A stretch of DNA of 12,765 bases, taken from positions 1 to 12,765 of the IMG/VR virus record IMGVR_UViG_2529292922_000012. One strand, 5' to 3'. The notes below the pieces were generated by a model. That model saw nothing but the letters and a program-made list of their open reading frames with translations. It was not told where the DNA came from and did no database searches. Below, piece after piece: positions 1 to 12,765 of this stretch. The position numbers and the translations under genes are program-made. Positions within the stretch are counted from its first letter, which is position 1, and every line of letters starts with the position of its first letter. Origin of the DNA: a virus. Its lineage: Duplodnaviria; Heunggongvirae; Uroviricota; Caudoviricetes.

Positions 1-274
1 GTCCCATTGACCGAATATTAAGATAATGACTTCCTGTTAACCACCCCTGTATGCTTAAGATGACCCTTCCCGCATCCACACCTCGCCCATCATCCCAACC
101 ACGGATAAACTCACCGCGTAAATCCGGTAATTTATTGGTGGGGTAGGCCTTTGCCAGTTTGGGATACATTTCAGAAGAAAATGCTGCACCATTGCATTTT
201 AGCCAGCCCGTTGGTGGTGTTTCTAAGGGCCACGGAACGGGCACACCAACAGGCAGTGCAGAGCCTTCCCCTAA
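1..274 (-). CDS. Tail-fibre C-terminal cassette, 5' part only (continues past the left window edge); no start codon of its own
   Basis: Minus-strand frame open from ~274 to position 1. Translation begins ...LGEGSALPVGVPVPWP...DDGRGVDAGR like the two downstream cassettes, then diverges. Antisense of track ORF 159..362. Confidence 0.6.
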
Positions 275-329
275 ACCAACGTTTTCATGCCGCCCTTACG
301 ATATAATTAAACGCAATGTTACGAGGACG
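69..329. repeat. Direct repeat copy A (~260 bp) spanning a cassette boundary
   Basis: Near-identical to 508..768 at a constant 439-bp offset, with scattered substitutions. Confidence 0.9.
266..291. other. Candidate invertase crossover site (cix/mix/hix-like), copy 1
   Basis: TTCCCCTAAACCAACGTTTTCATGCC. Shares the AAACC-AA-(C/G)GTTT core with recalled hixL (TTCTTGAAAACCAAGGTTTTTGATAA). Sits at the 5' end of a cassette. Confidence 0.5.
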
Positions 330-713
330 AATGGTTACATAATTAACCCCATCACCTCGTGAAGGCCCTGCAAATGAAAAACGGGAAAATCCTGGTTGGT
401 TAGAAACAATTTGGTCATAGTTATTGATTGAATGACCAGACCCAATGTCGAAATTACCTCCGTAATGAGAAAAACTTGTACCATCCTGCCCTGAAAGCAG
501 GGTACGTCCCGCATCAATCCCGCGCCCATCATCCCAGCCACGGATAAATTCACCGCGTAAATCCGGTAATTTATTGGTGGGGTAGGCTTTTGCCAGTTTG
601 GGATACATTTCAGAAGAAAATGCTGCACCATTGCATTTTAGCCAGCCCGTTGGTGGTGTTTCTAAGGGCCACGGAACGGGCACACCAACAGGCAGTGCAG
701 AGCCTTCCCCCAA
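285..713 (-). CDS. Tail-fibre C-terminal variable cassette (collar-like conserved N-part, variable tip, conserved ...RPRNIAFNYIVRAA end)
   Basis: Track ORF, 142 aa. N-terminal ~65 aa near-identical to cassette 724..1185. The 'M' is a TTG inside the crossover-like site; the frame stays open a few codons upstream, so it is probably a 3' gene segment fused to a constant 5' part after inversion. Confidence 0.75.
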   Translation of the reverse strand: MGEGSALPVGVPVPWPLETPPTGWLKCNGAAFSSEMYPKLAKAYPTNKLPDLRGEFIRGWDDGRGIDAGRTLLSGQDGTSFSHYGGNFDIGSGHSINNYDQIVSNQPGFSRFSFAGPSRGDGVNYVTIRPRNIAFNYIVRAA

Positions 714-768
714 ACCAACGTTTTTATGCCGCCCTTACGATATAATTAAAGGCAATATTACGAGGACG
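508..768. repeat. Direct repeat copy B (~260 bp)
   Basis: Aligns with 69..329 and, more divergently, with 982..1197. Confidence 0.9.
705..730. other. Candidate invertase crossover site, copy 2
   Basis: TTCCCCCAAACCAACGTTTTTATGCC. Imperfect dyad around a central AA, same orientation as copy 1. Confidence 0.55.
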
Positions 769-1185
769 GTTTTCATTAGCTGTTGGCACGACACGAGAGG
801 CGTCGAATCCAAGGTCATCGGTTTTGCCTATATCAGTTGTGTTATTCGGCATTCTCGCAGATCGTGTTCCTGCATCATAAAAAGCCCCTCTGATTGCATC
901 AAAAGACATGCCAATCCCGCCATCTGCGAACCCCTCAATATTTCTTATTGCATCCCCCTGTGAAGATAATAATTGTCGCCCGGCATCCACACCACGTCCG
1001 TCATCCCAGCCACGAATAAATTCACCGCGTAAATCCGGCAATTTATTAGTAGGGTAAGCCTTTGCCAGATTTGGGTACTTTTCAGAAGAAAATGCTGCTC
1101 CGTTACATTTCAGCCACCCCGTTGGCGGAGTGGCTGAGGGCCACGGAACAGGTACGCCAACGGGCAGTGCTGAGCCTTCCCCCAA
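724..1185 (-). CDS. Tail-fibre C-terminal variable cassette, proximal to the invertase gene
   Basis: Track ORF, 153 aa. Same conserved N-part (GEGSALPVGVPVPWP..TPPTGWLKCNGAAFSSE..AKAYPTNKLPDLRGEFIRGWDDGRG) and same C-terminal NIAFNYIVRAA as 285..713, with a different middle. Begins at TTG inside the crossover-like site. Confidence 0.75.
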   Translation of the reverse strand: MGEGSALPVGVPVPWPSATPPTGWLKCNGAAFSSEKYPNLAKAYPTNKLPDLRGEFIRGWDDGRGVDAGRQLLSSQGDAIRNIEGFADGGIGMSFDAIRGAFYDAGTRSARMPNNTTDIGKTDDLGFDASRVVPTANENRPRNIAFNYIVRAA

Positions 1186-1197
1186 ACCAACGTTTTA
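982..1197. repeat. Direct repeat copy C (~215 bp, more diverged; homology stops at the crossover-like site)
   Basis: Aligns with copies A and B from 'catcccagccacg' to 'caaaccaacgtttt', then diverges toward the invertase gene. Confidence 0.85.
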
Positions 1198-1203
1198 GTC
1201 TTA
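1178..1203. other. Candidate invertase crossover site, copy 3 (right boundary of the invertible region, ~55 bp upstream of the invertase start)
   Basis: TTCCCCCAAACCAACGTTTTAGTCTT. Repeat homology ends exactly here. Arrangement mirrors gixR-gin and cixR-cin. Confidence 0.55.
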
Positions 1204-1256
1204 ATCCCTACCTATACCAACGATGTATTTTTAACTAAACAAAGAGGTTGTTTTTC

Positions 1257-1829
1257 ATGCAAATTGGCTACATTCGTGTGTCAACAAATGACCAAAACAC
1301 AGATTTACAAAGAAATGCACTGAACTGCGCAGGATGTGAACTGATTTTTGAAGATAAAATAAGCGGAACAAAGTCAGCCAGACCAGGCTTGAAAAAGCTG
1401 CTCAGAACGTTATCAGAAGGAGATACGCTGGTTGTCTGGAAGCTGGATAGGCTTGGCAGAAGTATGAAACACCTTATCACGCTTATAGAGGAGTTGCGGG
1501 AAAAAGGTGTTAATTTCCGTAGTCTGACAGACAGTATTGACACATCAACACCCATGGGGCGTTTCTTTTTTCATGTCATGGGTGCTTTAGCAGAAATGGA
1601 ACGTGAATTAATTGTTGAGAGAACACTGGCCGGACTGGCAGCTGCACGCGAACAGGGACGCATTGGCGGACGTCGCCCGAAGTTGACAAAAGAACAACAT
1701 GAGCAAATAGCGAGGTTGATCGAAAATGGCTACAGCAGGAAACAGTTGGCAATTATTTACGATATCGGTGTATCGACGATTTATCGTTATCATCCTGTAG
1801 AGAAGCGCCAAACTCAATCTGAGCTGTAA
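1257..1829 (+). CDS. cin: Serine recombinase, Hin/Gin/Cin/Pin/Min-family DNA invertase
   Basis: MQIGYIRVSTNDQNTDLQ...VVWKLDRLGRSMKHL...SLTDSIDTSTPMGRFFFHVMGALAEMERELIVERT...GRIGGRRPKL plus C-terminal HTH: canonical invertase motifs with catalytic Ser in IGYIRVST. The track starts at an upstream TTG (1248); I chose the internal ATG, which gives the family-typical N-terminus. Symbol reflects P1-like context. Confidence 0.9.
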   Translation: MQIGYIRVSTNDQNTDLQRNALNCAGCELIFEDKISGTKSARPGLKKLLRTLSEGDTLVVWKLDRLGRSMKHLITLIEELREKGVNFRSLTDSIDTSTPMGRFFFHVMGALAEMERELIVERTLAGLAAAREQGRIGGRRPKLTKEQHEQIARLIENGYSRKQLAIIYDIGVSTIYRYHPVEKRQTQSEL

Positions 1830-1951
1830 TTCTAATGCCGCGTCGGTGTAATTTATCTTGATAGAATAGGTACATTTATCGCGCGGCACATCAATTCGAT
1901 GTATCTAGCGCCTGCTGACCGCTAATGAAAACTGTTCTCGAAATGTTGTCC

Positions 1952-1970
1952 CTAGTCCGAGACTAGGGTA
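1952..1970. repeat. Perfect 8-bp inverted repeat CCCTAGTC-cga-GACTAGGG in the intergenic region
   Basis: Seen directly. No U-tract on either side, so more likely a protein-binding dyad or RNA structure than an intrinsic terminator. Confidence 0.4.
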
Positions 1971-2264
1971 TCACCTCTGGAAAGCATACGCAGAACCTTT
2001 TTTAACCCAGGGTGCCCAGCTTTTTTGCTGCTCGCCTTATTCGCAAAAATTAGCTCACATCCTGCGCTTTCAAGTGCTTTTCACTGCATAGCTGTGTTTT
2101 GTTCATTTGTCTATATGCGTACATAGCCTATTAGCATATTTTCTGCCCACTATCGTTATTTATTGCAAGCTACAGGTTTTAATTAACAAAACCAGTGTGT
2201 GTGGAAATCACAAAGTGCATACCGTTCTCAAATGTTGTTCAACTTACTGTTGTATAGGTAAAAA

Positions 2265-2528
2265 ATGACATTTTATGTACATATCGTGATGTTATCCCTT
2301 CTTGGTGGGGTGTATTCGTATTTGAGTGGGCTATGTGAAAACCGTTACGAGTCTTCATGCAAGAAATTGCTGGCCGAATGTATTTCCGCCGTACTTGCTG
2401 GCTTTATTGGCATGTATCTCGCGGAATATAAGGACATGAATGAAAGCCTTCAGAGCTGCATGGTTCTTATTTTCAGCGCCAATAGCAGGCTTATTATTGA
2501 AGGTTCCAAAAGTCGGTTGAATAGGTAA
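2265..2528 (+). CDS. Hypothetical small protein with two hydrophobic segments
   Basis: Track ORF, 87 aa. Weak SD (AGGT ~9 nt upstream). Hydrophobic stretches IVMLSLLGGVYSYLSGL and ISAVLAGFIGMYLA. No recognised family. Confidence 0.3.
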   Translation: MTFYVHIVMLSLLGGVYSYLSGLCENRYESSCKKLLAECISAVLAGFIGMYLAEYKDMNESLQSCMVLIFSANSRLIIEGSKSRLNR

Positions 2529-2602
2529 GTCTCTTATGCAACATAACCGGTTGAGAAGTTACTTTGCATACCATTACCTCCTGACAACGTAGGAGGGAAC
2601 TT

Positions 2603-2932
2603 GTGCTTGACACACAGGAATTAGCTCCAGTTGCTATTGCGCTCCTGCTTTCAGTAATTGGTGGGATAGGCACGTTCCTGATGGATGTCCGAGACGGTCG
2701 CCAGTCTGGCAATTTGTTGGGATTGGTTACGGAGATCTTTGTTGCAGTGACAGCTGGCGCGGTGGCGTACCTATTGGGGCAACACGAGGGCTGGGAGTTA
2801 TCAATTACGTACTTAATGGTAACGATAGCCAGCAATAACGGTCATGAGGTGATTTCAGGGATGAAACGAGTGAATATCGATAGCATTCTGAATGTTCTTA
2901 CAAGTTTGGTGAAAAAGGGAGGCGGGAAATGA
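2603..2932 (+). CDS. lydA: Holin-like small membrane protein; LydA-like first gene of the lysis/dar operon
   Basis: Strong SD AGGAGGG 6 nt before GTG start. 109 aa with 2-3 predicted TM segments and a charged C-terminus (KKGGGK), which is holin architecture. Position after cin matches my recollection of P1. Confidence 0.55.
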   Translation: MLDTQELAPVAIALLLSVIGGIGTFLMDVRDGRQSGNLLGLVTEIFVAVTAGAVAYLLGQHEGWELSITYLMVTIASNNGHEVISGMKRVNIDSILNVLTSLVKKGGGK

Positions 2933-3372
2933 TTGGCTGGGGTGTATGCGTTCTTGCGTTAGCCTTAGCCGATCGCTATTTGCTAAAACGCAAGGACATC
3001 ACGCATTTAGAACTTGGTGATGTGGAAATTAAACCGGGTTTCATCCGGGTGCCGTTCAAATACCGGTCTAAATTCCCGTTTTTGCGCGGCGCAACGGTCA
3101 GATATTGGATCCGCGATGTTCAGAAGCCGACGACAGTGATTGAAGGCGAACAACGTTGTTTGACGTCGGCTGAACAGGGCGAAAACAGTGAATGGTTGTA
3201 CATACCCACTGAATATATGGGTAAAGGAGAGCGACTGTGGCATTTCAACGTCATGGTTACGCATGGCGACTCGTTCATTAACCCGTTGTATCGGATTTTC
3301 CCTGTTACTCAGCAAATCCGCAGAAGTTACGTAATAAATCTCGCACAGGATGTGTCAGATGACGAAAAATAA
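2929..3372 (+). CDS. lydB: LydB-like protein (putative holin antagonist) with N-terminal hydrophobic segment
   Basis: ATGA overlap with the preceding stop. SD GGGAGG. 147 aa. Named by synteny only. Confidence 0.45.
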   Translation: MIGWGVCVLALALADRYLLKRKDITHLELGDVEIKPGFIRVPFKYRSKFPFLRGATVRYWIRDVQKPTTVIEGEQRCLTSAEQGENSEWLYIPTEYMGKGERLWHFNVMVTHGDSFINPLYRIFPVTQQIRRSYVINLAQDVSDDEK

Positions 3373-3961
3373 GTATGCAACGGTCGATTTTGACCAGGTT
3401 AATGAAAAGGGGCTGAAATCCCTTATCGCGGCGATCAATAAAACCGGTGTTACGGTAATTGAGGTTGACTCCAGCAACCGCGCAACAACGAAAGATGGCG
3501 TTAAAGTTAAAACCGCAAAGCTGGTTCTTAACGACGGACAAATTCTTGCCATACAGGTAAACGATACTGGCGATATATCGTCTGTGAGGCTGAATGGAAA
3601 AGCTATTCCTAACGCTCAGTCGCCGGATATCAAGACGCTTGGTACCGTCATGGGGCAAGCGGCCCGCAAAAACTCCGCAAAATTCCAGAAATCACTGATC
3701 GCCAAAGCGAAACGTGTTGCCAATCCGGTAGACAAGAAACCGGCAGTAAAATCCAACTTTCAGCGCCTGCAAGAGGCAAAACAGCGGAATGCTCAGGTGG
3801 TTGCCGCTTATAAATCAGCGCAGAACTCGGTGTCTTTCAATCAACAGCAGATCACTGATTTGCGGGCGAAGCTGGATAAGGAGACAGGCCGACTCAATAA
3901 CGAAAAGGCCCGAAATGGCGAACTCAAACGCCGTCTTAAGCAACTGAAAGCAGGAAATTAA
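3359..3961 (+). CDS. hdf: Hdf-like protein (homologue of a DarA fragment), coiled-coil C-terminus
   Basis: Shares a segment with the next protein (..ARKNSAKFQKSLIAKAK.. versus ..AEKNSAKFQRAQKKKKA..), also visible at DNA level. Start ambiguous: 3350 or 3359; overlaps the lydB 3' end. Confidence 0.6.
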   Translation: MTKNKYATVDFDQVNEKGLKSLIAAINKTGVTVIEVDSSNRATTKDGVKVKTAKLVLNDGQILAIQVNDTGDISSVRLNGKAIPNAQSPDIKTLGTVMGQAARKNSAKFQKSLIAKAKRVANPVDKKPAVKSNFQRLQEAKQRNAQVVAAYKSAQNSVSFNQQQITDLRAKLDKETGRLNNEKARNGELKRRLKQLKAGN

Positions 3962-3962
3962 C

Positions 3963-5882
3963 ATGGAACAGTTCAATATCAATAAAGGGGTGACGATCAA
4001 GCCTGGGCTTGACGTGCTTCCCCCGCCAGTGACTGATGATGAATATCGCGCATTAATGGCCGGTGAGGACCGCTATCTGATGACGGAATCCAACACCCTG
4101 GAGGAAATCGAGGCTACGTTCTTCTATGACACGCCGATCCACTGGTGTGCTACGGATTTACTGGAGGCGATTAGTTCTACTCGTTTGCAGTTACACCGGA
4201 CCATGCAGGCATTTGTCCGGGCATTGAACCAGAAGCTGAATGGTACCGGAATCTCTGCGGGGAGTGATAAAACGGGGGATGTGGCCCAGAGCGGCGCGCG
4301 CGCGATCGGCGGTGCTGAAATTGGCCGGGCACGTAACGTTAACGGGCTGCCGGTCCTGCCAGCCATTATTCCGCTCAGTGATGGTCAGACTATCAGCATT
4401 CTGTTTCATAGCCCGACAGCGGAAAACCGGATCACCAATAGCGATACGCTGGTTGCTTTCCAGTTCTTACTGAATAAAAAAGACGTTACTCACACCGTTG
4501 CTCCGATGAGTGGACGTGATATGACGCTGGCGCAGGTCACCATGAAACTTGCCAACCTTGCAGAGAAAAACTCGGCAAAATTTCAGCGTGCGCAGAAGAA
4601 GAAAAAAGCCCTTGTTGATGAAATAACCCAACTACAGGCTGACAGTGACCAGAAAGAGGATGCCATGAGCGACCTCGTGGATCAGGTGGCAGCGGTAGAA
4701 GGGCAGAAGGTAGATCTGGAGCAGAAAATTAACGCTGTTGCATCGGAAGCGGATTCTCTTTATGAAGAGAATGAGCGTTTGCAGACGGAGATTGATCAGC
4801 TCAATCGCACTGGTGGGCGCGATACCATTGCTCCTGCGGGGATGACTGGTGGACACTCTCGCGCGATGACGGATCGCCTTGCCAGTATCAAAAATCGTAT
4901 GCATATGAACGGGGAAGTGACGCTCAGTAATGGTGCATCAATGAAGCAATTCATTGAGGACGGCGAAGGGTATATCCAGTTAACCGATTCGGATGGCAGC
5001 GTGTACATGATCAAGGCTAAATCCATACAGGGTGTGGACATGGCAGATGCGATCGGCAAGCTGTTTAAAGCCTATAAAGCGGGTAATGTATCGGAATACC
5101 TGGTCCAACCAGAAGAACATAAACCGGAAAACGTCGAACCTGAACCAGCGGAGGATACCGGTAGCTCTTCGCCTGAACCAGAAGTCTCTGTAGGTGCATA
5201 TCGATATGCCCTGCAAATGCGTCCGGCGGCCCCTGGCGCAATACCTGAAGGTAACAAAGCAATTCTGCCGCGCCCTGATGAAGGTGACCCGTATTATGAA
5301 TATGCACGCTACGGCATTGCTACTTACGATACCCCGCTTTCTGATCAGCAAATGAGTGAGTACGACCTGAAGTTATTGCCTCGCGAGGATTCTTTCGACT
5401 TCCTGGCGAAGACACTTACTAATGGTCCGTTTGGCAAATATGCACAAAAAGCTCTGGAGCTGGCCACCAGCTCACCAGACGAGTTCCGCGTAATGCTGAA
5501 AACTCAGTTTCAAAAAACTTTCCCCAATATTGCGTTTCCGGGGGGCGCTGGCACCGAGAAAATGGTGCAGAGCATGATCAATGCATTGCAGGCCGAAGTC
5601 GGTGAGATTACTCAGCCAGAACCTGCCCCGGCACAGCCTGATGAAACGGTTAGCGAAGCAGATGCAGAGGCTAATAAAGCCATTGAATATCTCAATAACG
5701 TGATGGATATGCAAAGCACTGACATGGCGGAGATCCGTAACGCCCGGGGTAATGTCCGGGAAGCGATTGCAGCCCTTCAGGCTGCCGGGCGTTTTGAGGA
5801 AAACGAAGAGCTGGTTAATGGCGCTGCTCGCCACTTGGCTGATCTGCTGGTAGCAATCCAGAAAGCGGGGGTAGCGGCATGA
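3963..5882 (+). CDS. darA: DarA-like anti-restriction / head-internal protein
   Basis: 639 aa. ATG 2 nt after the hdf stop, with SD AGGAA. Central coiled coil, Pro/Glu-rich linker. Named from size, position and paralogy with hdf. Confidence 0.6.
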   Translation: MEQFNINKGVTIKPGLDVLPPPVTDDEYRALMAGEDRYLMTESNTLEEIEATFFYDTPIHWCATDLLEAISSTRLQLHRTMQAFVRALNQKLNGTGISAGSDKTGDVAQSGARAIGGAEIGRARNVNGLPVLPAIIPLSDGQTISILFHSPTAENRITNSDTLVAFQFLLNKKDVTHTVAPMSGRDMTLAQVTMKLANLAEKNSAKFQRAQKKKKALVDEITQLQADSDQKEDAMSDLVDQVAAVEGQKVDLEQKINAVASEADSLYEENERLQTEIDQLNRTGGRDTIAPAGMTGGHSRAMTDRLASIKNRMHMNGEVTLSNGASMKQFIEDGEGYIQLTDSDGSVYMIKAKSIQGVDMADAIGKLFKAYKAGNVSEYLVQPEEHKPENVEPEPAEDTGSSSPEPEVSVGAYRYALQMRPAAPGAIPEGNKAILPRPDEGDPYYEYARYGIATYDTPLSDQQMSEYDLKLLPREDSFDFLAKTLTNGPFGKYAQKALELATSSPDEFRVMLKTQFQKTFPNIAFPGGAGTEKMVQSMINALQAEVGEITQPEPAPAQPDETVSEADAEANKAIEYLNNVMDMQSTDMAEIRNARGNVREAIAALQAAGRFEENEELVNGAARHLADLLVAIQKAGVAA

Positions 5883-6244
5883 CACTATCAGCTATTGAGT
5901 TAATGGATCTCAGCGATAAGTTGGATGCTTTGATGTCCAAAGCGGCTACCGCGAGTGGCATGGAGTTGCTGGATATCAGCGATGAAATTGACCAGATCAT
6001 GCAACAGATGGGGTACGGTGTGTCCGGCGGCAGTAGTGGCGAGGAAAAACAACCTTCGGTACATGATGGTGTGCCAAAACTGGTTGCTGATTTCCTGGCT
6101 GATAAATTCGTCGATCAGAGCACCGATGCATTTATCGGTACCTTGCAGGATTTGAGTCAATATGTTGGCACATACATCGACCTGGACCAGGTTAAACAGC
6201 ACACGGCGGCATGGATAGCCGCCAACATTAAAGAGGCAGCATAA
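5879..6244 (+). CDS. ddrA: DdrA-like small acidic protein
   Basis: ATGA overlap with the darA stop. 121 aa. Named by synteny. Confidence 0.5.
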   Translation: MTLSAIELMDLSDKLDALMSKAATASGMELLDISDEIDQIMQQMGYGVSGGSSGEEKQPSVHDGVPKLVADFLADKFVDQSTDAFIGTLQDLSQYVGTYIDLDQVKQHTAAWIAANIKEAA

Positions 6245-6256
6245 GGCGTAACAGGG

Positions 6257-9244
6257 ATGAGCTTAAGCGATCAGGTGGTAATGGCCACCAGCATAGAAAC
6301 GCTGATCGAGCTGCTAAAGAACCTGCCCGATTATGGGCGGGTTTCGTATGTGGTGACAGCGAAGGGAGACGAGGTAAAAACAGCGTTTGATATCGTCGAT
6401 GCCTCAGCTCTTTTGGTATCCAATACTCTGGATGGGAAAATTAATCCTGACTATCCCCAGGAACTTCAGCCGCGCGACCGGACCCGCGCATCCAGCCTTC
6501 TTCAGGTTAACCAGATATCCAAAGATTTGCGGCCTGCTCAGCTTACTGATTCCGGTTTATCCAGCCATGGTGCGCCGATAATTGGTGAGGACAATGCCGT
6601 TGAGTCTGGTAATGGACGGACCATGGGGATCATCAAAGCCTATCAGGACGGCAATGCGGATCGGTATCGTGAGTACCTGATTGATCATGCGACCGAATTC
6701 GGCATACGACCTGAAAAGGTTGAATCAATGACGGCTCCGGTACTGGTGCGCCGCCGGTTAACCAAGGTTGACCGCGTTCAGTTTGCCAAGGACTCAAATA
6801 TTTCTGATCTTCAGGAAATGGCAGCCAGTGAAAAGGCTTTTGTTGATGCCGACAGCATAACACCGGCGATGATGGCGCTTTTTAACCCGTCAGAAAGCGG
6901 AGATCTGCTTAGCCGCAGTAATGACGCGTTTATTCGCGGATTTATGACGCAAGTTGGTGCCACACAGGCGGCTGGCCTTGTAACGGAAGATGGGCGACCA
7001 ACGCGGCAACTTGTTGACCGTATACAAAACGCGATCTTTGCCAAGGCATATAAGGATGCGCGCCTGGTAAGGATGGTTGCAGAAGAACCTGATCCGGATA
7101 TGCGTAATGTTCTGACGGCGCTTAATGCGGCAGCCAATGATTTTGTCCAGATGCAGGCTTTATCAGGAGAAGCGCACAAGCAGGCTGTGACAACTATTGT
7201 TGATGGCATTGAGACAGCGGATAGCCTCGATAAAAAGGCGCTGGCGGCATTGAAAGATGCGGTAGACCTGGTAAGGCAATCGAAGGAGTCAGGCCAGCAT
7301 ATTACCGATGTTATTGCTCAGGGGGATATGTTCAGCGAAACGGCCCCGGAAGTGAAAGCACTCGCGTTGTTCATCGTCGCGAATAACCGTAGCGCGAAGC
7401 GTATGGCCACCGCCTTTAAGTTGATGGCTCAACGTATCAATGATGAGTTACAGCACCAGGGCCAGGCGCTGGGGGATATGTTTGGCGGTGGTGATGTGTC
7501 GTTACAGGATATCCTTCGCCAGGTGTCTCAGGAACTGGAAAACGAAGGCATGCAAGGGATATCCGGCGGTCTTTTCGAGTCCGTTTCCGGCGGTAGTTAC
7601 AATGGTGTTGCTCCATATACCAGTTTGCTATTACATCGGGCATCCGGCATCAAAGACATTATTCATCTGATCAGGCTGCTTTCCCGTACAGATCCCCAGG
7701 ATGAACAGCTTGTACAAGTGCTTGCGCATTTTGTTCGAATGCCTGTTGCCGACGTGAAAAAATGGTGCCGATTATTCGGTATCAGCAATTCGTTACTTCG
7801 CGGCTTGTTAAATCACGCATCCTCCCTTGGGCGCGATGGCTTTGACGAGATAGCGCAGGCGATAAAAAACGGAGATATGCCACCAGCTATTGACTGGTTT
7901 TCCATTCGCCCAACCAGGGTGAAAGCATTCCTTAGCGCGGCGCATTCGGCATCACCATTGGCAGAAATGGTTCAGAGGTTGTCGCTCATATTCACAGACC
8001 ATACCGCGTTGGGTGATCTGACTCTGGACGAGATGAAAGAAGCCTCCATTCAGTGGGCCGATCAACAAAATGAGGTTAACTCTGACTTCTTGCCAGCATT
8101 CAGGAAGGCCGTTAGTAAAGCGGATGATGCCCGTGGAATTCTGAGGGCATTTAAGGCATTGCAAAGTCAGGTTAATAAACATGTCGGTGATATCGATGGG
8201 GTAACGGCGGAAGGCAGGGATATCCTTAAAGAGCACGGCATAACGCCAGAGTTTATTGATGAGATCAGGACTGATATGCAGCGTGAGGTCGTATCGTCCC
8301 TGCAAATCGTAGCCAGAGCGTTGGCGGATGCTAATCCGAAGAGTGCGGCCATTGTTAACCGTGTTATTGGTGATATTGAAGCATCGGAGGGCATGGGGGC
8401 GCTGAAACTCTTCCTTTCGCGAGCGTTTAATCCTAACGGCAATATTCTCCCCGGCATTATTGGTGAGGCTAAAAAGTATGTCAGCGAAGAAGAACTTGAG
8501 CAGCTTGACCAACTACTTAAGCGATTCTCATATAACCCGCAGACACGCTGGCAAATGAATCAGCGAAGTATGGGTTCGGTCCACGAGAAAGTGTTATCTG
8601 CCATGAACAGTGCGATCGCAAACTCATCCGTATCTGAAGAAAAAGCTCTTGAGTGGGCCGACTCTTTTATCACGGAAGAAGTGGAAGAAGCCCGCGCTGG
8701 ACAGAATGGTGGGATAGACCTGCGCAAGGAACTTGCTGATATTTATCGCCTGACCGGCGGGAAAATATCGACATTATCAAAGGTAGTTCACCACCAGGGA
8801 AGGGCATATGCAAATCTTAATGGTGTTGTTGCTGTCAATTTGAACGATGAAAATGCAAGTGCACTGTGGCACGAGCTGGGTCATCATCTTGAGTACAGTA
8901 ACCCTGGTTTGTTAGAGAAAGCCCGGTCATTCCTGAAGGCCAATGTTGAAGGGGATAAGCCATCTTTCGTCAATATCGGTGGGCGTGGCAAGCCTGAATG
9001 GTGCTTCAGATCTCGATTGAGTAATATTTATATGGCGAAGGTATACCCGCCAGCCTCAGTAAGTAACACCGGGAAAATTCGGCAGAAATCACCGACTATT
9101 TCCAAAACGTCAGCAACGGAAGTATTCTCTATGGCTCTTCAGTTGTATCATGACAAAGAGGCCGCTGCCGCATCACTGATGAATGGTGACGGATTGCTGG
9201 AACTGTTATTAGGTGTGGCAAAGGAGCTAAATAATGCAGATTAA
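6257..9244 (+). CDS. ddrB: DdrB-like large protein: ParB/Srx-like N-terminal signature plus C-terminal HExxH (zincin-like) motif
   Basis: 995 aa. ELQPRDR...GAPIIGEDNAVESGNGRTMGI resembles ParB boxes (QPR / GxxR). HELGHH at aa 872-877 (nt 8870-8887). Long helical middle. Confidence 0.6.
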   Translation: MSLSDQVVMATSIETLIELLKNLPDYGRVSYVVTAKGDEVKTAFDIVDASALLVSNTLDGKINPDYPQELQPRDRTRASSLLQVNQISKDLRPAQLTDSGLSSHGAPIIGEDNAVESGNGRTMGIIKAYQDGNADRYREYLIDHATEFGIRPEKVESMTAPVLVRRRLTKVDRVQFAKDSNISDLQEMAASEKAFVDADSITPAMMALFNPSESGDLLSRSNDAFIRGFMTQVGATQAAGLVTEDGRPTRQLVDRIQNAIFAKAYKDARLVRMVAEEPDPDMRNVLTALNAAANDFVQMQALSGEAHKQAVTTIVDGIETADSLDKKALAALKDAVDLVRQSKESGQHITDVIAQGDMFSETAPEVKALALFIVANNRSAKRMATAFKLMAQRINDELQHQGQALGDMFGGGDVSLQDILRQVSQELENEGMQGISGGLFESVSGGSYNGVAPYTSLLLHRASGIKDIIHLIRLLSRTDPQDEQLVQVLAHFVRMPVADVKKWCRLFGISNSLLRGLLNHASSLGRDGFDEIAQAIKNGDMPPAIDWFSIRPTRVKAFLSAAHSASPLAEMVQRLSLIFTDHTALGDLTLDEMKEASIQWADQQNEVNSDFLPAFRKAVSKADDARGILRAFKALQSQVNKHVGDIDGVTAEGRDILKEHGITPEFIDEIRTDMQREVVSSLQIVARALADANPKSAAIVNRVIGDIEASEGMGALKLFLSRAFNPNGNILPGIIGEAKKYVSEEELEQLDQLLKRFSYNPQTRWQMNQRSMGSVHEKVLSAMNSAIANSSVSEEKALEWADSFITEEVEEARAGQNGGIDLRKELADIYRLTGGKISTLSKVVHHQGRAYANLNGVVAVNLNDENASALWHELGHHLEYSNPGLLEKARSFLKANVEGDKPSFVNIGGRGKPEWCFRSRLSNIYMAKVYPPASVSNTGKIRQKSPTISKTSATEVFSMALQLYHDKEAAAASLMNGDGLLELLLGVAKELNNAD

Positions 9245-9545
9245 AATCGCAGCGCCATTAGGCGGAGATGCCATTATCGAATTTGATGATAATGAAGAAG
9301 TTTCCGGGCGTTTAAGCATTATCTCCGGTGACATTACCGAGGACATGATCGCTGAAGCCATAGCTGGGGCAAATCCCAATAGCTATATGGGATTCGTTAA
9401 CACCCTTGATGCTCCCGCAAGTGATGTTCTCCGAACGCTGCATCTTTACGCTGGCTGGTTTGTTGATTGGCCAGCAGTAGATGGTGGCGATGAGGACGAC
9501 GACGACGATGATTTTGGTGATCATGTAGACCAGATCGTATATTGA
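9234..9545 (+). CDS. Small protein with highly acidic C-terminus, translationally coupled to ddrB
   Basis: ATG overlaps the ddrB 3' end. SD AAGGAG 7 nt upstream. 103 aa ending DGGDEDDDDDDFGDHVDQIVY. Last gene before the terminator. Confidence 0.55.
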   Translation: MQIKIAAPLGGDAIIEFDDNEEVSGRLSIISGDITEDMIAEAIAGANPNSYMGFVNTLDAPASDVLRTLHLYAGWFVDWPAVDGGDEDDDDDDFGDHVDQIVY

Positions 9546-9574
9546 AGAAATCCCGCCAATTGGCGGGATTTTTA
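9546..9574. terminator. Bidirectional rho-independent terminator between convergent genes
   Basis: AAATCCCGCC-aatt-GGCGGGATTT 10-bp GC-rich stem followed by a T-run on the + strand and ATTTCTTC on the - strand. Lies exactly between the stops at 9545 and 9577. Confidence 0.7.
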
Positions 9575-9576
9575 CC

Positions 9577-10663
9577 TCACGAGAAACTCTTTTCTGATGT
9601 CAGCCAACAGTGCTCGTGCATATCTCTTGGTGGTTTTTCGACAAATGCCTCTTCAGCCACATCCTGCCAGGGGATTTGTTTAGCCCATTCAGTTATAGCG
9701 TTATGGTTTGCCGAGAATAACGGTATTGTATAGGCCTTCAGCCAGTCTAATGTGCTGGAGTTGTGTTTTTGAGCGTGATGTTTCGCATGGTGTTTGGCGA
9801 TCACGATCGTAGGCACTACCCATTTACTACCGTCAGTCATTGTGAAGTGCATATTACGGGGAACAGATGACTTTTCCATCAACTCCCGAATCCCGGGGAA
9901 TTTCCCCAAGATCAATCGGCGATATTCATCGCTATTGCGTCCACCAAACTCTTTGGCTTTGAATTCAAGATATGCTTCAGAAACGAGAGGTGAATCCTCT
10001 GTGTTTAGAGTTATCGCCGTGAAAAAACCAGCAGGATTGTTTTTACTATGGGCCAACCGGTGATGCGAATCATAAAAGTACCCTTTCTCGCGTTCCGATG
10101 GTTTCGACAGCAACAGCAGGCGCGAGTCATAATTGGTTAAATTGCCAGTTATCACTGCATGAGCGCGATCGCTGATTTCCGCCGAGTTAATAACGATGAA
10201 AAGATCGTGCGGTCCAGTAAAACCAGCCAGAGACTCTTCGTTATTCAGACAATAGGTTATATAGACGCATCCCCATGTTTCACTGATATGCACCAACCCT
10301 TTGTCAGGGTGTATTCTGAAATAATTGCCAAGAAAAGGGTGTTTTTGGGTAACTCGCTCCCAATAACGGAACATATAGTCAATTATTGTTTTTCGACTAT
10401 CGTTAATCGCAGGAGAAACAACCACTGTACGGGAACACGAATACAGTATTGTTTGCAGGATGCTAATCACTGCCACAATAGAGGTTTCCCCAATACCATG
10501 TGGTGTGGTGGCAGTGACTTTGGCTCCGGTGTTCTTTATCGCGTTAATAATTTTTGCTTGATGAGGTGTTAACTCAATATCAAGCAACTCTTTTGCTGCC
10601 AGTTCCCAATTGTCTTTATACCGTTCTATCAGTGCTAACCAGGCAGATTCATTCTGTATACGA

Positions 10664-10671
<8 letters not shown>
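9577..10671 (-). CDS. Terminase-large-subunit-like P-loop ATPase-domain protein with degenerate Walker A/B; no nuclease domain apparent
   Basis: Track ORF, 364 aa, GTG start with SD GAGGTGG. Motif order PHQ...TTPHGIGETS...DLFIVINSAE...LLLLSKPSE resembles the adenine-Q / Walker A / Walker B / C-motif layout of terminase ATPases as I recall it. His-rich patch AKHHAKHHAQKH. Confidence 0.5.
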
Positions 10672-12764
<2,093 letters not shown>

Positions 12765-12765
12765 G

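Follow-up and report, generated by a model that had tools for sequence, protein, structure and literature searches.

Which kind of inversion system lies behind a row of tail-fibre 3' ends next to a DNA invertase: a two-ended switch such as those of P1 (Cin) and Mu (Gin), or a system with several alternative ends? The question arises at the left end of a 12,765-nucleotide stretch of DNA from a tailed virus (IMG/VR record IMGVR_UViG_2529292922_000012, positions 1 to 12,765), the whole of which is called the window in the following. An earlier note, made from the sequence alone, had proposed a multiple inversion region of the Min type described for plasmid p15B. The Min system of p15B from E. coli 15T-, studied by Sandmeier, Iida and Arber in 1990–1992, reportedly comprises six mix sites within 3.5 kb and permits 240 isomers.

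With a probability of about 90%, we conclude that window 1–1203 and the gene at 1257–1829 together form the invertase-proximal end of a p15B-type Min multiple inversion region on a P1-like (IncY) phage-plasmid. The feature is the already described Min system, known since 1990, and involves no new mechanism. The only mildly new aspects are how large and diverse the cassette library is in present-day P1-like phage-plasmids, and the rules that its arrangement follows.

Results

Three tail-fibre cassettes with a common head and tail

At least three tail-fibre 3' cassettes had been claimed to lie in tandem on the minus strand, and this was borne out. Cassette A (1194–727, 156 aa, stop at 724–726) adjoins the invertase, followed by cassette B (722–288, 145 aa, stop at 285–287) and cassette C (283–2), which is cut by the window start after 94 of about 155 codons. 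All three are silent minus-strand cassettes and match the Pfam Collar family PF07484 (E about 1e-15, 55–57 bits against a cut-off of 24; E = 2e-15 for cassette C). The conserved collar-like start, previously put at about 65 aa, proved to be a head of 72 aa that is 93–99% identical between the cassettes (aa 1–72). Their variable middles are merely 20–26% identical, while the final 14 aa, RPRNIAFNYIVRAA, are identical in the cassettes.

The reading frame 5' of each crossover site is open for four codons only. Neither an ATG nor a Shine-Dalgarno sequence is present at any cassette start, and the sole 'start' is an in-frame TTG inside the site itself (GGT TTG GGG), which ORF callers and RefSeq annotation adopt mechanically. 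The statement that the cassettes have no start of their own holds for ATG and Shine-Dalgarno; the TTG qualifies it. In a promoter scan, promoter-like matches were not commoner than in shuffled sequences and none was located upstream of any cassette.

Cassettes A and B are open and their variable parts are 100% identical to those of intact family members; cassette C shows 95% identity to family C across the part present. At its cut end, nt 1–22 of the window, it carries a 1-nt insertion and one substitution in comparison to four relatives. The insertion may be a real frameshift or an error at the contig end.

Comparison with solved structures gave a match of cassette A to the short tail fibre PDB 9cuy (E = 2e-31, aa 9–154) and to the tip of T4 gp37, 2xgf (E = 8e-16), the alignment with the latter covering both the Collar head and the C-terminal NIAFNYIVR; a cassette also matched the gp12 collar, 1OCY, at E = 2e-4. 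Given this resemblance of the cassette product to solved fibre tips, the head and the tail, both conserved, probably fold together as a collar, with the variable middle as the receptor-binding part. At the level of sequence, the likeness to the gp37 tip (2XGF), the gp12 collar (1OCY) and 9CUY consists of the Collar head and the (N)IAFNYIVR strand, and extends to the principle of a collar that is conserved and carries a variable insert for receptor binding. The three known proteins, however, are encoded by fixed single genes, whereas the cassettes appear exchangeable.

Crossover sites and direct repeats

Three direct repeats of 262 nt are located at 68–329, 507–768 and 979–1240, the second being 96% and the third 76% identical to the first. 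Their separation of the cassettes as direct repeats of about 260 bp had been noted before. The repeats are real, but we rejected the idea that they are spacers between cassettes: each is made up of one cassette's conserved 3' tail, the 26-bp site and the conserved Collar head of the next cassette.

Within the repeats the crossover-like sequence TTCCCCnAAACCAACGTTTTnATG occurs three times, at 266–289, 705–728 and 1177–1200, always on the plus strand and in the same orientation, while 0.00 matches are expected by chance (200 shuffles). Repeat identities and shuffle counts led us to reject a chance origin of repeats and sites. Extended to 26 bp, the outermost plus-strand site (site 1, 1177–1202, central AA at 1189–1190) leads cassette A and has the outer half AAGACTAAAACG on the coding strand, which is part of the fixed flank. 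Site 2 (plus strand, 705–730, central AA at 717–718) stands at the head of cassette B, and the stop codon of cassette A falls within its outer half; site 3 (plus strand, 266–291, central AA at 278–279) leads cassette C and holds the stop codon of cassette B in its outer half. All three lie inside tail-fibre coding sequence and have the central AA/TT and the inner half GGTTTrGGGGAA in common. These 14 nt of inner half plus centre are almost invariant and match P1 cix; cixL and cixR of P1 share with the window sites the central TT and the inner half GGTTTxxGxGAA. A pattern scan of both strands detected no inverted copy of the crossover site anywhere in the 12.8-kb window. The order in the window is C, B and A, all pointing leftward, and then the invertase. 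The window includes neither the gene's constant part nor any inverted site, so that only half of the switch is visible.

The invertase gene, an enhancer-like block and a cin remnant

The adjoining Hin-family invertase was confirmed. Transcription of the plus-strand gene at 1257–1829 proceeds away from the cassettes, and its product is a Min-type serine DNA invertase of 190 aa with the Resolvase (E = 2e-51) and HTH_7 domains. Ser9, the catalytic serine, sits in YIRVSTNDQ, and the protein is 74% identical to P1 Cin. It is full length, and its exact sequence corresponds to the UniRef entry Q05517_ECOLX 'DNA-invertase' and recurs across at least 1000 contigs.

The 5' end of the gene contains a presumed recombinational (Fis-dependent) enhancer at 1275–1346 on the plus strand, assigned by homology to the enhancer of P1 cin. 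In the P1 GenBank record the cin enhancer is annotated at 31678–31749, and window 1281–1351 (71 nt) is 83% identical, ungapped, to a P1 block overlapping it. A second enhancer-like copy is found at 2043–2113, within a 5' fragment of a P1-type cin gene on the minus strand (1961–2137, 59 codons). This fragment contains two in-frame stops and is therefore a pseudogene, psi-cin.

The P1 backbone and collinearity with p15B min

The remaining window is phage P1 backbone with the genes lydC/A/B, hdf, darA, ddrA, ddrB and hxr. Profile searches recognized two LydA-family holins (lydC and lydA, 2265–2528 and 2603–2932), LydB (2929–3372), a DarA_N protein at the hdf position (3350–3961), DarA (3963–5882) and DdrB (6257–9244); the names ddrA and hxr were transferred from the annotation of relatives. 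Similarity to the relatives stops at 10810, and an istA/istB pair of the IS21 family is located at 10897–12698. Aligned to P1, window 1961–3000 matches in reverse orientation with 88% identity, spanning the first 177 nt of cin, the cin upstream region, lydC and lydA. The closest matches are non-mobilizable IncY plasmids (about 93–100 kb) from E. coli, Klebsiella and Salmonella, together with Punavirus phage records.

p15B (X62121) was compared by means of the coordinates quoted in the P1 GenBank notes, not by direct alignment. Throughout, the p15B blocks sit in the window at the p15B coordinate minus 5182, and their identities to P1 equal those noted there. p15B 6463–6533 corresponds to window 1281–1351 (83% to P1, no gaps), 7147–7408 to 1965–2227, 7483–7638 to 2301–2454 (84% to P1) and 7728–8294 to 2546–3112 (99.8% to P1). 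The enhancer block, psi-cin, lydC and lydA hence agree in position at a constant offset. Shared with p15B Min are also the P1-like backbone, an invertase pointing away from the cassettes with psi-cin behind it, and multiple 26-bp sites in the tail-fibre gene. Window 1–2000 moreover shows a 99.2% match to plasmid pMCR_SCKP-LL83, for which a 5-kb invertible segment with 99% identity to the p15B min region over 92% coverage has been described (PMC5786510).

Cassette arrays in twelve relatives

We retrieved the region from twelve related plasmids and phages and mapped the sites and the cassette families, eleven in number (A–K), in each of them. The gene order is R, tail-fibre gene S, cassette array and invertase in 12/12. 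The N-terminus of S, which is the constant part, is 94% identical to P1 S over the first 252 aa. In nine relatives this part runs intact into an inverted site, and in the other three the junction is frameshifted or unresolved; when intact, the junction reads cttgatTACC, followed by the central TT and GGTTTrGGGGAA. Between R/S and the invertase the arrays contain 5–10 sites, and the left sites are inverted relative to the right sites in all relatives resolved.

The twelve relatives show twelve different orders and orientations of cassettes, yet all arrangements follow the same rule: the cassettes read towards a central point, rightward on its left and leftward on its right. The central segment always consists of I paired with C+tfa, tail to tail, in either orientation. 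The tail-fibre assembly gene (tfa) follows cassette C, the sole family that has one. The outer half-sites are fixed to the flanks, TTCTTGATTACC on the Sc side and AAGACTAAAACG on the invertase side, while the cassettes behind them vary. For each of the families B, D, E, H and K there is one plasmid in which the cassette is joined to the constant part, and in others it is silent, on one strand or the other; cassette B, for instance, is fused in p1337c and silent, on either strand, in other relatives. Beside the invertase most relatives have cassette A, for which no fusion with the constant part was observed; in pSX12-6 its place is taken by B. Such differences are the pattern expected from repeated site-specific inversions, each between one left and one right site, and serve as a surrogate for the long-read isomers proposed as a check in the earlier note.

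Two further features vary among the relatives. The heads occur as haplotypes (for example, PSAT...SEKYPNLAKV and PLET...SEMYPKLAKA) that pair with different variable parts in different plasmids, and the number of cassettes changes, with cassette B being duplicated in p266917_2_02. Because inversion at the sites can yield neither head reassortment nor a change in copy number, the head mosaics and the varying cassette number suggest that the 200-bp heads undergo homologous exchange or gene conversion.

The arrangement of the window itself is reflected in parts. B and A are adjacent beside the invertase in p266917_2_02 and in one other relative (L007), and cassette C lies on the invertase side in six mapped relatives. 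The C-B junction (36 nt + N269 + 36 nt) was present in no record in exact-pattern scans of genome_contigs, metagenome_contigs and viral_contigs, and the contiguous order C-B-A-invertase was found in none of the top-ranked BLAST matches in PLSDB and 5,426 complete E. coli genomes. CP088415 was considered as a one-piece match to window 1–2000 and rejected, its order being C-D-A with many frameshifts.

Discussion

A multiple inversion region and not a two-ended segment

The Min reading of the earlier note, as opposed to a Cin/Gin segment, is upheld by several lines of evidence: the presence of more than two sites, cassettes unlike those of P1, collinearity with p15B and the arrays of the relatives. 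The P1 Cin and Mu Gin systems resemble the locus in their purpose, a switch of host range, and in the kind of recombinase, the serine invertase of the window being 74% identical to Cin. In P1 and Mu, in contrast, two sites serve two alternative Sv+U ends, whereas the window contains three sites on one side alone. A comparison of the cassettes with the P1 tail-fibre segments had been suggested and was run by tblastn; no significant similarity to Sv, Sv', U or U' was obtained (best E = 0.28). As the cassettes show no significant similarity to these segments, the locus is assigned to the p15B/Min type and not to the Cin type. Further differences from P1 are that the window cassettes are short Collar-type tips unrelated to Sv/Sv' and that the invertase is oriented opposite to cin. 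Unlike in P1 and Mu, a tfa gene accompanies only one cassette family, C, in the Min arrays. A simple two-ended Cin/Gin segment was accordingly rejected, given three direct sites within 1.2 kb and cassettes unlike the P1 C-segment.

Combinatorial inversion with several sites and alternative 3' ends of one adhesin or fibre gene is also found in the shufflon of R64 (Rci) and in the Rin shufflon of bifidobacterial prophages (PMC6109161). R64 employs pilV and a tyrosine recombinase, Rci, which acts on sfx sites, in contrast to the serine invertase found here; the shufflons are analogues rather than relatives. An R64-type tyrosine-recombinase shufflon was rejected for the window, in which the recombinase is a serine resolvase/invertase.

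Proposed mechanism of the switch

A single late-expressed tail-fibre gene, S, would be located left of the window, its constant part ending at a 26-bp site. The cassettes downstream of S would be promoterless, devoid of an ATG start and each headed by a 26-bp site of the same family (coding-strand central TT, GGTTTrGGGGAA), pointing rightward on the left of the central segment and leftward on its right. C, B and A of the window would constitute the left-pointing set. Since C with tfa is always central in the relatives, the invertase side of this molecule probably holds exactly three cassettes rather than at least three. From the same arrays we predict that, beyond the left edge of the window, C is completed and then succeeded by the 612-nt tfa and a convergent I-type cassette.

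The Min invertase would bind the 26-bp sites and pair one left site with one inverted site on the right, presumably aided by an enhancer within its own 5' coding region and by host Fis, whose participation is assumed from the Hin/Gin/Cin family. The DNA between the paired sites would then be inverted, and successive inversions would permute the cassettes so that another one becomes the in-frame continuation of the constant part. Each cassette would supply a gp37/gp12-like collar, formed by the 72-aa head and the 14-aa tail, plus a variable receptor-binding tip, and the switch would change adsorption specificity, and hence host range, within a clonal phage population. Cassette anatomy, family assignment, collinearity with p15B and natural isomers among the relatives are direct results of the analysis; activity in the molecule represented by the window, the role of enhancer and Fis, and the effect on host range are inferred. 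The Min mechanism has been described in the literature (PMC6109161), and the expected host-range effect would follow from what is reported there for Min, Cin and Gin.

Alternative explanations

The window stops inside cassette C and leaves the left half of the array out of view, so one has to consider that the locus is a frozen relic, in which the constant part, the inverted sites or the activity of the invertase have been lost and the three cassettes are silent, non-switching DNA. In some P1-like plasmids the invertase and C-segment regions have been described as truncated or rearranged (PMC6906374), nt 1–22 contain a possible frameshift, and the IS21-family element at the right end indicates disruption of the backbone elsewhere. 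However, cassettes A and B are open, with variable parts 100% identical to those of intact family members, the sites are intact, and the full-length invertase is of an allele that is widespread. The left part is present in all 12 matching relatives, with an intact constant-part junction in nine. We consider a relic unlikely. The end of the contig within a repeated region, together with the deviation of the first 22 nt from the relatives and the failure of three pattern scans to find the order C-B-A elsewhere, also permits an assembly artefact, the tandem cassettes having arisen from collapsed or chimeric repeats at the contig end. This would be most surprising, as the B-A adjacency beside the invertase recurs in p266917_2_02 and L007, and C is on the invertase side in six mapped relatives. 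The variable parts are unique sequence and the bridging repeats are only about 260 nt long, and with some ten shuffling cassettes a novel order is to be expected.

A different driver is conceivable as well. RecA-dependent homologous recombination between the heads or repeats of 200–260 bp, instead of the invertase acting at the 26-bp sites, could be the main source of rearrangement. The heads are 93–99% identical across about 200 bp and their haplotypes (PSAT.../PLET..., LAKA/LAKV) reassort against the variable parts among the relatives; 5–10 cassettes per array and the duplication of B in p266917_2_02 fit unequal exchange between direct repeats. An intact dedicated invertase, though, lies beside the array in every relative, and the 14 nt of inner half plus centre are almost invariant and match P1 cix. 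The mobile DNA is bounded by the fixed outer half-sites, and all arrangements keep the nested left/right orientation rule that is expected from inversion only. In addition, Min-mediated inversion in p15B was reportedly demonstrated experimentally by Sandmeier et al. in 1990. As the main driver, homologous recombination is thus very unlikely; as a secondary process it probably contributes the change in copy number and the head mosaics.

An expanded cassette library

The preferred reading, a Min region read from its invertase side, leaves room for a more specific and more tentative proposal, to which we give slightly less than even odds. Present-day P1-like Min arrays may be substantially larger and more fluid than the reportedly six-site array of p15B, and the C-B-A order of the window may be an unrecorded isomer of an expanded host-range library with up to 10 sites and at least 11 cassette families, in which I and C+tfa are always central, A is almost always parked by the invertase and the heads are subject to gene conversion. 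Compared with p15B, which reportedly has six sites in 3.5 kb, the relatives of the window carry 5–10 sites and 11 cassette families, and the C-B-A order is matched by no record searched. A limited literature search retrieved no paper describing expanded Min arrays. If true, this reading extends a known system and adds no new mechanism.

For P1-like phage-plasmids, the Min region explains why short-read assemblies break at this place, and it also explains the strings of small 'phage tail protein' genes in RefSeq, which are silent 3' cassettes. Resistance genes, mcr-1 and blaCTX-M among them, are frequent on P1-like elements. To judge from the array, these elements would possess a broad set of receptor-binding tips among which they can switch, a point of relevance to their host range and to transduction.

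Cassette arrangement in the relatives

In the twelve related plasmids and phages with a mapped array (L001-L013), the centre is always occupied by a pair consisting of a family I cassette and a family C cassette with its tail-fibre assembly gene (tfa), in either orientation. Among the cassette families of these arrays, only family C carries tfa at its 3' side. Cassette A (727-1194) adjoins the invertase gene in the window and likewise in 10 of the 12 relatives; neither its fusion to the constant 5' part of the tail-fibre gene nor a left-sided position was seen in this sample. The outermost crossover site (1177-1202) is divergent in its outer half and may be seldom used.

The conserved 72-aa head of the cassettes occurs in two or three haplotypes, which are paired with differing variable parts across the plasmids: on families C and E, for example, either head haplotype is found. 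This reassortment of heads against variable parts implies homologous exchange or gene conversion between cassettes.

Annotation, frameshifts and window ends

Intact silent cassettes are annotated in RefSeq as independent 'phage tail protein' genes whose start is a TTG inside the crossover site. Many cassettes of L003, L005, L009, L011 and L012 are frameshifted and labeled as pseudogenes there; these frameshifts look like homopolymer errors of long-read assemblies rather than real decay. At the left edge of the window, nt 1-22 differ from four relatives: there is an extra T near position 7, and position 21 is A where the relatives have T. The last visible codons of cassette C (2-283) are thereby put out of frame, which reflects either a real frameshift or an error at the contig end.

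At the right side similarity to P1-like plasmids ends at 10810, and the segment beyond (10811-12765) holds an IS21-family element with istA (10897-11919, rve and HTH domains) and istB (11916-12698, IstB_IS21, E 8e-112). The element has matches in plasmids by the thousands, and Yersinia is the source of many of these, which suggests that it is IS100-like. The window thus runs from a repeat on its left to an IS on its right, boundaries that short-read contigs typically have. A 364-aa ORF without a Pfam match (9577-10671, minus strand) separates hxr from the IS element; it is conserved in the relatives and annotated as hypothetical there.

Sequences behind the invertase gene

Behind the active invertase gene (1257-1829) and in opposite orientation to it we found psi-cin (1961-2137, minus strand), a dead remnant of a P1-type cin gene that covers 59 codons of its 5' part and contains two in-frame stops. 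Between the invertase stop codon and psi-cin, a 36-nt stretch (1913-1948, plus strand) shows 81% complementarity to positions 753-788 at the 3' end of cassette A; its translation reads LTANENCSRNV as compared to PTANENRPRNI for the cassette. By this resemblance the stretch looks like a fossil cassette end in reverse orientation, lying outside of today's invertible region. Within psi-cin the enhancer-like block occurs a second time (2043-2113, 86% identical to P1), and the fragment is found in all twelve relatives. The retention of a dead cin fragment with a second enhancer-like copy at this position suggests that the Cin module of a P1-like ancestor was replaced by the Min module.

What the first reader, a model, noticed from the sequence alone, without database searches (positions are those of the whole stretch)
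266..1203. Three crossover-like 26-bp sites, all in the same orientation
The sites at 266-291, 705-730 and 1178-1203 share TTCCCC(C/T)AAACCAACGTTTT with a central AA and resemble hix/gix/cix sites. All three are direct repeats in this window. Serine invertases normally recombine only inverted sites, so in this isomer all three cassettes are silent with respect to any expressed constant part. The ~260-bp direct repeats around them are also substrates for RecA-mediated deletion, which would remove cassettes.
Basis: partly seen in the sequence, partly recalled or inferred. Interest (0 to 1): 0.55.

Follow-up and report, generated by a model that had tools for sequence, protein, structure and literature searches.

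The report
Known Min/mix tail-fibre inversion sites
The three repeated 26-bp sites are the already described "mix" crossover sites of the Min tail-fibre switching system of p15B-type P1-like phage-plasmids, and they all point the same way only because the window ends before their inverted partners.

Summary
TTCCCCYAAACCAACGTTTT occurs three times, all on the + strand, at 266, 705 and 1177 (the third site is 1177-1202, not 1178-1203), with none expected by chance.

The sites are the published mix sites of the Min multiple-inversion system of plasmid p15B. Site C is 26/26 identical to one mix site. Sites A and B are 25/26 identical to three others.

Each site opens a silent, minus-strand tail-fibre C-terminal cassette with a Collar domain. 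Next to them lies an intact Min-type serine invertase (1257-1829) carrying a Cin-like enhancer.

I mapped sites in 14 complete relatives. Each has 5-9 sites in both orientations. The invertase-proximal group (2-7 sites) always looks like this window, and the constant tail-fibre gene ends in an inverted site.

The window starts inside the cassette linked to the tail-fibre assembly gene. The nearest inverted partner should therefore lie about 1.3 kb beyond its left edge.

Two same-length Klebsiella plasmids are exact isomers. Their exchange points map to the 7 bp AAACCAA around the AA core.

The "direct only" picture is a window-edge effect. This system is already known, so interest is low.

The parts
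266..291 (+). mix-type crossover site A: TTCCCCTAAACC AA CGTTTTCATGCC. It opens cassette A, and its outer half holds the TGA stop of cassette B.
   Evidence: Exact pattern match. It is 25/26 identical to the published p15B sites mixMr''N', mixO''P' and mixP''Q'. The same site, with the rare C at position 21, is found in inverted orientation with cassette B in L002.
705..730 (+). mix-type crossover site B: TTCCCCCAAACC AA CGTTTTTATGCC. It opens cassette B, and its outer half holds the TAA stop of cassette C.
   Evidence: 25/26 identical to three published mix sites. It combines a left half and a right half that both occur in p15B.
1177..1202 (+). mix-type crossover site C: TTCCCCCAAACC AA CGTTTTAGTCTT. 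It is the fixed right boundary of the invertible region, 80 nt upstream of the invertase ATG.
   Evidence: 26/26 identical to the published mixMl''L'. A site lies at the same position (80 nt before the ATG) in all 14 relatives, and 13 of them have the same outer half.
1..291 (-). Silent tail-fibre C-terminal cassette A, cut by the window edge. This is the cassette type that is followed by the tail-fibre assembly gene in relatives.
   Evidence: Collar domain PF07484, E 2e-15. Its variable part (1-90) is 94-98% identical to one cassette in each of 13 relatives (no hit in the P2-like L011), and that cassette abuts the assembly gene wherever the gene is called (L009 has no such call).
285..730 (-). 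Silent tail-fibre C-terminal cassette B. It reads NVGLGEGSALPVG...RPRNIAFNYIVRAA*, with its stop at 285-287.
   Evidence: Collar domain, E 7e-15; translation. The core-to-core segment 279-717 is found in L002 at 439/439 nt and 99.8% identity in the opposite orientation.
724..1202 (-). Silent tail-fibre C-terminal cassette C, with its stop at 724-726 and in-frame stops immediately upstream of its site.
   Evidence: Collar domain, E 3e-15; translation. The identical 153-aa product occurs at different positions and in both orientations in other records, including directly after the constant tail-fibre gene in L010.
1257..1829 (+). Min-type serine DNA invertase, 190 aa, with the putative catalytic Ser9 in YIRVST. 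It reads away from the invertible region.
   Evidence: Resolvase PF00239, E 2e-51, plus HTH_7, E 3e-15. It is 100% identical to the invertase of L002 and L003 and 74% identical to P1 Cin. The best solved structures are 3uj3 and 4m6f, entries deposited as 'DNA-invertase' that I take from memory to be phage Mu Gin, E about 1e-92.
1275..1346 (.). Probable recombinational (Fis-dependent) enhancer inside the 5' part of the invertase gene.
   Evidence: 81% identical to the enhancer annotated in P1 cin. Fis-consensus-like 15-mers at gene nt 23 and 71, 48 bp apart, occupy the same positions as in P1 cin. Function is inferred, not tested.
1958..2226 (-). Relic of a P1-type cin gene: promoter region plus the first ~177-180 nt (BLAST homology to P1 ends at window 1961), with a TAG where the catalytic serine codon should be. 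It includes a second enhancer-like stretch.
   Evidence: 89.5% identical to P1 31570-31836 on the minus strand; alignment. The P1 record notes the same relic in p15B at nt 7147-7408.

Best explanation
The window holds the invertase-proximal half of a p15B-type Min multiple-inversion system from a P1-like (IncY-type) phage-plasmid. The three 26-bp sites are mix crossover sites. Each marks the 5' end, on the minus strand, of a promoterless and start-less cassette of about 145 codons that encodes an alternative receptor-binding C-terminus of the S tail fibre. The cassettes are packed so tightly that each one's stop codon lies in the outer half of the next site. The adjacent Min invertase, helped by host Fis bound to the enhancer inside its own gene, pairs one of these sites with an oppositely oriented mix site to the left of the window. 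Ultimately that partner is the site at the end of the constant part of gene S. The enzyme cuts at the central AA, rotates and rejoins. This inverts the intervening DNA and fuses a different cassette in frame to the constant part (...LDYL|GLGEGSALPVG...). Repeated overlapping inversions shuffle cassette order and orientation, so a lysogen population makes virions with different host specificities. Shown here: site identity, cassette and invertase identity, the architecture in relatives, and exchange at the core in natural isomers. Inferred: Fis and enhancer dependence, the effect on host range, and the existence of the inverted partners in this window's own source molecule.
For: 1) Sites A, B and C are 25/26, 25/26 and 26/26 identical to published p15B mix sites (Table 3 of PMC3241671; comparison).
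2) The invertase has Resolvase and HTH_7 domains. It is 100% identical to that of pMCR_SCKP-LL83 (L002), whose invertible region is reported as 99% identical over 92% coverage to the p15B min region (PMC5786510). It is 74% identical to Cin, and its best solved-structure hits are 3uj3/4m6f, which I take to be Gin, at E about 1e-92.
3) The genomic context is P1-like: lydC, lydA, lydB, darA, ddrA and ddrB lie downstream.
4) The 14 complete relatives with mapped sites each carry 5-9 sites. The distal site at the constant tail-fibre gene is always inverted, with outer half GGTAATYAAGAA in the 13 P1-like loci. The proximal site is always 80 nt before the invertase ATG, and 2-7 direct sites lie next to the invertase.
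5) L006 and L007 are two 95,815-bp K. pneumoniae plasmids from the same hospital. Cut at the site cores, all eight rearranged or downstream segments are 100% identical but permuted and inverted. The three new junctions are exact reciprocal reassortments of the left and right halves of parental sites, which confines exchange to AAACCAA.
6) Window segment B occurs core-to-core in inverted orientation in L002, and segment C does so in L006. The identical cassette C protein sits at many positions and in both orientations.
7) In relatives the expressed S gene reads through the junction site into a cassette in frame.
8) The enhancer stretch is conserved, with Fis-like motifs spaced 48 bp apart.
Against: No inverted site and no constant tail-fibre part is present within the 12.7-kb window, so a complete system in this particular molecule is inferred from relatives. 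No PLSDB plasmid has the A-B-C block directly abutting the invertase as the window does. The closest cases are L016, with the same tfa-A-B-C order but two more cassettes before the invertase, and L008, with the same C and B next to the invertase. Dyad symmetry within each site is weak, at 5/12, although this is equally true of the published mix sites. Inversion activity, Fis dependence and host-range effects were not and cannot be tested here. The p15B sequence itself (X62121) was not available for direct alignment.
Confidence: 0.95

Rival explanations
1. Frozen archive. In this particular molecule the left half of the system (inverted sites and/or the junction with the constant tail-fibre part) has been lost. 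Only direct repeats remain, the invertase cannot act on them, and the cassettes are permanently silent.
For: Within the window all three sites are direct, and no junction half-site is found. P1-like plasmids with degraded tail-fibre or invertase modules do exist (PMC6906374). An IS21-family element sits at the other end of the window, so this molecule has been hit by mobile DNA.
Against: The window simply ends inside cassette A. The invertase is intact and identical to that of complete systems. All three sites are intact. All 14 complete relatives keep inverted partners. Many assemblies break in this repeat region: the identical cassette is indexed in 217 of 521 blocks whose longest carrying contig is under 5 kb.
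Confidence: 0.03
2. The rearrangements among these cassettes are driven by RecA-dependent homologous recombination between the ~200-bp conserved cassette heads. The 26-bp motif is then just conserved coding sequence rather than a recombination site.
For: About 200 bp at 76-96% identity flanks each site on the cassette side, which is long enough for RecA. Site number varies among relatives, 5-9, as unequal homologous exchange would produce.
Against: In the L006/L007 isomers every exchange lies between half-site position 7 and position 15, a 7-bp interval containing the AA core. Half-site polymorphisms at positions 4 and 7 stay with their cassette. On the outer side the partners share no homology (GGTAAT... 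versus CGTTTT...). The motif equals experimentally defined mix sites, and a dedicated invertase lies 80 nt away.
Confidence: 0.01
3. The cassettes are independent small 'phage tail protein' genes, as automatic annotation calls them, and are expressed on their own from the TTG at the site. Orientation relative to a constant part would then be irrelevant.
For: RefSeq annotates equivalent ORFs of 136-167 aa as separate CDSs. The ORF finder lists 285-713 and 724-1185 with TTG starts.
Against: The TTG is formed by the crossover core plus one base. It is preceded by AAGACTAAAACG or GGCATAAAAACG, in which I see no Shine-Dalgarno-like sequence. In relatives the same reading frame continues uninterrupted from the constant part of S through the junction site. 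The cassettes lie antisense and head-to-tail, and I looked for no promoter.
Confidence: 0.01

Closest known systems
Min multiple DNA inversion system of plasmid p15B (E. coli 15T-): min invertase plus six mix sites (Sandmeier, Iida, Arber and co-workers 1990-1992; sites as tabulated in PMC3241671)
   Same: The site sequences match at 0-1 mismatch of 26. The right-boundary site has the same outer half (CGTTTTAGTCTT). In relatives the junction site at the constant tail-fibre part is the same (GGTAATCAAGAA). The window has a Min-type invertase reading away from the segment, short 3' gene cassettes of the S tail-fibre gene, and a cin 5' relic downstream of the invertase, as noted for p15B in the P1 record.
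   Different: Only the invertase-proximal part is in the window. Close relatives carry up to 9 sites against the 6 tabulated for p15B. Site A has a single T-to-C change that turns the preceding cassette's TAA stop into TGA. The particular cassette order, A-B-C directly next to the invertase, was not seen in the plasmids and genomes I examined.
Cin/cix C-segment inversion of bacteriophage P1
   Same: The phage backbone and the position in the tail-fibre operon are the same. Cin is 74% identical to the window's invertase. Both use 26-bp sites with an AA core, sharing TTCYCYYAAACC AA. Both have an enhancer in the 5' part of the invertase gene and switch the C-terminus of protein S.
   Different: P1 has two sites and two large alternative segments, each with its own U gene. 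Here there are many small cassettes and, in relatives, a single assembly gene. P1 cin reads toward the segment and cixL overlaps its 3' end, whereas here the invertase reads away from the segment. The sites differ from cix at 9-11 of 26 positions.
R64-type shufflon (Rci tyrosine recombinase, sfx sites, pilV C-terminal cassettes)
   Same: The logic is the same: several overlapping invertible segments shuffle alternative C-terminal cassettes onto one constant gene part, with a strong preference for inversion over deletion (general statement in PMC11850598).
   Different: The recombinase class differs: serine invertase here, tyrosine recombinase there. The sites are unrelated, the target is pilus adhesin rather than phage tail fibre, and the R64 system needs no Fis or enhancer.

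Membership tests
Din family of serine DNA invertase systems (Hin, Gin, Cin, Pin, Min) | A small serine recombinase with an N-terminal catalytic domain carrying the active-site serine near residue 9-10 and a C-terminal helix-turn-helix | tested here: met
   PF00239, E 2e-51, over residues 3-135. PF02796, E 3e-15, over residues 138-180. Ser9 lies in YIRVST and is conserved with Cin. The best solved-structure hits are 3uj3/4m6f ('DNA-invertase'; I take them to be Gin), E about 1e-92.
Din family of serine DNA invertase systems (Hin, Gin, Cin, Pin, Min) | [quoted passage not shown] | tested here: met
   All three sites fit TTCCCCYAAACC AA CGTTTT..., the consensus given in PMC3241671. The outermost right-half positions (---GAA) are not kept, and dyad symmetry is only 5/12, exactly as in the published mix sites.
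Din family of serine DNA invertase systems (Hin, Gin, Cin, Pin, Min) | A recombinational enhancer with two Fis sites about 48 bp apart, in cis, within the 5' part of the invertase gene | tested here: inconclusive
   Window 1275-1346 is 81% identical to the enhancer annotated in P1 cin. Fis-consensus-like 15-mers lie at gene nt 23 and 71 in both. This is sequence conservation only. The stretch is also coding sequence, and Fis binding cannot be tested here.
Din family of serine DNA invertase systems (Hin, Gin, Cin, Pin, Min) | Crossover sites in inverted orientation bounding the invertible DNA | tested here: inconclusive
   No inverted site exists in the window, but the window starts inside the invertible region. 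All 14 complete relatives have inverted sites to the left. The partner of site A is predicted about 1.3 kb beyond the window edge.
Din family of serine DNA invertase systems (Hin, Gin, Cin, Pin, Min) | Conservative reciprocal exchange at the core dinucleotide | tested here: met
   This was shown in relatives, not in the window's own molecule. The L006/L007 isomers have 100% identical rearranged segments and reciprocal half-site reassortment confined to AAACCAA. Window segments B and C are found core-to-core inverted in L002 and L006.
Min system of p15B specifically | mix site sequences | tested here: met
   0, 1 and 1 mismatches of 26 to the published mix sites.
Min system of p15B specifically | The Min invertase rather than Cin, Pin or Gin | tested here: inconclusive
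Indirect support: the invertase is 100% identical to that of pMCR_SCKP-LL83, whose region is reported as 99% identical to p15B min. It is only 74% identical to Cin. Its orientation is reversed relative to P1 cin, as reported for a 98.5% Min-identical gene in pJIE250-3.
Min system of p15B specifically | More than two sites, with short 3' gene cassettes of the S tail-fibre gene between them | tested here: met
   The window has three sites and three Collar-domain cassettes of 142-153 codons, each with its stop codon inside the next site.
R64-type shufflon | Rci tyrosine recombinase and sfx repeats | tested here: not met
   The recombinase is a serine recombinase, and the sites are Din-type 26-mers. 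It works like a shufflon but is not a member of that family.

The most novel reading that the evidence does not exclude
The Min invertase may occasionally act on the directly repeated mix sites and excise whole cassettes as small circles. These could be lost or re-inserted at another mix site, in the same element or in a co-resident phage. That would explain three things: site number ranges from 5 to 9 among close relatives, the published p15B has only 6, and the identical cassette plus invertase also sits in a P2-like chromosomal prophage (L011). It would be an integron-like cassette traffic layered on an inversion switch. My data show unit-wise variation and sharing, but they do not distinguish this from ordinary homologous recombination.
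Probability: 0.05. Interest if true: 0.5.

Novelty: already known. Interest (0 to 1): 0.08.

Why it matters
It matters little as a discovery, since the Min/mix system has been characterised since about 1990 and these sites are essentially identical to the published ones. Three practical points follow. First, automatic annotation of such plasmids calls the silent cassettes free-standing 'phage tail protein' genes and the invertase a generic recombinase. Second, short-read assemblies break in this array, so single contigs give a misleading 'all direct repeats' picture. Third, the widespread P1-like phage-plasmids, several of which carry mcr-1 or ESBL genes, hold up to eight alternative receptor-binding tips. 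That is relevant to predicting their host range.

Tried and rejected
I tried to read the primary p15B papers (PMC53420, PMC329034) and the P1 genome paper (PMC523184). None is held, so the published mix sites were taken from Table 3 of PMC3241671.

My first Pfam call used a wrong frame and failed. It was repeated with the ATG at 1257.

A whole-26-mer comparison with hix, gix, cix, pix, bix and nix sites alone is not statistically convincing: 7 mismatches, against a minimum of 7-9 in shuffles. It is the mix sites and the natural isomers that settle the matter.

I searched the window for the junction half-site of the constant tail-fibre part and for any inverted site, and found none.

I looked for a complete record with the window's exact configuration in plasmids and in E. 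coli genomes. None has A-B-C directly next to the invertase. L016 has the tfa-A-B-C block with two further cassettes.

I considered and rejected three alternatives: an R64-type shufflon (wrong recombinase class), RecA-driven inversion (exchange interval of only 7 bp) and independent cassette genes (no ribosome-binding site that I could see, and in-frame fusions in relatives).

I did not use structure prediction, Rfam or the large protein searches, because they could not change the verdict.
Full report
**Observation.** The 20-mer TTCCCCYAAACCAACGTTTT occurs exactly three times, at 266-285, 705-724 and 1177-1196. All three copies are on the + strand. No other match with up to three mismatches exists on either strand, and 200 dinucleotide-preserving shuffles gave none.

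The sites lie in a three-copy direct repeat of 262 nt at 68-329, 507-768 and 979-1240. Copies A and B are 96% alike. Copy C shares only the part up to the end of its site and then diverges.

**What the surrounding DNA encodes.** On the minus strand each site opens a reading frame...NVGLGEGSALPVGVPVPWP...RPRNIAFNYIVRAA*. The three frames (<1-291, 285-730 and 724-1202) each carry a phage tail Collar domain, PF07484, with E about 1e-15.
- The roughly 200 conserved nucleotides on one side of each site encode that domain.
- The roughly 38 conserved nucleotides on the other side encode the shared C-terminal end of the preceding cassette.
- The stop codon of each cassette (TGA at 285-287, TAA at 724-726) lies inside the outer half of the next site.
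- None of the cassettes can be translated as it stands. Stops lie in frame just upstream of cassette C, B is in another frame than C, and the only 'start' is a TTG made of the crossover core plus one base, preceded by a sequence in which I see no ribosome-binding site.

Eighty nucleotides to the right of site C starts a 190-aa serine recombinase (1257-1829). It has Resolvase and HTH_7 domains. It is 74% identical to P1 Cin, and its best solved-structure hits are 3uj3 and 4m6f ('DNA-invertase', which I take to be phage Mu Gin), with E about 1e-92.

Downstream lie lydC, lydA, lydB, a DarA_N protein, darA, ddrA and ddrB. DNA searches place the window in P1-like (Punavirus, IncY-type) phage-plasmids of E. 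coli, Klebsiella and Salmonella.

**Identity of the sites.** Table 3 of PMC3241671 lists the crossover sites of the Din family, including the six mix sites of the Min system of plasmid p15B.
- Site C is identical at 26/26 positions to mixMl''L' (TTCCCCCAAACC AA CGTTTTAGTCTT).
- Sites A and B differ at one position each from mixMr''N', mixO''P' and mixP''Q'.
- Against the non-mix sites the best score is 7 mismatches, to pix. P1's own cixL and cixR, read from the annotated P1 record, differ at 9-11 positions.
- Seven mismatches is only at the edge of what shuffled windows give, 7-9. Resemblance to hix, gix or cix alone would therefore have been weak evidence.

The invertase is 100% identical to that of pMCR_SCKP-LL83 (L002). 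The 5-kb invertible region of that plasmid is reported as 99% identical over 92% coverage to the min region of p15B (PMC5786510). The invertase gene also reads away from the invertible DNA, the reverse of P1 cin. This matches what was reported for a gene 98.5% identical to p15B Min (PMC6906374).

**Why all three sites point the same way.** I mapped the site in 14 complete relatives (L001-L004 and L006-L015).
- Each has 5-9 sites.
- The site next to the invertase is always 80 nt before the ATG, in the window's orientation, and 13 of the 14 have the outer half CGTTTTAGTCTT.
- Between 2 and 7 sites adjacent to the invertase are direct repeats of each other.
- Further left, beyond a central segment of about 1581 bp that carries the single tail-fibre assembly gene, the sites are inverted.
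- The last site is the junction with the constant part of the S tail-fibre gene. Its outer half is GGTAATYAAGAA in the 13 P1-like loci, which equals the published mixQ''R'.

The variable part of the window's cassette A (1-90) matches one cassette in each of 13 relatives. That cassette abuts the assembly gene wherever the gene is called. The window therefore starts inside the central segment, and the inverted partner of site A is expected about 1.3 kb beyond the left edge.

L016 is a complete plasmid with the same tfa-A-B-C block. It shows exactly that left-hand context.

The window also ends right after an IS21-family element. The identical cassette C is indexed in many blocks whose longest carrying contig is under 5 kb. 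Together these suggest the window is an assembly contig broken at repeats.

**Evidence that recombination happens at these sites.** L006 and L007 are plasmids of identical length (95,815 bp) from K. pneumoniae isolates of the same hospital. I cut both at the centre of every site.
- All eight rearranged or downstream segments are 100% identical between the two. The upstream flank differs at four positions.
- Five of the segments are permuted or inverted. Two successive inversions account for the difference.
- The three novel junctions are exact reciprocal combinations of the left half of one parental site with the right half of another.
- Polymorphisms at half-site positions 4 and 7 stay with the cassette, and the outer halves differ from position 15 onward. 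Exchange is therefore confined to AAACCAA, which contains the AA core.

That interval is too short for RecA, and the partners have no homology on the outer side.

For the window itself, segment B (279-717) occurs core-to-core (439/439 nt, 99.8%) in the opposite orientation in L002. Segment C does the same in L006. The rare C at position 21 of site A is found with cassette B in L002 as well.

The identical 153-aa cassette C protein is found first, second or fourth from the invertase. It is also found on the S-gene side, including directly after S. In relatives the S reading frame runs through the junction site into a cassette...LDYL|GLGEGSALPVG....

**Mechanism.** By homology with Hin, Gin and Cin (established knowledge of the family), invertase dimers bind two inverted sites. 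Fis bound to the enhancer assembles the invertasome on supercoiled DNA. The serine cleaves at the 2-bp core, the subunits rotate and the ends are rejoined.

The enhancer annotated in P1 cin is 81% conserved at the same place in the window's invertase gene (1275-1346). Fis-consensus-like 15-mers lie 48 bp apart at the same gene positions. This step is inferred.

The outcome is that any of the silent cassettes in the window can be fused to the constant part of S by one inversion with the junction site. Successive overlapping inversions shuffle the stack.

Preference for inverted sites is a known property of these systems (general statement in PMC11850598). So 'silent in this isomer' is right, but 'no partner' is not.

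Deletion between the direct repeats is plausible, and relatives differ by whole units: 5-9 sites, and region lengths differing by one cassette. The data cannot say whether RecA, the invertase or slippage is responsible.

**Verdict.** This is the already described Min/mix system in one of its many isomers, seen through a window that cuts it in half. Novelty: already known. Interest: low.

Noticed in passing
window 1958-2226 (minus strand): This is a relic of a P1-type cin gene: the cin promoter region plus the first ~177-180 nt (BLAST homology to P1 ends at window 1961), 89.5% identical to P1. A TAG stands where the catalytic serine codon should be, and a second copy of the enhancer-like stretch is 86% identical to the P1 enhancer. 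The P1 record notes the same relic in p15B. The element therefore once had, or acquired part of, a Cin-type gene in the opposite orientation to the present Min-type gene.
   Followed up: partly
window 1913-1967: Just downstream of the invertase stop lies a 36-nt stretch (1913-1948) that is an inverted copy, 81% complementary, of the 3' end of cassette C (753-788, encoding ...TANENRPRNI...). It is followed by a perfect 8-bp hairpin, CCCTAGTC-CGA-GACTAGGG (about 1949-1967), at the junction with the cin relic. It looks like a scar of an old rearrangement that placed a cassette tail beyond the invertase. No mix site is left there.
   Followed up: no
window 10811-12764: This is an IS21-family insertion sequence with 28-nt terminal inverted repeats (10811-10838 and 12737-12764), istA (340 aa, rve plus HTH) and istB (260 aa, IstB_IS21, E 8e-112). 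Similarity to the related phage-plasmids stops at 10810. The window ends one base after the element, which suggests a contig broken at repeats.
   Followed up: partly
L011 (GCA_009794925.1, WTOK01000015.1), locus 6975-10534: The same invertase length class and the identical 153-aa cassette C occur in a chromosomal P2-like prophage, with Baseplate_J, gpW, gpV, gpD, tail X and gpU genes. It has six mix-type sites. The junction site with its own tail-fibre gene has a hix/gix-like outer half (GGTTTTTGACAA). Min-type cassette arrays are therefore shared between unrelated myovirus backbones.
   Followed up: no
L012 (GCA_019297465.1, NBJD01000003.1), locus about 11700-16400: The central segment of the invertible region, which carries the assembly gene, also holds an mcr-1-type insertion: an EptA/sulfatase gene and a PAP2 gene flanked by two IS30-family transposase genes. 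This stretches the distance between the two inverted sites from 1581 to 6332 bp. If the invertase is active, the resistance gene itself is on invertible DNA.
   Followed up: no
L002, L003, L008 and L013: Several relatives carry nine mix-type sites (eight cassettes), against the six sites tabulated for p15B. One E. coli genome shows up to 19 separate BLAST matches ('places') to window 1-1300, the highest per genome. The array size is clearly variable in nature.
   Followed up: partly
window 9577-10671 (minus strand): A 364-aa ORF lies between hxr and the IS element and has no Pfam hit. It is present in some relatives (L014, L015), while others have a porin gene at this position (L002, L008).
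   Followed up: no

Follow-up and report, generated by a model that had tools for sequence, protein, structure and literature searches.

The window, by which we mean the whole 12,765-nt stretch of DNA analysed here, very probably carries the invertase-proximal end of a multiple inversion region of the p15B Min type, in which the two constant ends of each tail-fibre cassette are the parts of a split collar domain and the 5' parts of the cassettes, here called heads, also recombine homologously. Both ends of a cassette stay constant, most likely because together they form one small collar domain on which the variable receptor-binding tip sits. Min-type multiple inversion of P1-like plasmids is a known system and the finding is an ordinary one, already known; it describes the packing of a known host-range switch and not a new mechanism.

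The element and its invertase gene

Downstream of the window's invertase gene lie the P1 genes lydA, lydB, darA, ddrA, ddrB and hxr, and the backbone is 98-99% identical to that of many 90-100 kb IncY P1-like plasmids, which are not mobilizable. Judged from its sequence, the element is a P1-like phage-plasmid. Positions 1-1900 are 99.1% identical to plasmid pMCR_SCKP-LL83, whose invertible region matches min, the multiple inversion region of p15B, with 99% identity at 92% coverage (PMC5786510); the likeness of the window to p15B min was reached by way of this plasmid and its published comparison. The invertase itself (190 aa) matched Pfam Resolvase at 2e-51 in a profile search, together with HTH_7, and aligned over its full length with two structures of Gin from phage Mu, 4M6F and 3UJ3 (E about 1e-92), and it keeps the catalytic motif RVSTNDQ near its N-terminus.

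Cassettes, crossover sites and the repeat

On the minus strand of positions 1-1202, distributed over three reading frames, three promoterless tail-fibre 3' cassettes (A, B and C) lie head to tail and adjoin the invertase gene. The features are as follows.

1257..1829, plus strand: serine DNA invertase gene of the Gin/Cin/Min family, 190 aa (Pfam Resolvase and HTH_7; Gin structures)
1177..1202, minus strand: crossover site 1, the outer site, adjoining the invertase gene and with no tail beyond it; on the plus strand TTCCCCCAAACC AA CGTTTTAGTCTT
1194 to 727, minus strand: cassette A, 156 aa, stop TAA at 726-724 (reading frames)
979..1194, minus strand: head of cassette A, 72 codons, NVGLGEGSALPVG...RGWDDGRGVDAG (Pfam Collar PF07484, 3e-15; T4 gp37 alignment)
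769..978, minus strand: variable middle of cassette A, 70 codons, type 0, presumed receptor-binding insertion (middle-type comparison)
724..768, minus strand: tail of cassette A, RPRNIAFNYIVRAA plus stop TAA (726-724), predicted collar C-terminal strand (matches the last 13 residues of gp37)
705..730, minus strand: crossover site 2, central AA at 717-718, overlapping the last two codons and stop of A and the first six codons of B
722 to 288, minus strand: cassette B, 145 aa, stop TGA at 287-285 (reading frames)
507..722, minus strand: head of cassette B, 72 codons, predicted N-part of the collar; 86% identical to the A head and about 98% to the C head
330..506, minus strand: variable middle of cassette B, 59 codons, type 1 (middle-type comparison)
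285..329, minus strand: tail of cassette B, RPRNIAFNYIVRAA plus stop TGA (287-285) (reading frame, alignment)
266..291, minus strand: crossover site 3; on the plus strand TTCCCCTAAACC AA CGTTTTCATGCC
283 to 1, minus strand: cassette C, cut by the window edge (reading frames)
68..283, minus strand: head of cassette C, predicted N-part of the collar (reading frame, alignment)
1..67, minus strand: start of the middle of cassette C, type-8-like, RVILSIQGWLTGSHY..., cut by the window edge (reading frame)

Every cassette begins NVGLGEGSALPVGVPVPWP..., inside a 26-bp crossover site that reads GGCATAAAAACG TT GGTTTGGGGGAA in the sense of the cassettes. The site has the form TTCCCC(C/T)AAACC AA CGTTTT.., with two imperfect inverted half-sites and a 2-bp core, and the window's copies agree with the consensus in Table 3 of PMC4134206. 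The conserved 20-mer of the site core, TTCCCC(C/T)AAACCAACGTTTT, was found three times in the window and in none of 200 shuffles, and all three sites are in direct orientation. The first codon of the next cassette, AAC, begins 1 nt past the stop of the one before it; successive cassettes therefore lie in different frames, each one frame off the previous.

An earlier note on this DNA had claimed that each repeat unit spans a cassette boundary, from the tail of one cassette through the site to the head of the next, and this is borne out by the direct-repeat family together with the reading frames. The repeat search gave a single direct-repeat family at 68-329, 507-768 (96% identical) and 979-1240 (76%), whose unit of about 264 nt runs from a cassette tail through 1 nt into the head of the following cassette, with the site lying across that junction. 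The third copy, on the invertase side, has the site and the 5' part without a tail. We rejected the extension of this copy to 1240, as its real homology ends at the site, at about 1202; when a decayed tail was sought at 1203-1256 by local alignment with 26 tail variants, 455 of 2000 shuffles reached the same score. The note was also right that the two complete cassettes share one C-terminal end, A and B both finishing in ...RPRNIAFNYIVRAA and a stop, with 40 of 42 nt identical over the 14 codons. As to where these ends lie, 724-768 was correct and 285-330 was one base too long (285-329); they do fall inside the repeat, but to place them next to the site is inexact, since the last two codons and the stop of a cassette lie within the 26-bp site that follows.

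Probable multiple inversion in the relatives

In the relatives the order is a constant tail-fibre gene (2-3 kb), cassettes on the same strand, a central segment with the sole tfa gene, a converging array and the invertase gene. A site scan showed that arrays of plus- and minus-oriented sites converge in loci L001-L005, and the relatives have 5-13 crossover sites compared with three in the window. Between their constant gene and the cassette fused to it lies a hybrid site, TTCTTGATTACC TT GGTTTGGGGGAA, which reads ...YLGLGEGS.... Cassette types that are on one strand in some plasmids are on the other strand in others, the constant gene was found fused to cassettes in ten different ways, and cassette type 0 lies away from the invertase gene and on the other strand in L014; the number and order of cassettes also vary among plasmids. 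Strand-swapped cassettes and varied fusions are what inversion at the central TT predicts. As the sites of the window are all direct, we infer from these relatives that inversion probably takes place in this element as well. The serine invertase would exchange strands at the central TT of oppositely oriented sites, with the partner sites lying to the left of the window (beyond position 1), and one cassette at a time would thereby be joined, in frame, to the fibre gene's constant part at the junction ...YLGLGEGS....

The cassettes could instead be read as independent small genes, which is how RefSeq presents them ('phage tail protein', 142-170 aa, TTG start): the open reading frames at 285-713 and 724-1185 on the minus strand have TTG starts, and PGAP annotates their equivalents in relatives (L003, L005 and L010). 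However, the TTG lies inside the crossover site and the conserved frame (NVGLG...) begins upstream of it, in relatives this sequence is found as an in-frame fusion with the constant fibre gene of 2-3 kb, and a promoter scan finds no more sites than in shuffled sequence. We regard independent genes as hardly credible. Such 3' fragments have been described as mis-annotated alternative alleles (PMC4134206), and the RefSeq small-gene annotation of silent cassettes is most likely an artefact that recurs in hundreds of plasmids. For the cassettes there is no NCBIfam model.

Complete cassettes number from 2 to 9 per plasmid, and one plasmid has one type twice (L003 9139-8702 and 8216-7779); this varying number points to duplication and loss between direct repeats. 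The single tfa gene of a Min-type region lies in the central converging segment (L003 6212-6823, L005 6666-7277, L001 8204-8815 and other relatives), and for the window it would be situated left of position 1. The type-8-like middle, as seen in cassette C, is in the relatives the one followed by this gene. Because of its central position tfa has to be turned round by every inversion, and half of the isomers have it antisense to the fibre gene; natural plasmids show both orientations. It would seem from this that most collar cassettes fold in its absence, or that tfa has a promoter of its own.

The constant ends and a probable split collar domain

The heads score 56.2 and 55.0 bits against Pfam Collar PF07484, for which the cut-off is 24. 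In a search of solved structures the head aligned with the T4 gp37 chain from position 27 onwards, which is residue 811 onwards, and the tail aligned with gp37 1014-1026, its last 13 residues, VKNIAFNYIVRLA. The C-terminus of T4 gp12 reads RPWNISLNYIIK, and the short tail fibre 9CUY has the same head, an insert and the unit RPKNIAVMYIIK. In gp37, residues 811-881 together with 1010-1026 make up the collar domain D10, which has the receptor-binding needle D11 (882-1009) as an insertion (PMC6957217). The head, of 72 codons, and the tail, of 14, correspond to these two D10 parts in position and in size. On the strength of these alignments, head and tail are most likely two halves of one collar domain with the variable tip inserted between them. 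The receptor-binding tip would then be an insertion into a small collar domain, as in gp37 D10.

An AlphaFold2 monomer had pLDDT values of 80-90 in the head, 83 in the last strand and below 50 in the middle, with a mean pLDDT of 60, and its best fold match, with the middle at low confidence, was 2XGF (E 1.5e-5, TM 0.40). The predicted model is consistent with a split collar, though no proof of contact between head and tail. The likeness to the tip of gp37 (PDB 2XGF; D10 with the inserted needle D11) thus lies in a head that corresponds to D10 from 811, in a variable part placed between the two ends, and in a tail that reads NIAFNYIVRAA where gp37 ends in NIAFNYIVRLA. T4 has no inversion system, and the inserts of the cassettes are shorter (56-93 residues compared with 128) and unrelated to the T4 needle in sequence.

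Conservation of the tail with and without a following site

The window and 13 related loci together gave 74 complete cassettes, and all 74 end in RP[RH]N[IV]AFNYIVRA[ADT]. The next site begins 1 nt after the stop in 55 cassettes, and no crossover site follows in the other 19, where what comes next is the start of tfa (with an overlap, TAATG), the end of the converging tfa gene or, in two cases, some other sequence. The earlier note had expected homologous cassettes to carry the shared tail and to carry it within the repeat; the first expectation stands for every complete cassette, and the second fails for 19 of the 74. Among the best 120 of 3365 database homologues, 115 have the strict tail motif, three have one substitution in it, and two are truncated or frameshifted. 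Since the tail is kept where no site follows, it belongs to the protein and not to the repeat, and its position within the repeat is a by-product of the stop-to-site packing of the cassettes.

Phage SKA5, an unrelated phage with Mu-like baseplate genes, carries cassette A (L006 4001-4471) at 90.5% identity over exactly 724-1195, in a two-site system in which tfa then follows. The limits of the homology coincide exactly with the site and the stop codon, which indicates that a whole cassette moved between phage types. The type 0 middle of cassette A is found in 10 related loci, SKA5 included.

Another reading would assign the tail DNA to an enlarged recombination site, or give it the role of an accessory sequence that the invertase requires. 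This would account for the last 20-27 nt before the stop being more uniform in cassettes followed by a site (TTTAATTAYATCGTAAGGGCGGCATAA) than in those followed by tfa, and for a lower dS in the last nucleotides before the stop. Yet the outer site (1177-1202) and the junction site of the constant gene have recombined in relatives without an adjoining tail, type 0 being displaced in L014 and ten fusions to the constant gene having been seen, and by definition a crossover site in this family measures 26 bp (PMC4134206, Table 3). We consider an extended site very unlikely, and return to the tail as a conserved part of the protein.

Frameshifts, often in runs of G or A, were seen in L004 (pHeN100_02), L008 (vB_EcoM-673R5) and parts of L002, L010, L011 and L012, and the invertase gene is split into 'Hin1' and 'Hin2' in frameshifted relatives. 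These frameshifts look like sequencing errors and not biology. L004 and L008, which have apparent homopolymer errors, were left out of the statistics; elsewhere complete cassettes alone were counted.

Substitution pattern and selection on the ends

The middles fall into 15 types that are mutually unalignable (about 50% identity in global alignment, which is the noise level). Between types, DNA identity is 87% in the head (69% at third codon positions) and 81% in the 15 codons before the stop (53% at third positions). We computed dN/dS across 14 representative cassette types and obtained 0.09 for the head, with a dS of 0.76, and 0.06 for the tail, with a dS of 1.07; over the ends as a whole dS ranges from 0.6 to 1.1 and dN from 0.02 to 0.10. 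The combination of low dN/dS and high dS indicates that both ends are old and are kept by protein-level selection, not by uniformity of the DNA, and purifying selection on the protein would be the main force that keeps them. The contrast between constant ends and a variable middle drawn in the earlier note therefore holds for the encoded protein, but not for the tail DNA, which is far from constant at a dS of about 1.1; the alignment of ends and middles at protein and DNA level that it proposed finds both ends conserved, through selection on protein rather than DNA uniformity. Near the site, dS is lower on both sides (0.58 and 0.61, compared with 0.86 and 1.12), and some DNA-level homogenisation or site-related constraint thus reaches beyond the 26 bp.

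Were the repeat a recent tandem duplication, neither end would have to be under selection, and units 2 and 3 of the window are indeed 96% identical, with heads of B and C that agree at about 98%. Across the 14 types, however, the ends combine their dS of 0.6-1.1 with a dN of only 0.02-0.10 (dN/dS 0.06-0.09), and the motif is common to T4 gp37 and gp12. High dS, low dN and a motif shared with T4 together imply an old divergence under purifying selection, and a recent duplication is highly improbable as the source of the constant ends.

Homologous exchange among cassettes

Copies of the same type in different plasmids have middles that are 95-99.9% identical, and their heads differ at 17-46 of 210 positions, in blocks that are common to other types. 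The four-gamete test requires at least 21 recombination events within 210 nt of head (Hudson-Kaplan Rm = 21). The share of variation explained by middle type falls from 0.87 beside the middle to 0.26 beside the site, where the permutation level is about 0.15, and this linkage decay towards the site is strong (Spearman 0.90, p = 7e-22). Close to the site, head positions track neither the neighbouring cassette upstream nor the plasmid (0.21 and 0.17, compared with 0.19 and 0.16 in permutations). The mosaic blocks of the heads imply paralogous gene conversion or homologous crossing-over, as exchange at the central TT cannot produce them. Short-read polishing of assemblies could inflate head mosaicism in repeats of 200 nt; identical mosaic haplotypes recur in independent plasmids, and we infer that the mosaicism is biological rather than an assembly artefact.

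The tail is linked to its own middle (association 0.75-1.0), and we found one clear tail chimera, in L003, where a type-3 middle is followed by a complete type-7 tail. Exchange is thus almost entirely in the 216-nt head and only rarely in the 45-nt tail, so that homologous exchange through both constant ends, as first proposed, is seen at the head and hardly at the tail. As a second layer beside inversion, the long head repeats would recombine homologously or convert among paralogous cassettes, and the short tail would seldom do so. There is perhaps an even chance that the collar repeats form such a layer in full, with conversion and unequal exchange between heads reshuffling, duplicating, deleting and importing cassettes among P1-like plasmids and unrelated prophages. 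In this reading, such exchange is why the 'constant' head of a given cassette varies more between plasmids (8-22% of positions) than its 'variable' middle does (0.1-5%).

The causal reading in the earlier note went further, taking the ends to be constant as homology arms for the swapping of middles, in a layout selected for evolvability. The abundance of paralogous head exchange (Rm = 21 in 210 nt, with linkage decay), the L003 tail chimera, the presence of cassette A in the unrelated phage SKA5 with homology bounded by site and stop codon (724-1195), and the differences in cassette number and order between plasmids all favour it. Against it, the tail DNA is synonymously diverged (third positions 53% identical, dS about 1.1), is just 42-45 nt long and stays linked to its own middle (0.75-1.0). 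The same ends are moreover kept in T4 gp37, in gp12 and in single-copy fibres without a cassette array, and protein constraint is therefore enough to explain them. Selection of the ends as homology arms thus seems unlikely to us, and we retain the constraint of a shared collar domain as the reason for their constancy.

Comparison with known systems

The Min multiple DNA inversion system of plasmid p15B was reportedly described by Sandmeier, Iida, Arber and colleagues in 1990-1992, and has six crossover sites. Like p15B Min, the element has a P1-like backbone, an invertase gene of the Gin/Cin family adjoining the invertible region, and more than two 26-bp sites inside a tail-fibre frame with alternative 3' segments. 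It differs in that the window holds the invertase-proximal part only, with three direct sites, whereas the relatives have 5-13. Mosaic fibre genes that exchange at conserved motifs were reportedly treated by Sandmeier in 1994, in a paper cited in PMC4134206; the principle has been on record since the early 1990s.

The recombinase family and the position of the invertase gene are also those of the Cin system and C segment of P1 and of the Gin system and G segment of Mu, and there, too, a constant S part is fused to alternative 3' parts at a 26-bp site. In P1 and Mu, however, there are two sites, and the two alternative sets each come with an assembly gene (U and U'), whereas this system packs many short cassettes from stop to site and the relatives have one tfa per region.

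In prophage Phi2 of the E. coli ST131 strain EC958, a site ...AAACGTT GGTTTGGGGGAA lies in a 227-bp repeat coding for a Phage Tail Collar domain, and inversion was seen directly in PacBio reads (PMC4134206). The window shares both the type of site and its location within a collar-encoding repeat, and an ST131 prophage locus (L007) has two tandem cassettes with the same stop-to-site packing. The EC958 systems differ in being chromosomal prophages with 2-3 sites, in which a second fibre or assembly gene usually comes after the cassettes. As in the R64 shufflon, which acts on the C-terminal segments of pilV through Rci, several invertible segments lead to alternative C-termini of an adhesin. We rejected membership in the R64 type, as Rci is a tyrosine recombinase with other sites (sfx) and the enzyme of the window is a serine invertase.

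For host-range engineering, the split collar would show where the tips of fibres can be safely swapped. What is annotated in hundreds of P1-like plasmids as small 'phage tail protein' genes would be silent cassettes and not genes, and the cassette repertoires of these plasmids, which are often resistance carriers, would be reshuffled by homologous exchange as well as by inversion.

Other features of the window

The repeat search also returned an inverted repeat at 753-788 and 1913-1948 (36 nt, 81% complementary), by which the DNA 3' of the invertase gene (1913-1948) resembles, on the opposite strand, the end of cassette A, ...TANENRPRNI. A tblastn search for a cassette relic 3' of the invertase gene gave just TANENCSRNVV, at E 0.05, and a YIYRAA match in the wrong order. 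Positions 1913-1948 may be the relic of a former cassette outside the present invertible region.

An IS21-family element occupies 10897-12698 on the plus strand, with IstA at 10897-11919 (rve integrase core and HTH) and IstB at 11916-12698. Matches of P1-like plasmids to the window end at 10810, and the element therefore seems to have inserted into the P1 backbone beyond the hxr-like gene (9234-9545).

Follow-up and report, generated by a model that had tools for sequence, protein, structure and literature searches.

A near-identical copy of the phage P1 darA late operon in a 12,765-nucleotide viral sequence

The window is the whole 12,765-nucleotide stretch of IMG/VR record IMGVR_UViG_2529292922_000012. 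Its central part, positions 2603 to 9545, carries seven open reading frames on the plus strand, all of them present where the earlier note had placed them and having no internal stops (Table 1). Two of them, with 639 and 995 codons, are far above chance length for DNA of about 50% GC. Comparison of the ORF map with the P1 annotation shows that the frames are collinear with lydA-lydB-hdf-darA-ddrA-ddrB-hxr at a constant offset of +551, the seventh operon gene being hxr. Both the P1 reference annotation (AF234172) and AJ000741, deposited in 1998 as 'Bacteriophage P1 darA operon', list these seven genes with order and lengths unchanged.

Table 1. Features of the operon region in window coordinates; percentages are amino-acid identities to P1 from global alignments.
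Feature	Coordinates	Strand	Product or type	Remarks
LPdar	2556..2574	+	late promoter	-22 box AAGTTACTT (2556-2564), -10 TACCAT (2569-2574); from P1 annotation
lydA	2603..2932	+	holin, 109 aa	GTG start; 100% to P1 LydA, also at the nucleotide level
lydB	2929..3372	+	LydA antagonist/antiholin, 147 aa	98.6% to P1 LydB; start overlaps lydA stop (ATGA)
hdf	3350..3961	+	head-internal DarA partner, capsid-size determinant (by P1), 203 aa	98.5% to P1 Hdf; alternative start 3359
darA	3963..5882	+	defence-against-restriction protein A, 639 aa	98.0% to P1 DarA, no gaps
ddrA	5879..6244	+	acidic protein (pI ~4.1), 121 aa	95.9% to P1 DdrA; start overlaps darA stop (ATGA)
ddrB	6257..9244	+	995 aa	98.9% to P1 DdrB; ParB-like domain aa 36-167, HELGH aa 872-876
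iddB	6811..7209	-	putative antisense ORF within ddrB, 132 aa	100% to P1 IddB translation; 'unknown protein function' in P1
hxr	9234..9545	+	very acidic protein, 103 aa	97.1% to P1 Hxr; start overlaps ddrB 3' end by 11 nt
terminator	9546..9573	+	hairpin	directly 3' of hxr stop; core CCCGCC-AATT-GGCGGG, then T run

The genes are tightly spaced, and the junctions described earlier can all be read from the sequence: ATGA at 2929–2932 and at 5879–5882, TAA-C-ATG at 3959–3965, and the ddrB/hxr overlap at 9234, formed by the ATG at this position and the TAA at 9242–9244. Further, the lydB and hdf frames share 23 nt (3350–3372), or 14 nt if the alternative hdf ATG is used. The ddrA and ddrB genes are separated by 12 nt (6245–6256), and hence, given the overlaps elsewhere, no junction gap exceeds 12 nt. 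Shine-Dalgarno-like motifs precede lydA (GGAGGG), lydB (AAGGGAGG) and hxr (AAGGAG), and the ddrB start is preceded by a weak match only. Via these overlapping or abutting stop and start signals the genes could be translated in a chain.

The operon is 98.4% identical to that of P1 at the nucleotide level. The codon changes comprise 66 synonymous and 34 non-synonymous ones, the latter amounting to 34 amino-acid substitutions, and this ratio demonstrates purifying selection on the frames. The earlier note had assigned the operon from gene order and sizes; this is borne out by the collinearity with the annotated P1 darA operon, and the 639-aa and 995-aa products, proposed to resemble P1 DarA and DdrB, proved to be 98.0% and 98.9% identical to them over the full length and without gaps. 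Megablast finds P1 and P1-like phages and plasmids matching the operon at 97–99.8% identity, and the same operon is present at at least 95% identity in 439 plasmid records, mostly from E. coli. Two family scans concur independently: the Pfam families found are LydA holin, LydB, DarA_N, DarA_C and ddrB-ParB; those from PHROGs are holin, lysis determining protein, Hdf-like and DdrA-like antirestriction.

The lydA gene encodes a holin, matching PF16083, Phage_holin_3_3 (30.1 bits against the cutoff of 28.4), and phrog_1527, holin (E=4e-49). The hydropathy profile features two hydrophobic segments, near residues 1–30 and 36–59, so LydA shows both the membership in holin superfamily III and the two segments by which such a holin is recognised. 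In LydB any hydrophobic stretch at the N-terminus is marginal at most, and the protein matches PF16084, LydB, over its full length (E=8e-104). In P1, LydA is the holin and LydB the antiholin, both belonging to the late dar operon (PMC9025707). The description of the two as a holin-like pair thus applies to LydA, whereas LydB is its antagonist with a family of its own. By the P1 scheme, the two-TM LydA would permeabilise the inner membrane and LydB would delay it, the two timing lysis together with the endolysin Lyz, whose gene lies elsewhere.

Hdf is very basic (pI 10.3) and contains DarA_N (PF18788, E=1.5e-21; phrog_1620). The same domain is found in DarA (E=3.8e-42), together with DarA_C (PF18789, E=5.7e-17); DarA_N in both proteins and DarA_C in DarA place them in the DarA/Hdf family. 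Both have full-length matches in the P1 cryo-EM structure PDB 9ukm, Hdf to chain H ('Hdf') and DarA to chain I. One of the DarA substitutions, P343S, falls within the penton-binding loop 342–346. P1 DarA is head-internal and proteolytically processed, and cryo-EM of P1 revealed 55 DarA-Hdf pairs per head, stably bound at penton-hexon junctions. Hence the fixed stoichiometry suggested earlier for the whole transcript stands for DarA:Hdf in P1, and for the rest of the operon it is conjectural.

DdrA belongs to phrog_1855, DdrA-like anti-restriction protein, and has five changes relative to P1; at Pfam E≤10 it yields only a chance-level match to BAR_3. DdrB contains the ddrB-ParB domain (PF18763, E=2e-39) and, near the C-terminus, the zincin (HExxH) motif HELGH. 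This ParB-plus-zincin architecture was described earlier for DdrB and interpreted in terms of a metallopeptidase and processing (PMC5512222). Both DdrA and DdrB are listed as head proteins in the P1 virion proteome table. A PDB sequence search yielded no match for DdrB, and the PADLOC defence models none for DdrA, DdrB, Hxr or the 364-aa ORF located downstream of hxr. The iddB frame, annotated in P1, is regarded as a putative gene; CRISPRi has shown it to be non-essential in P1.

The hxr product differs from that of P1 by, among other changes, one extra Asp in a poly-Asp tract, and has 24 acidic (D+E) against 3 basic (K+R) residues. It matches phrog_2292, annotated as function unknown, and has no Pfam match even at E≤10 and none in NCBIfam; the AlphaFold2 model, from a single-sequence run, is uninformative, with pLDDT of 39. 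Annotation of Hxr as an Xre-type HTH repressor is unsupported, as no HTH_3/Xre domain was seen in these Pfam and NCBIfam searches and the composition is strongly acidic. The supplement of PMC9024508 contains no mention of hxr. One could imagine, with low probability, that Hxr is an additional anti-defence factor or a Dar accessory rather than an Xre-like repressor, e.g. an inhibitor of the DNA-mimic type or a chaperone assisting the basic Hdf; the Dar system would then include a seventh component that has so far gone unrecognised.

The late promoter LPdar, annotated in AF234172 at L001 3107–3125, is present in the window base for base, and the identity to P1 is complete at every position from about 2547 to 2610. 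With up to two mismatches allowed, the LPdar signature has a single match in the window, and the pattern search found no late promoter inside the operon. A consensus scan, which is blind to other promoter types, found no sigma-70-like sites on the plus strand within 2603–9545. The terminator-like signals number 12, compared to 8.6 ± 3.3 in shuffled sequences, and so are not enriched. The hairpin following hxr has the folding energy of -19.3 kcal/mol (z = -5.1), and 0 of 200 shuffles fold as well. It was missed by the consensus terminator scan, probably because its longest possible stem extends into the T run, and was spotted by eye and confirmed by RNA folding. It has no homology to the P1 terminator given in AJ000741, and an identical sequence occurs in the E. 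coli plasmid NZ_CP026725. The hairpin is situated between the convergent hxr and 364-aa ORF. With its one late promoter, none recognised inside the operon and a terminator behind hxr, the sequence is consistent with the predicted single transcript. The annotation and literature of P1 likewise describe one late operon, with the promoter before lydA and the terminator after ORFVIII/hxr. Late in lytic growth, transcription would be driven from LPdar in the Lpa-dependent manner.

The flanks differ from those of reference P1. Upstream lies a Min-like tail-fibre inversion module; there is a cin gene fragment, and the upstream lydC product is only 57% identical to P1 LydC. Downstream, homology to P1 stops at the hxr stop codon, so that both the terminator and the next gene differ, the latter being a 364-aa cargo ORF where P1 has isaB plus IS1. 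This ORF shows no meaningful similarity to isaB or isaA (local alignment scores 43 and 38) and hence is not an intact ancestor of either; a PDB sequence search gave no match, and the inherited label of terminase large subunit has little support. At 1.2 kb downstream (point 10810), IS100 is inserted, disrupting an isaA homologue, and the window ends at this element. Among the matches listed for the whole-window searches, those to P1-like elements stop at point 10810, and those to the IS100 itself are in unrelated records only.

We conclude that the segment 2556–9573 is almost certainly the darA ('dar') late operon of a P1-type phage-plasmid (Punavirus, an IncY-type plasmid prophage of Enterobacteriaceae). 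This is based on the identity, order and integrity of the genes, the promoter, the terminator and the domain content, all observed in the window. The earlier 'Dar-like' was right in the Dar assignment and too modest, since this is the orthologous operon itself. The locus is already known: it is a near-identical, ordinary copy of the published P1 operon.

According to the P1 literature, Hdf, DarA, DdrA and DdrB are head-internal, are ejected with the DNA and protect it against type I restriction; Hdf and DarA have a second role in setting the size of the capsid; and protection against EcoB and EcoK needs DarB and Ulx as well. The same sources place darB and ulx of P1 in the neighbourhood of the genes for the portal (prt) and for head processing (pro), with ORF numbers 9–10 as opposed to 22–25; darB, ulx, lpa, pro and lyz all map outside the window. 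The proposal that the products are packaged, injected and protect incoming DNA from type I restriction therefore agrees with the published roles, although it omitted the capsid-size role and the need for DarB and Ulx. Even for P1, DNA shielding and enzyme inhibition are both under discussion as the mechanism. At 96–99% identity to P1, the proteins of the window may be expected to act similarly. Hdf and DarA, paired 1:1, would be early entrants into the procapsid, favouring the assembly of full-size heads, and would be required to load the other Dar proteins; DdrA and DdrB would load after them, the C-terminal zincin peptidase of DdrB probably processing DdrB itself, and DdrB would aid the loading of DarB, encoded elsewhere together with Ulx. 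On infection the internal proteins would exit the head with the DNA and protect it in cis from type I restriction: EcoA and StySA would be countered by DarA, Hdf and DdrA, and EcoB and EcoK by DarB, Ulx and DdrB.

Several other interpretations were considered. Separate promoters or internal attenuation might serve lydAB and the dar genes, the tight spacing then reflecting genome compaction and not co-regulation or stoichiometric coupling. Indeed, the products are destined for the membrane and the capsid interior, presumably at different copy numbers, and the two candidate hdf starts (3350 and 3359), the ddrA-ddrB gap with the weak Shine-Dalgarno match and several weak terminator-like hairpins would fit this. 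Yet we consider a multi-promoter arrangement unlikely, as the sole late-promoter signature is upstream of lydA, no sigma-70-like site was found on the plus strand inside, the number of terminator-like signals falls in the range expected from shuffles and P1 has been described as having a single late operon. It is highly improbable that the operon is a decaying, non-functional remnant in a defective plasmid prophage: all seven ORFs are full-length, the extra Asp codon in hxr is the only indel, the synonymous excess indicates purifying selection, LPdar is intact and the arrangement is kept in the 439 plasmid records. The signs of decay are the broken isaA homologue, the cin fragment and the IS boundary at the window end; isaA is non-essential in P1, and what the IS100 insertion and the window ending at an IS do suggest is that the prophage could be defective elsewhere.

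A more substantial alternative, possible albeit doubtful, is that the operon is primarily a capsid-assembly module, with Hdf-DarA as auxiliary scaffold or head-size determinants and the rest as cargo, so that antirestriction is secondary and the term 'anti-restriction operon' mislabels the main selected function. In P1, deletion of hdf or darA decreases the fraction of normal-size heads from ~80% to ~15%, and none of the other Dar proteins then gets into the head; the DarA-Hdf pairs bind stably at the penton-hexon junctions, and DarA is cleaved at its N-terminus beside the cleavage site of the major capsid protein. However, all six genes from hdf to hxr are non-essential for plaque formation, and the P1 literature describes specific restriction of Dar-minus phages by type I systems and protection in cis, and reports no morphogenetic role for DdrA, DdrB or DarB. 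At that, the capsid and antirestriction roles are not mutually exclusive.

The discovery value of the darA operon assignment is small, since the locus, genes, promoter, virion products and in-situ structure of two proteins have been published for P1. It is of use for annotation: in many of the 439 near-identical copies, either every gene is called 'hypothetical protein' or labels have been inherited that are poorly supported, as with 'possible repressor, homolog of Xre' (Hxr) and 'terminase large subunit' (the 364-aa ORF). The operon also marks its host element as a P1-type phage-plasmid, which by analogy with P1 would bring along a pre-packaged counter-defence against type I restriction. Such counter-defence is relevant to the spread of P1-type elements, often carriers of resistance genes, among Enterobacteriaceae.

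The gene order, lengths, overlap junctions and LPdar are the same in P1 (AJ000741; AF234172/NC_005856), and the same operon is found in P1-like phage-plasmids of E. coli, Salmonella and Klebsiella (e.g. NZ_CP065205, NZ_CP026725, MH422554, P7 AF503408, SJ46, RCS47). NZ_CP065205 is 99.8% identical to the window over 2550–9580, NZ_CP026725 shares the plus-strand invertase and the terminator hairpin, and many P1-like phage-plasmids share the downstream 364-aa ORF. Outside this group, T4 internal protein I (IPI*) and other anti-restriction proteins that are packaged in capsids and co-injected follow the same strategy: carried inside the head, they leave it along with the DNA and neutralise a host restriction system at entry. 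IPI* has no sequence relationship to Dar and is one small protein inhibiting a type IV enzyme; Dar, by contrast, is multi-protein, sequentially assembled, cis-acting against type I systems and tied to capsid-size control. Finally, T7 Ocr and ArdA target type I restriction-modification, as Dar does, but are made once the DNA has entered and act in trans, binding the enzyme as DNA mimics; Dar, by the cited P1 accounts, is pre-packaged and acts only on the DNA packaged alongside.

The earlier note had proposed seven tightly coupled ORFs, forming an operon for lysis and Dar-like antirestriction. All seven are present in the six-frame ORF list with exactly the same boundaries (see the table), and direct reading of the sequence confirms the junctions: ATGA at 2929-2932 and 5879-5882, TAA-C-ATG at 3959-3965, and an 11-nt overlap at 9234-9244. 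To these can be added the overlap of lydB and hdf (23 nt, or 14 nt from an alternative ATG at 3359) and the 12-nt gap between ddrA and ddrB. lydA, lydB and hxr each have a good Shine-Dalgarno sequence ahead of the start.

Features of the darA operon block and its flanks (identity to P1 of the seven operon products from global protein alignments)
Feature	Coordinates	Strand	Identity to P1	Remarks
Direct repeats, 262 nt (n = 3)	68-329, 507-768, 979-1240			copies 2 and 3 are 96% and 76% identical to the first
'Phage tail protein' ORFs	285-713, 724-1185	-		headed by the 262-nt repeats
Imperfect inverted repeat, 36 nt	753-788 and 1913-1948
Serine invertase	1257-1829	+	74% (Cin)	complete
cin N-terminus remnant	2137-1961	-	83%	59 codons; follows the invertase
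lydC	2265-2528	+	57%	87 aa; third holin gene; Pfam Phage_holin_3_3; own promoter
LPdar	2556-2574	+		-22 box AAGTTACTT, -10 TACCAT; annotated late promoter in P1
lydA	2603-2932	+	100%	109 aa; GTG start
lydB	2929-3372	+	98.6%	147 aa
hdf (ORFIII)	3350-3961	+	98.5%	203 aa
darA	3963-5882	+	98.0%	639 aa
ddrA (ORFV)	5879-6244	+	95.9%	121 aa
ddrB (ORFVI/VII)	6257-9244	+	98.9%	995 aa
iddB	6811-7209	-	100%	antisense ORF in ddrB, annotated in P1
hxr (ORFVIII)	9234-9545	+	97.1%	103 aa; one extra Asp
Hairpin terminator	9546-9573			directly 3' of the hxr stop; -19.3 kcal/mol, z = -5.1
364-aa ORF	9577-10671	-		phrog_5902; in place of P1 isaB plus IS1
isaA homologue, last 48 codons	10664-10810	-
IS100-like element, IS21 family	~10811-12764			istA 10897-11919, istB 11916-12698; 99.5% identical to IS100 copies elsewhere

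The seven genes occur in identical order and with identical lengths in the P1 genome annotation (AF234172) and in AJ000741, a GenBank record of 1998 entitled 'Bacteriophage P1 darA operon'; the offset between the P1 annotation and the window is constant (+551). The nucleotide identity to P1 is 98.4% across 2556-9233, and the prevalence of synonymous over non-synonymous codon differences (66 versus 34) points to purifying selection on the operon frames. In megablast searches, P1 and P1-like phages match the window at 97-99% identity over 1961-10810; among plasmid sequences, there are hits to many phage-plasmids of E. coli, Klebsiella and Salmonella. The operon is found in 439 PLSDB plasmids (at least 95% identity, at least 80% coverage), the best match, NZ_CP065205, being 99.8% identical over the entire operon.

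Profile and structure matches independently agree with this identity. Pfam yields Phage_holin_3_3 in LydA, the LydB family, DarA_N in both Hdf and DarA, DarA_C, and ddrB-ParB; the PHROGs hits are holin, lysis determining protein, Hdf-like antirestriction, DdrA-like anti-restriction and the DarA family. Over their full length, DarA and Hdf match chains in the cryo-EM structure of P1 (9ukm). DdrB retains, at residues 872-876, the HELGH zincin motif, which belongs to the C-terminal metallopeptidase that Iyer et al. (PMC5512222) described. The Dar-like assignment is thus borne out by the identity of DarA and DdrB to their P1 counterparts and by collinearity, and, judged from the alignments, the block is the orthologous P1 darA operon, more than merely 'Dar-like', with hxr as its seventh gene. 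As such it is already known: its GenBank entry dates from 1998, and genetic, proteomic and structural studies have dissected it.

In DarA, 10 of the 13 substitutions relative to P1 fall within residues 239-395, the alpha-helix and penton-binding domains, and one, P343S, sits in loop 342-346, which the cryo-EM structure describes as contacting the penton. Among the products, DdrA has diverged most, with five changes in 121 residues. The putative ORF iddB is fully conserved at the amino acid level, which could merely mirror a locally unchanged stretch of ddrB.

The window coincides with P1 base for base from position ~2547 through the start of lydA, a segment that includes the late promoter LPdar, which in P1 depends on the late activator Lpa. 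A pattern search for its signature with at most two mismatches finds this single site in the whole window; since about 0.8 chance matches per window are expected at this stringency, the search indicates that there are no extra sites rather than that this one is significant on its own. Within the operon, the sigma-70 scan yields no plus-strand site, and terminator-like hairpins show no enrichment over shuffles.

At 96-100% identity, the mechanism is inferred from that of P1. There, LydA acts as the holin and LydB antagonises it (PMC9025707), both working with the SAR-endolysin Lyz, encoded in an unlinked operon; the pair studied here would cooperate with Lyz in the same way. Hence, of the holin-like pair in the earlier note, LydA stands as a holin, and LydB is an antiholin and not a second holin.

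Purified P1 virions contain Hdf, DarA, DdrA and DdrB, all assigned to the head. Incorporation begins with Hdf and DarA; if either is missing, every other Dar protein is excluded. They also favour full-size heads, the fraction of normal heads falling from about 80% to about 15% in mutants. The cryo-EM structure features 55 DarA-Hdf pairs at penton-hexon junctions on the capsid's inner face, touching DNA and missing from emptied heads; residues 1-69 of DarA are absent, consistent with their removal by the Pro protease. By analogy, Hdf and DarA of the window would be loaded first, would be a prerequisite for the other Dar proteins, and probably double as capsid-size determinants. The 1:1 ratio of DarA to Hdf fits the TAA-C-ATG coupling of their genes; the proposed fixed stoichiometry is documented for this P1 pair only and is conjecture for the other products.

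Among the remaining P1 proteins, DdrA is listed as an EcoA antagonist and DdrB as a helper of DarB addition, while DarB and Ulx, encoded elsewhere, counter EcoB and EcoK. The protection acts solely in cis, on the DNA that was packaged together with the proteins, and none of the six genes from hdf to hxr is essential for forming plaques on a permissive host. The suggested head-packaged antirestriction matches these roles, with the refinement that the system would need DarB and Ulx as partners from outside the window. With these refinements, the reading of the block as a lysis and antirestriction operon is upheld.

Hxr inherits from P1 the label 'possible repressor; homolog of Xre'. Neither an HTH nor any other Pfam or NCBIfam family matches it even at E<=10. 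The protein is extremely acidic (24 D/E versus 3 K/R, pI about 4), and its poly-Asp tract exceeds that of P1 by one residue. Hence the repressor label seems unsupported. The AlphaFold model from the single sequence is uninformative. Hxr could conceivably be an acidic anti-defence or accessory protein, a purely speculative assignment.

Upstream, LydC is far less similar to its P1 counterpart than is the neighbouring, identical LydA, which marks a sharp mosaic boundary near 2545, just upstream of LPdar. Further upstream, the 262-nt repeats, about 440-470 nt apart, stand each at the head of short minus-strand tail-fibre cassettes. They resemble a series of alternative C-terminal cassettes for the tail fibre, of the multiple-inversion type, in which the 36-nt inverted repeat may provide crossover sites. 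The cin remnant corresponds to the region holding the Cin recombinational enhancer in P1, and together with the complete invertase it implies that a module was once replaced within cin. We take the module to resemble Min of p15B rather than the two-state C-segment of P1.

Downstream, P1 homology ends precisely with the hxr stop codon and is followed by a different hairpin, between hxr and a convergent ORF; hence the terminator that AJ000741 annotates is another one than this hairpin. The E. coli plasmid NZ_CP026725 carries an identical copy of the hairpin. The convergent 364-aa ORF, also found in NZ_CP026725 and in MH422554, where it bears the name 'terminase large subunit', matches nothing in Pfam, PADLOC or the PDB, and its match to phrog_2 is only partial (E=3.6e-9). 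Beyond it, the IS100-like element is inserted in the isaA homologue, and the window ends one base past the element, which suggests an assembly break. The interval between hxr and ssb carries IS1 in P1; in a P7-like plasmid of Klebsiella, ompD is listed there instead of isaA and isaB. Given IS100 in the window, this interval looks like a hotspot of insertion and variable cargo.

Follow-up and report, generated by a model that had tools for sequence, protein, structure and literature searches.

The question raised by this locus is whether the products of two neighboring genes, one short and one long, descend from a single ancestor and, if so, over which part of their length this can be recognized. 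The initial annotation had proposed an internal paralogy by ancient partial duplication for a 203-aa and a 639-aa protein in the window (the whole stretch of DNA analyzed here, 12,765 nucleotides), both of which were said to carry a KNSAKFQ-centred segment followed by a coiled-coil region.

Identity of the locus and layout of the two proteins

Judged from its sequence, the region corresponds to hdf and darA of a P1-like phage-plasmid, and the products are orthologues of P1 Hdf and DarA. Over positions 3300-5950, DNA identity was 98.2% to P1 and 99.8% to phage vB_EcoM-Ro157c2YLVW, and the gene order lydA-lydB-hdf-darA-ddrA-ddrB matched that of P1. Hdf had 98.5% protein identity to P1 Hdf, i.e. 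three substitutions in 203 residues, scored 406 bits against PDB 9ukm_H and matched phrog_1620 ('Hdf-like antirestriction') with E 4e-80. It thereby combines the high identity and the place between lydB and darA that characterize the P1 orthologue. DarA scored 1377 bits against PDB 9ukm_I over residues 1-639, with about 98% identity, and likewise combines high identity with the DarA_N plus DarA_C architecture. The naming of both genes after P1 was borne out by the DNA identity, the synteny and the matches to PDB 9ukm. The 203-aa form of Hdf exists as described, but it starts at 3350; position 3359, where the start had been placed, is the second in-frame ATG and yields 200 aa. The features are as follows.

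3350-3961, + strand: hdf (odaE in P7), open reading frame of 203 aa, internal head protein, short DarA paralog
3386-3676, + strand: DarA_N domain of Hdf, residues 13-109 (Pfam PF18788, E 1.5e-21, 76.9 bits)
3668-3688, + strand: KNSAKFQ motif in Hdf, residues 107-113, inside helix 94-124
3755-3949, + strand: C-terminal long α-helix of Hdf, residues 136-200 (AF2; cryo-EM model of Hdf 135-203)
3963-5882, + strand: darA, 639 aa, internal head protein, defence against restriction (open reading frame, P1 annotation, Pfam DarA_N and DarA_C)
3963-4169, + strand: N-terminal segment of DarA, residues 1-69, missing from the cryo-EM model and with no Hdf counterpart
4158-4574, + strand: DarA_N domain of DarA, residues 66-204 (Pfam PF18788, E 3.8e-42, 143.4 bits; alignments)
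4566-4586, + strand: KNSAKFQ motif in DarA, residues 202-208 (sequence match)
4587-4808, + strand: α-helix domain of DarA, residues about 209-282 (hhalign, charge, cryo-EM description)
4830-5108, + strand: penton-binding domain of DarA, residues about 290-382 (cryo-EM model 70-382; the start at about 290 is an estimate, just past the helix), with no Hdf counterpart
5193-5378, + strand: DarA_C domain, residues 411-472 (Pfam PF18789, E 5.7e-17), with no Hdf counterpart

Only Hdf-type sequences went into the AF2 model of Hdf, which reached a pLDDT of 79.7. In this model the DarA_N domain comprised helix 23-30, four β-strands located between residues 36 and 81, and the first part of helix 94-124, in line with the α+β fold predicted for this family by Iyer et al. 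2017; for the Hdf N-domain, the fold is itself a prediction. In the cryo-EM map this N-domain stayed below atomic resolution (PMC12810830). Residues G63, Q64, L81 and N82 of Hdf were conserved in its family. A conserved Asp signature and an N-x-basic signature were present and aligned in both proteins, as D62-G63-Q64 and N82-G83-K84 in Hdf and as D140-G141-Q142 and N171-K172-K173 in DarA. That these DGQ and N-x-[KR] residues would be the motifs named by Iyer et al. is our own reading of the alignment.

MAFFT lined up the N-terminus of Hdf with DarA at about residue 62. The cryo-EM model of DarA spans residues 70-382, and its loops 321-326 and 342-346 contact the penton; the DarA_N domain of DarA was named the hexon-binding domain; for the part before residue 70, a cleaved fragment of about 9 kDa was cited and removal by the prohead protease proposed (PMC12810830). 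The DarA copy of DarA_N has extra loops relative to Hdf, and no similarity was detected between Hdf and DarA 301-639 (score 32 versus 35.3 ± 5.7). Hdf is essentially the bare module, corresponding to DarA residues about 62-285. DarA has the same module with additions: a probably cleaved N-terminal segment, the extra sheet loops, the penton-binding domain and the C-terminal region.

Common ancestry and the place of the shared motif

We are highly confident that Hdf and DarA of this P1-like phage-plasmid derive from one ancestral module, namely a DarA_N α/β domain, built of one helix, a four-stranded sheet and a last helix closed by an N-x3-F motif (KNSAKFQ in this case), with a long α-helix behind it. 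The proposed duplication was supported by shuffled controls, Pfam, profile alignment, Foldseek and a tree. BLASTP aligned Hdf 44-115 with DarA 122-210 (31% identity, E 8e-4). In the pairwise comparison against shuffled controls that had been suggested as a check, the real Smith-Waterman score of 81 lay above every shuffle, with 42.9 ± 6.7 for shuffled Hdf, 40.2 ± 6.0 for shuffled DarA and 0/1000 reaching 81 in each set. Both proteins passed the PF18788 gathering cut-off of 27 bits. When the two families were compared by hhalign, Hdf 43-201 was collinear with DarA 121-282 (probability 98.2%, E 5.7e-14). A Foldseek search of the PDB with the Hdf model returned DarA chains as the only significant matches, 9vz0_I (E 1.8e-6) and 9ukm_I (E 2.8e-5), and the Hdf-DarA alignment ran end to end over 199 columns.

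The description of the similarity as KNSAKFQ-centred held only in part. The motif is indeed common to both proteins, but the demonstrable homology is that of the whole DarA_N α/β domain upstream, which ends at the motif (Hdf 13-109, DarA 66-204). With the motif excluded, Hdf 1-106 against DarA 61-201 still scored 46, above shuffles at 28.8 ± 5.0, of which 19/2000 reached this value. As for KNSAKFQ itself, in Hdf it represents the form that an N-x3-F signature of the whole family takes in P1: N108 was conserved at 71% and F112 at 79% among 95 aligned Hdf-type sequences (the window Hdf and 94 representatives), and [KR]N[ST]xxF was found in all 15 DarA-type homologues examined.

The likeness of the underlying DNA was confirmed, with 19/21 identical bases between the two 21-mers, although the second site lies 2 nt off the 'about 4568-4588' given earlier. 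When the window was shuffled 200 times with dinucleotides preserved, no shuffle yielded two matches at up to three mismatches. The DNA match nevertheless contributes nothing beyond the conserved peptide, because the 5/7 identical codons compare with 3.1 expected from operon codon usage (P(>=5) = 0.135).

Could the similarity have arisen without common ancestry, as a short motif joined by convergence or chance to two unrelated coiled coils? The low pairwise identity of Hdf and DarA would allow for this, as would the helical parts, whose scores did not stand out from those of shuffled, rotated or reversed controls. However, the domain upstream beats its shuffles without any help from the motif, a curated Pfam model matches both proteins, the profile-profile probability is 98% and, an independent structure prediction of Hdf had one strong match in the whole PDB, solved DarA; we consider such an origin extremely improbable. 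Another conceivable source of the shared KNSAKFQ and its 19/21 DNA match is a short, recent event of gene conversion between the two neighboring genes, either added to old ancestry or replacing it. Seven identical residues do stand out from a background identity of about 22-31%. Moreover, an Hdf motif exactly identical to that of DarA is confined to the P1 lineage, since Hdf of other P1-like lineages carries NNSVKFR, RNTVKFT or DNSKRFT. On the other hand, four of the seven motif positions (N, S/T, K and F) are family-conserved in both the Hdf-type and the DarA-type clade, the codon identity is unremarkable given the peptide, and the DNA flanking the 21-mer lacks similarity that would extend the match. 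Unsupported by the codon-identity test, gene conversion at the motif was rejected and seems very unlikely to us. We infer that purifying selection on the last helix of the domain, not recent DNA exchange, has kept the motif.

The long helices and the age of the duplication

In each protein the motif is indeed succeeded by a long helix, as had been described, but what the two helices share is generic coiled-coil similarity, not demonstrable homology. Helix 136-200 of Hdf was predicted with a pLDDT of 85-94, and the matches of DarA 183-277, to designed coiled coils and to troponin, were weak. The cryo-EM model includes both helices (PMC12810830). Although hhalign paired Hdf 136-201 with DarA 217-282, the helix segments alone were not significant in pairwise comparison with shuffles (p about 0.16-0.33). 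The helix-only profile-profile score of 35.4 was significant against column shuffles; this signal was discarded after cyclically rotated (29-35) and reversed (27.8) controls. Neither pairwise comparison nor hhalign with these controls revealed position-specific sequence similarity between the helices of Hdf and DarA, and their homology is read from collinearity only.

It could then be argued that only the DarA_N domain was duplicated and that the long helices were gained independently in the two lineages, any capsid-lining partner needing one. The missing position-specific signal is compatible with this, and Hdf has a proline-containing linker between domain and helix (residues 125-134) that DarA lacks. 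Yet both clades show the domain, the motif and the long helix in one collinear order, as seen in 95 Hdf-type sequences (185-225 aa), in the distant metagenomic phage L003 and in the DarA-type sequences P0079-P0086, and the Foldseek alignment runs end to end. Independent gain is accordingly an unlikely account, and we favor duplication of domain and helix together.

The net helix charge in the P1 clade was about +10 for Hdf and about -7 to -8 for DarA. More distant P1-like pairs had +1/-4 and +4/-8, and phage L003 had 0/+1. Charge complementarity was dropped as a general rule, and the mode of helix pairing may not be general across Hdf/DarA-type pairs since complementarity was strong in the P1 clade only.

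The duplication is old. In a neighbour-joining tree of the core domain, Hdf-type and DarA-type sequences split in 200/200 bootstraps, and the short and long genes of L003 fell into different clades. The change may have gone in either direction, by trimming of Hdf or by extension of DarA. We surveyed viral contigs by a search with a DarA-type alignment having a distant lead member and then scanned the loci with home-built HMMs. An Hdf-type ORF was present in 62 of 80 diverse contigs carrying a DarA-type gene, always upstream and on the same strand, and directly adjacent in 42. At the other 18 DarA-type loci no Hdf-type ORF was found within 5 kb, nor was one found at three further loci (Methylomonas prophage L091, L093 and L092). 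A viral scan with the Hdf alignment recovered near-identical P1-like loci only, and among cultured phages the tblastn hits were limited to P1-like phages and D6.

Function in the head and comparison with known systems

DarA-Hdf pairs were solved by cryo-EM in the P1 head in 2026 (PDB 9ukm, 9vz0; PMC12810830; preprint 10.1101/2025.11.26.689930), so that an experimental structure exists for the heterodimer whose prediction had been suggested as a check. They line the inner capsid surface at penton-hexon junctions. Residues 135-203 form the α-helix domain of Hdf, which makes a parallel bundle of long helices with DarA, held by opposite charge, and the N-domains face the DNA (PMC12810830). The net charges that we calculated for the helices (+10 and -7/-8) fit the electrostatic complementarity reported there (PMC12810830). 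Virions that lack either Hdf or DarA are reported to be devoid of every Dar anti-restriction protein, and head size is disturbed as well (cited in PMC12810830 and PMC9024508).

The paralogy is correct but in substance already known: it is contained in the gene name ('homolog of darA fragment'), in Pfam PF18788, in Iyer et al. 2017 and in the cryo-EM structure of 2026. For annotation, the gain is that hdf and darA can be named with confidence and that the motif they share can be taken to mark where the DarA_N domain ends, not the centre of homology. The breadth of the tandem pair is a modest step beyond the published statements we found, which describe it for P1-like phages only. Somewhat tentatively, at a little less than even chances, we propose that a short and a long DarA_N paralog form a widespread ancient two-gene capsid-docking module, in which most phages carrying a DarA-type domain, often as the leading part of a giant polyvalent injected protein, encode just upstream an Hdf-type partner of about 165-210 aa that anchors cargo to the inner capsid wall. 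In many phages this old module would be placed before, or fused to, injected cargo proteins. If so, the short and long pair would be no peculiarity of P1, and an Hdf-type partner would be needed for cargo anchoring. The Hdf-type gene preceding the DarA-type gene, often ahead of giant polyvalent proteins, could guide work on the loading of large anti-defence cargo into heads.

In hdf and darA, the element of the window differs from P1 by point substitutions only, and the KNSAKFQ motif and gene order are the same in P1 (PDB 9ukm chains H and I; 9vz0). Other parts differ in the arrangement of the invertase and tail-fibre cassette, in an additional ORF of 364 aa and in an insertion of IS21. Hdf and DarA share the conserved Asp (DGQ) and N-x-[KR] signatures of the DarA_N family, the 'DarA-N' of Iyer, Burroughs, Anand, de Souza and Aravind 2017 (PF18788; PMC5512222). 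In many other phages the DarA-type copy sits inside giant polyvalent proteins, as InPase + DarA_N, DarA_N + MutS_I + LPD3 or DarA_N + ddrB-ParB, whereas in the present operon DarA is 639 aa long and DdrB has a gene of its own. T4 directs its internal proteins to the head by a short capsid-targeting sequence rather than by a capsid-lining heterodimer of paralogs. Like Hdf and DarA, however, T4 internal proteins such as IPI* are packaged in the head and injected with the DNA against host restriction (PMC12810830), a likeness in the outline of function.

The hdf-darA region and its surroundings

The genes hdf and darA, so named in phage P1, lie within a series of plus-strand genes whose order is identical to that of P1.

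Features of the window (coordinates, strand, description)
285-713 and 724-1185, -, Collar-domain ORFs, 5' ends overlapped by repeat copies
1248-1829, +, serine invertase (Resolvase + HTH_7)
2265-2528, +, lydC-like
2603-2932, +, lydA
2929-3372, +, lydB
3350-3961, +, hdf, 203-aa ORF, P1 annotation at the same place
3963-5882, +, darA, 639-aa ORF, P1 annotation at the same place
5879-6244, +, ddrA
6257-9244, +, ddrB
9234-9545, +, 103-aa ORF, phrog_2292 (function unknown), at the position of P1 hxr
10897-11919, istA, rve integrase core, IS21-family element
11916-12698, istB, IstB_IS21, IS21-family element

Over positions 3300-5950, identity was 98.2% with phage P1 and 99.8% with phage vB_EcoM-Ro157c2YLVW. 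In the whole-window comparison, phage-plasmids of the P1 type from E. coli and Klebsiella matched positions 68-10810 at about 98.5%; since these relatives match only to 10810, the IS21 insertion (10897-12698) appears specific to this element. Both proteins matched PDB entries 9ukm and 9vz0, where chain H is Hdf and chain I is DarA; Hdf differs by three substitutions, DarA by about a dozen. The heterodimer that the initial annotation suggested for structure prediction has already been solved experimentally.

The 203-aa protein had been taken to start at 3359. The ATG there, the second in frame, with AGGA 8 nt upstream, gives 200 aa; the 203-aa form begins at 3350, with a 23-nt overlap with lydB and an AGG immediately before its ATG. 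Most protein clusters have the shorter form, as do several database records; P1 and the PDB have the longer one, and the start (3347-3361) is ambiguous between the two ATGs. An E. coli plasmid protein of 196 aa (P0045) had both termini identical to Hdf and an unrelated middle part; the record seems to contain either a double frameshift or a sequencing error.

Upstream, a unit of about 262 nt was present in three direct copies, at 68-329, 507-768 (96%) and 979-1240 (76%). The second and third copies each overlap, at its 5' end, an ORF on the minus strand; both ORFs begin with MGEGSALPVGVPVPWP and encode a phage tail Collar domain. Positions 68-1829 look like a multi-cassette tail-fibre shufflon of the p15B/Min kind rather than the single C segment of P1, and the invertase is oriented relative to the lyd/dar genes opposite to cin in P1. 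Downstream, a minus-strand ORF of 364 aa (9577-10671) fell into phrog_5902 (unknown function), had no Pfam match and weakly resembled terminase large subunits (phrog_2, E 3.6e-9). P1 lacks this ORF here, its hxr being followed by isaB, part of an IS1 region.

Similarity between Hdf and DarA

The initial annotation proposed an ancient partial duplication, to be judged by whether the two proteins align better than shuffled controls. BLASTP aligned Hdf 44-115 with DarA 122-210 at 31% identity (E 8e-4). The Smith-Waterman score was 81, against 42.9 ± 6.7 for shuffled Hdf and 40.2 ± 6.0 for shuffled DarA; no shuffle in two sets of 1000 reached it (Gumbel p about 1e-4 to 5e-4). The similarity therefore exceeds chance. 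Its distribution along the proteins was uneven.

Segment-wise alignment scores (segments, score, shuffled score, shuffles reaching the score)
Hdf 1-106 vs DarA 61-201, without the motif: 46, 28.8 ± 5.0, 19/2000
Hdf 1-116 vs DarA 61-211, with the motif: 65, 29.7 ± 5.1, 0/2000
Hdf 114-203 vs DarA 209-300, after the motif: 35, 29.9 ± 5.6, 374/2000
Hdf vs DarA 301-639, control: 32, 35.3 ± 5.7, 1450/2000

By these scores the region as a whole lies above the shuffles, and the coiled-coil part, taken alone, does not. Profile comparison of the helices alone (hhalign) gave 35.4 against 7.7 ± 1.8 for column-shuffled controls. We rejected this difference as a sign of homology, as Hdf helix columns cyclically rotated with the heptad rhythm kept scored 29-35, and the reversed helix 27.8. 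The helix similarity is at the level expected of any two coiled coils, a generic nature that goes slightly beyond the literature consulted; that the helix belongs to the duplicated unit we infer from collinearity, not from its sequence.

PF18788 (DarA_N) matched Hdf 13-109 with 76.9 bits and DarA 66-204 with 143.4 bits, both passing the curated cut-off of 27 bits; DarA_C was found at DarA 411-472. With homologues gathered separately for each protein, hhalign aligned Hdf 43-201 collinearly with DarA 121-282 (probability 98.2%, E 5.7e-14). An AlphaFold2 model of Hdf computed from Hdf-type sequences only (mean pLDDT 79.7) had a short helix, four β-strands and two further helices, 94-124 with the motif and the long 136-200. 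When Foldseek compared the model with all PDB chains, significant matches were limited to 9vz0_I (E 1.8e-6) and 9ukm_I (E 2.8e-5), both DarA, over 199 columns at 21-22% identity. The multiple alignment placed the N-terminus of Hdf opposite DarA residue ~62, near residue 70, where cryo-EM-visible mature DarA begins (PMC12810830). From its aligned ends, Hdf is the counterpart of DarA residues about 62-285.

KNSAKFQ was indeed present in both proteins, at Hdf 107-113 (nt 3668-3688) and DarA 202-208. The DNA likeness noted by the initial annotation held for 19 of 21 bases, the second copy lying at 4566-4586 rather than 4568-4588, and no dinucleotide-preserving shuffle of the window had two such 21-mer matches. 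Five of the seven codons were identical, against 3.1 expected from operon codon usage (probability of at least five, 0.135), and DNA similarity stopped at the ends of the 21-mer. The DNA match follows from the conservation of the peptide. In an alignment of 95 Hdf-type sequences 185-225 aa long (94 representatives plus the Hdf of the window), N108 was conserved in 71% and F112 in 79%, and [KR]N[ST]xxF occurred in 15/15 DarA-type homologues; an N-x3-F signature thus runs through the family, in the last helix of DarA_N, and KNSAKFQ is its P1 form. Two further shared signatures, DGQ (Hdf 62-64, DarA 140-142) and L-N-x-[KR] (Hdf 81-84, DarA 170-173), agree with the conserved Asp and the 'NX+' motif that Iyer et al. 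2017 (PMC5512222) reported for DarA-N.

Pairing in the P1 head

In P1, 55 DarA-Hdf pairs sit on the inner capsid at penton-hexon junctions; their α-helix domains form a parallel bundle of complementary charge contacting the capsid, the positive face of the N-domains is turned to the DNA, and the pairs exit the head together with it (PMC12810830). Deletion of either gene, as cited in PMC12810830 and PMC9024508, yields virions that lack every Dar protein, and disturbs head size. The paralog pair may be a docking module by which injected anti-restriction cargo is fixed to the wall of the capsid. Our computed helix charges, +10 for Hdf and -7/-8 for DarA, fit the reported bundle. Complementarity was weaker in more distant P1-like pairs (+1/-4, +4/-8) and absent in L003, a distant metagenomic phage (0/+1), so the pairing mode may differ elsewhere.

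Age and spread of the duplication

In a neighbour-joining tree built on the core domain, Hdf-type and DarA-type sequences separated in 200/200 bootstraps, with the two L003 genes on opposite sides. Together with the shared PF18788 domain, the profile alignment and the Foldseek matches to DarA, this supports the ancient duplication. The paralogy is correct and already known; it is implied by the gene name, which stands for 'homolog of DarA fragment'.

Searching 1.84 billion representative proteins with the Hdf profile gave 311 clusters at E <= 1e-3. The 150 matches listed included 146 new representatives, all Hdf-type rather than DarA-type by score, 90 of them 190-215 aa long. Among 80 diverse viral contigs retrieved by a DarA-type alignment, 62 carried an Hdf-type ORF; in every case it shared the strand of the DarA-type gene and lay upstream of it, in 42 directly adjacent. 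Three further loci of the DarA type (Methylomonas prophage L091, L093, and L092) had no Hdf-type neighbour. The tandem pair is widespread outside P1-like phages, which goes slightly beyond the literature consulted. In all four long ORFs checked, the DarA-type domain lay within a giant polyvalent protein (InPase + DarA_N twice, DarA_N + MutS_I + LPD3, DarA_N + ddrB-ParB).

In a distant metagenomic phage (L003-L005), an Hdf-type gene (176 aa) and a DarA-type gene (402 aa) precede a helicase/methylase protein of 2100-2500 aa (L003:5461-13209; also L004, L005), like DarB in domain content and in one version with a LAGLIDADG match. These three genes stand in a row; in P1, darA and darB are not neighbours. 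The genes darA and ddrB are separate genes of one operon in the window and in P1, whereas a single 1351-aa ORF in another contig (L136:4959-9011) fuses DarA_N with ddrB-ParB.

Follow-up and report, generated by a model that had tools for sequence, protein, structure and literature searches.

DdrB of a P1-like prophage: a packaged protein with ParB/Srx and zincin-like domains

Introduction

The window, a stretch of 12,765 nucleotides covering positions 1 to 12,765 of the Caudoviricetes record IMGVR_UViG_2529292922_000012, contains a long open reading frame (ORF) whose product carries ParB-like motifs near the N-terminus and an HExxH motif near the C-terminus. A sequence-only reading had proposed it as a candidate injected polyvalent effector. 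This raises the question of what the protein is, and what its two ends do. The explanation that we favor, and consider very probable as a whole, is that the ORF encodes DdrB of bacteriophage P1, a three-part, packaged Dar protein that would process itself by autoproteolysis and whose ParB/Srx domain would act in the host after infection.

Gene identity and genomic context

The ORF list and its translation place the gene at 6257..9244 on the plus strand, exactly as given by the sequence-only reading, with an ATG start and the stop codon included; the product has 995 aa and a mass of 108.7 kDa. It is identical to P1 DdrB (YP_006491.1) at 984 of 995 positions in a gap-free, full-length alignment, and none of the 11 substitutions falls on a conserved catalytic position. 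At the DNA level, ddrB is 98.6% identical to P1 and 98.2–99.1% identical to 19 records of P1-like phages. The phrog_2299 match spans the protein from end to end (1–995 of 995).

The neighborhood is that of P1 as well. PHROG matches and the P1 annotation yield the gene order lydA-lydB-hdf-darA-ddrA-ddrB-hxr, the same as in P1, with ddrB in sixth place in the late darA operon. Expression of the operon is driven by the late promoter LPdar (2556..2574, plus strand), whose sequence is identical to the annotated −22 and −10 region of P1 LPdar. The upstream Dar partners occupy 3350..6244 on the plus strand and comprise hdf (3350–3961, Hdf-like family), darA (3963–5882, DarA family), and ddrA (5879–6244, DdrA-like family), all assigned by PHROG matches and the P1 annotation. 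Downstream, hxr (9234..9545, plus strand; ORF list, phrog_2292, and annotated as Hxr in P1) overlaps the ddrB stop by 11 nt. The ORF is thus the same gene as in P1, with 99% identity over all 995 residues and the same operon and promoter, and we identify it as the ddrB gene of a plasmid prophage of the P1 type (Punavirus, IncY). The flanks of the operon differ from P1: upstream lies a multiple-inversion tail-fiber region, and downstream, a different ORF and an IS21-family element.

The operon is also retained around a DdrB orthologue with 45% identity, which is adjoined by hdf-darA-ddrA in the same order; farther downstream, this locus also carries a giant gene resembling darB.

Publications already cover the gene with its two domains, its virion packaging, and its Dar membership, and the protein is therefore not the new candidate that the sequence-only reading took it for. 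Iyer, Burroughs, Anand, de Souza and Aravind (2017; PMC5512222) described P1 DdrB as the prototype of a DdrB-like ParB clade, used it as an example of a polyvalent protein whose C-terminal domain is a metallopeptidase (MPTase), and published both its domain architecture and its proposed autoproteolysis. The GenBank record of P1 already labels DdrB a "possible metallopeptidase". As a discovery the locus carries little weight; P1 genetics makes the activities of DdrB easy to test.

N-terminal ParB/Srx domain

Residues 36–167 (6362..6757, plus strand) form a DdrB-like ParB/Srx domain. The Pfam family PF18763 (ddrB-ParB) matches it with 134.9 bits against a gathering cut-off of 27.6 (E = 2.1e-39; profile positions 2–120 of 121), and the modeled N-terminus has an alpha+beta fold matching ParB/Srx structures, which bears out the ParB/Srx-like signature noticed in the sequence. 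Both motifs behind that suggestion are present. ELQPRDR, expected at about 6461–6480, is found at 6461..6481 (plus strand; residues 69–75), with L70, Q71, P72, R73, and R75 invariant. ESGNGRTMGI is also there, but its position had been given slightly off, at about 6608–6630; the correct one is 6602..6631 (plus strand; residues 116–125), and E116 to R121 are invariant. The QPR and GNGR motifs are retained in all twelve aligned ParB domains. In the structure model, a strand (114–117) is followed by a helix (119–130), which is opened by GNGR.

DdrB-like ParB domains have a conserved arginine in the pocket and a conserved tyrosine in an extra helix (Iyer 2017, PMC5512222). Both features are found here: R121, Y129, and Y137 are invariant (12/12 sequences), and R121 is the predicted conserved active-site arginine.

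The fold is like that of the ParB/Srx superfamily, including KorB, the N-terminal domain of pNOB8 ParB, PadC, sulfiredoxin, and the SerK/SbnI kinases, although sequence comparison detects no similarity either to ParB proteins of known structure or to the ParB of P1 itself. A PDB sequence search with the ParB profile returned nothing meaningful, and hhalign of this profile against P1's own ParB revealed no similarity (probability 0.2%). Unlike partition ParB, DdrB has neither a helix-turn-helix nor a dimerization domain, and therefore is not a partition protein.

Central helical region

Residues 168–774 (6758..8578, plus strand) are all-helical in the structure model and contain no recognized domain. 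The model is of low confidence here (pLDDT mostly 45–65), with low-confidence linkers at residues 294–307, 435–453, 711–735, and 757–766. Pfam gave nothing above the cut-off for the middle 572 aa. Matches to phrog_5143 and phrog_14693 cover residues ~14–502, and in phage proteins of larger size residues ~170–500 occur along with the ParB domain.

C-terminal predicted metallopeptidase domain

The C-terminal part (residues 775–995; 8579..9241, plus strand) is a zincin-like domain, probably a metallopeptidase of the gluzincin type. The HELGHH sequence lies where it had been reported, at 8870–8887 (residues 872–877), and is the sole HExxH in DdrB. Conservation and the model identify the active-site motif as HELGH (8870..8884, plus strand), with H872, E873, and H876 on helix 868–881. 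By itself such a motif is weak evidence, since 2.6% of 20,000 shuffles of DdrB carry an HExxH. However, H872, E873, and H876 are retained in 153 of 153 remote homologues covering the site, and this settles the question of chance. These homologues come from an exhaustive HMMER search of a library clustered at 50% identity, which alone reached the remote relatives; a word-indexed search with the C-terminal third yielded near-identical fragments only. HExxH is invariant in all three alignments (A1, A2, and A3). The AlphaFold model of the domain (mean pLDDT 92.5) has a zincin fold, with three strands preceding the HExxH helix. Structure prediction, which the sequence-only reading had proposed as a check, returned the anticipated fold at both ends of the protein.

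The alignment of the peptidase domain has nine invariant residues, and the conserved set includes HExxH, E879, E914, Y925, Y930, and E955. The third metal ligand had been sought in glutamates 14 and 26 positions downstream of the motif. Both are located there, as E887 (~14–15 on) and E898 (26 on), but their role as ligands is rejected, as they are conserved in only 11/33 and 6/33 sequences, respectively. The probable third ligand, judging from the alignment and the model, is E955: it is invariant, like E879 and E914, and begins the segment E955-V-F-S958 (9119..9130, plus strand; S958 at least 90% conserved) at the start of helix 956–962. This segment, a probable glutamate-helix motif, agrees with the gluzincin rule (E,H)xx(A,F,T,S,G) quoted in PMC7213743.

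Despite the zincin fold, the domain belongs to no curated Pfam family, as all scans remained below threshold. Residues 741–995 matched no family at E ≤ 10 except for one chance match, and none above the cut-off, while scans of 33 homologous C-terminal domains gave scattered sub-threshold zincin matches only; ATLF/M34, Zincin_1, Reprolysin, and Peptidase_M91 did not reach their gathering cut-offs. NCBIfam and PADLOC had no matches to DdrB. PDB searches with the whole protein and with the C-terminal profile returned nothing meaningful, the latter giving a weak match (E = 0.39) to a botulinum-like toxin across the HExxH region. Relatives of the domain nevertheless fall into at least 390 clusters when grouped at 50% identity; hundreds of relatives thus lack a curated profile.

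Among solved structures, the fold is closest to Pro-Pro endopeptidases and anthrax lethal factor, enzymes that are secreted or injected and cut specific substrates. The sequence identity to these M34-type zincins (PPEP-2, PPEP-3, and lethal factor) is only 13–15%, and Pfam ATLF matches a single one of the 33 domain members (E = 0.03). The DdrB domain differs from them by its own invariant set, R849, E879, E914, Y925, and Y930, and an insert between two helices; moreover, DdrB is an internal head protein and not a secreted enzyme.

With a ParB/Srx and a zincin domain combined in a single ORF of this P1-like prophage, and delivery taken from the literature, DdrB is a polyvalent protein. Its two modules are found recombined with Mu F, InPase, LPD3, and DarA_N neighbors, as described for polyvalent proteins (Iyer 2017, PMC5512222), from which DdrB is no different in kind. 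Pfam models the ParB part of these proteins (PF18763); in our scans no Pfam model matched the MPTase domain.

DdrB in the virion and its processing

In purified P1 virions, DdrB was detected with 39 unique peptides and 59.5% coverage (PMC9024508). It belongs to the six proteins of the Dar (defense against restriction) system; their packaging is ordered and interdependent, and they are reportedly co-ejected with DNA (PMC12810830). These two papers agree with the earlier suggestion of a packaged counter-defense factor. In P1, packaging of DdrB into the head depends on Hdf and DarA, and DarB confers protection from EcoB and EcoK, both of them type I restriction systems. DdrB is dispensable for plaque formation (PMC10695390).

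A DdrB form of ~76 kDa has been reported in virions. We suggest that the peptidase domain would cut DdrB itself, probably in a disordered linker, yielding this form and detaching the protease from the ParB module. Once inside a newly infected cell, the ParB/Srx domain may then serve to bind or hydrolyze nucleotides or, less likely, as a nuclease, the roles proposed by Iyer et al. (2017, PMC5512222). The fragment itself is ambiguous, because residues 1–700 and residues 300–995 both have a computed mass of ~76 kDa. The supplement of PMC9024508 contains no peptide map for DdrB that would show the packaged part. The 59.5% coverage, calculated over the full 995 aa, would be very high if only ~700 residues were packaged, a point against our favored explanation.

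Processing of DdrB also need not be autocatalytic. P1 has a prohead protease, Pro, that resembles T4 gp21 and cuts gp23 between AMLE and SVAA, and DdrB has similar sequences in low-confidence linkers, with possible cuts between GLFE441 and SVSG and between IIGE737 and AKK. As neither cleavage (between E441 and S or between E737 and A) would give a product of exactly 76 kDa, cutting by Pro at these sites stays speculation. A protein processed by Pro in this way could serve chiefly in assembly, or as an adaptor, inside the head and assist in loading DarB, its catalytic domains being irrelevant to the known phenotype. We regard this as somewhat unlikely. [quoted passage not shown] The resemblance of the candidate sites in flexible linkers to the mapped gp23 site also speaks for it, as does the fact that DarA is believed to be proteolytically processed too. 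However, HExxH, E955, R121, and other residues are invariant in relatives with less than 50% identity, which suggests selection for enzymatic activity and not for a scaffold alone, and each of the two modules, ParB and peptidase, is found again in many other domain arrangements.

Instead of, or besides, processing DdrB, the peptidase domain could be an injected effector that cleaves a host protein, for example a type I restriction subunit or another defense protein. Iyer et al. (2017, PMC5512222) named this possibility for the metallopeptidases of polyvalent proteins; we consider it improbable for DdrB. The kinship in fold to secreted and injected endopeptidases favors it, together with the reported co-ejection of Dar proteins (PMC12810830) and the virion peptide coverage, which is compatible with the presence of the C-terminal part (PMC9024508). 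A parallel is ArdC of plasmid R388 (PMC7213743), comprised of a ssDNA-binding domain and a gluzincin metalloprotease and needed to overcome hsdRMS restriction; like DdrB, ArdC is linked to antirestriction, is encoded by a mobile element, and has at its C-terminus a gluzincin-type domain with HExxH and an ExxS/A-type motif, the latter probable in DdrB. By contrast, the action of Dar is confined to DNA packaged along with it, in cis (PMC12707154), arguing against a freely diffusing protease that inactivates a host enzyme, and assistance in DarB loading is the only role listed for DdrB (PMC9024508).

More improbable still is a wider version of this proposal, namely, that the domain represents a large zincin clade missed by Pfam and NCBIfam, nearest in structure to the M34 group of Pro-Pro endopeptidases and lethal factor and marked by its own set of residues (R849, HExxHxxE, E914, Y925, Y930, and E955), which in P1 might be injected and, as a sequence-specific endopeptidase, attack a host defense protein, beyond trimming DdrB. 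Since Iyer et al. (2017) had already raised this possibility for such domains, novelty would be limited to its demonstration and the substrate.

Finally, the notion that the motifs are chance matches in a featureless protein, for which the occurrence of HExxH alone in 2.6% of shuffles and the lack of a curated family at the C-terminus could be cited, is refuted by the N-terminal Pfam match (E = 2e-39), the HExxH in 153/153 homologues, and the high-confidence zincin and ParB/Srx folds.

Annotation and distribution

An antisense ORF within ddrB is annotated in P1 as iddB (6811..7209, minus strand). It has no PHROG match, and in the 45%-identity ddrB orthologue the open frame survives only for the C-terminal 76 aa; iddB probably is not a gene. 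The RefSeq annotation of ddrB trails the literature: in the complete E. coli genomes examined as best matches, it is labeled "hypothetical protein". The gene itself is present in 483 of 5,426 complete E. coli genomes.

Identity and Genomic Context of DdrB

The sequence-only reading had described a 995-aa ORF at window positions 6257-9244, with a ParB/Srx-like N-terminus and a C-terminal HExxH, as a candidate injected polyvalent effector. The ORF is confirmed (995 codons, + strand, ATG start) and encodes phage P1 DdrB, which gave its name to the domain family recognized in that reading. The protein is identical to P1 DdrB (YP_006491.1) at 984 of 995 residues, the corresponding P1 gene being annotated as ddrB, while the DNA shows 98.2-99.1% identity over the full length to 19 P1-like phage records. 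The genes around it are the P1 darA operon in the P1 order: lydA (2603-2932), lydB (2929-3372), hdf (3350-3961), darA (3963-5882), ddrA (5879-6244), ddrB (6257-9244), and hxr (9234-9545). The late promoter LPdar has the same sequence as in P1, and window positions ~68-10810 match IncY P1-like plasmid prophages of E. coli and Klebsiella. Among 5,426 complete E. coli genomes, 483 carry ddrB, nearly always on plasmids.

Neither the gene nor its reading is new. The "DdrB-like ParB domain" was defined from P1 DdrB, and the C-terminal zincin-like MPTase identified in it, by Iyer et al. (2017; PMC5512222). The P1 GenBank record labels the protein "possible metallopeptidase", and the best-matching complete E. 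coli records "hypothetical protein". In the P1 literature, ddrB is expressed late, its product depends on Hdf and DarA for packaging, and it is linked to type I antirestriction.

Two further observations concern the operon. DarA (3963-5882, +) has weak PADLOC matches to LmuB, JetC, and PbeC (E 5e-05 to 2.5e-03, residues ~155-288), which most likely reflect coiled-coil composition, not homology. Within ddrB, the P1 annotation has an antisense ORF of 132 aa, iddB (6811-7209, -), which has no PHROG match and is probably not a real gene; in L003, a 45%-identical DdrB orthologue, it is open only over the part matching the C-terminal 76 aa.

Domain Architecture

All three motifs named from the sequence alone are present in the translated ORF: ELQPRDR (residues 69-75, nt 6461-6481), ESGNGRTMGI (residues 116-125), and HELGHH (residues 872-877, nt 8870-8887). 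For the second, the coordinates had been a few bases off, as it lies at nt 6602-6631.

Residues 36-167 match the Pfam family PF18763, "ddrB-like ParB superfamily domain", named after DdrB (134.9 bits, cut-off 27.6; E = 2.1e-39). Across 12 aligned domains of this type, L70-Q71-P72-R73, R75, E116-S-G-N-G-R121, Y129, and Y137 are invariant. The region is confident in the full-length AlphaFold model, with strand 114-117 leading into GNGR at a helix start. Sequence methods yielded no solved relative, nor any sequence similarity to P1's own ParB. The ParB/Srx assignment is supported at the family and fold level.

The C-terminal domain was not recognized by Pfam, NCBIfam, or PADLOC. HELGHH is the sole HExxH in the protein, and such a motif arises in 2.6% of shuffles of the DdrB sequence, so that conservation, and not the motif alone, carries the argument. 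An exhaustive HMMER search with residues 741-995 against 1.84 billion cluster representatives produced 390 homologues at E <= 0.001, and HExxH is kept in all 153 that span the site. Aligning 33 sequences with 24-43% identity to the query, we found R849, H872, E873, H876, E879, E914, Y925, Y930, and E955 to be invariant, and H877, S958, and G986 almost so. In the model, the HExxH helix comes after three short strands, the arrangement expected of a zincin. By fold, the domain resembles MtfA (6.8) and the lethal-factor-like domains found in Certhrax, anthrax lethal factor, and edema factor (6.1-6.9), with M32 and M1 peptidases and Wss1/Spartan next.

The earlier interpretation is supported, except for the choice of the third metal ligand. 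E887 and E898, proposed for this role, are rejected because of poor conservation (11/33 and 6/33). The invariant E955, at a helix start in E-V-F-S, agrees with the "glutamate helix" rule for gluzincins, (E,H)xx(A,F,T,S,G) (PMC7213743), and is a candidate third ligand.

The middle region (residues ~168-774) is predicted to be all-helical with low model confidence, and searches gave it no match to a family or fold. Its residues ~170-500 also occur alongside the ParB domain in phage proteins of phrog_5143 and phrog_14693. Low-confidence linkers lie at residues 294-307, 435-453, 711-735, and 757-766.

Relatives and Domain Shuffling

The 45%-identical orthologue is full-length, and its operon is the same one, with lydB, hdf, and darA, then a gene of ddrA size, ddrB itself, and a gene of hxr size; a darB-like giant gene lies further downstream in this locus. 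Of 136 peptidase-domain representatives from outside P1, only 13 also have the ParB domain; other proteins bear Mu F, InPase, LPD3, or portal domains, and one peptidase-only protein is flanked by an InPase + DarA_N protein on one side and a giant SNF2-helicase protein on the other. Domain shuffling of this kind has been described for polyvalent proteins.

Two sequences outside the window are of note. In P0029, a 1378-aa relative, the same peptidase domain comes after a tandem pair of DdrB-ParB domains. P0011, a 1009-aa DdrB allele in public data, is ~99% identical from residue ~197 on, but in place of the ParB domain it has a charged N-terminus of ~210 aa, rich in Lys, Arg, Glu, and Ala and without Pfam matches; either a natural swap of domains or an artefact of assembly or recombination may explain it.

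Packaging, Processing, and Possible Function

Profile searches, structure prediction, and virion mass spectrometry, suggested as checks by the sequence-only reading, all came out in its favour, here or in the literature. DdrB was detected in purified virions by 39 unique peptides (59.5% coverage), its listed role being to help add DarB to the capsid (Gonzales et al., 2022; PMC9024508). A 2026 structural paper places it among six Dar proteins packaged in order and co-ejected as a group with the DNA, and connects it with the system's EcoB/EcoK arm (PMC12810830). It is non-essential for plaque formation on the laboratory K-12 host E. coli BW25113 (PMC10695390).

Earlier work cited by Iyer et al. 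(2017; PMC5512222) reported processing of DdrB to a 76-kDa form before packaging, and these authors proposed autoproteolysis and suggested a role for the ParB domain in sensing or degrading nucleotides at an early stage of infection. Beyond the identity, architecture, conserved catalytic residues, and both folds established here, the predicted activities would be cleavage of DdrB itself by the peptidase domain and, once the cell is infected, action of the ParB/Srx module on nucleotides or DNA. A mass of ~76 kDa is computed for both residues 1-700 and residues 300-995, and given the peptide coverage, virions may hold more than a 700-residue fragment.

Processing by the prohead protease Pro is a live alternative to autoproteolysis. 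This T4 gp21-like enzyme cuts P1 gp23 at AMLE|SVAA, and the flexible, low-confidence linkers of DdrB hold GLFE441|SVSG and IIGE737|AKK, which resemble this mapped maturation site and make E441|S442 (window 7577-7582) and E737|A738 (8465-8470) candidate sites. It is also possible that the peptidase domain is an effector against host proteins, although this is not easy to square with Dar acting only in cis (PMC12707154).

Window Flanks

Upstream of the operon, two tail-fibre C-terminal cassettes with Collar domains (285-713 and 724-1185, - strand) are followed by a Cin-like serine invertase (1248-1829, +), and matching plasmids carry six such cassettes. Positions 285-1829 are a p15B/D6-style multiple-inversion region, whereas P1 has a simple C-segment.

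In place of the isaB/IS1 region of P1, the window has a 363-aa ORF (9577-10671, -). It has no match in Pfam, NCBIfam, or PADLOC, but matches phrog_5902 (unknown function) and, weakly (3.7e-09), part of a PHROG large-terminase family. The gene that follows it in related plasmids appears truncated to a 58-aa remnant (10664-10840, -). Similarity to P1-like plasmids ends at 10810, and positions 10811-12765 belong to an IS21-family element with an istA-like transposase (10897-11919) and an IstB ATPase (11916-12698).

Follow-up and report, generated by a model that had tools for sequence, protein, structure and literature searches.

The small acidic open reading frame behind ddrB in the 12,765-nt stretch of phage DNA analysed here (the window) is, by its sequence and setting, hxr of P1-like phage-plasmids, a gene already catalogued in P1; its product may be a co-produced partner of DdrB, specifically of the C-terminal HExxH domain of DdrB, within the Dar system, which is the best explanation found and is held with slightly less than even confidence. 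The frame runs from an ATG through 103 codons to a TGA stop (Table 1), and its product matches the profile of the P1 Hxr family (PHROG 2292) over the full length (E 3.2e-60, residues 1–103 against profile positions 1–105), while the gene lies directly after ddrB and overlaps the ddrB stop codon. The protein is 98% identical to P1 Hxr (YP_006490.1, P1_gp021), from which it differs at N55D and A81V and by one more Asp in its acidic run, and it is 100% identical to Hxr of SJ46 and of RCS47. The position after ddrB is the same in P1, but isaB and IS1 follow there, whereas a 364-aa open reading frame and an IS21-family element follow in the window; nucleotide homology between the two ends at 9543, two bases before the hxr stop codon is complete. 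The initial annotation correctly saw a real frame encoding an acidic protein and coupled to the preceding gene, but did not recognise it as P1 hxr. The Dar antirestriction system of P1 is listed as comprising six proteins (PMC9024508, PMC12810830); hxr is a seventh gene, one that belongs to the darA operon without exception, in what is a reference phage. Databases label it a putative repressor or hypothetical protein, a label whose correction matters for annotation.

Table 1. Features of the darA operon and of hxr in the window
Feature	Position	Strand	Basis or remark
hdf	3350–3961	+	PHROG; P1 annotation
darA	3963–5882	+	Pfam DarA_N, DarA_C; P1 annotation
ddrA	5879–6244	+	PHROG; P1 annotation
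ddrB, 995 aa	6257–9244	+	Pfam PF18763, E 2e-39; PHROG 2299; P1 annotation
DdrB C-terminal zincin-like domain	8552–9241	+	HELGH at 8870–8884; alignment, Vibrio phage homologues, mosaic locus L008
hxr Shine-Dalgarno AAGGAG	9221–9226	+	Lys-Glu codons near the DdrB C-terminus
hxr/ddrB overlap, 11 nt	9234–9244	+	ddrB stop TAA at 9242–9244
hxr coding sequence	9234–9545	+	last cistron of the darA operon; ORF and translation, PHROG 2292, P1 match
Folded alpha/beta core, residues 1–82	9234–9479	+	AlphaFold2 model
Acidic tail, residues 83–103	9480–9542	+	predicted disordered, without basic residue, ends IVY
GAT/GAG/GAC codon run, DEDDDDDD (residues 86–93)	9489–9512	+	length varies in frame among close relatives
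GC-rich hairpin, 3' arm ending in a T run	9546–9573		strand unassigned; 1 nt after the hxr stop

hxr follows hdf, darA, ddrA and ddrB, has a terminator behind it and lacks any promoter-like site for itself (none of the sigma-70 type turned up on the + strand from position 9000 to the hxr ATG); it is thus encoded where Dar components of P1 are, that is, in the darA or darB operon. The coupling to the 995-aa gene that had been proposed initially is confirmed by the overlap and by the AAGGAG motif, 7 nt upstream of the ATG. In seven other lineages AAGGAG or AAGGAA is equally distant from the start codon, and the overlap with ddrB is 11 nt in loci L003, L004, L006, L009, L011 and L013 and 14 nt in L008; the arrangement as a whole, in which hxr overlaps ddrB, has its Shine-Dalgarno sequence within the final ddrB codons and is followed by a terminator, is kept in eight lineages at 29–100% identity, while the gene beyond varies. 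Even an apparently solitary, decayed hxr homologue is preceded by a remnant of ddrB, its last ~25 codons. A programmed frameshift fusing DdrB and Hxr is ruled out by an in-frame TAA two codons upstream of the hxr ATG, and protein searches returned no DdrB–Hxr fusion protein. The hairpin behind hxr has a fold energy of -19.8 kcal/mol (z-score -5.1) and was not called by a simple terminator scan; hairpins of unrelated sequence occupy the equivalent site in the seven other lineages. Scanning the window against Rfam gave no hit. Because the convergent 364-aa frame also ends just before it, the hairpin is probably a bidirectional terminator.

Hxr (11.1 kDa) contains 18 Asp and 6 Glu, 1 Lys and 2 Arg, which amounts to 24 acidic against 3 basic residues, a net charge of -21 and a calculated pI of ~4; the charge is split between core (-10) and tail (-11), and summed over both it ranges from -11 to -22 in the family. 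The run DGGDEDDDDDD noted in the initial annotation is present at residues 83–93, and eight consecutive Asp/Glu residues within it (86–93) are more than composition would commonly yield: when the residues of the protein, already rich in acidic ones, were shuffled 200,000 times, a run of at least eight arose in 56 cases. Contrary to what had been stated, the run is not the exact C-terminus: ten further residues, FGDHVDQIVY, follow, so that the last 21 residues comprise 11 acidic ones, no Lys or Arg, and a hydrophobic tip. Conservation of the tail among homologues, on which the initial annotation had staked its proposal, was borne out: tails of 20–25 residues, acidic and devoid of Lys and Arg, are kept in 22 of 22 family members, with net charges of -7 to -14. 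An AlphaFold2 monomer model built from 22 sequences predicts a core of three strands, two helices and one strand, in this order, with pLDDT of 82–90 by block except for residues 21–30 (68), and the family alignment holds G53, V65, L66, R67, W75, W79 and P80 invariant in it. The last three residue blocks have pLDDT values of 52, 45 and 40, and the tail is predicted to be disordered because of this drop below 50.

How such a protein might serve DdrB can be sketched from these features. DdrB consists of an N-terminal DdrB-ParB domain and a C-terminal HExxH domain (PMC5512222). Ribosomes which end translation of ddrB would load onto hxr, so that Hxr would be synthesised in proportion to DdrB and next to the DdrB C-terminus as it emerges. 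The conserved alpha/beta core of ~80 residues would then dock on the C-terminal domain of DdrB, and the disordered tail, lacking basic residues, may act as a polyanionic shield that keeps DdrB, or Hdf, which is very basic (net charge +21), off DNA or keeps premature peptidase activity in check until the Dar proteins have been loaded into the procapsid. The mosaic locus L008 is consistent with such a pairing: compared with the window, its DdrA is 77% and the N-terminus of its DdrB 88% identical, while the DdrB C-terminus (44%) and Hxr (42%) have diverged to an equal degree. However, adjacency alone can explain joint inheritance of Hxr and the DdrB C-terminus. A wider search with the C-terminal domain retrieved fragments of close relatives only.

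A parallel arrangement exists in Vibrio phages of the Ackermannviridae, where a homologue of the DdrB C-terminal HExxH domain is found on unrelated N-termini. In seven of the seven loci examined, an open reading frame of 87–130 aa overlaps or abuts the stop codon of the HExxH-domain gene and, as in hxr, has its Shine-Dalgarno sequence within the last codons of the preceding gene. The small proteins themselves differ from Hxr: profile comparison detected no homology (hhalign probability ~1% or less; hmmsearch 3.7 bits), and the one from VAP7, though among the best 50 structural matches of the Hxr model in BFVD, has TM scores of 0.39 and 0.42 at an E of 2.6, which is below significance. (The VAP7 frame, QDB73363.1, is mislabelled as tetraspanin-15.) Further, the Vibrio proteins carry net charges of -6 to +6 and no acidic tail, and therefore whatever function they might share with Hxr cannot centre on the tail. 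Taken with the geometry kept in eight lineages and the decayed copy, this analogue lends strong comparative, as opposed to experimental, support to the initial suggestion that DdrB and the small protein act together.

In its logic, Hxr is like a dedicated chaperone of an effector, or an immunity-type partner, and unlike a repressor. Like the class I chaperones of type III secretion and the immunity proteins of polymorphic toxins, it is small and acidic and is encoded by a gene which adjoins and overlaps, and is coupled to, that of the putative cargo; also, such partners are apparently not exported with their cargo, as seems to hold for Hxr. The likeness is one of logic; the folds do not match, and binding of Hxr to DdrB as well as toxicity of DdrB are only putative. 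Hxr is absent from the list of P1 virion proteins (PMC9024508), in keeping with a partner that stays out of the virion. Knock-down of hxr by CRISPRi left plaque formation unaffected, which argues against an essential neutralising role, but the same was seen for all dar genes (PMC10695390). Study of the gene could throw light on the processing and loading of DdrB, and it could reveal whether polyvalent proteins that are injected depend on small partners of their own.

Absence from the virion list can also be read differently. All five products encoded upstream in the operon are virion proteins, and the list was compiled with a mass spectrometry threshold of two peptides (PMC9024508); since Hxr yields a single tryptic peptide of usable size (two others are 36 and 41 residues long), that threshold would miss it. 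Hxr could then be an internal head protein, a seventh virion component of Dar that is co-injected with the DNA and whose polyanionic tail acts at entry. This is considered possible though unlikely, as the protein is unreported in the P1 virion proteome and unmentioned in the cryo-EM study of DarA and Hdf, and as no capsid-targeting feature was identified. hxr is likewise absent from the supplement of the P1 knock-out study.

Rather unlikely, too, is that hxr is an unrelated accessory gene which rides at the end of the operon with a function independent of Dar. The site just downstream of hxr is indeed a hot spot for cargo, with toxin-antitoxin pairs, Arc, CHAP or ssb found there depending on the lineage, and the GC3 of hxr (0.41) is set apart from that of the dar genes (0.50–0.53). 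Unlike cargo genes, however, hxr is constant in both presence and position; it is confined to Punavirus-type elements with one copy in each, and conserved codons of ddrB contain its ribosome-binding site. Among complete E. coli genomes, 479 of 5426 (~9%) carry hxr, nearly all on P1-like plasmids. A scan of IMG/VR yielded near-identical P1-like loci only, and these were taken as a population sample: hxr is intact in 80 of 80, the pN/pS of its core is ~0.31 by a crude estimate, and the tail, for which 22 distinct DNA variants occur, keeps an uninterrupted Asp/Glu run of 6–10 residues without any frameshift. Judged by its intactness and by the pN/pS of its core, the gene is under selection.

The initial annotation had proposed a possible DNA mimic; that Hxr is a free-standing mimic which, inside the infected cell, would titrate a DNA enzyme of the host (RecBCD or a type I restriction enzyme, for example) is improbable. 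It draws on the strong negative charge, to which core and tail both contribute, on the acidic tail found throughout the family and on the location of the gene within an antirestriction operon. With Ocr (T7 gp0.3) and ArdA, Hxr shares small size, high acidity, a home on mobile elements and a link to type I restriction defence; yet neither resembles Hxr in sequence or fold, and half of the Hxr charge sits in a tail with pLDDT below 50, that is, in a segment predicted to be disordered instead of in a rigid, phosphate-like array. The predicted core found no fold match among solved structures and viral models, known mimics included, and Hxr has no match to a Pfam family (E up to 10), an NCBIfam family (E up to 1) or a PDB sequence; on the structure prediction, a folded DNA mimic is thus unsupported. 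Timing speaks against it as well. Ocr and ArdA are produced early, at entry, but the darA operon of P1 is a late one, and a protein that is made late and left out of the virion cannot shield DNA that is entering the cell. Moreover, mimicry would leave the strict coupling to ddrB unexplained.

A variant which retains DdrB as anchor is equally improbable: Hxr would be an overlooked seventh Dar component whose core is held by the C-terminal domain of DdrB and whose polyanionic tail, variable in length, is a disordered decoy of DNA or of an SSB tail, directed at a host DNA enzyme (a type I restriction enzyme, RecBCD or an SSB-dependent factor). The tails of E. coli SSB and T7 gp2.5 are, like that of Hxr, disordered and rich in Asp with a hydrophobic end, and they dock on partner proteins and compete with DNA; but Hxr has no match to an OB-fold, and it ends in IVN or IVY as opposed to IPF or DF. 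If this decoy reading were true, the ancient pairing of an HExxH domain and a small coupled partner, which the Vibrio Ackermannviridae also have, would amount to a general unit by which injected polyvalent proteins are delivered.

The label in the P1 record, "possible repressor; homolog of Xre", which derives from an annotation note of 28% identity over ~58 residues to Xre, is contradicted by the present tests and has almost no likelihood of being right, as no helix-turn-helix (HTH_3 and relatives) was found with Pfam (E up to 10) or NCBIfam (E up to 1), the predicted core is alpha/beta and not the all-helical DNA-binding fold of such repressors, the charge and pI are unsuited to DNA binding and the gene sits in a late operon, leaving small size alone as a common trait. 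In a search of a representative set, FG-GAP/VCBS repeat proteins matched residues 23–49; the match was judged compositional because it had no counterpart in Pfam and the model shows a strand followed by a helix there. The 184-aa protein P0015 is a tandem duplicate of Hxr.

After ddrB the window, whose sequence comes from a P1-like (Punavirus) phage-plasmid, carries the catalogued P1 gene hxr, a real gene under selection, which is embedded in the end of ddrB, terminates the operon and codes for no helix-turn-helix protein. The identification comes from comparison of the products: Hxr has 98% identity with P1 YP_006490.1, and its counterparts in phages SJ46 and RCS47 match it exactly (100%). Nucleotide identity with P1 is 98% over 3000-9543, and homology breaks off at 9543, within the hxr stop codon. 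In the stretch that comes next (9544-10647) P1 carries isaB and IS1 instead, and nothing in P1 corresponds to the convergent 364-aa ORF; the IS21-family element further on cuts short the isaA-like gene. At the other end of the window two paralogous ORFs of 142 and 153 aa (285-1185, minus strand) adjoin cin; the N-terminus MGEGSALPVGVPVPWP is common to both, and they presumably are alternative tail-fibre tips of the invertible segment.

Features of the window, assigned from the ORF list, Pfam and PHROG matches and the P1 annotation, with the comparable loci of Vibrio phages in the last line
Feature	Position	Strand	Remarks
Tail-fibre tip ORFs	first in window order, then cin		
cin invertase gene	1248-1829		
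lydA, lydB	between cin and hdf		
hdf	3350-3961		
darA	3963-5882		
ddrA	5879-6244		
ddrB	6257-9244	plus	
P1 iddB counterpart	6811-7209	minus	132-aa antisense ORF within ddrB; P1 annotation: function unknown
hxr	9234-9545	plus	ORF in question
Hairpin	9546-9573		-19.8 kcal/mol, z-score about -5; starts one base past hxr stop; T run ends 3' arm
364-aa ORF	9577-10671	minus	convergent; PHROG 5902; weak terminase-large-subunit-like match
isaA-like remnant	10664-10840	minus	58 aa
IS21-family element	begins near 10811		istA 10897-11919, istB 11916-12698
Vibrio Ackermannviridae DdrB-C-like loci	L105 606-4504; L106 1857-4330; L107-L111		

Hxr has 103 aa (11.1 kDa) and, with 24 acidic and 3 basic residues, a net charge of -21. 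The initial annotation had the product end in a run of Asp/Glu; the run is present (DGGDEDDDDDD, residues 83-93, with eight Asp/Glu in a row at 86-93; a run this long arose in 56 of 200,000 shuffles of the protein's own composition), but ten more residues, FGDHVDQIVY, come after it, so that the acidic stretch is a tail with a hydrophobic tip and not the literal protein end. The coupling to the 3' end of ddrB was rightly noted: the hxr ATG is 11 nt short of the ddrB end, with AAGGAG 7 nt upstream of it inside the last ddrB codons, and a scan of the plus strand from 9000 to this ATG gave no promoter-like site. The hairpin behind the stop codon was not called by a simple terminator scan.

This arrangement recurs in seven divergent lineages compared in addition to the window and P1. 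In every one ddrA is followed by ddrB and then hxr, and loci that extend far enough also have hdf and darA upstream; hxr starts inside ddrB, by 14 nt in one lineage and by 11 nt in the others, and the conserved Lys-Glu codons at the C-terminal end of DdrB supply its Shine-Dalgarno sequence, AAGGAG or AAGGAA. A GC-rich hairpin follows a few bases from the hxr stop in each lineage, mostly with a T run after it, the hairpin sequences being mutually unrelated; the next gene differs from lineage to lineage (toxin-antitoxin pairs, Arc, CHAP, ssb, others). The constant order and hairpin, the changing next gene and the end of the P1 match together make hxr the operon's invariable last cistron. In the record of phage vB_EcoM-813R1 (L002, 1953-6245) ddrA and ddrB are separated by an IS200/IS605-family transposase (IS609), and ddrB is split into two annotated CDSs (3283-5559, 5556-6245); hxr is intact there.

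DdrB begins with a ParB-like domain and ends in an HExxH metallopeptidase-like one (PMC5512222), with HELGH at residues 872-876, and older work cited there reports its processing to about 76 kDa ahead of packaging. Three observations tie Hxr to the C-terminal domain. First, the dar operon of a Klebsiella aerogenes contig (L008, 1646-5297) is mosaic relative to the window: identity is 77% for DdrA, 88% for the DdrB N-terminus and 58% for the DdrB middle, and the DdrB C-terminus and Hxr have diverged equally (44% and 42%); the drop along DdrB therefore places a recombination joint inside ddrB. Second, P0010 (L096, 1940-2326; 63% identical, its ATG start now TTG) is alone among the homologues in having no ddrB call upstream, and it is a decayed relic of the operon: ~25 codons of the ddrB end survive in front of it, behind stop codons, and a DinI gene and IS remnants lie next to the locus. 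Third, the domain is also found in proteins of Vibrio Ackermannviridae phages (632-1207 aa), joined to another N-terminal part (in most of them PHROG 3867), with a reciprocal tblastn match (E 1e-9 to 1e-10) and the common motifs RAY, WHExGH and TEVxSMGLQ. In all seven Vibrio loci examined an ORF of 87-130 aa comes after the domain, overlapping its stop by 4 or 11 nt or starting 1-2 nt past it, and a Shine-Dalgarno sequence lies within the final codons of the preceding gene.

Sequence profiles gave no connection between these Vibrio proteins and Hxr, and, in contrast to Hxr, they are not acidic (net charge -6 to +6); they are thus treated as positional analogues, and remote homology is possible. 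The one from VAP7 (QDB73363.1, surely mislabelled tetraspanin-15) ranks 44th among the BFVD matches to the Hxr model, with TM-scores of 0.39 and 0.42 and a non-significant E of 2.6. Were the Vibrio proteins related to Hxr, the acidic tail would be an addition of the Punavirus branch.

Tentatively, we favour Hxr as a dedicated chaperone or immunity-type partner of DdrB, an injected polyvalent protein. Ribosomes completing ddrB would translate hxr, the conserved Hxr core would bind the DdrB C-terminal domain, and the tail would act as an electrostatic shield or decoy, a logic like that of other such partners. Hxr is viewed as an uncharacterised small partner encoded beside an effector, which is no surprise in principle but lends itself to a clear-cut and inexpensive experiment in a model phage. 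The ORF itself was already known; new are its invariable membership of the darA operon, the contradiction of its repressor label, the variable tail length among close relatives, and the reappearance of an HExxH domain paired with a small coupled ORF in a distant phage family.

The literature found on hxr comprises annotation and one functional datum, a CRISPRi knock-down that left plating unchanged, as did that of the other dar genes (PMC10695390); hxr was not found in the supplement to the knock-out collection of PMC9024508. Hxr might also be a packaged seventh Dar protein overlooked by mass spectrometry, which seems unlikely: the published virion proteome lists Hdf, DarA, DdrA, DdrB, DarB and Ulx but not Hxr (PMC9024508). 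This absence is weak evidence, since trypsin is expected to release only one peptide of usable size from Hxr and a two-peptide rule would miss it.

A cargo hot spot adjoins hxr, and the gene could itself be an unrelated accessory at the operon end, which we regard as doubtful. In a set of 80 IMG/VR loci that match the window at the DdrB C-terminus with 98-100% identity, hxr is intact in all (101-107 aa), with a crude pN/pS of 0.31 for codons 1-82 as against 0.17 for the C-terminal part of ddrB. Twenty phage records, all Punavirus-type, carry one copy of the gene each; it is also present in 479 of 5426 complete E. coli genomes (471 of 482 copies plasmid-borne), and 498 PLSDB plasmids, 469 of them non-mobilizable, have a homologue. 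Exhaustive and profile searches yielded full-length relatives (95-105 aa), the most distant at 29% identity; the named matches and the long contigs belong to Enterobacterales elements about 80-96 kb long, from Escherichia, Salmonella, Klebsiella, Citrobacter, Cronobacter, Enterobacter and Rosenbergiella.

Modelling suggests a folded core with a disordered polyanionic tail. The second AlphaFold2 model, which took 22 diverse homologues as input, has a mean pLDDT of 76, with core blocks at 82-90 but residues 21-30 at 68; strands are predicted at 2-6, 12-16, 28-32 and 76-78, helices at 36-44 and 62-71, and residues 83-103 (pLDDT 52 and below) are predicted to be disordered. Invariant in the family alignment are G53, V65, L66, R67, W75, W79 and P80. 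Variation among the 80 loci is concentrated in the tail, where 22 DNA variants, in frame throughout, encode an unbroken Asp/Glu run of 6 to 10 residues. Loss of the tail in homologues had been named as evidence against the initial annotation; the tail persists in 22 of 22 family members (20-25 residues, no Lys/Arg, net charge -7 to -14, mostly ending in hydrophobic residues and then Asn or Tyr), so on this point the annotation stands. The character of the tail, to judge from these members, is conserved and its sequence is not; their cores are acidic as well (-3 to -10). The further suggestion of a DNA mimic fared worse: the predicted core matches no solved structure, known mimics and helix-turn-helix proteins included, and a free DNA mimic is rather improbable.

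The P1 record calls hxr a "possible repressor; homolog of Xre" from 28% identity over about 58 residues, a label copied into many derived records and practically untenable, as no helix-turn-helix profile matches and the model core is unlike such proteins. Hxr belongs to PHROG 2292, of unknown function, and has no Pfam family even at E up to 10 and no match among NCBIfam models or PDB sequences. In phmmer a GDxTxDxxAExxxGAxP-like pattern in residues 23-49 (window 9300-9380) gives matches to the FG-GAP/VCBS repeat proteins P0021, P0026 and P0027 (summed E down to 8e-8); Pfam finds no domain of this kind in Hxr, so the likeness is probably compositional. A metagenomic protein of 184 aa (P0015), whose genomic context was searched for and not found, has tandem Hxr domains in one polypeptide, the first with a short acidic linker and the second with a full poly-Asp tail, which hints that Hxr may act as a dimer.

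What the first reader, a model, noticed from the sequence alone, without database searches (positions are those of the whole stretch)
9577..10671. Stand-alone terminase-like ATPase with non-canonical Walker motifs
The motif order and spacing resemble a terminase-large-subunit ATPase domain, but the Walker A position reads GIGETS (no Lys), the Walker B position reads VINSAE (no Asp-Glu pair), and there is no room for a nuclease domain. It could be a divergent or degenerate packaging ATPase, or a terminase-derived protein recruited for another role. Either way it is unusual and not explained by the operon next door. The motif assignment is from memory.
Basis: inference. Interest (0 to 1): 0.6.

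Follow-up and report, generated by a model that had tools for sequence, protein, structure and literature searches.

The report
Catalytically dead PacB terminase paralogue
This gene of a P1-like phage-plasmid encodes a copy of the phage's own DNA-packaging motor protein (PacB) that has lost its catalytic residues but is still kept by selection, so it probably acts as a non-enzymatic mimic and not as a packaging enzyme.

Summary
Window 9577-10671 (minus strand) is a real 364-codon gene. Residues 1-262 have the fold and sequence of a terminase large-subunit ATPase domain.

It is a paralogue of PacB, phage P1's own large terminase (about 30-35% identity). PacB has TSGHGTGKS and IIDEASG. This protein has TPHGIGETS (Lys to Glu) and FIVINSAE (Asp-Glu to Ile-Asn). 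Residues 263-364 look like a collapsed nuclease domain without its catalytic acids.

It is not decaying. dN/dS is 0.1-0.35, and 120 plasmids carry it. In P1-like and D6-like phage-plasmids it directly follows, and overlaps, isaA. It belongs to a wider set of dead, nuclease-less TerL paralogues.

Both laboratory phages, P1 and D6, lack it. Between near-identical D6-like elements, its N-terminal half is the one strongly divergent segment.

In this window an IS100 element has cut isaA, separating the gene from its promoter.

I read it as a binding-only PacB mimic with an accessory, conflict-type role. It could be a decoy for terminase-sensing immunity, or it could interfere with packaging. The partner is unknown. 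It is a new variant of a known kind.

The parts
9577..10671 (-). Whole gene: 364-codon dead PacB paralogue (PHROG 5902). GTG start at 10669-10671, stop codon at 9577-9579.
   Evidence: Differs by only 3 nt (2 aa) from the allele in an intact operon (L020).
9886..10671 (-). Residues 1-262: TerL/PacB-type ATPase-fold domain with its catalytic motifs lost.
   Evidence: AF2 pLDDT above 90 over most of it. Foldseek hits to TerL structures. HMM relatives. 30-35% identity to P1 PacB.
10480..10497 (-). Walker A position: GIGETS (residues 59-64). E62 replaces the invariant Lys, and the SGH of the P-loop is TPH.
10177..10200 (-). Walker B position: FIVINSAE (residues 158-165). I161 and N162 replace Asp-Glu, and SAE replaces ASG.
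9580..9885 (-). Residues 263-364: C-terminal module, probably a collapsed remnant of the PacB nuclease domain without its catalytic Asp residues. Nearly invariant between alleles whose N-domains differ by ~50%.
   Evidence: hhalign against PacB residues 263-478: probability 97-98%, E 1e-11 to 1e-13. dN 0.008 against 0.415 for the N-domain. AF2 pLDDT only 50-70.
10664..10810 (-). 3' remnant of isaA (last 48 codons plus stop). Its stop (10664-10666) overlaps the target's first codons. A GGTGGA Shine-Dalgarno-like site lies at 10674-10679.
10811..12765 (+). IS100-family (IS21-like) element that interrupts isaA. Left end TGTCACGAACGG at 10811; istA 10897-11919; istB 11916-12698. It separates the target from the rest of isaA, from ssb and from the ssb promoter.
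9546..9573 (.). Hairpin between the convergent genes hxr (ends 9545) and the target (ends 9577); a likely bidirectional terminator.
   Evidence: -19.8 and -21.2 kcal/mol, z -5.1 and -4.5

Best explanation
SHOWN. The gene encodes a pseudo-terminase. It is a paralogue of PacB, the large terminase subunit of P1-type phages. It keeps the ATPase-domain fold and its structural motifs (Q38, G59/G61, LAG150, GYFYDSHH, EDSPL, YRxxxLGxFP). It has lost the ATP-contacting residues that are conserved in canonical relatives, except R194 (P-loop Ser-Gly-His and Lys, Walker B Asp-Glu and Ala-Ser-Gly, His152, C-motif Thr). Its nuclease domain is reduced to a ~100-residue vestige. It is under purifying selection and sits directly after isaA with an overlapping start.

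INFERRED. It cannot hydrolyse ATP or cut DNA, so it works by binding. It would be made early in lytic growth from the C1-repressed ssb promoter, together with IsaA. It acts as a structural mimic of PacB that occupies something which normally recognises the PacB ATPase domain.

Three features point to an accessory, conflict-type job and away from a housekeeping step in the phage's own packaging. The gene is patchily distributed. Both laboratory phages lack it. Its N-terminal half is hypervariable next to an unchanged resident PacB.

My leading guess is a decoy or shield against host sensors of the terminase ATPase domain (Avs1-3, Upx). Close behind is poisoning or titration of a packaging partner (PacA, the portal or the PacB ring) of a rival element.

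In this particular window the gene is intact but probably silent or mis-expressed, because IS100 has cut the operon.
For: Identity: PacB-family homology; fold; catalytic positions conserved in 116 canonical relatives and lost in the dead clade, structural positions kept; vestigial nuclease.
Functional gene: dN/dS 0.1-0.35, one pair 0.54; 119 of 120 plasmid copies near full length; 39 loci with isaA followed by this gene, four different Walker A variants, in P1-like and D6-like elements.
No residual catalysis: the residue at the Lys position is E, R, H, Q, M, T, I or C in different members, and Walker B reads IN, VD, MD, TE, LH and so on.
Early operon: P1's annotation places a C1 operator and promoter in front of ssb-isaA. 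No terminator-like or promoter-like site lies between ssb and isaA on the coding strand in an intact relative.
Accessory and conflict-type: 120 plasmids carry the gene, against 336 with isaA and 594 with pacB. P1 and D6 lack it. isaA is non-essential and pacB essential in P1 (PMC10695390). Between L005 and L017 all neighbours are 94-100% identical, including PacB at 98.6%, but this protein is 64% identical, with no DNA match over codons ~1-140.
Relevance of TerL sensors: the ATPase domain alone is what EcAvs2 and Upx detect, and EcAvs2 uses the terminase-bound ATP (PMC13601566).
Against: No partner was identified. IsaA has no recognisable family or fold (AF2 pLDDT 47), and I could not run complex predictions.
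Early expression rests on P1 annotation and on consensus scans only.
A mimic that binds Avs or Upx might trigger them and not block them. Upx still responds to Walker B/nuclease double mutants.
A packaging poison would have to spare the resident PacB, yet the protein is about equally distant (34-38%) from P1-type and D6-type PacB.
Other dead paralogues lie next to DNA-metabolism genes (Ref-like, DnaB-like helicase). That could point to a role in replication or recombination and not to terminase mimicry.
The hypervariable N-half could be a simple allele swap without selection.
The hhalign support for the nuclease vestige comes from a shallow (Neff 2.1), very gappy alignment.
Confidence: 0.5

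Rival explanations
1. Decoy or shield against host immune sensors that recognise the terminase ATPase domain (Avs1-3, Upx). The dead mimic is made early and occupies the sensor without allowing activation, so the late-made real PacB goes undetected. Alternatively, the Walker residues were lost so that the protein itself escapes such sensors. This is the leading specific version of the best explanation.
For: EcAvs2 and Upx are activated by the TerL ATPase domain alone, and EcAvs2 uses the terminase-bound ATP plus a bridging ATP (PMC13601566). The fold search also retrieves the Avs3-bound PhiV-1 terminase (8dgc_E). The gene sits in an early operon. It is a patchy accessory gene lying in a known variable region next to the dar anti-restriction operon. 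Its N-half is hypervariable.
Against: I found no precedent for a terminase decoy in the searchable literature. Upx tolerates catalytic-site mutants, so a dead mimic may trigger it. T4 vs.8, a stand-alone TerL-like ATPase, activates EcAvs2 and does not inhibit it.
Confidence: 0.3
2. Packaging interference. The dead subunit joins or caps the PacB motor ring, or titrates PacA or the portal. This blocks DNA packaging by a competing P1- or D6-type element or a satellite. Less likely, it delays the phage's own packaging.
For: The protein keeps the N-terminal helices and the lid-region motifs shared with PacB, and it keeps the conserved C-terminal vestige. Ring ATPase motors are sensitive to inactive subunits (general knowledge of TerL Walker mutants; not tested here). 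The arrangement of a small upstream gene overlapping a TerL-like gene mirrors pacA-pacB.
Against: The protein is equally distant from its own and from rival PacB, so self-poisoning would be hard to avoid. Its N-half varies while the resident PacB stays constant. IsaA is not PacA-like (hhalign probability 1.3%). P1 and D6 package well without the gene.
Confidence: 0.25
3. A new role unrelated to terminase partners. One example would be a DNA- or protein-binding factor acting with IsaA in early replication, recombination or repair.
For: The neighbours are ssb in P1-like elements, dUTPase in D6-like elements, a Ref-like endonuclease (L085) and a DnaB-like helicase (L035).
Against: One lineage sits among tail genes. 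Neighbourhood is the only evidence. The hypervariable N-half is unusual for a replication accessory factor.
Confidence: 0.15
4. A functionless relic of a duplicated pacB that is decaying.
For: All catalytic motifs are gone and the nuclease domain is mostly deleted. P1 and D6 have lost the gene. In this window the operon is broken.
Against: dN/dS is 0.1-0.35 across several allele pairs. The reading frame stays intact across about 50% amino-acid divergence and in 119 of 120 plasmids. The overlapping start with isaA is conserved in 39 loci. Structural motifs are conserved.
Confidence: 0.05
5. A still-active, highly divergent packaging ATPase that uses non-canonical residues.
For: The fold is intact. 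T63, S64 and R194 are kept in this allele. E165 lies just after the Walker B strand.
Against: The residues at the Lys, Asp and Glu positions are not conserved within the dead clade. The phage family has a canonical, essential PacA/PacB elsewhere in its genome. No nuclease catalytic residues remain.
Confidence: 0.04

Closest known systems
PacB, large terminase (pacase B) subunit of phage P1 and its relatives
   Same: Same family and the same ATPase-domain fold. About 30-35% identity over residues 11-289. Shared N-terminal helices and shared motifs: Q38, LAG, GYFYDSHH, S/EDSPL, YRxxxLGxFP. The C-terminus aligns with pieces of the PacB nuclease domain.
   Different: PacB has TSGHGTGKS, IIDEASG and a full nuclease domain, is 494 aa, follows pacA in a late operon, and is essential. 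This protein lacks all the catalytic residues, is 364 aa, follows isaA in the ssb operon, and is dispensable.
T4 vs.8, a stand-alone protein resembling the T4 terminase ATPase domain (PMC13601566)
   Same: A second, nuclease-less TerL-ATPase-like protein encoded by a phage that also has a normal terminase. Its function is unknown.
   Different: vs.8 keeps its Walker A and B motifs and activates EcAvs2. The protein here has lost them. They derive from different TerL lineages (gp17 and PacB). I did not compare the sequences directly.
PHROG 5902 and database entries named 'terminase large subunit' or 'hypothetical protein'
   Same: The protein is a full-length member of PHROG 5902 (E 8e-187). GenBank records of P1-like phages label it 'terminase large subunit' or 'hypothetical protein'.
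   Different: The PHROG has no assigned function. The 'terminase large subunit' label is misleading, because the catalytic residues are absent and the real terminase is PacA/PacB.
Satellite-encoded packaging interference proteins (for example SaPI Ppi, PICI Rpp); recalled from my own knowledge, not tested
   Same: A possible functional analogy: small non-enzymatic proteins that bind a terminase component to block or redirect packaging.
   Different: Those proteins are not terminase homologues, and they target the small subunit. No interaction has been shown for the protein here.

Membership tests
Terminase large subunit (TerL), as a working packaging enzyme | TerL-type ASCE ATPase-domain fold | tested here: met
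   AF2 model with pLDDT above 90 over residues 10-190. Foldseek hits: Sf6 gp2 (E 1e-9), P74-26 ATPase domain (TM 0.68), T4 gp17, HK97. BFVD top 50 hits are TerLs or unnamed entries.
Terminase large subunit (TerL), as a working packaging enzyme | Walker A with Gly-Lys-Ser/Thr | tested here: not met
   GIGETS: E62 sits where Lys is 100% conserved in 116 canonical relatives.
Terminase large subunit (TerL), as a working packaging enzyme | Walker B hhhhDE with a catalytic Glu | tested here: not met
   LFIVIN: I161 and N162 sit where Asp (89%) and Glu (97%) are conserved.
Terminase large subunit (TerL), as a working packaging enzyme | C-terminal RNase H-like nuclease domain with catalytic acidic residues | tested here: not met
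   Only ~100 residues follow the ATPase domain. They align with PacB 263-478 with roughly 115 residues deleted and the Asp positions replaced (VDV to PTIV; DGDG lost; SPDHWD to PRDMHE).
Terminase large subunit (TerL), as a working packaging enzyme | Adjacent small-terminase or DNA-recognition subunit gene in a late packaging operon | tested here: not met
   The upstream gene is isaA, which is unrelated to PacA (hhalign probability 1.3%). The operon is ssb-isaA under a C1 operator.
PacB protein family (sequence family, regardless of activity) | Significant sequence homology to PacB and its ~500-aa relatives | tested here: met
   The HMM search's top full-length hits are PacB-type proteins (E 1e-61 and weaker). 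tblastn identity is 34-38% over 260-280 residues. A neighbour-joining tree places the dead clade next to the PacB clade (rough).
PHROG 5902 | End-to-end profile match | tested here: met
   E 8e-187; residues 1-364 match profile positions 1-359 of 359.
Known anti-phage defence systems (PADLOC) | Match to any PADLOC model | tested here: not met
   No hits for this protein, for IsaA or for four other dead paralogues.
Known anti-defence proteins (for example anti-Avs) | Homology to a described anti-defence protein, or a demonstrated inhibition of a defence system | not testable with these tools
   No anti-defence library is available. Literature searches found no terminase-like anti-defence protein.
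T4 vs.8-like stand-alone TerL ATPase paralogues | Nuclease-less TerL ATPase-like protein with conserved Walker motifs | tested here: not met
   The protein is nuclease-less and TerL-like, but its Walker motifs are lost. The vs.8 description comes from PMC13601566. Direct sequence comparison was not done.

The most novel reading that the evidence does not exclude
Phages repeatedly turn spare copies of their own packaging motor into catalytically dead 'pseudo-terminases'. They use these as fast-evolving molecular mimics in conflicts. The mimic would either blind host immune receptors that detect the terminase ATPase domain (Avs1-3, Upx) or jam the packaging machinery of rival phage-plasmids. IsaA would serve as the co-factor. 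The family has gone unnoticed because P1 and D6, the two laboratory phages of these lineages, have both lost the gene.
Probability: 0.25. Interest if true: 0.8.

Novelty: new variant of a known kind. Interest (0 to 1): 0.58.

Why it matters
Terminase large subunits are among the most conserved phage proteins, and several bacterial immune sensors target them directly. A selected, catalytically dead terminase copy that is widespread in natural P1-like and D6-like phage-plasmids of E. coli and Salmonella, the P1-like ones also in Klebsiella, would be a new kind of phage pseudoenzyme.

If it is a decoy or a packaging poison, it offers a handle on how phages evade terminase sensing or compete with related elements. 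It also bears on P1-based transduction and on the spread of resistance-carrying phage-plasmids.

There is a practical point too. Pipelines label this gene 'terminase large subunit', which is wrong as a functional call and can mislead phage annotation and typing.

Tried and rejected
1. Pfam, NCBIfam, PADLOC and PDB sequence searches with the protein gave nothing usable. Only PHROGs and a full HMM search gave hits.
2. I tested whether IsaA is a degenerate PacA, which would make the pair a duplicated pacA-pacB. Rejected: hhalign probability 1.3%.
3. P1 IsaB, which occupies the equivalent slot after IS1 in P1, is not a remnant of this gene (BLASTP E 0.057).
4. The structure prediction of IsaA failed (pLDDT 47), so I ran no fold search on it. 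A profile search of IsaA against PDB and Pfam found nothing.
5. I first read the ~260-aa hits in P1-like contigs as second dead paralogues. Most turned out to be PacB itself.
6. I looked for a separate nuclease-domain or small-terminase gene next to the target in intact relatives. None is there: the neighbours are ssb, isaA and hxr.
7. The search for related loci with the 13-sequence alignment failed because no stretch was conserved enough. Smaller alignments worked.
8. P0002 could not be located by exact look-up. Its loci came from IMG/VR instead.
9. The IS100 BLAST hits seemed to begin 11-17 nt inside isaA. Direct alignment showed this was partial flank similarity, and the IS end is at 10811.
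10. No sigma-70-like promoter was found on the coding strand between the gene and the IS, so an independent promoter is unsupported.
11. The genome-contig scan added little on host range beyond enterobacteria.

Full report
SETTING. The window is a segment of a P1-like phage-plasmid (genus Punavirus). It reads, in order:
- tail-fibre cassettes and the cin invertase (1248-1829);
- lysis genes, then hdf (3350-3961), darA (3963-5882), ddrA (5879-6244), ddrB (6257-9244) and hxr (9234-9545), all on the plus strand;
- the target ORF on the minus strand (9577-10671);
- an IS21-like element (istA 10897-11919, istB 11916-12698).

THE OBSERVATION. The ORF is 364 codons with a GTG start. GIGETS is residues 59-64 and FIVINSAE is residues 158-165.
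- Pfam, NCBIfam, PADLOC and PDB sequence searches find nothing.
- PHROG 5902 (unknown function) matches end to end at E 8e-187. The large-terminase PHROG 2 matches residues 22-260 weakly (E 3.6e-9).
- A filter-only HMM search of 1.8 billion representatives finds 1210 relatives (E up to 1e-3). Nearly all match residues ~4-260, and most are ~470-570 aa.
- Aligned to the query profile, 116 of the top hits carry SGHGTGK[ST] and hhhhDEASG. A small set, including the query, carries neither.

IT IS A PARALOGUE OF PacB.
- A tblastn search with one of the short degenerate relatives hit P1 PacB at 43% identity.
- P1 PacB (494 aa) has TSGHGTGKSD, LLYIIDEASG and a nuclease domain with the usual acidic motifs.
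- The target aligns with PacB at about 30-35% identity over residues 11-289.
- So E62 replaces the Walker A Lys, and I161-N162 replace the Walker B Asp-Glu.
- The flanking P-loop Ser-Gly-His, His152, the Ala-Ser-Gly after Walker B and the C-motif Thr are also lost.
- Structural positions are kept: Q38, G59, G61, G150, P191, G197, F199, S227-P228, Y250, G256, F258, P259.
- An AlphaFold2 model built from 48 sequences has mean pLDDT 80.7, above 90 across most of the N-domain.
- Its best PDB matches are all large terminases: Sf6 gp2, HK97, the P74-26 ATPase domain (TM 0.68), T4 gp17 and D6E. The named hits among the best BFVD matches are almost all large terminases.

THE C-TERMINUS.
- Residues 263-364 are predicted with low confidence (pLDDT 50-70).
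- A profile of this module aligns with PacB residues 263-478 at 97-98% probability (E 1e-11 to 1e-13). The alignment needs several large deletions, and the catalytic Asp positions are replaced.
- I read it as a collapsed vestige of the nuclease domain.
- Caveat: the alignment is shallow (Neff 2.1) and gappy.

A REAL, SELECTED GENE.
- 120 PLSDB plasmids of about 95 kb carry it, 119 of them at near full length. They come from Escherichia, Salmonella, Klebsiella and Shigella.
- For comparison, isaA is on 336 plasmids and pacB on 594.
- Pairwise dN/dS (Nei-Gojobori) is 0.1-0.35, with one pair at 0.54, in both the N-domain and the C-module.
- The window's copy differs by 3 nucleotides from an allele in an intact operon.

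OPERON ANATOMY.
- In intact relatives the order on one strand is ssb, isaA (264 aa), target. The convergent gene hxr follows.
- The target's GTG lies inside the last codons of isaA (GAAAGTGATTAA) and is preceded by GGTGGA. This suggests translational coupling.
- A strong hairpin (9546-9573) separates the convergent genes.
- In P1 a C1 operator and promoter precede ssb-isaA. I found no terminator-like or promoter-like site between ssb and isaA in a relative. Early, repressor-controlled expression is therefore inferred, not shown.
- In P1 itself, IS1 and the unrelated isaB take the target's place.
- In this window an IS100-family element begins exactly at 10811 and leaves only the last 48 codons of isaA.
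- No promoter-like site lies on the coding strand upstream. So this copy is intact but probably cut off from its normal expression.

A WIDER FAMILY.
- D6-like phage-plasmids of E. coli, Salmonella and Shigella have an isaA homologue (48% identity) followed at once by a homologue of the target (52% identity). It sits in a different genomic place, after a dUTPase gene and before doc/phd.
- Phage D6 itself has the isaA homologue but not the second gene.
- Across 39 loci the isaA-target pairing holds, with four Walker A variants: GIGETS, GIGRPQ, GIGHKS and GIGQKT.
- Other dead, nuclease-less paralogues of ~250-270 aa, or with other C-termini, lie after a Ref-like gene, after a DnaB-like helicase, or among tail genes of a different phage that also has a normal TerL.
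- A rough neighbour-joining tree puts the P1/D6-associated dead proteins in one clade beside PacB. It puts another pair elsewhere among canonical terminases, hinting at more than one origin.

A HYPERVARIABLE SPOT.
- Two D6-like loci (L005 and L017) are 94-100% identical in every neighbouring protein. This includes PacB (98.6% over the part held) and IsaA (95.7%).
- The dead paralogue is only 64% identical between them. There is no DNA match over roughly its first 140 codons, while its C-module is nearly identical.
- IsaA's few differences cluster in its acidic C-terminal tail, right at the junction.

WHAT IsaA IS. This remains unknown.
- No Pfam, PDB or PADLOC match.
- Not related to PacA.
- The AlphaFold2 model is unusable.
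- It is non-essential in P1, whereas pacA and pacB are essential (PMC10695390).

INTERPRETATION.
- Shown: the protein is a PacB-derived pseudoenzyme under purifying selection and coupled to isaA.
- Inferred: it acts by binding, as a mimic of the PacB ATPase domain.
- Its patchy distribution, its absence from both laboratory phages and its hypervariable N-half beside an unchanged resident PacB argue for an accessory, conflict-type role. They argue against a matched regulator of the phage's own terminase.
- Candidate 1: a decoy for host sensors of the terminase ATPase domain. EcAvs2 and Upx respond to that domain alone, and EcAvs2 exploits its bound ATP (PMC13601566).
- Candidate 2: interference with the packaging machinery of related elements.
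- I cannot separate these two with the tools at hand. A role in early DNA metabolism is also not excluded.
- The nearest described analogue is T4 vs.8. It is a stand-alone terminase-ATPase-like protein of unknown role that keeps its Walker motifs and activates EcAvs2.
- I found no paper on this protein or on dead terminase paralogues.

VERDICT. The protein is a new variant of a known kind, a pseudo-terminase of the PacB family. Interest is moderate to good, and the mechanism is still open.

Noticed in passing
window 10811-12765: An IS100-family (IS21-like) element is inserted in isaA. Its left end is TGTCACGAACGG at 10811. Its right end lies at or beyond the end of the window. No PLSDB plasmid contains this junction, so the insertion looks recent and specific to this element.
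   Followed up: yes
window 9546-9573: A perfect 12-bp stem hairpin lies between the convergent genes hxr and the target. It folds strongly on both strands (z about -5), so it is a likely bidirectional terminator. The consensus terminator scan missed it.
   Followed up: yes
L005 6223-6643 compared with L017 (D6-like phage-plasmids): The first ~140 codons of the dead PacB paralogue have no DNA similarity between two elements that are otherwise 91-98% identical over the aligned flanking DNA. The last 102 codons are nearly identical, and the C-terminal tail of IsaA varies with the swapped segment.
   Followed up: partly
NC_005856 (P1) 21569-24132 and MF356679 (D6) 87113-88119: Both laboratory type phages lack the gene. 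P1 has IS1 plus isaB after isaA. D6 goes straight from its isaA homologue to pdcA/doc/phd. This may explain why the protein has never been studied.
   Followed up: yes
L004 4621-5424 (Logan contig SRR27278186_17808): A 267-aa dead TerL paralogue from a different lineage sits between a baseplate-wedge gene and a tail-protein gene. A normal PacB-family TerL lies about 3.4 kb upstream on the same contig. It is closer to that TerL (39%) than to the P1-type dead protein (27%), which hints at an independent origin.
   Followed up: partly
L085 5998-6789; L035 5995-7083; L087 5989-7323: Further dead paralogues occur without an adjacent isaA. One follows a Ref-like RecA-filament endonuclease gene. One, which has the C-module, follows a DnaB-like helicase gene. 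A 444-aa form has a different C-terminal extension.
   Followed up: partly
proteins P0033, P0040, P0156 and others (Acinetobacter and Psychrobacter prophage terminases): Many canonical PacB-family terminases of Moraxellaceae carry an intein (Hint plus LAGLIDADG domains) ahead of the ATPase core, at or just before the P-loop.
   Followed up: no
window 285-713 and 724-1185 (minus strand), next to cin at 1248-1829: Two alternative tail-fibre C-terminal cassettes share nearly the same first ~30 and last 14 residues. They lie beside the Cin invertase. This is the invertible C-segment typical of P1.
   Followed up: no
window 8870-8887: DdrB (995 aa) carries an HELGHH zinc-metallopeptidase-like motif near residue 872, as noted in the P1 annotation.
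   Followed up: no
window 9480-9545: The last ~20 residues of Hxr, which follow an acidic run (DGGDEDDDDDDFGD), match only some relatives. tblastn covers residues 1-82 in many loci but 1-103 in others. So the variable region seems to start inside the 3' end of hxr.
   Followed up: no
GenBank MH422554.1 and MH445380.1: Annotation pipelines name this gene 'terminase large subunit', so these genomes appear to have two large terminases. As a functional label this is wrong.
   Followed up: yes
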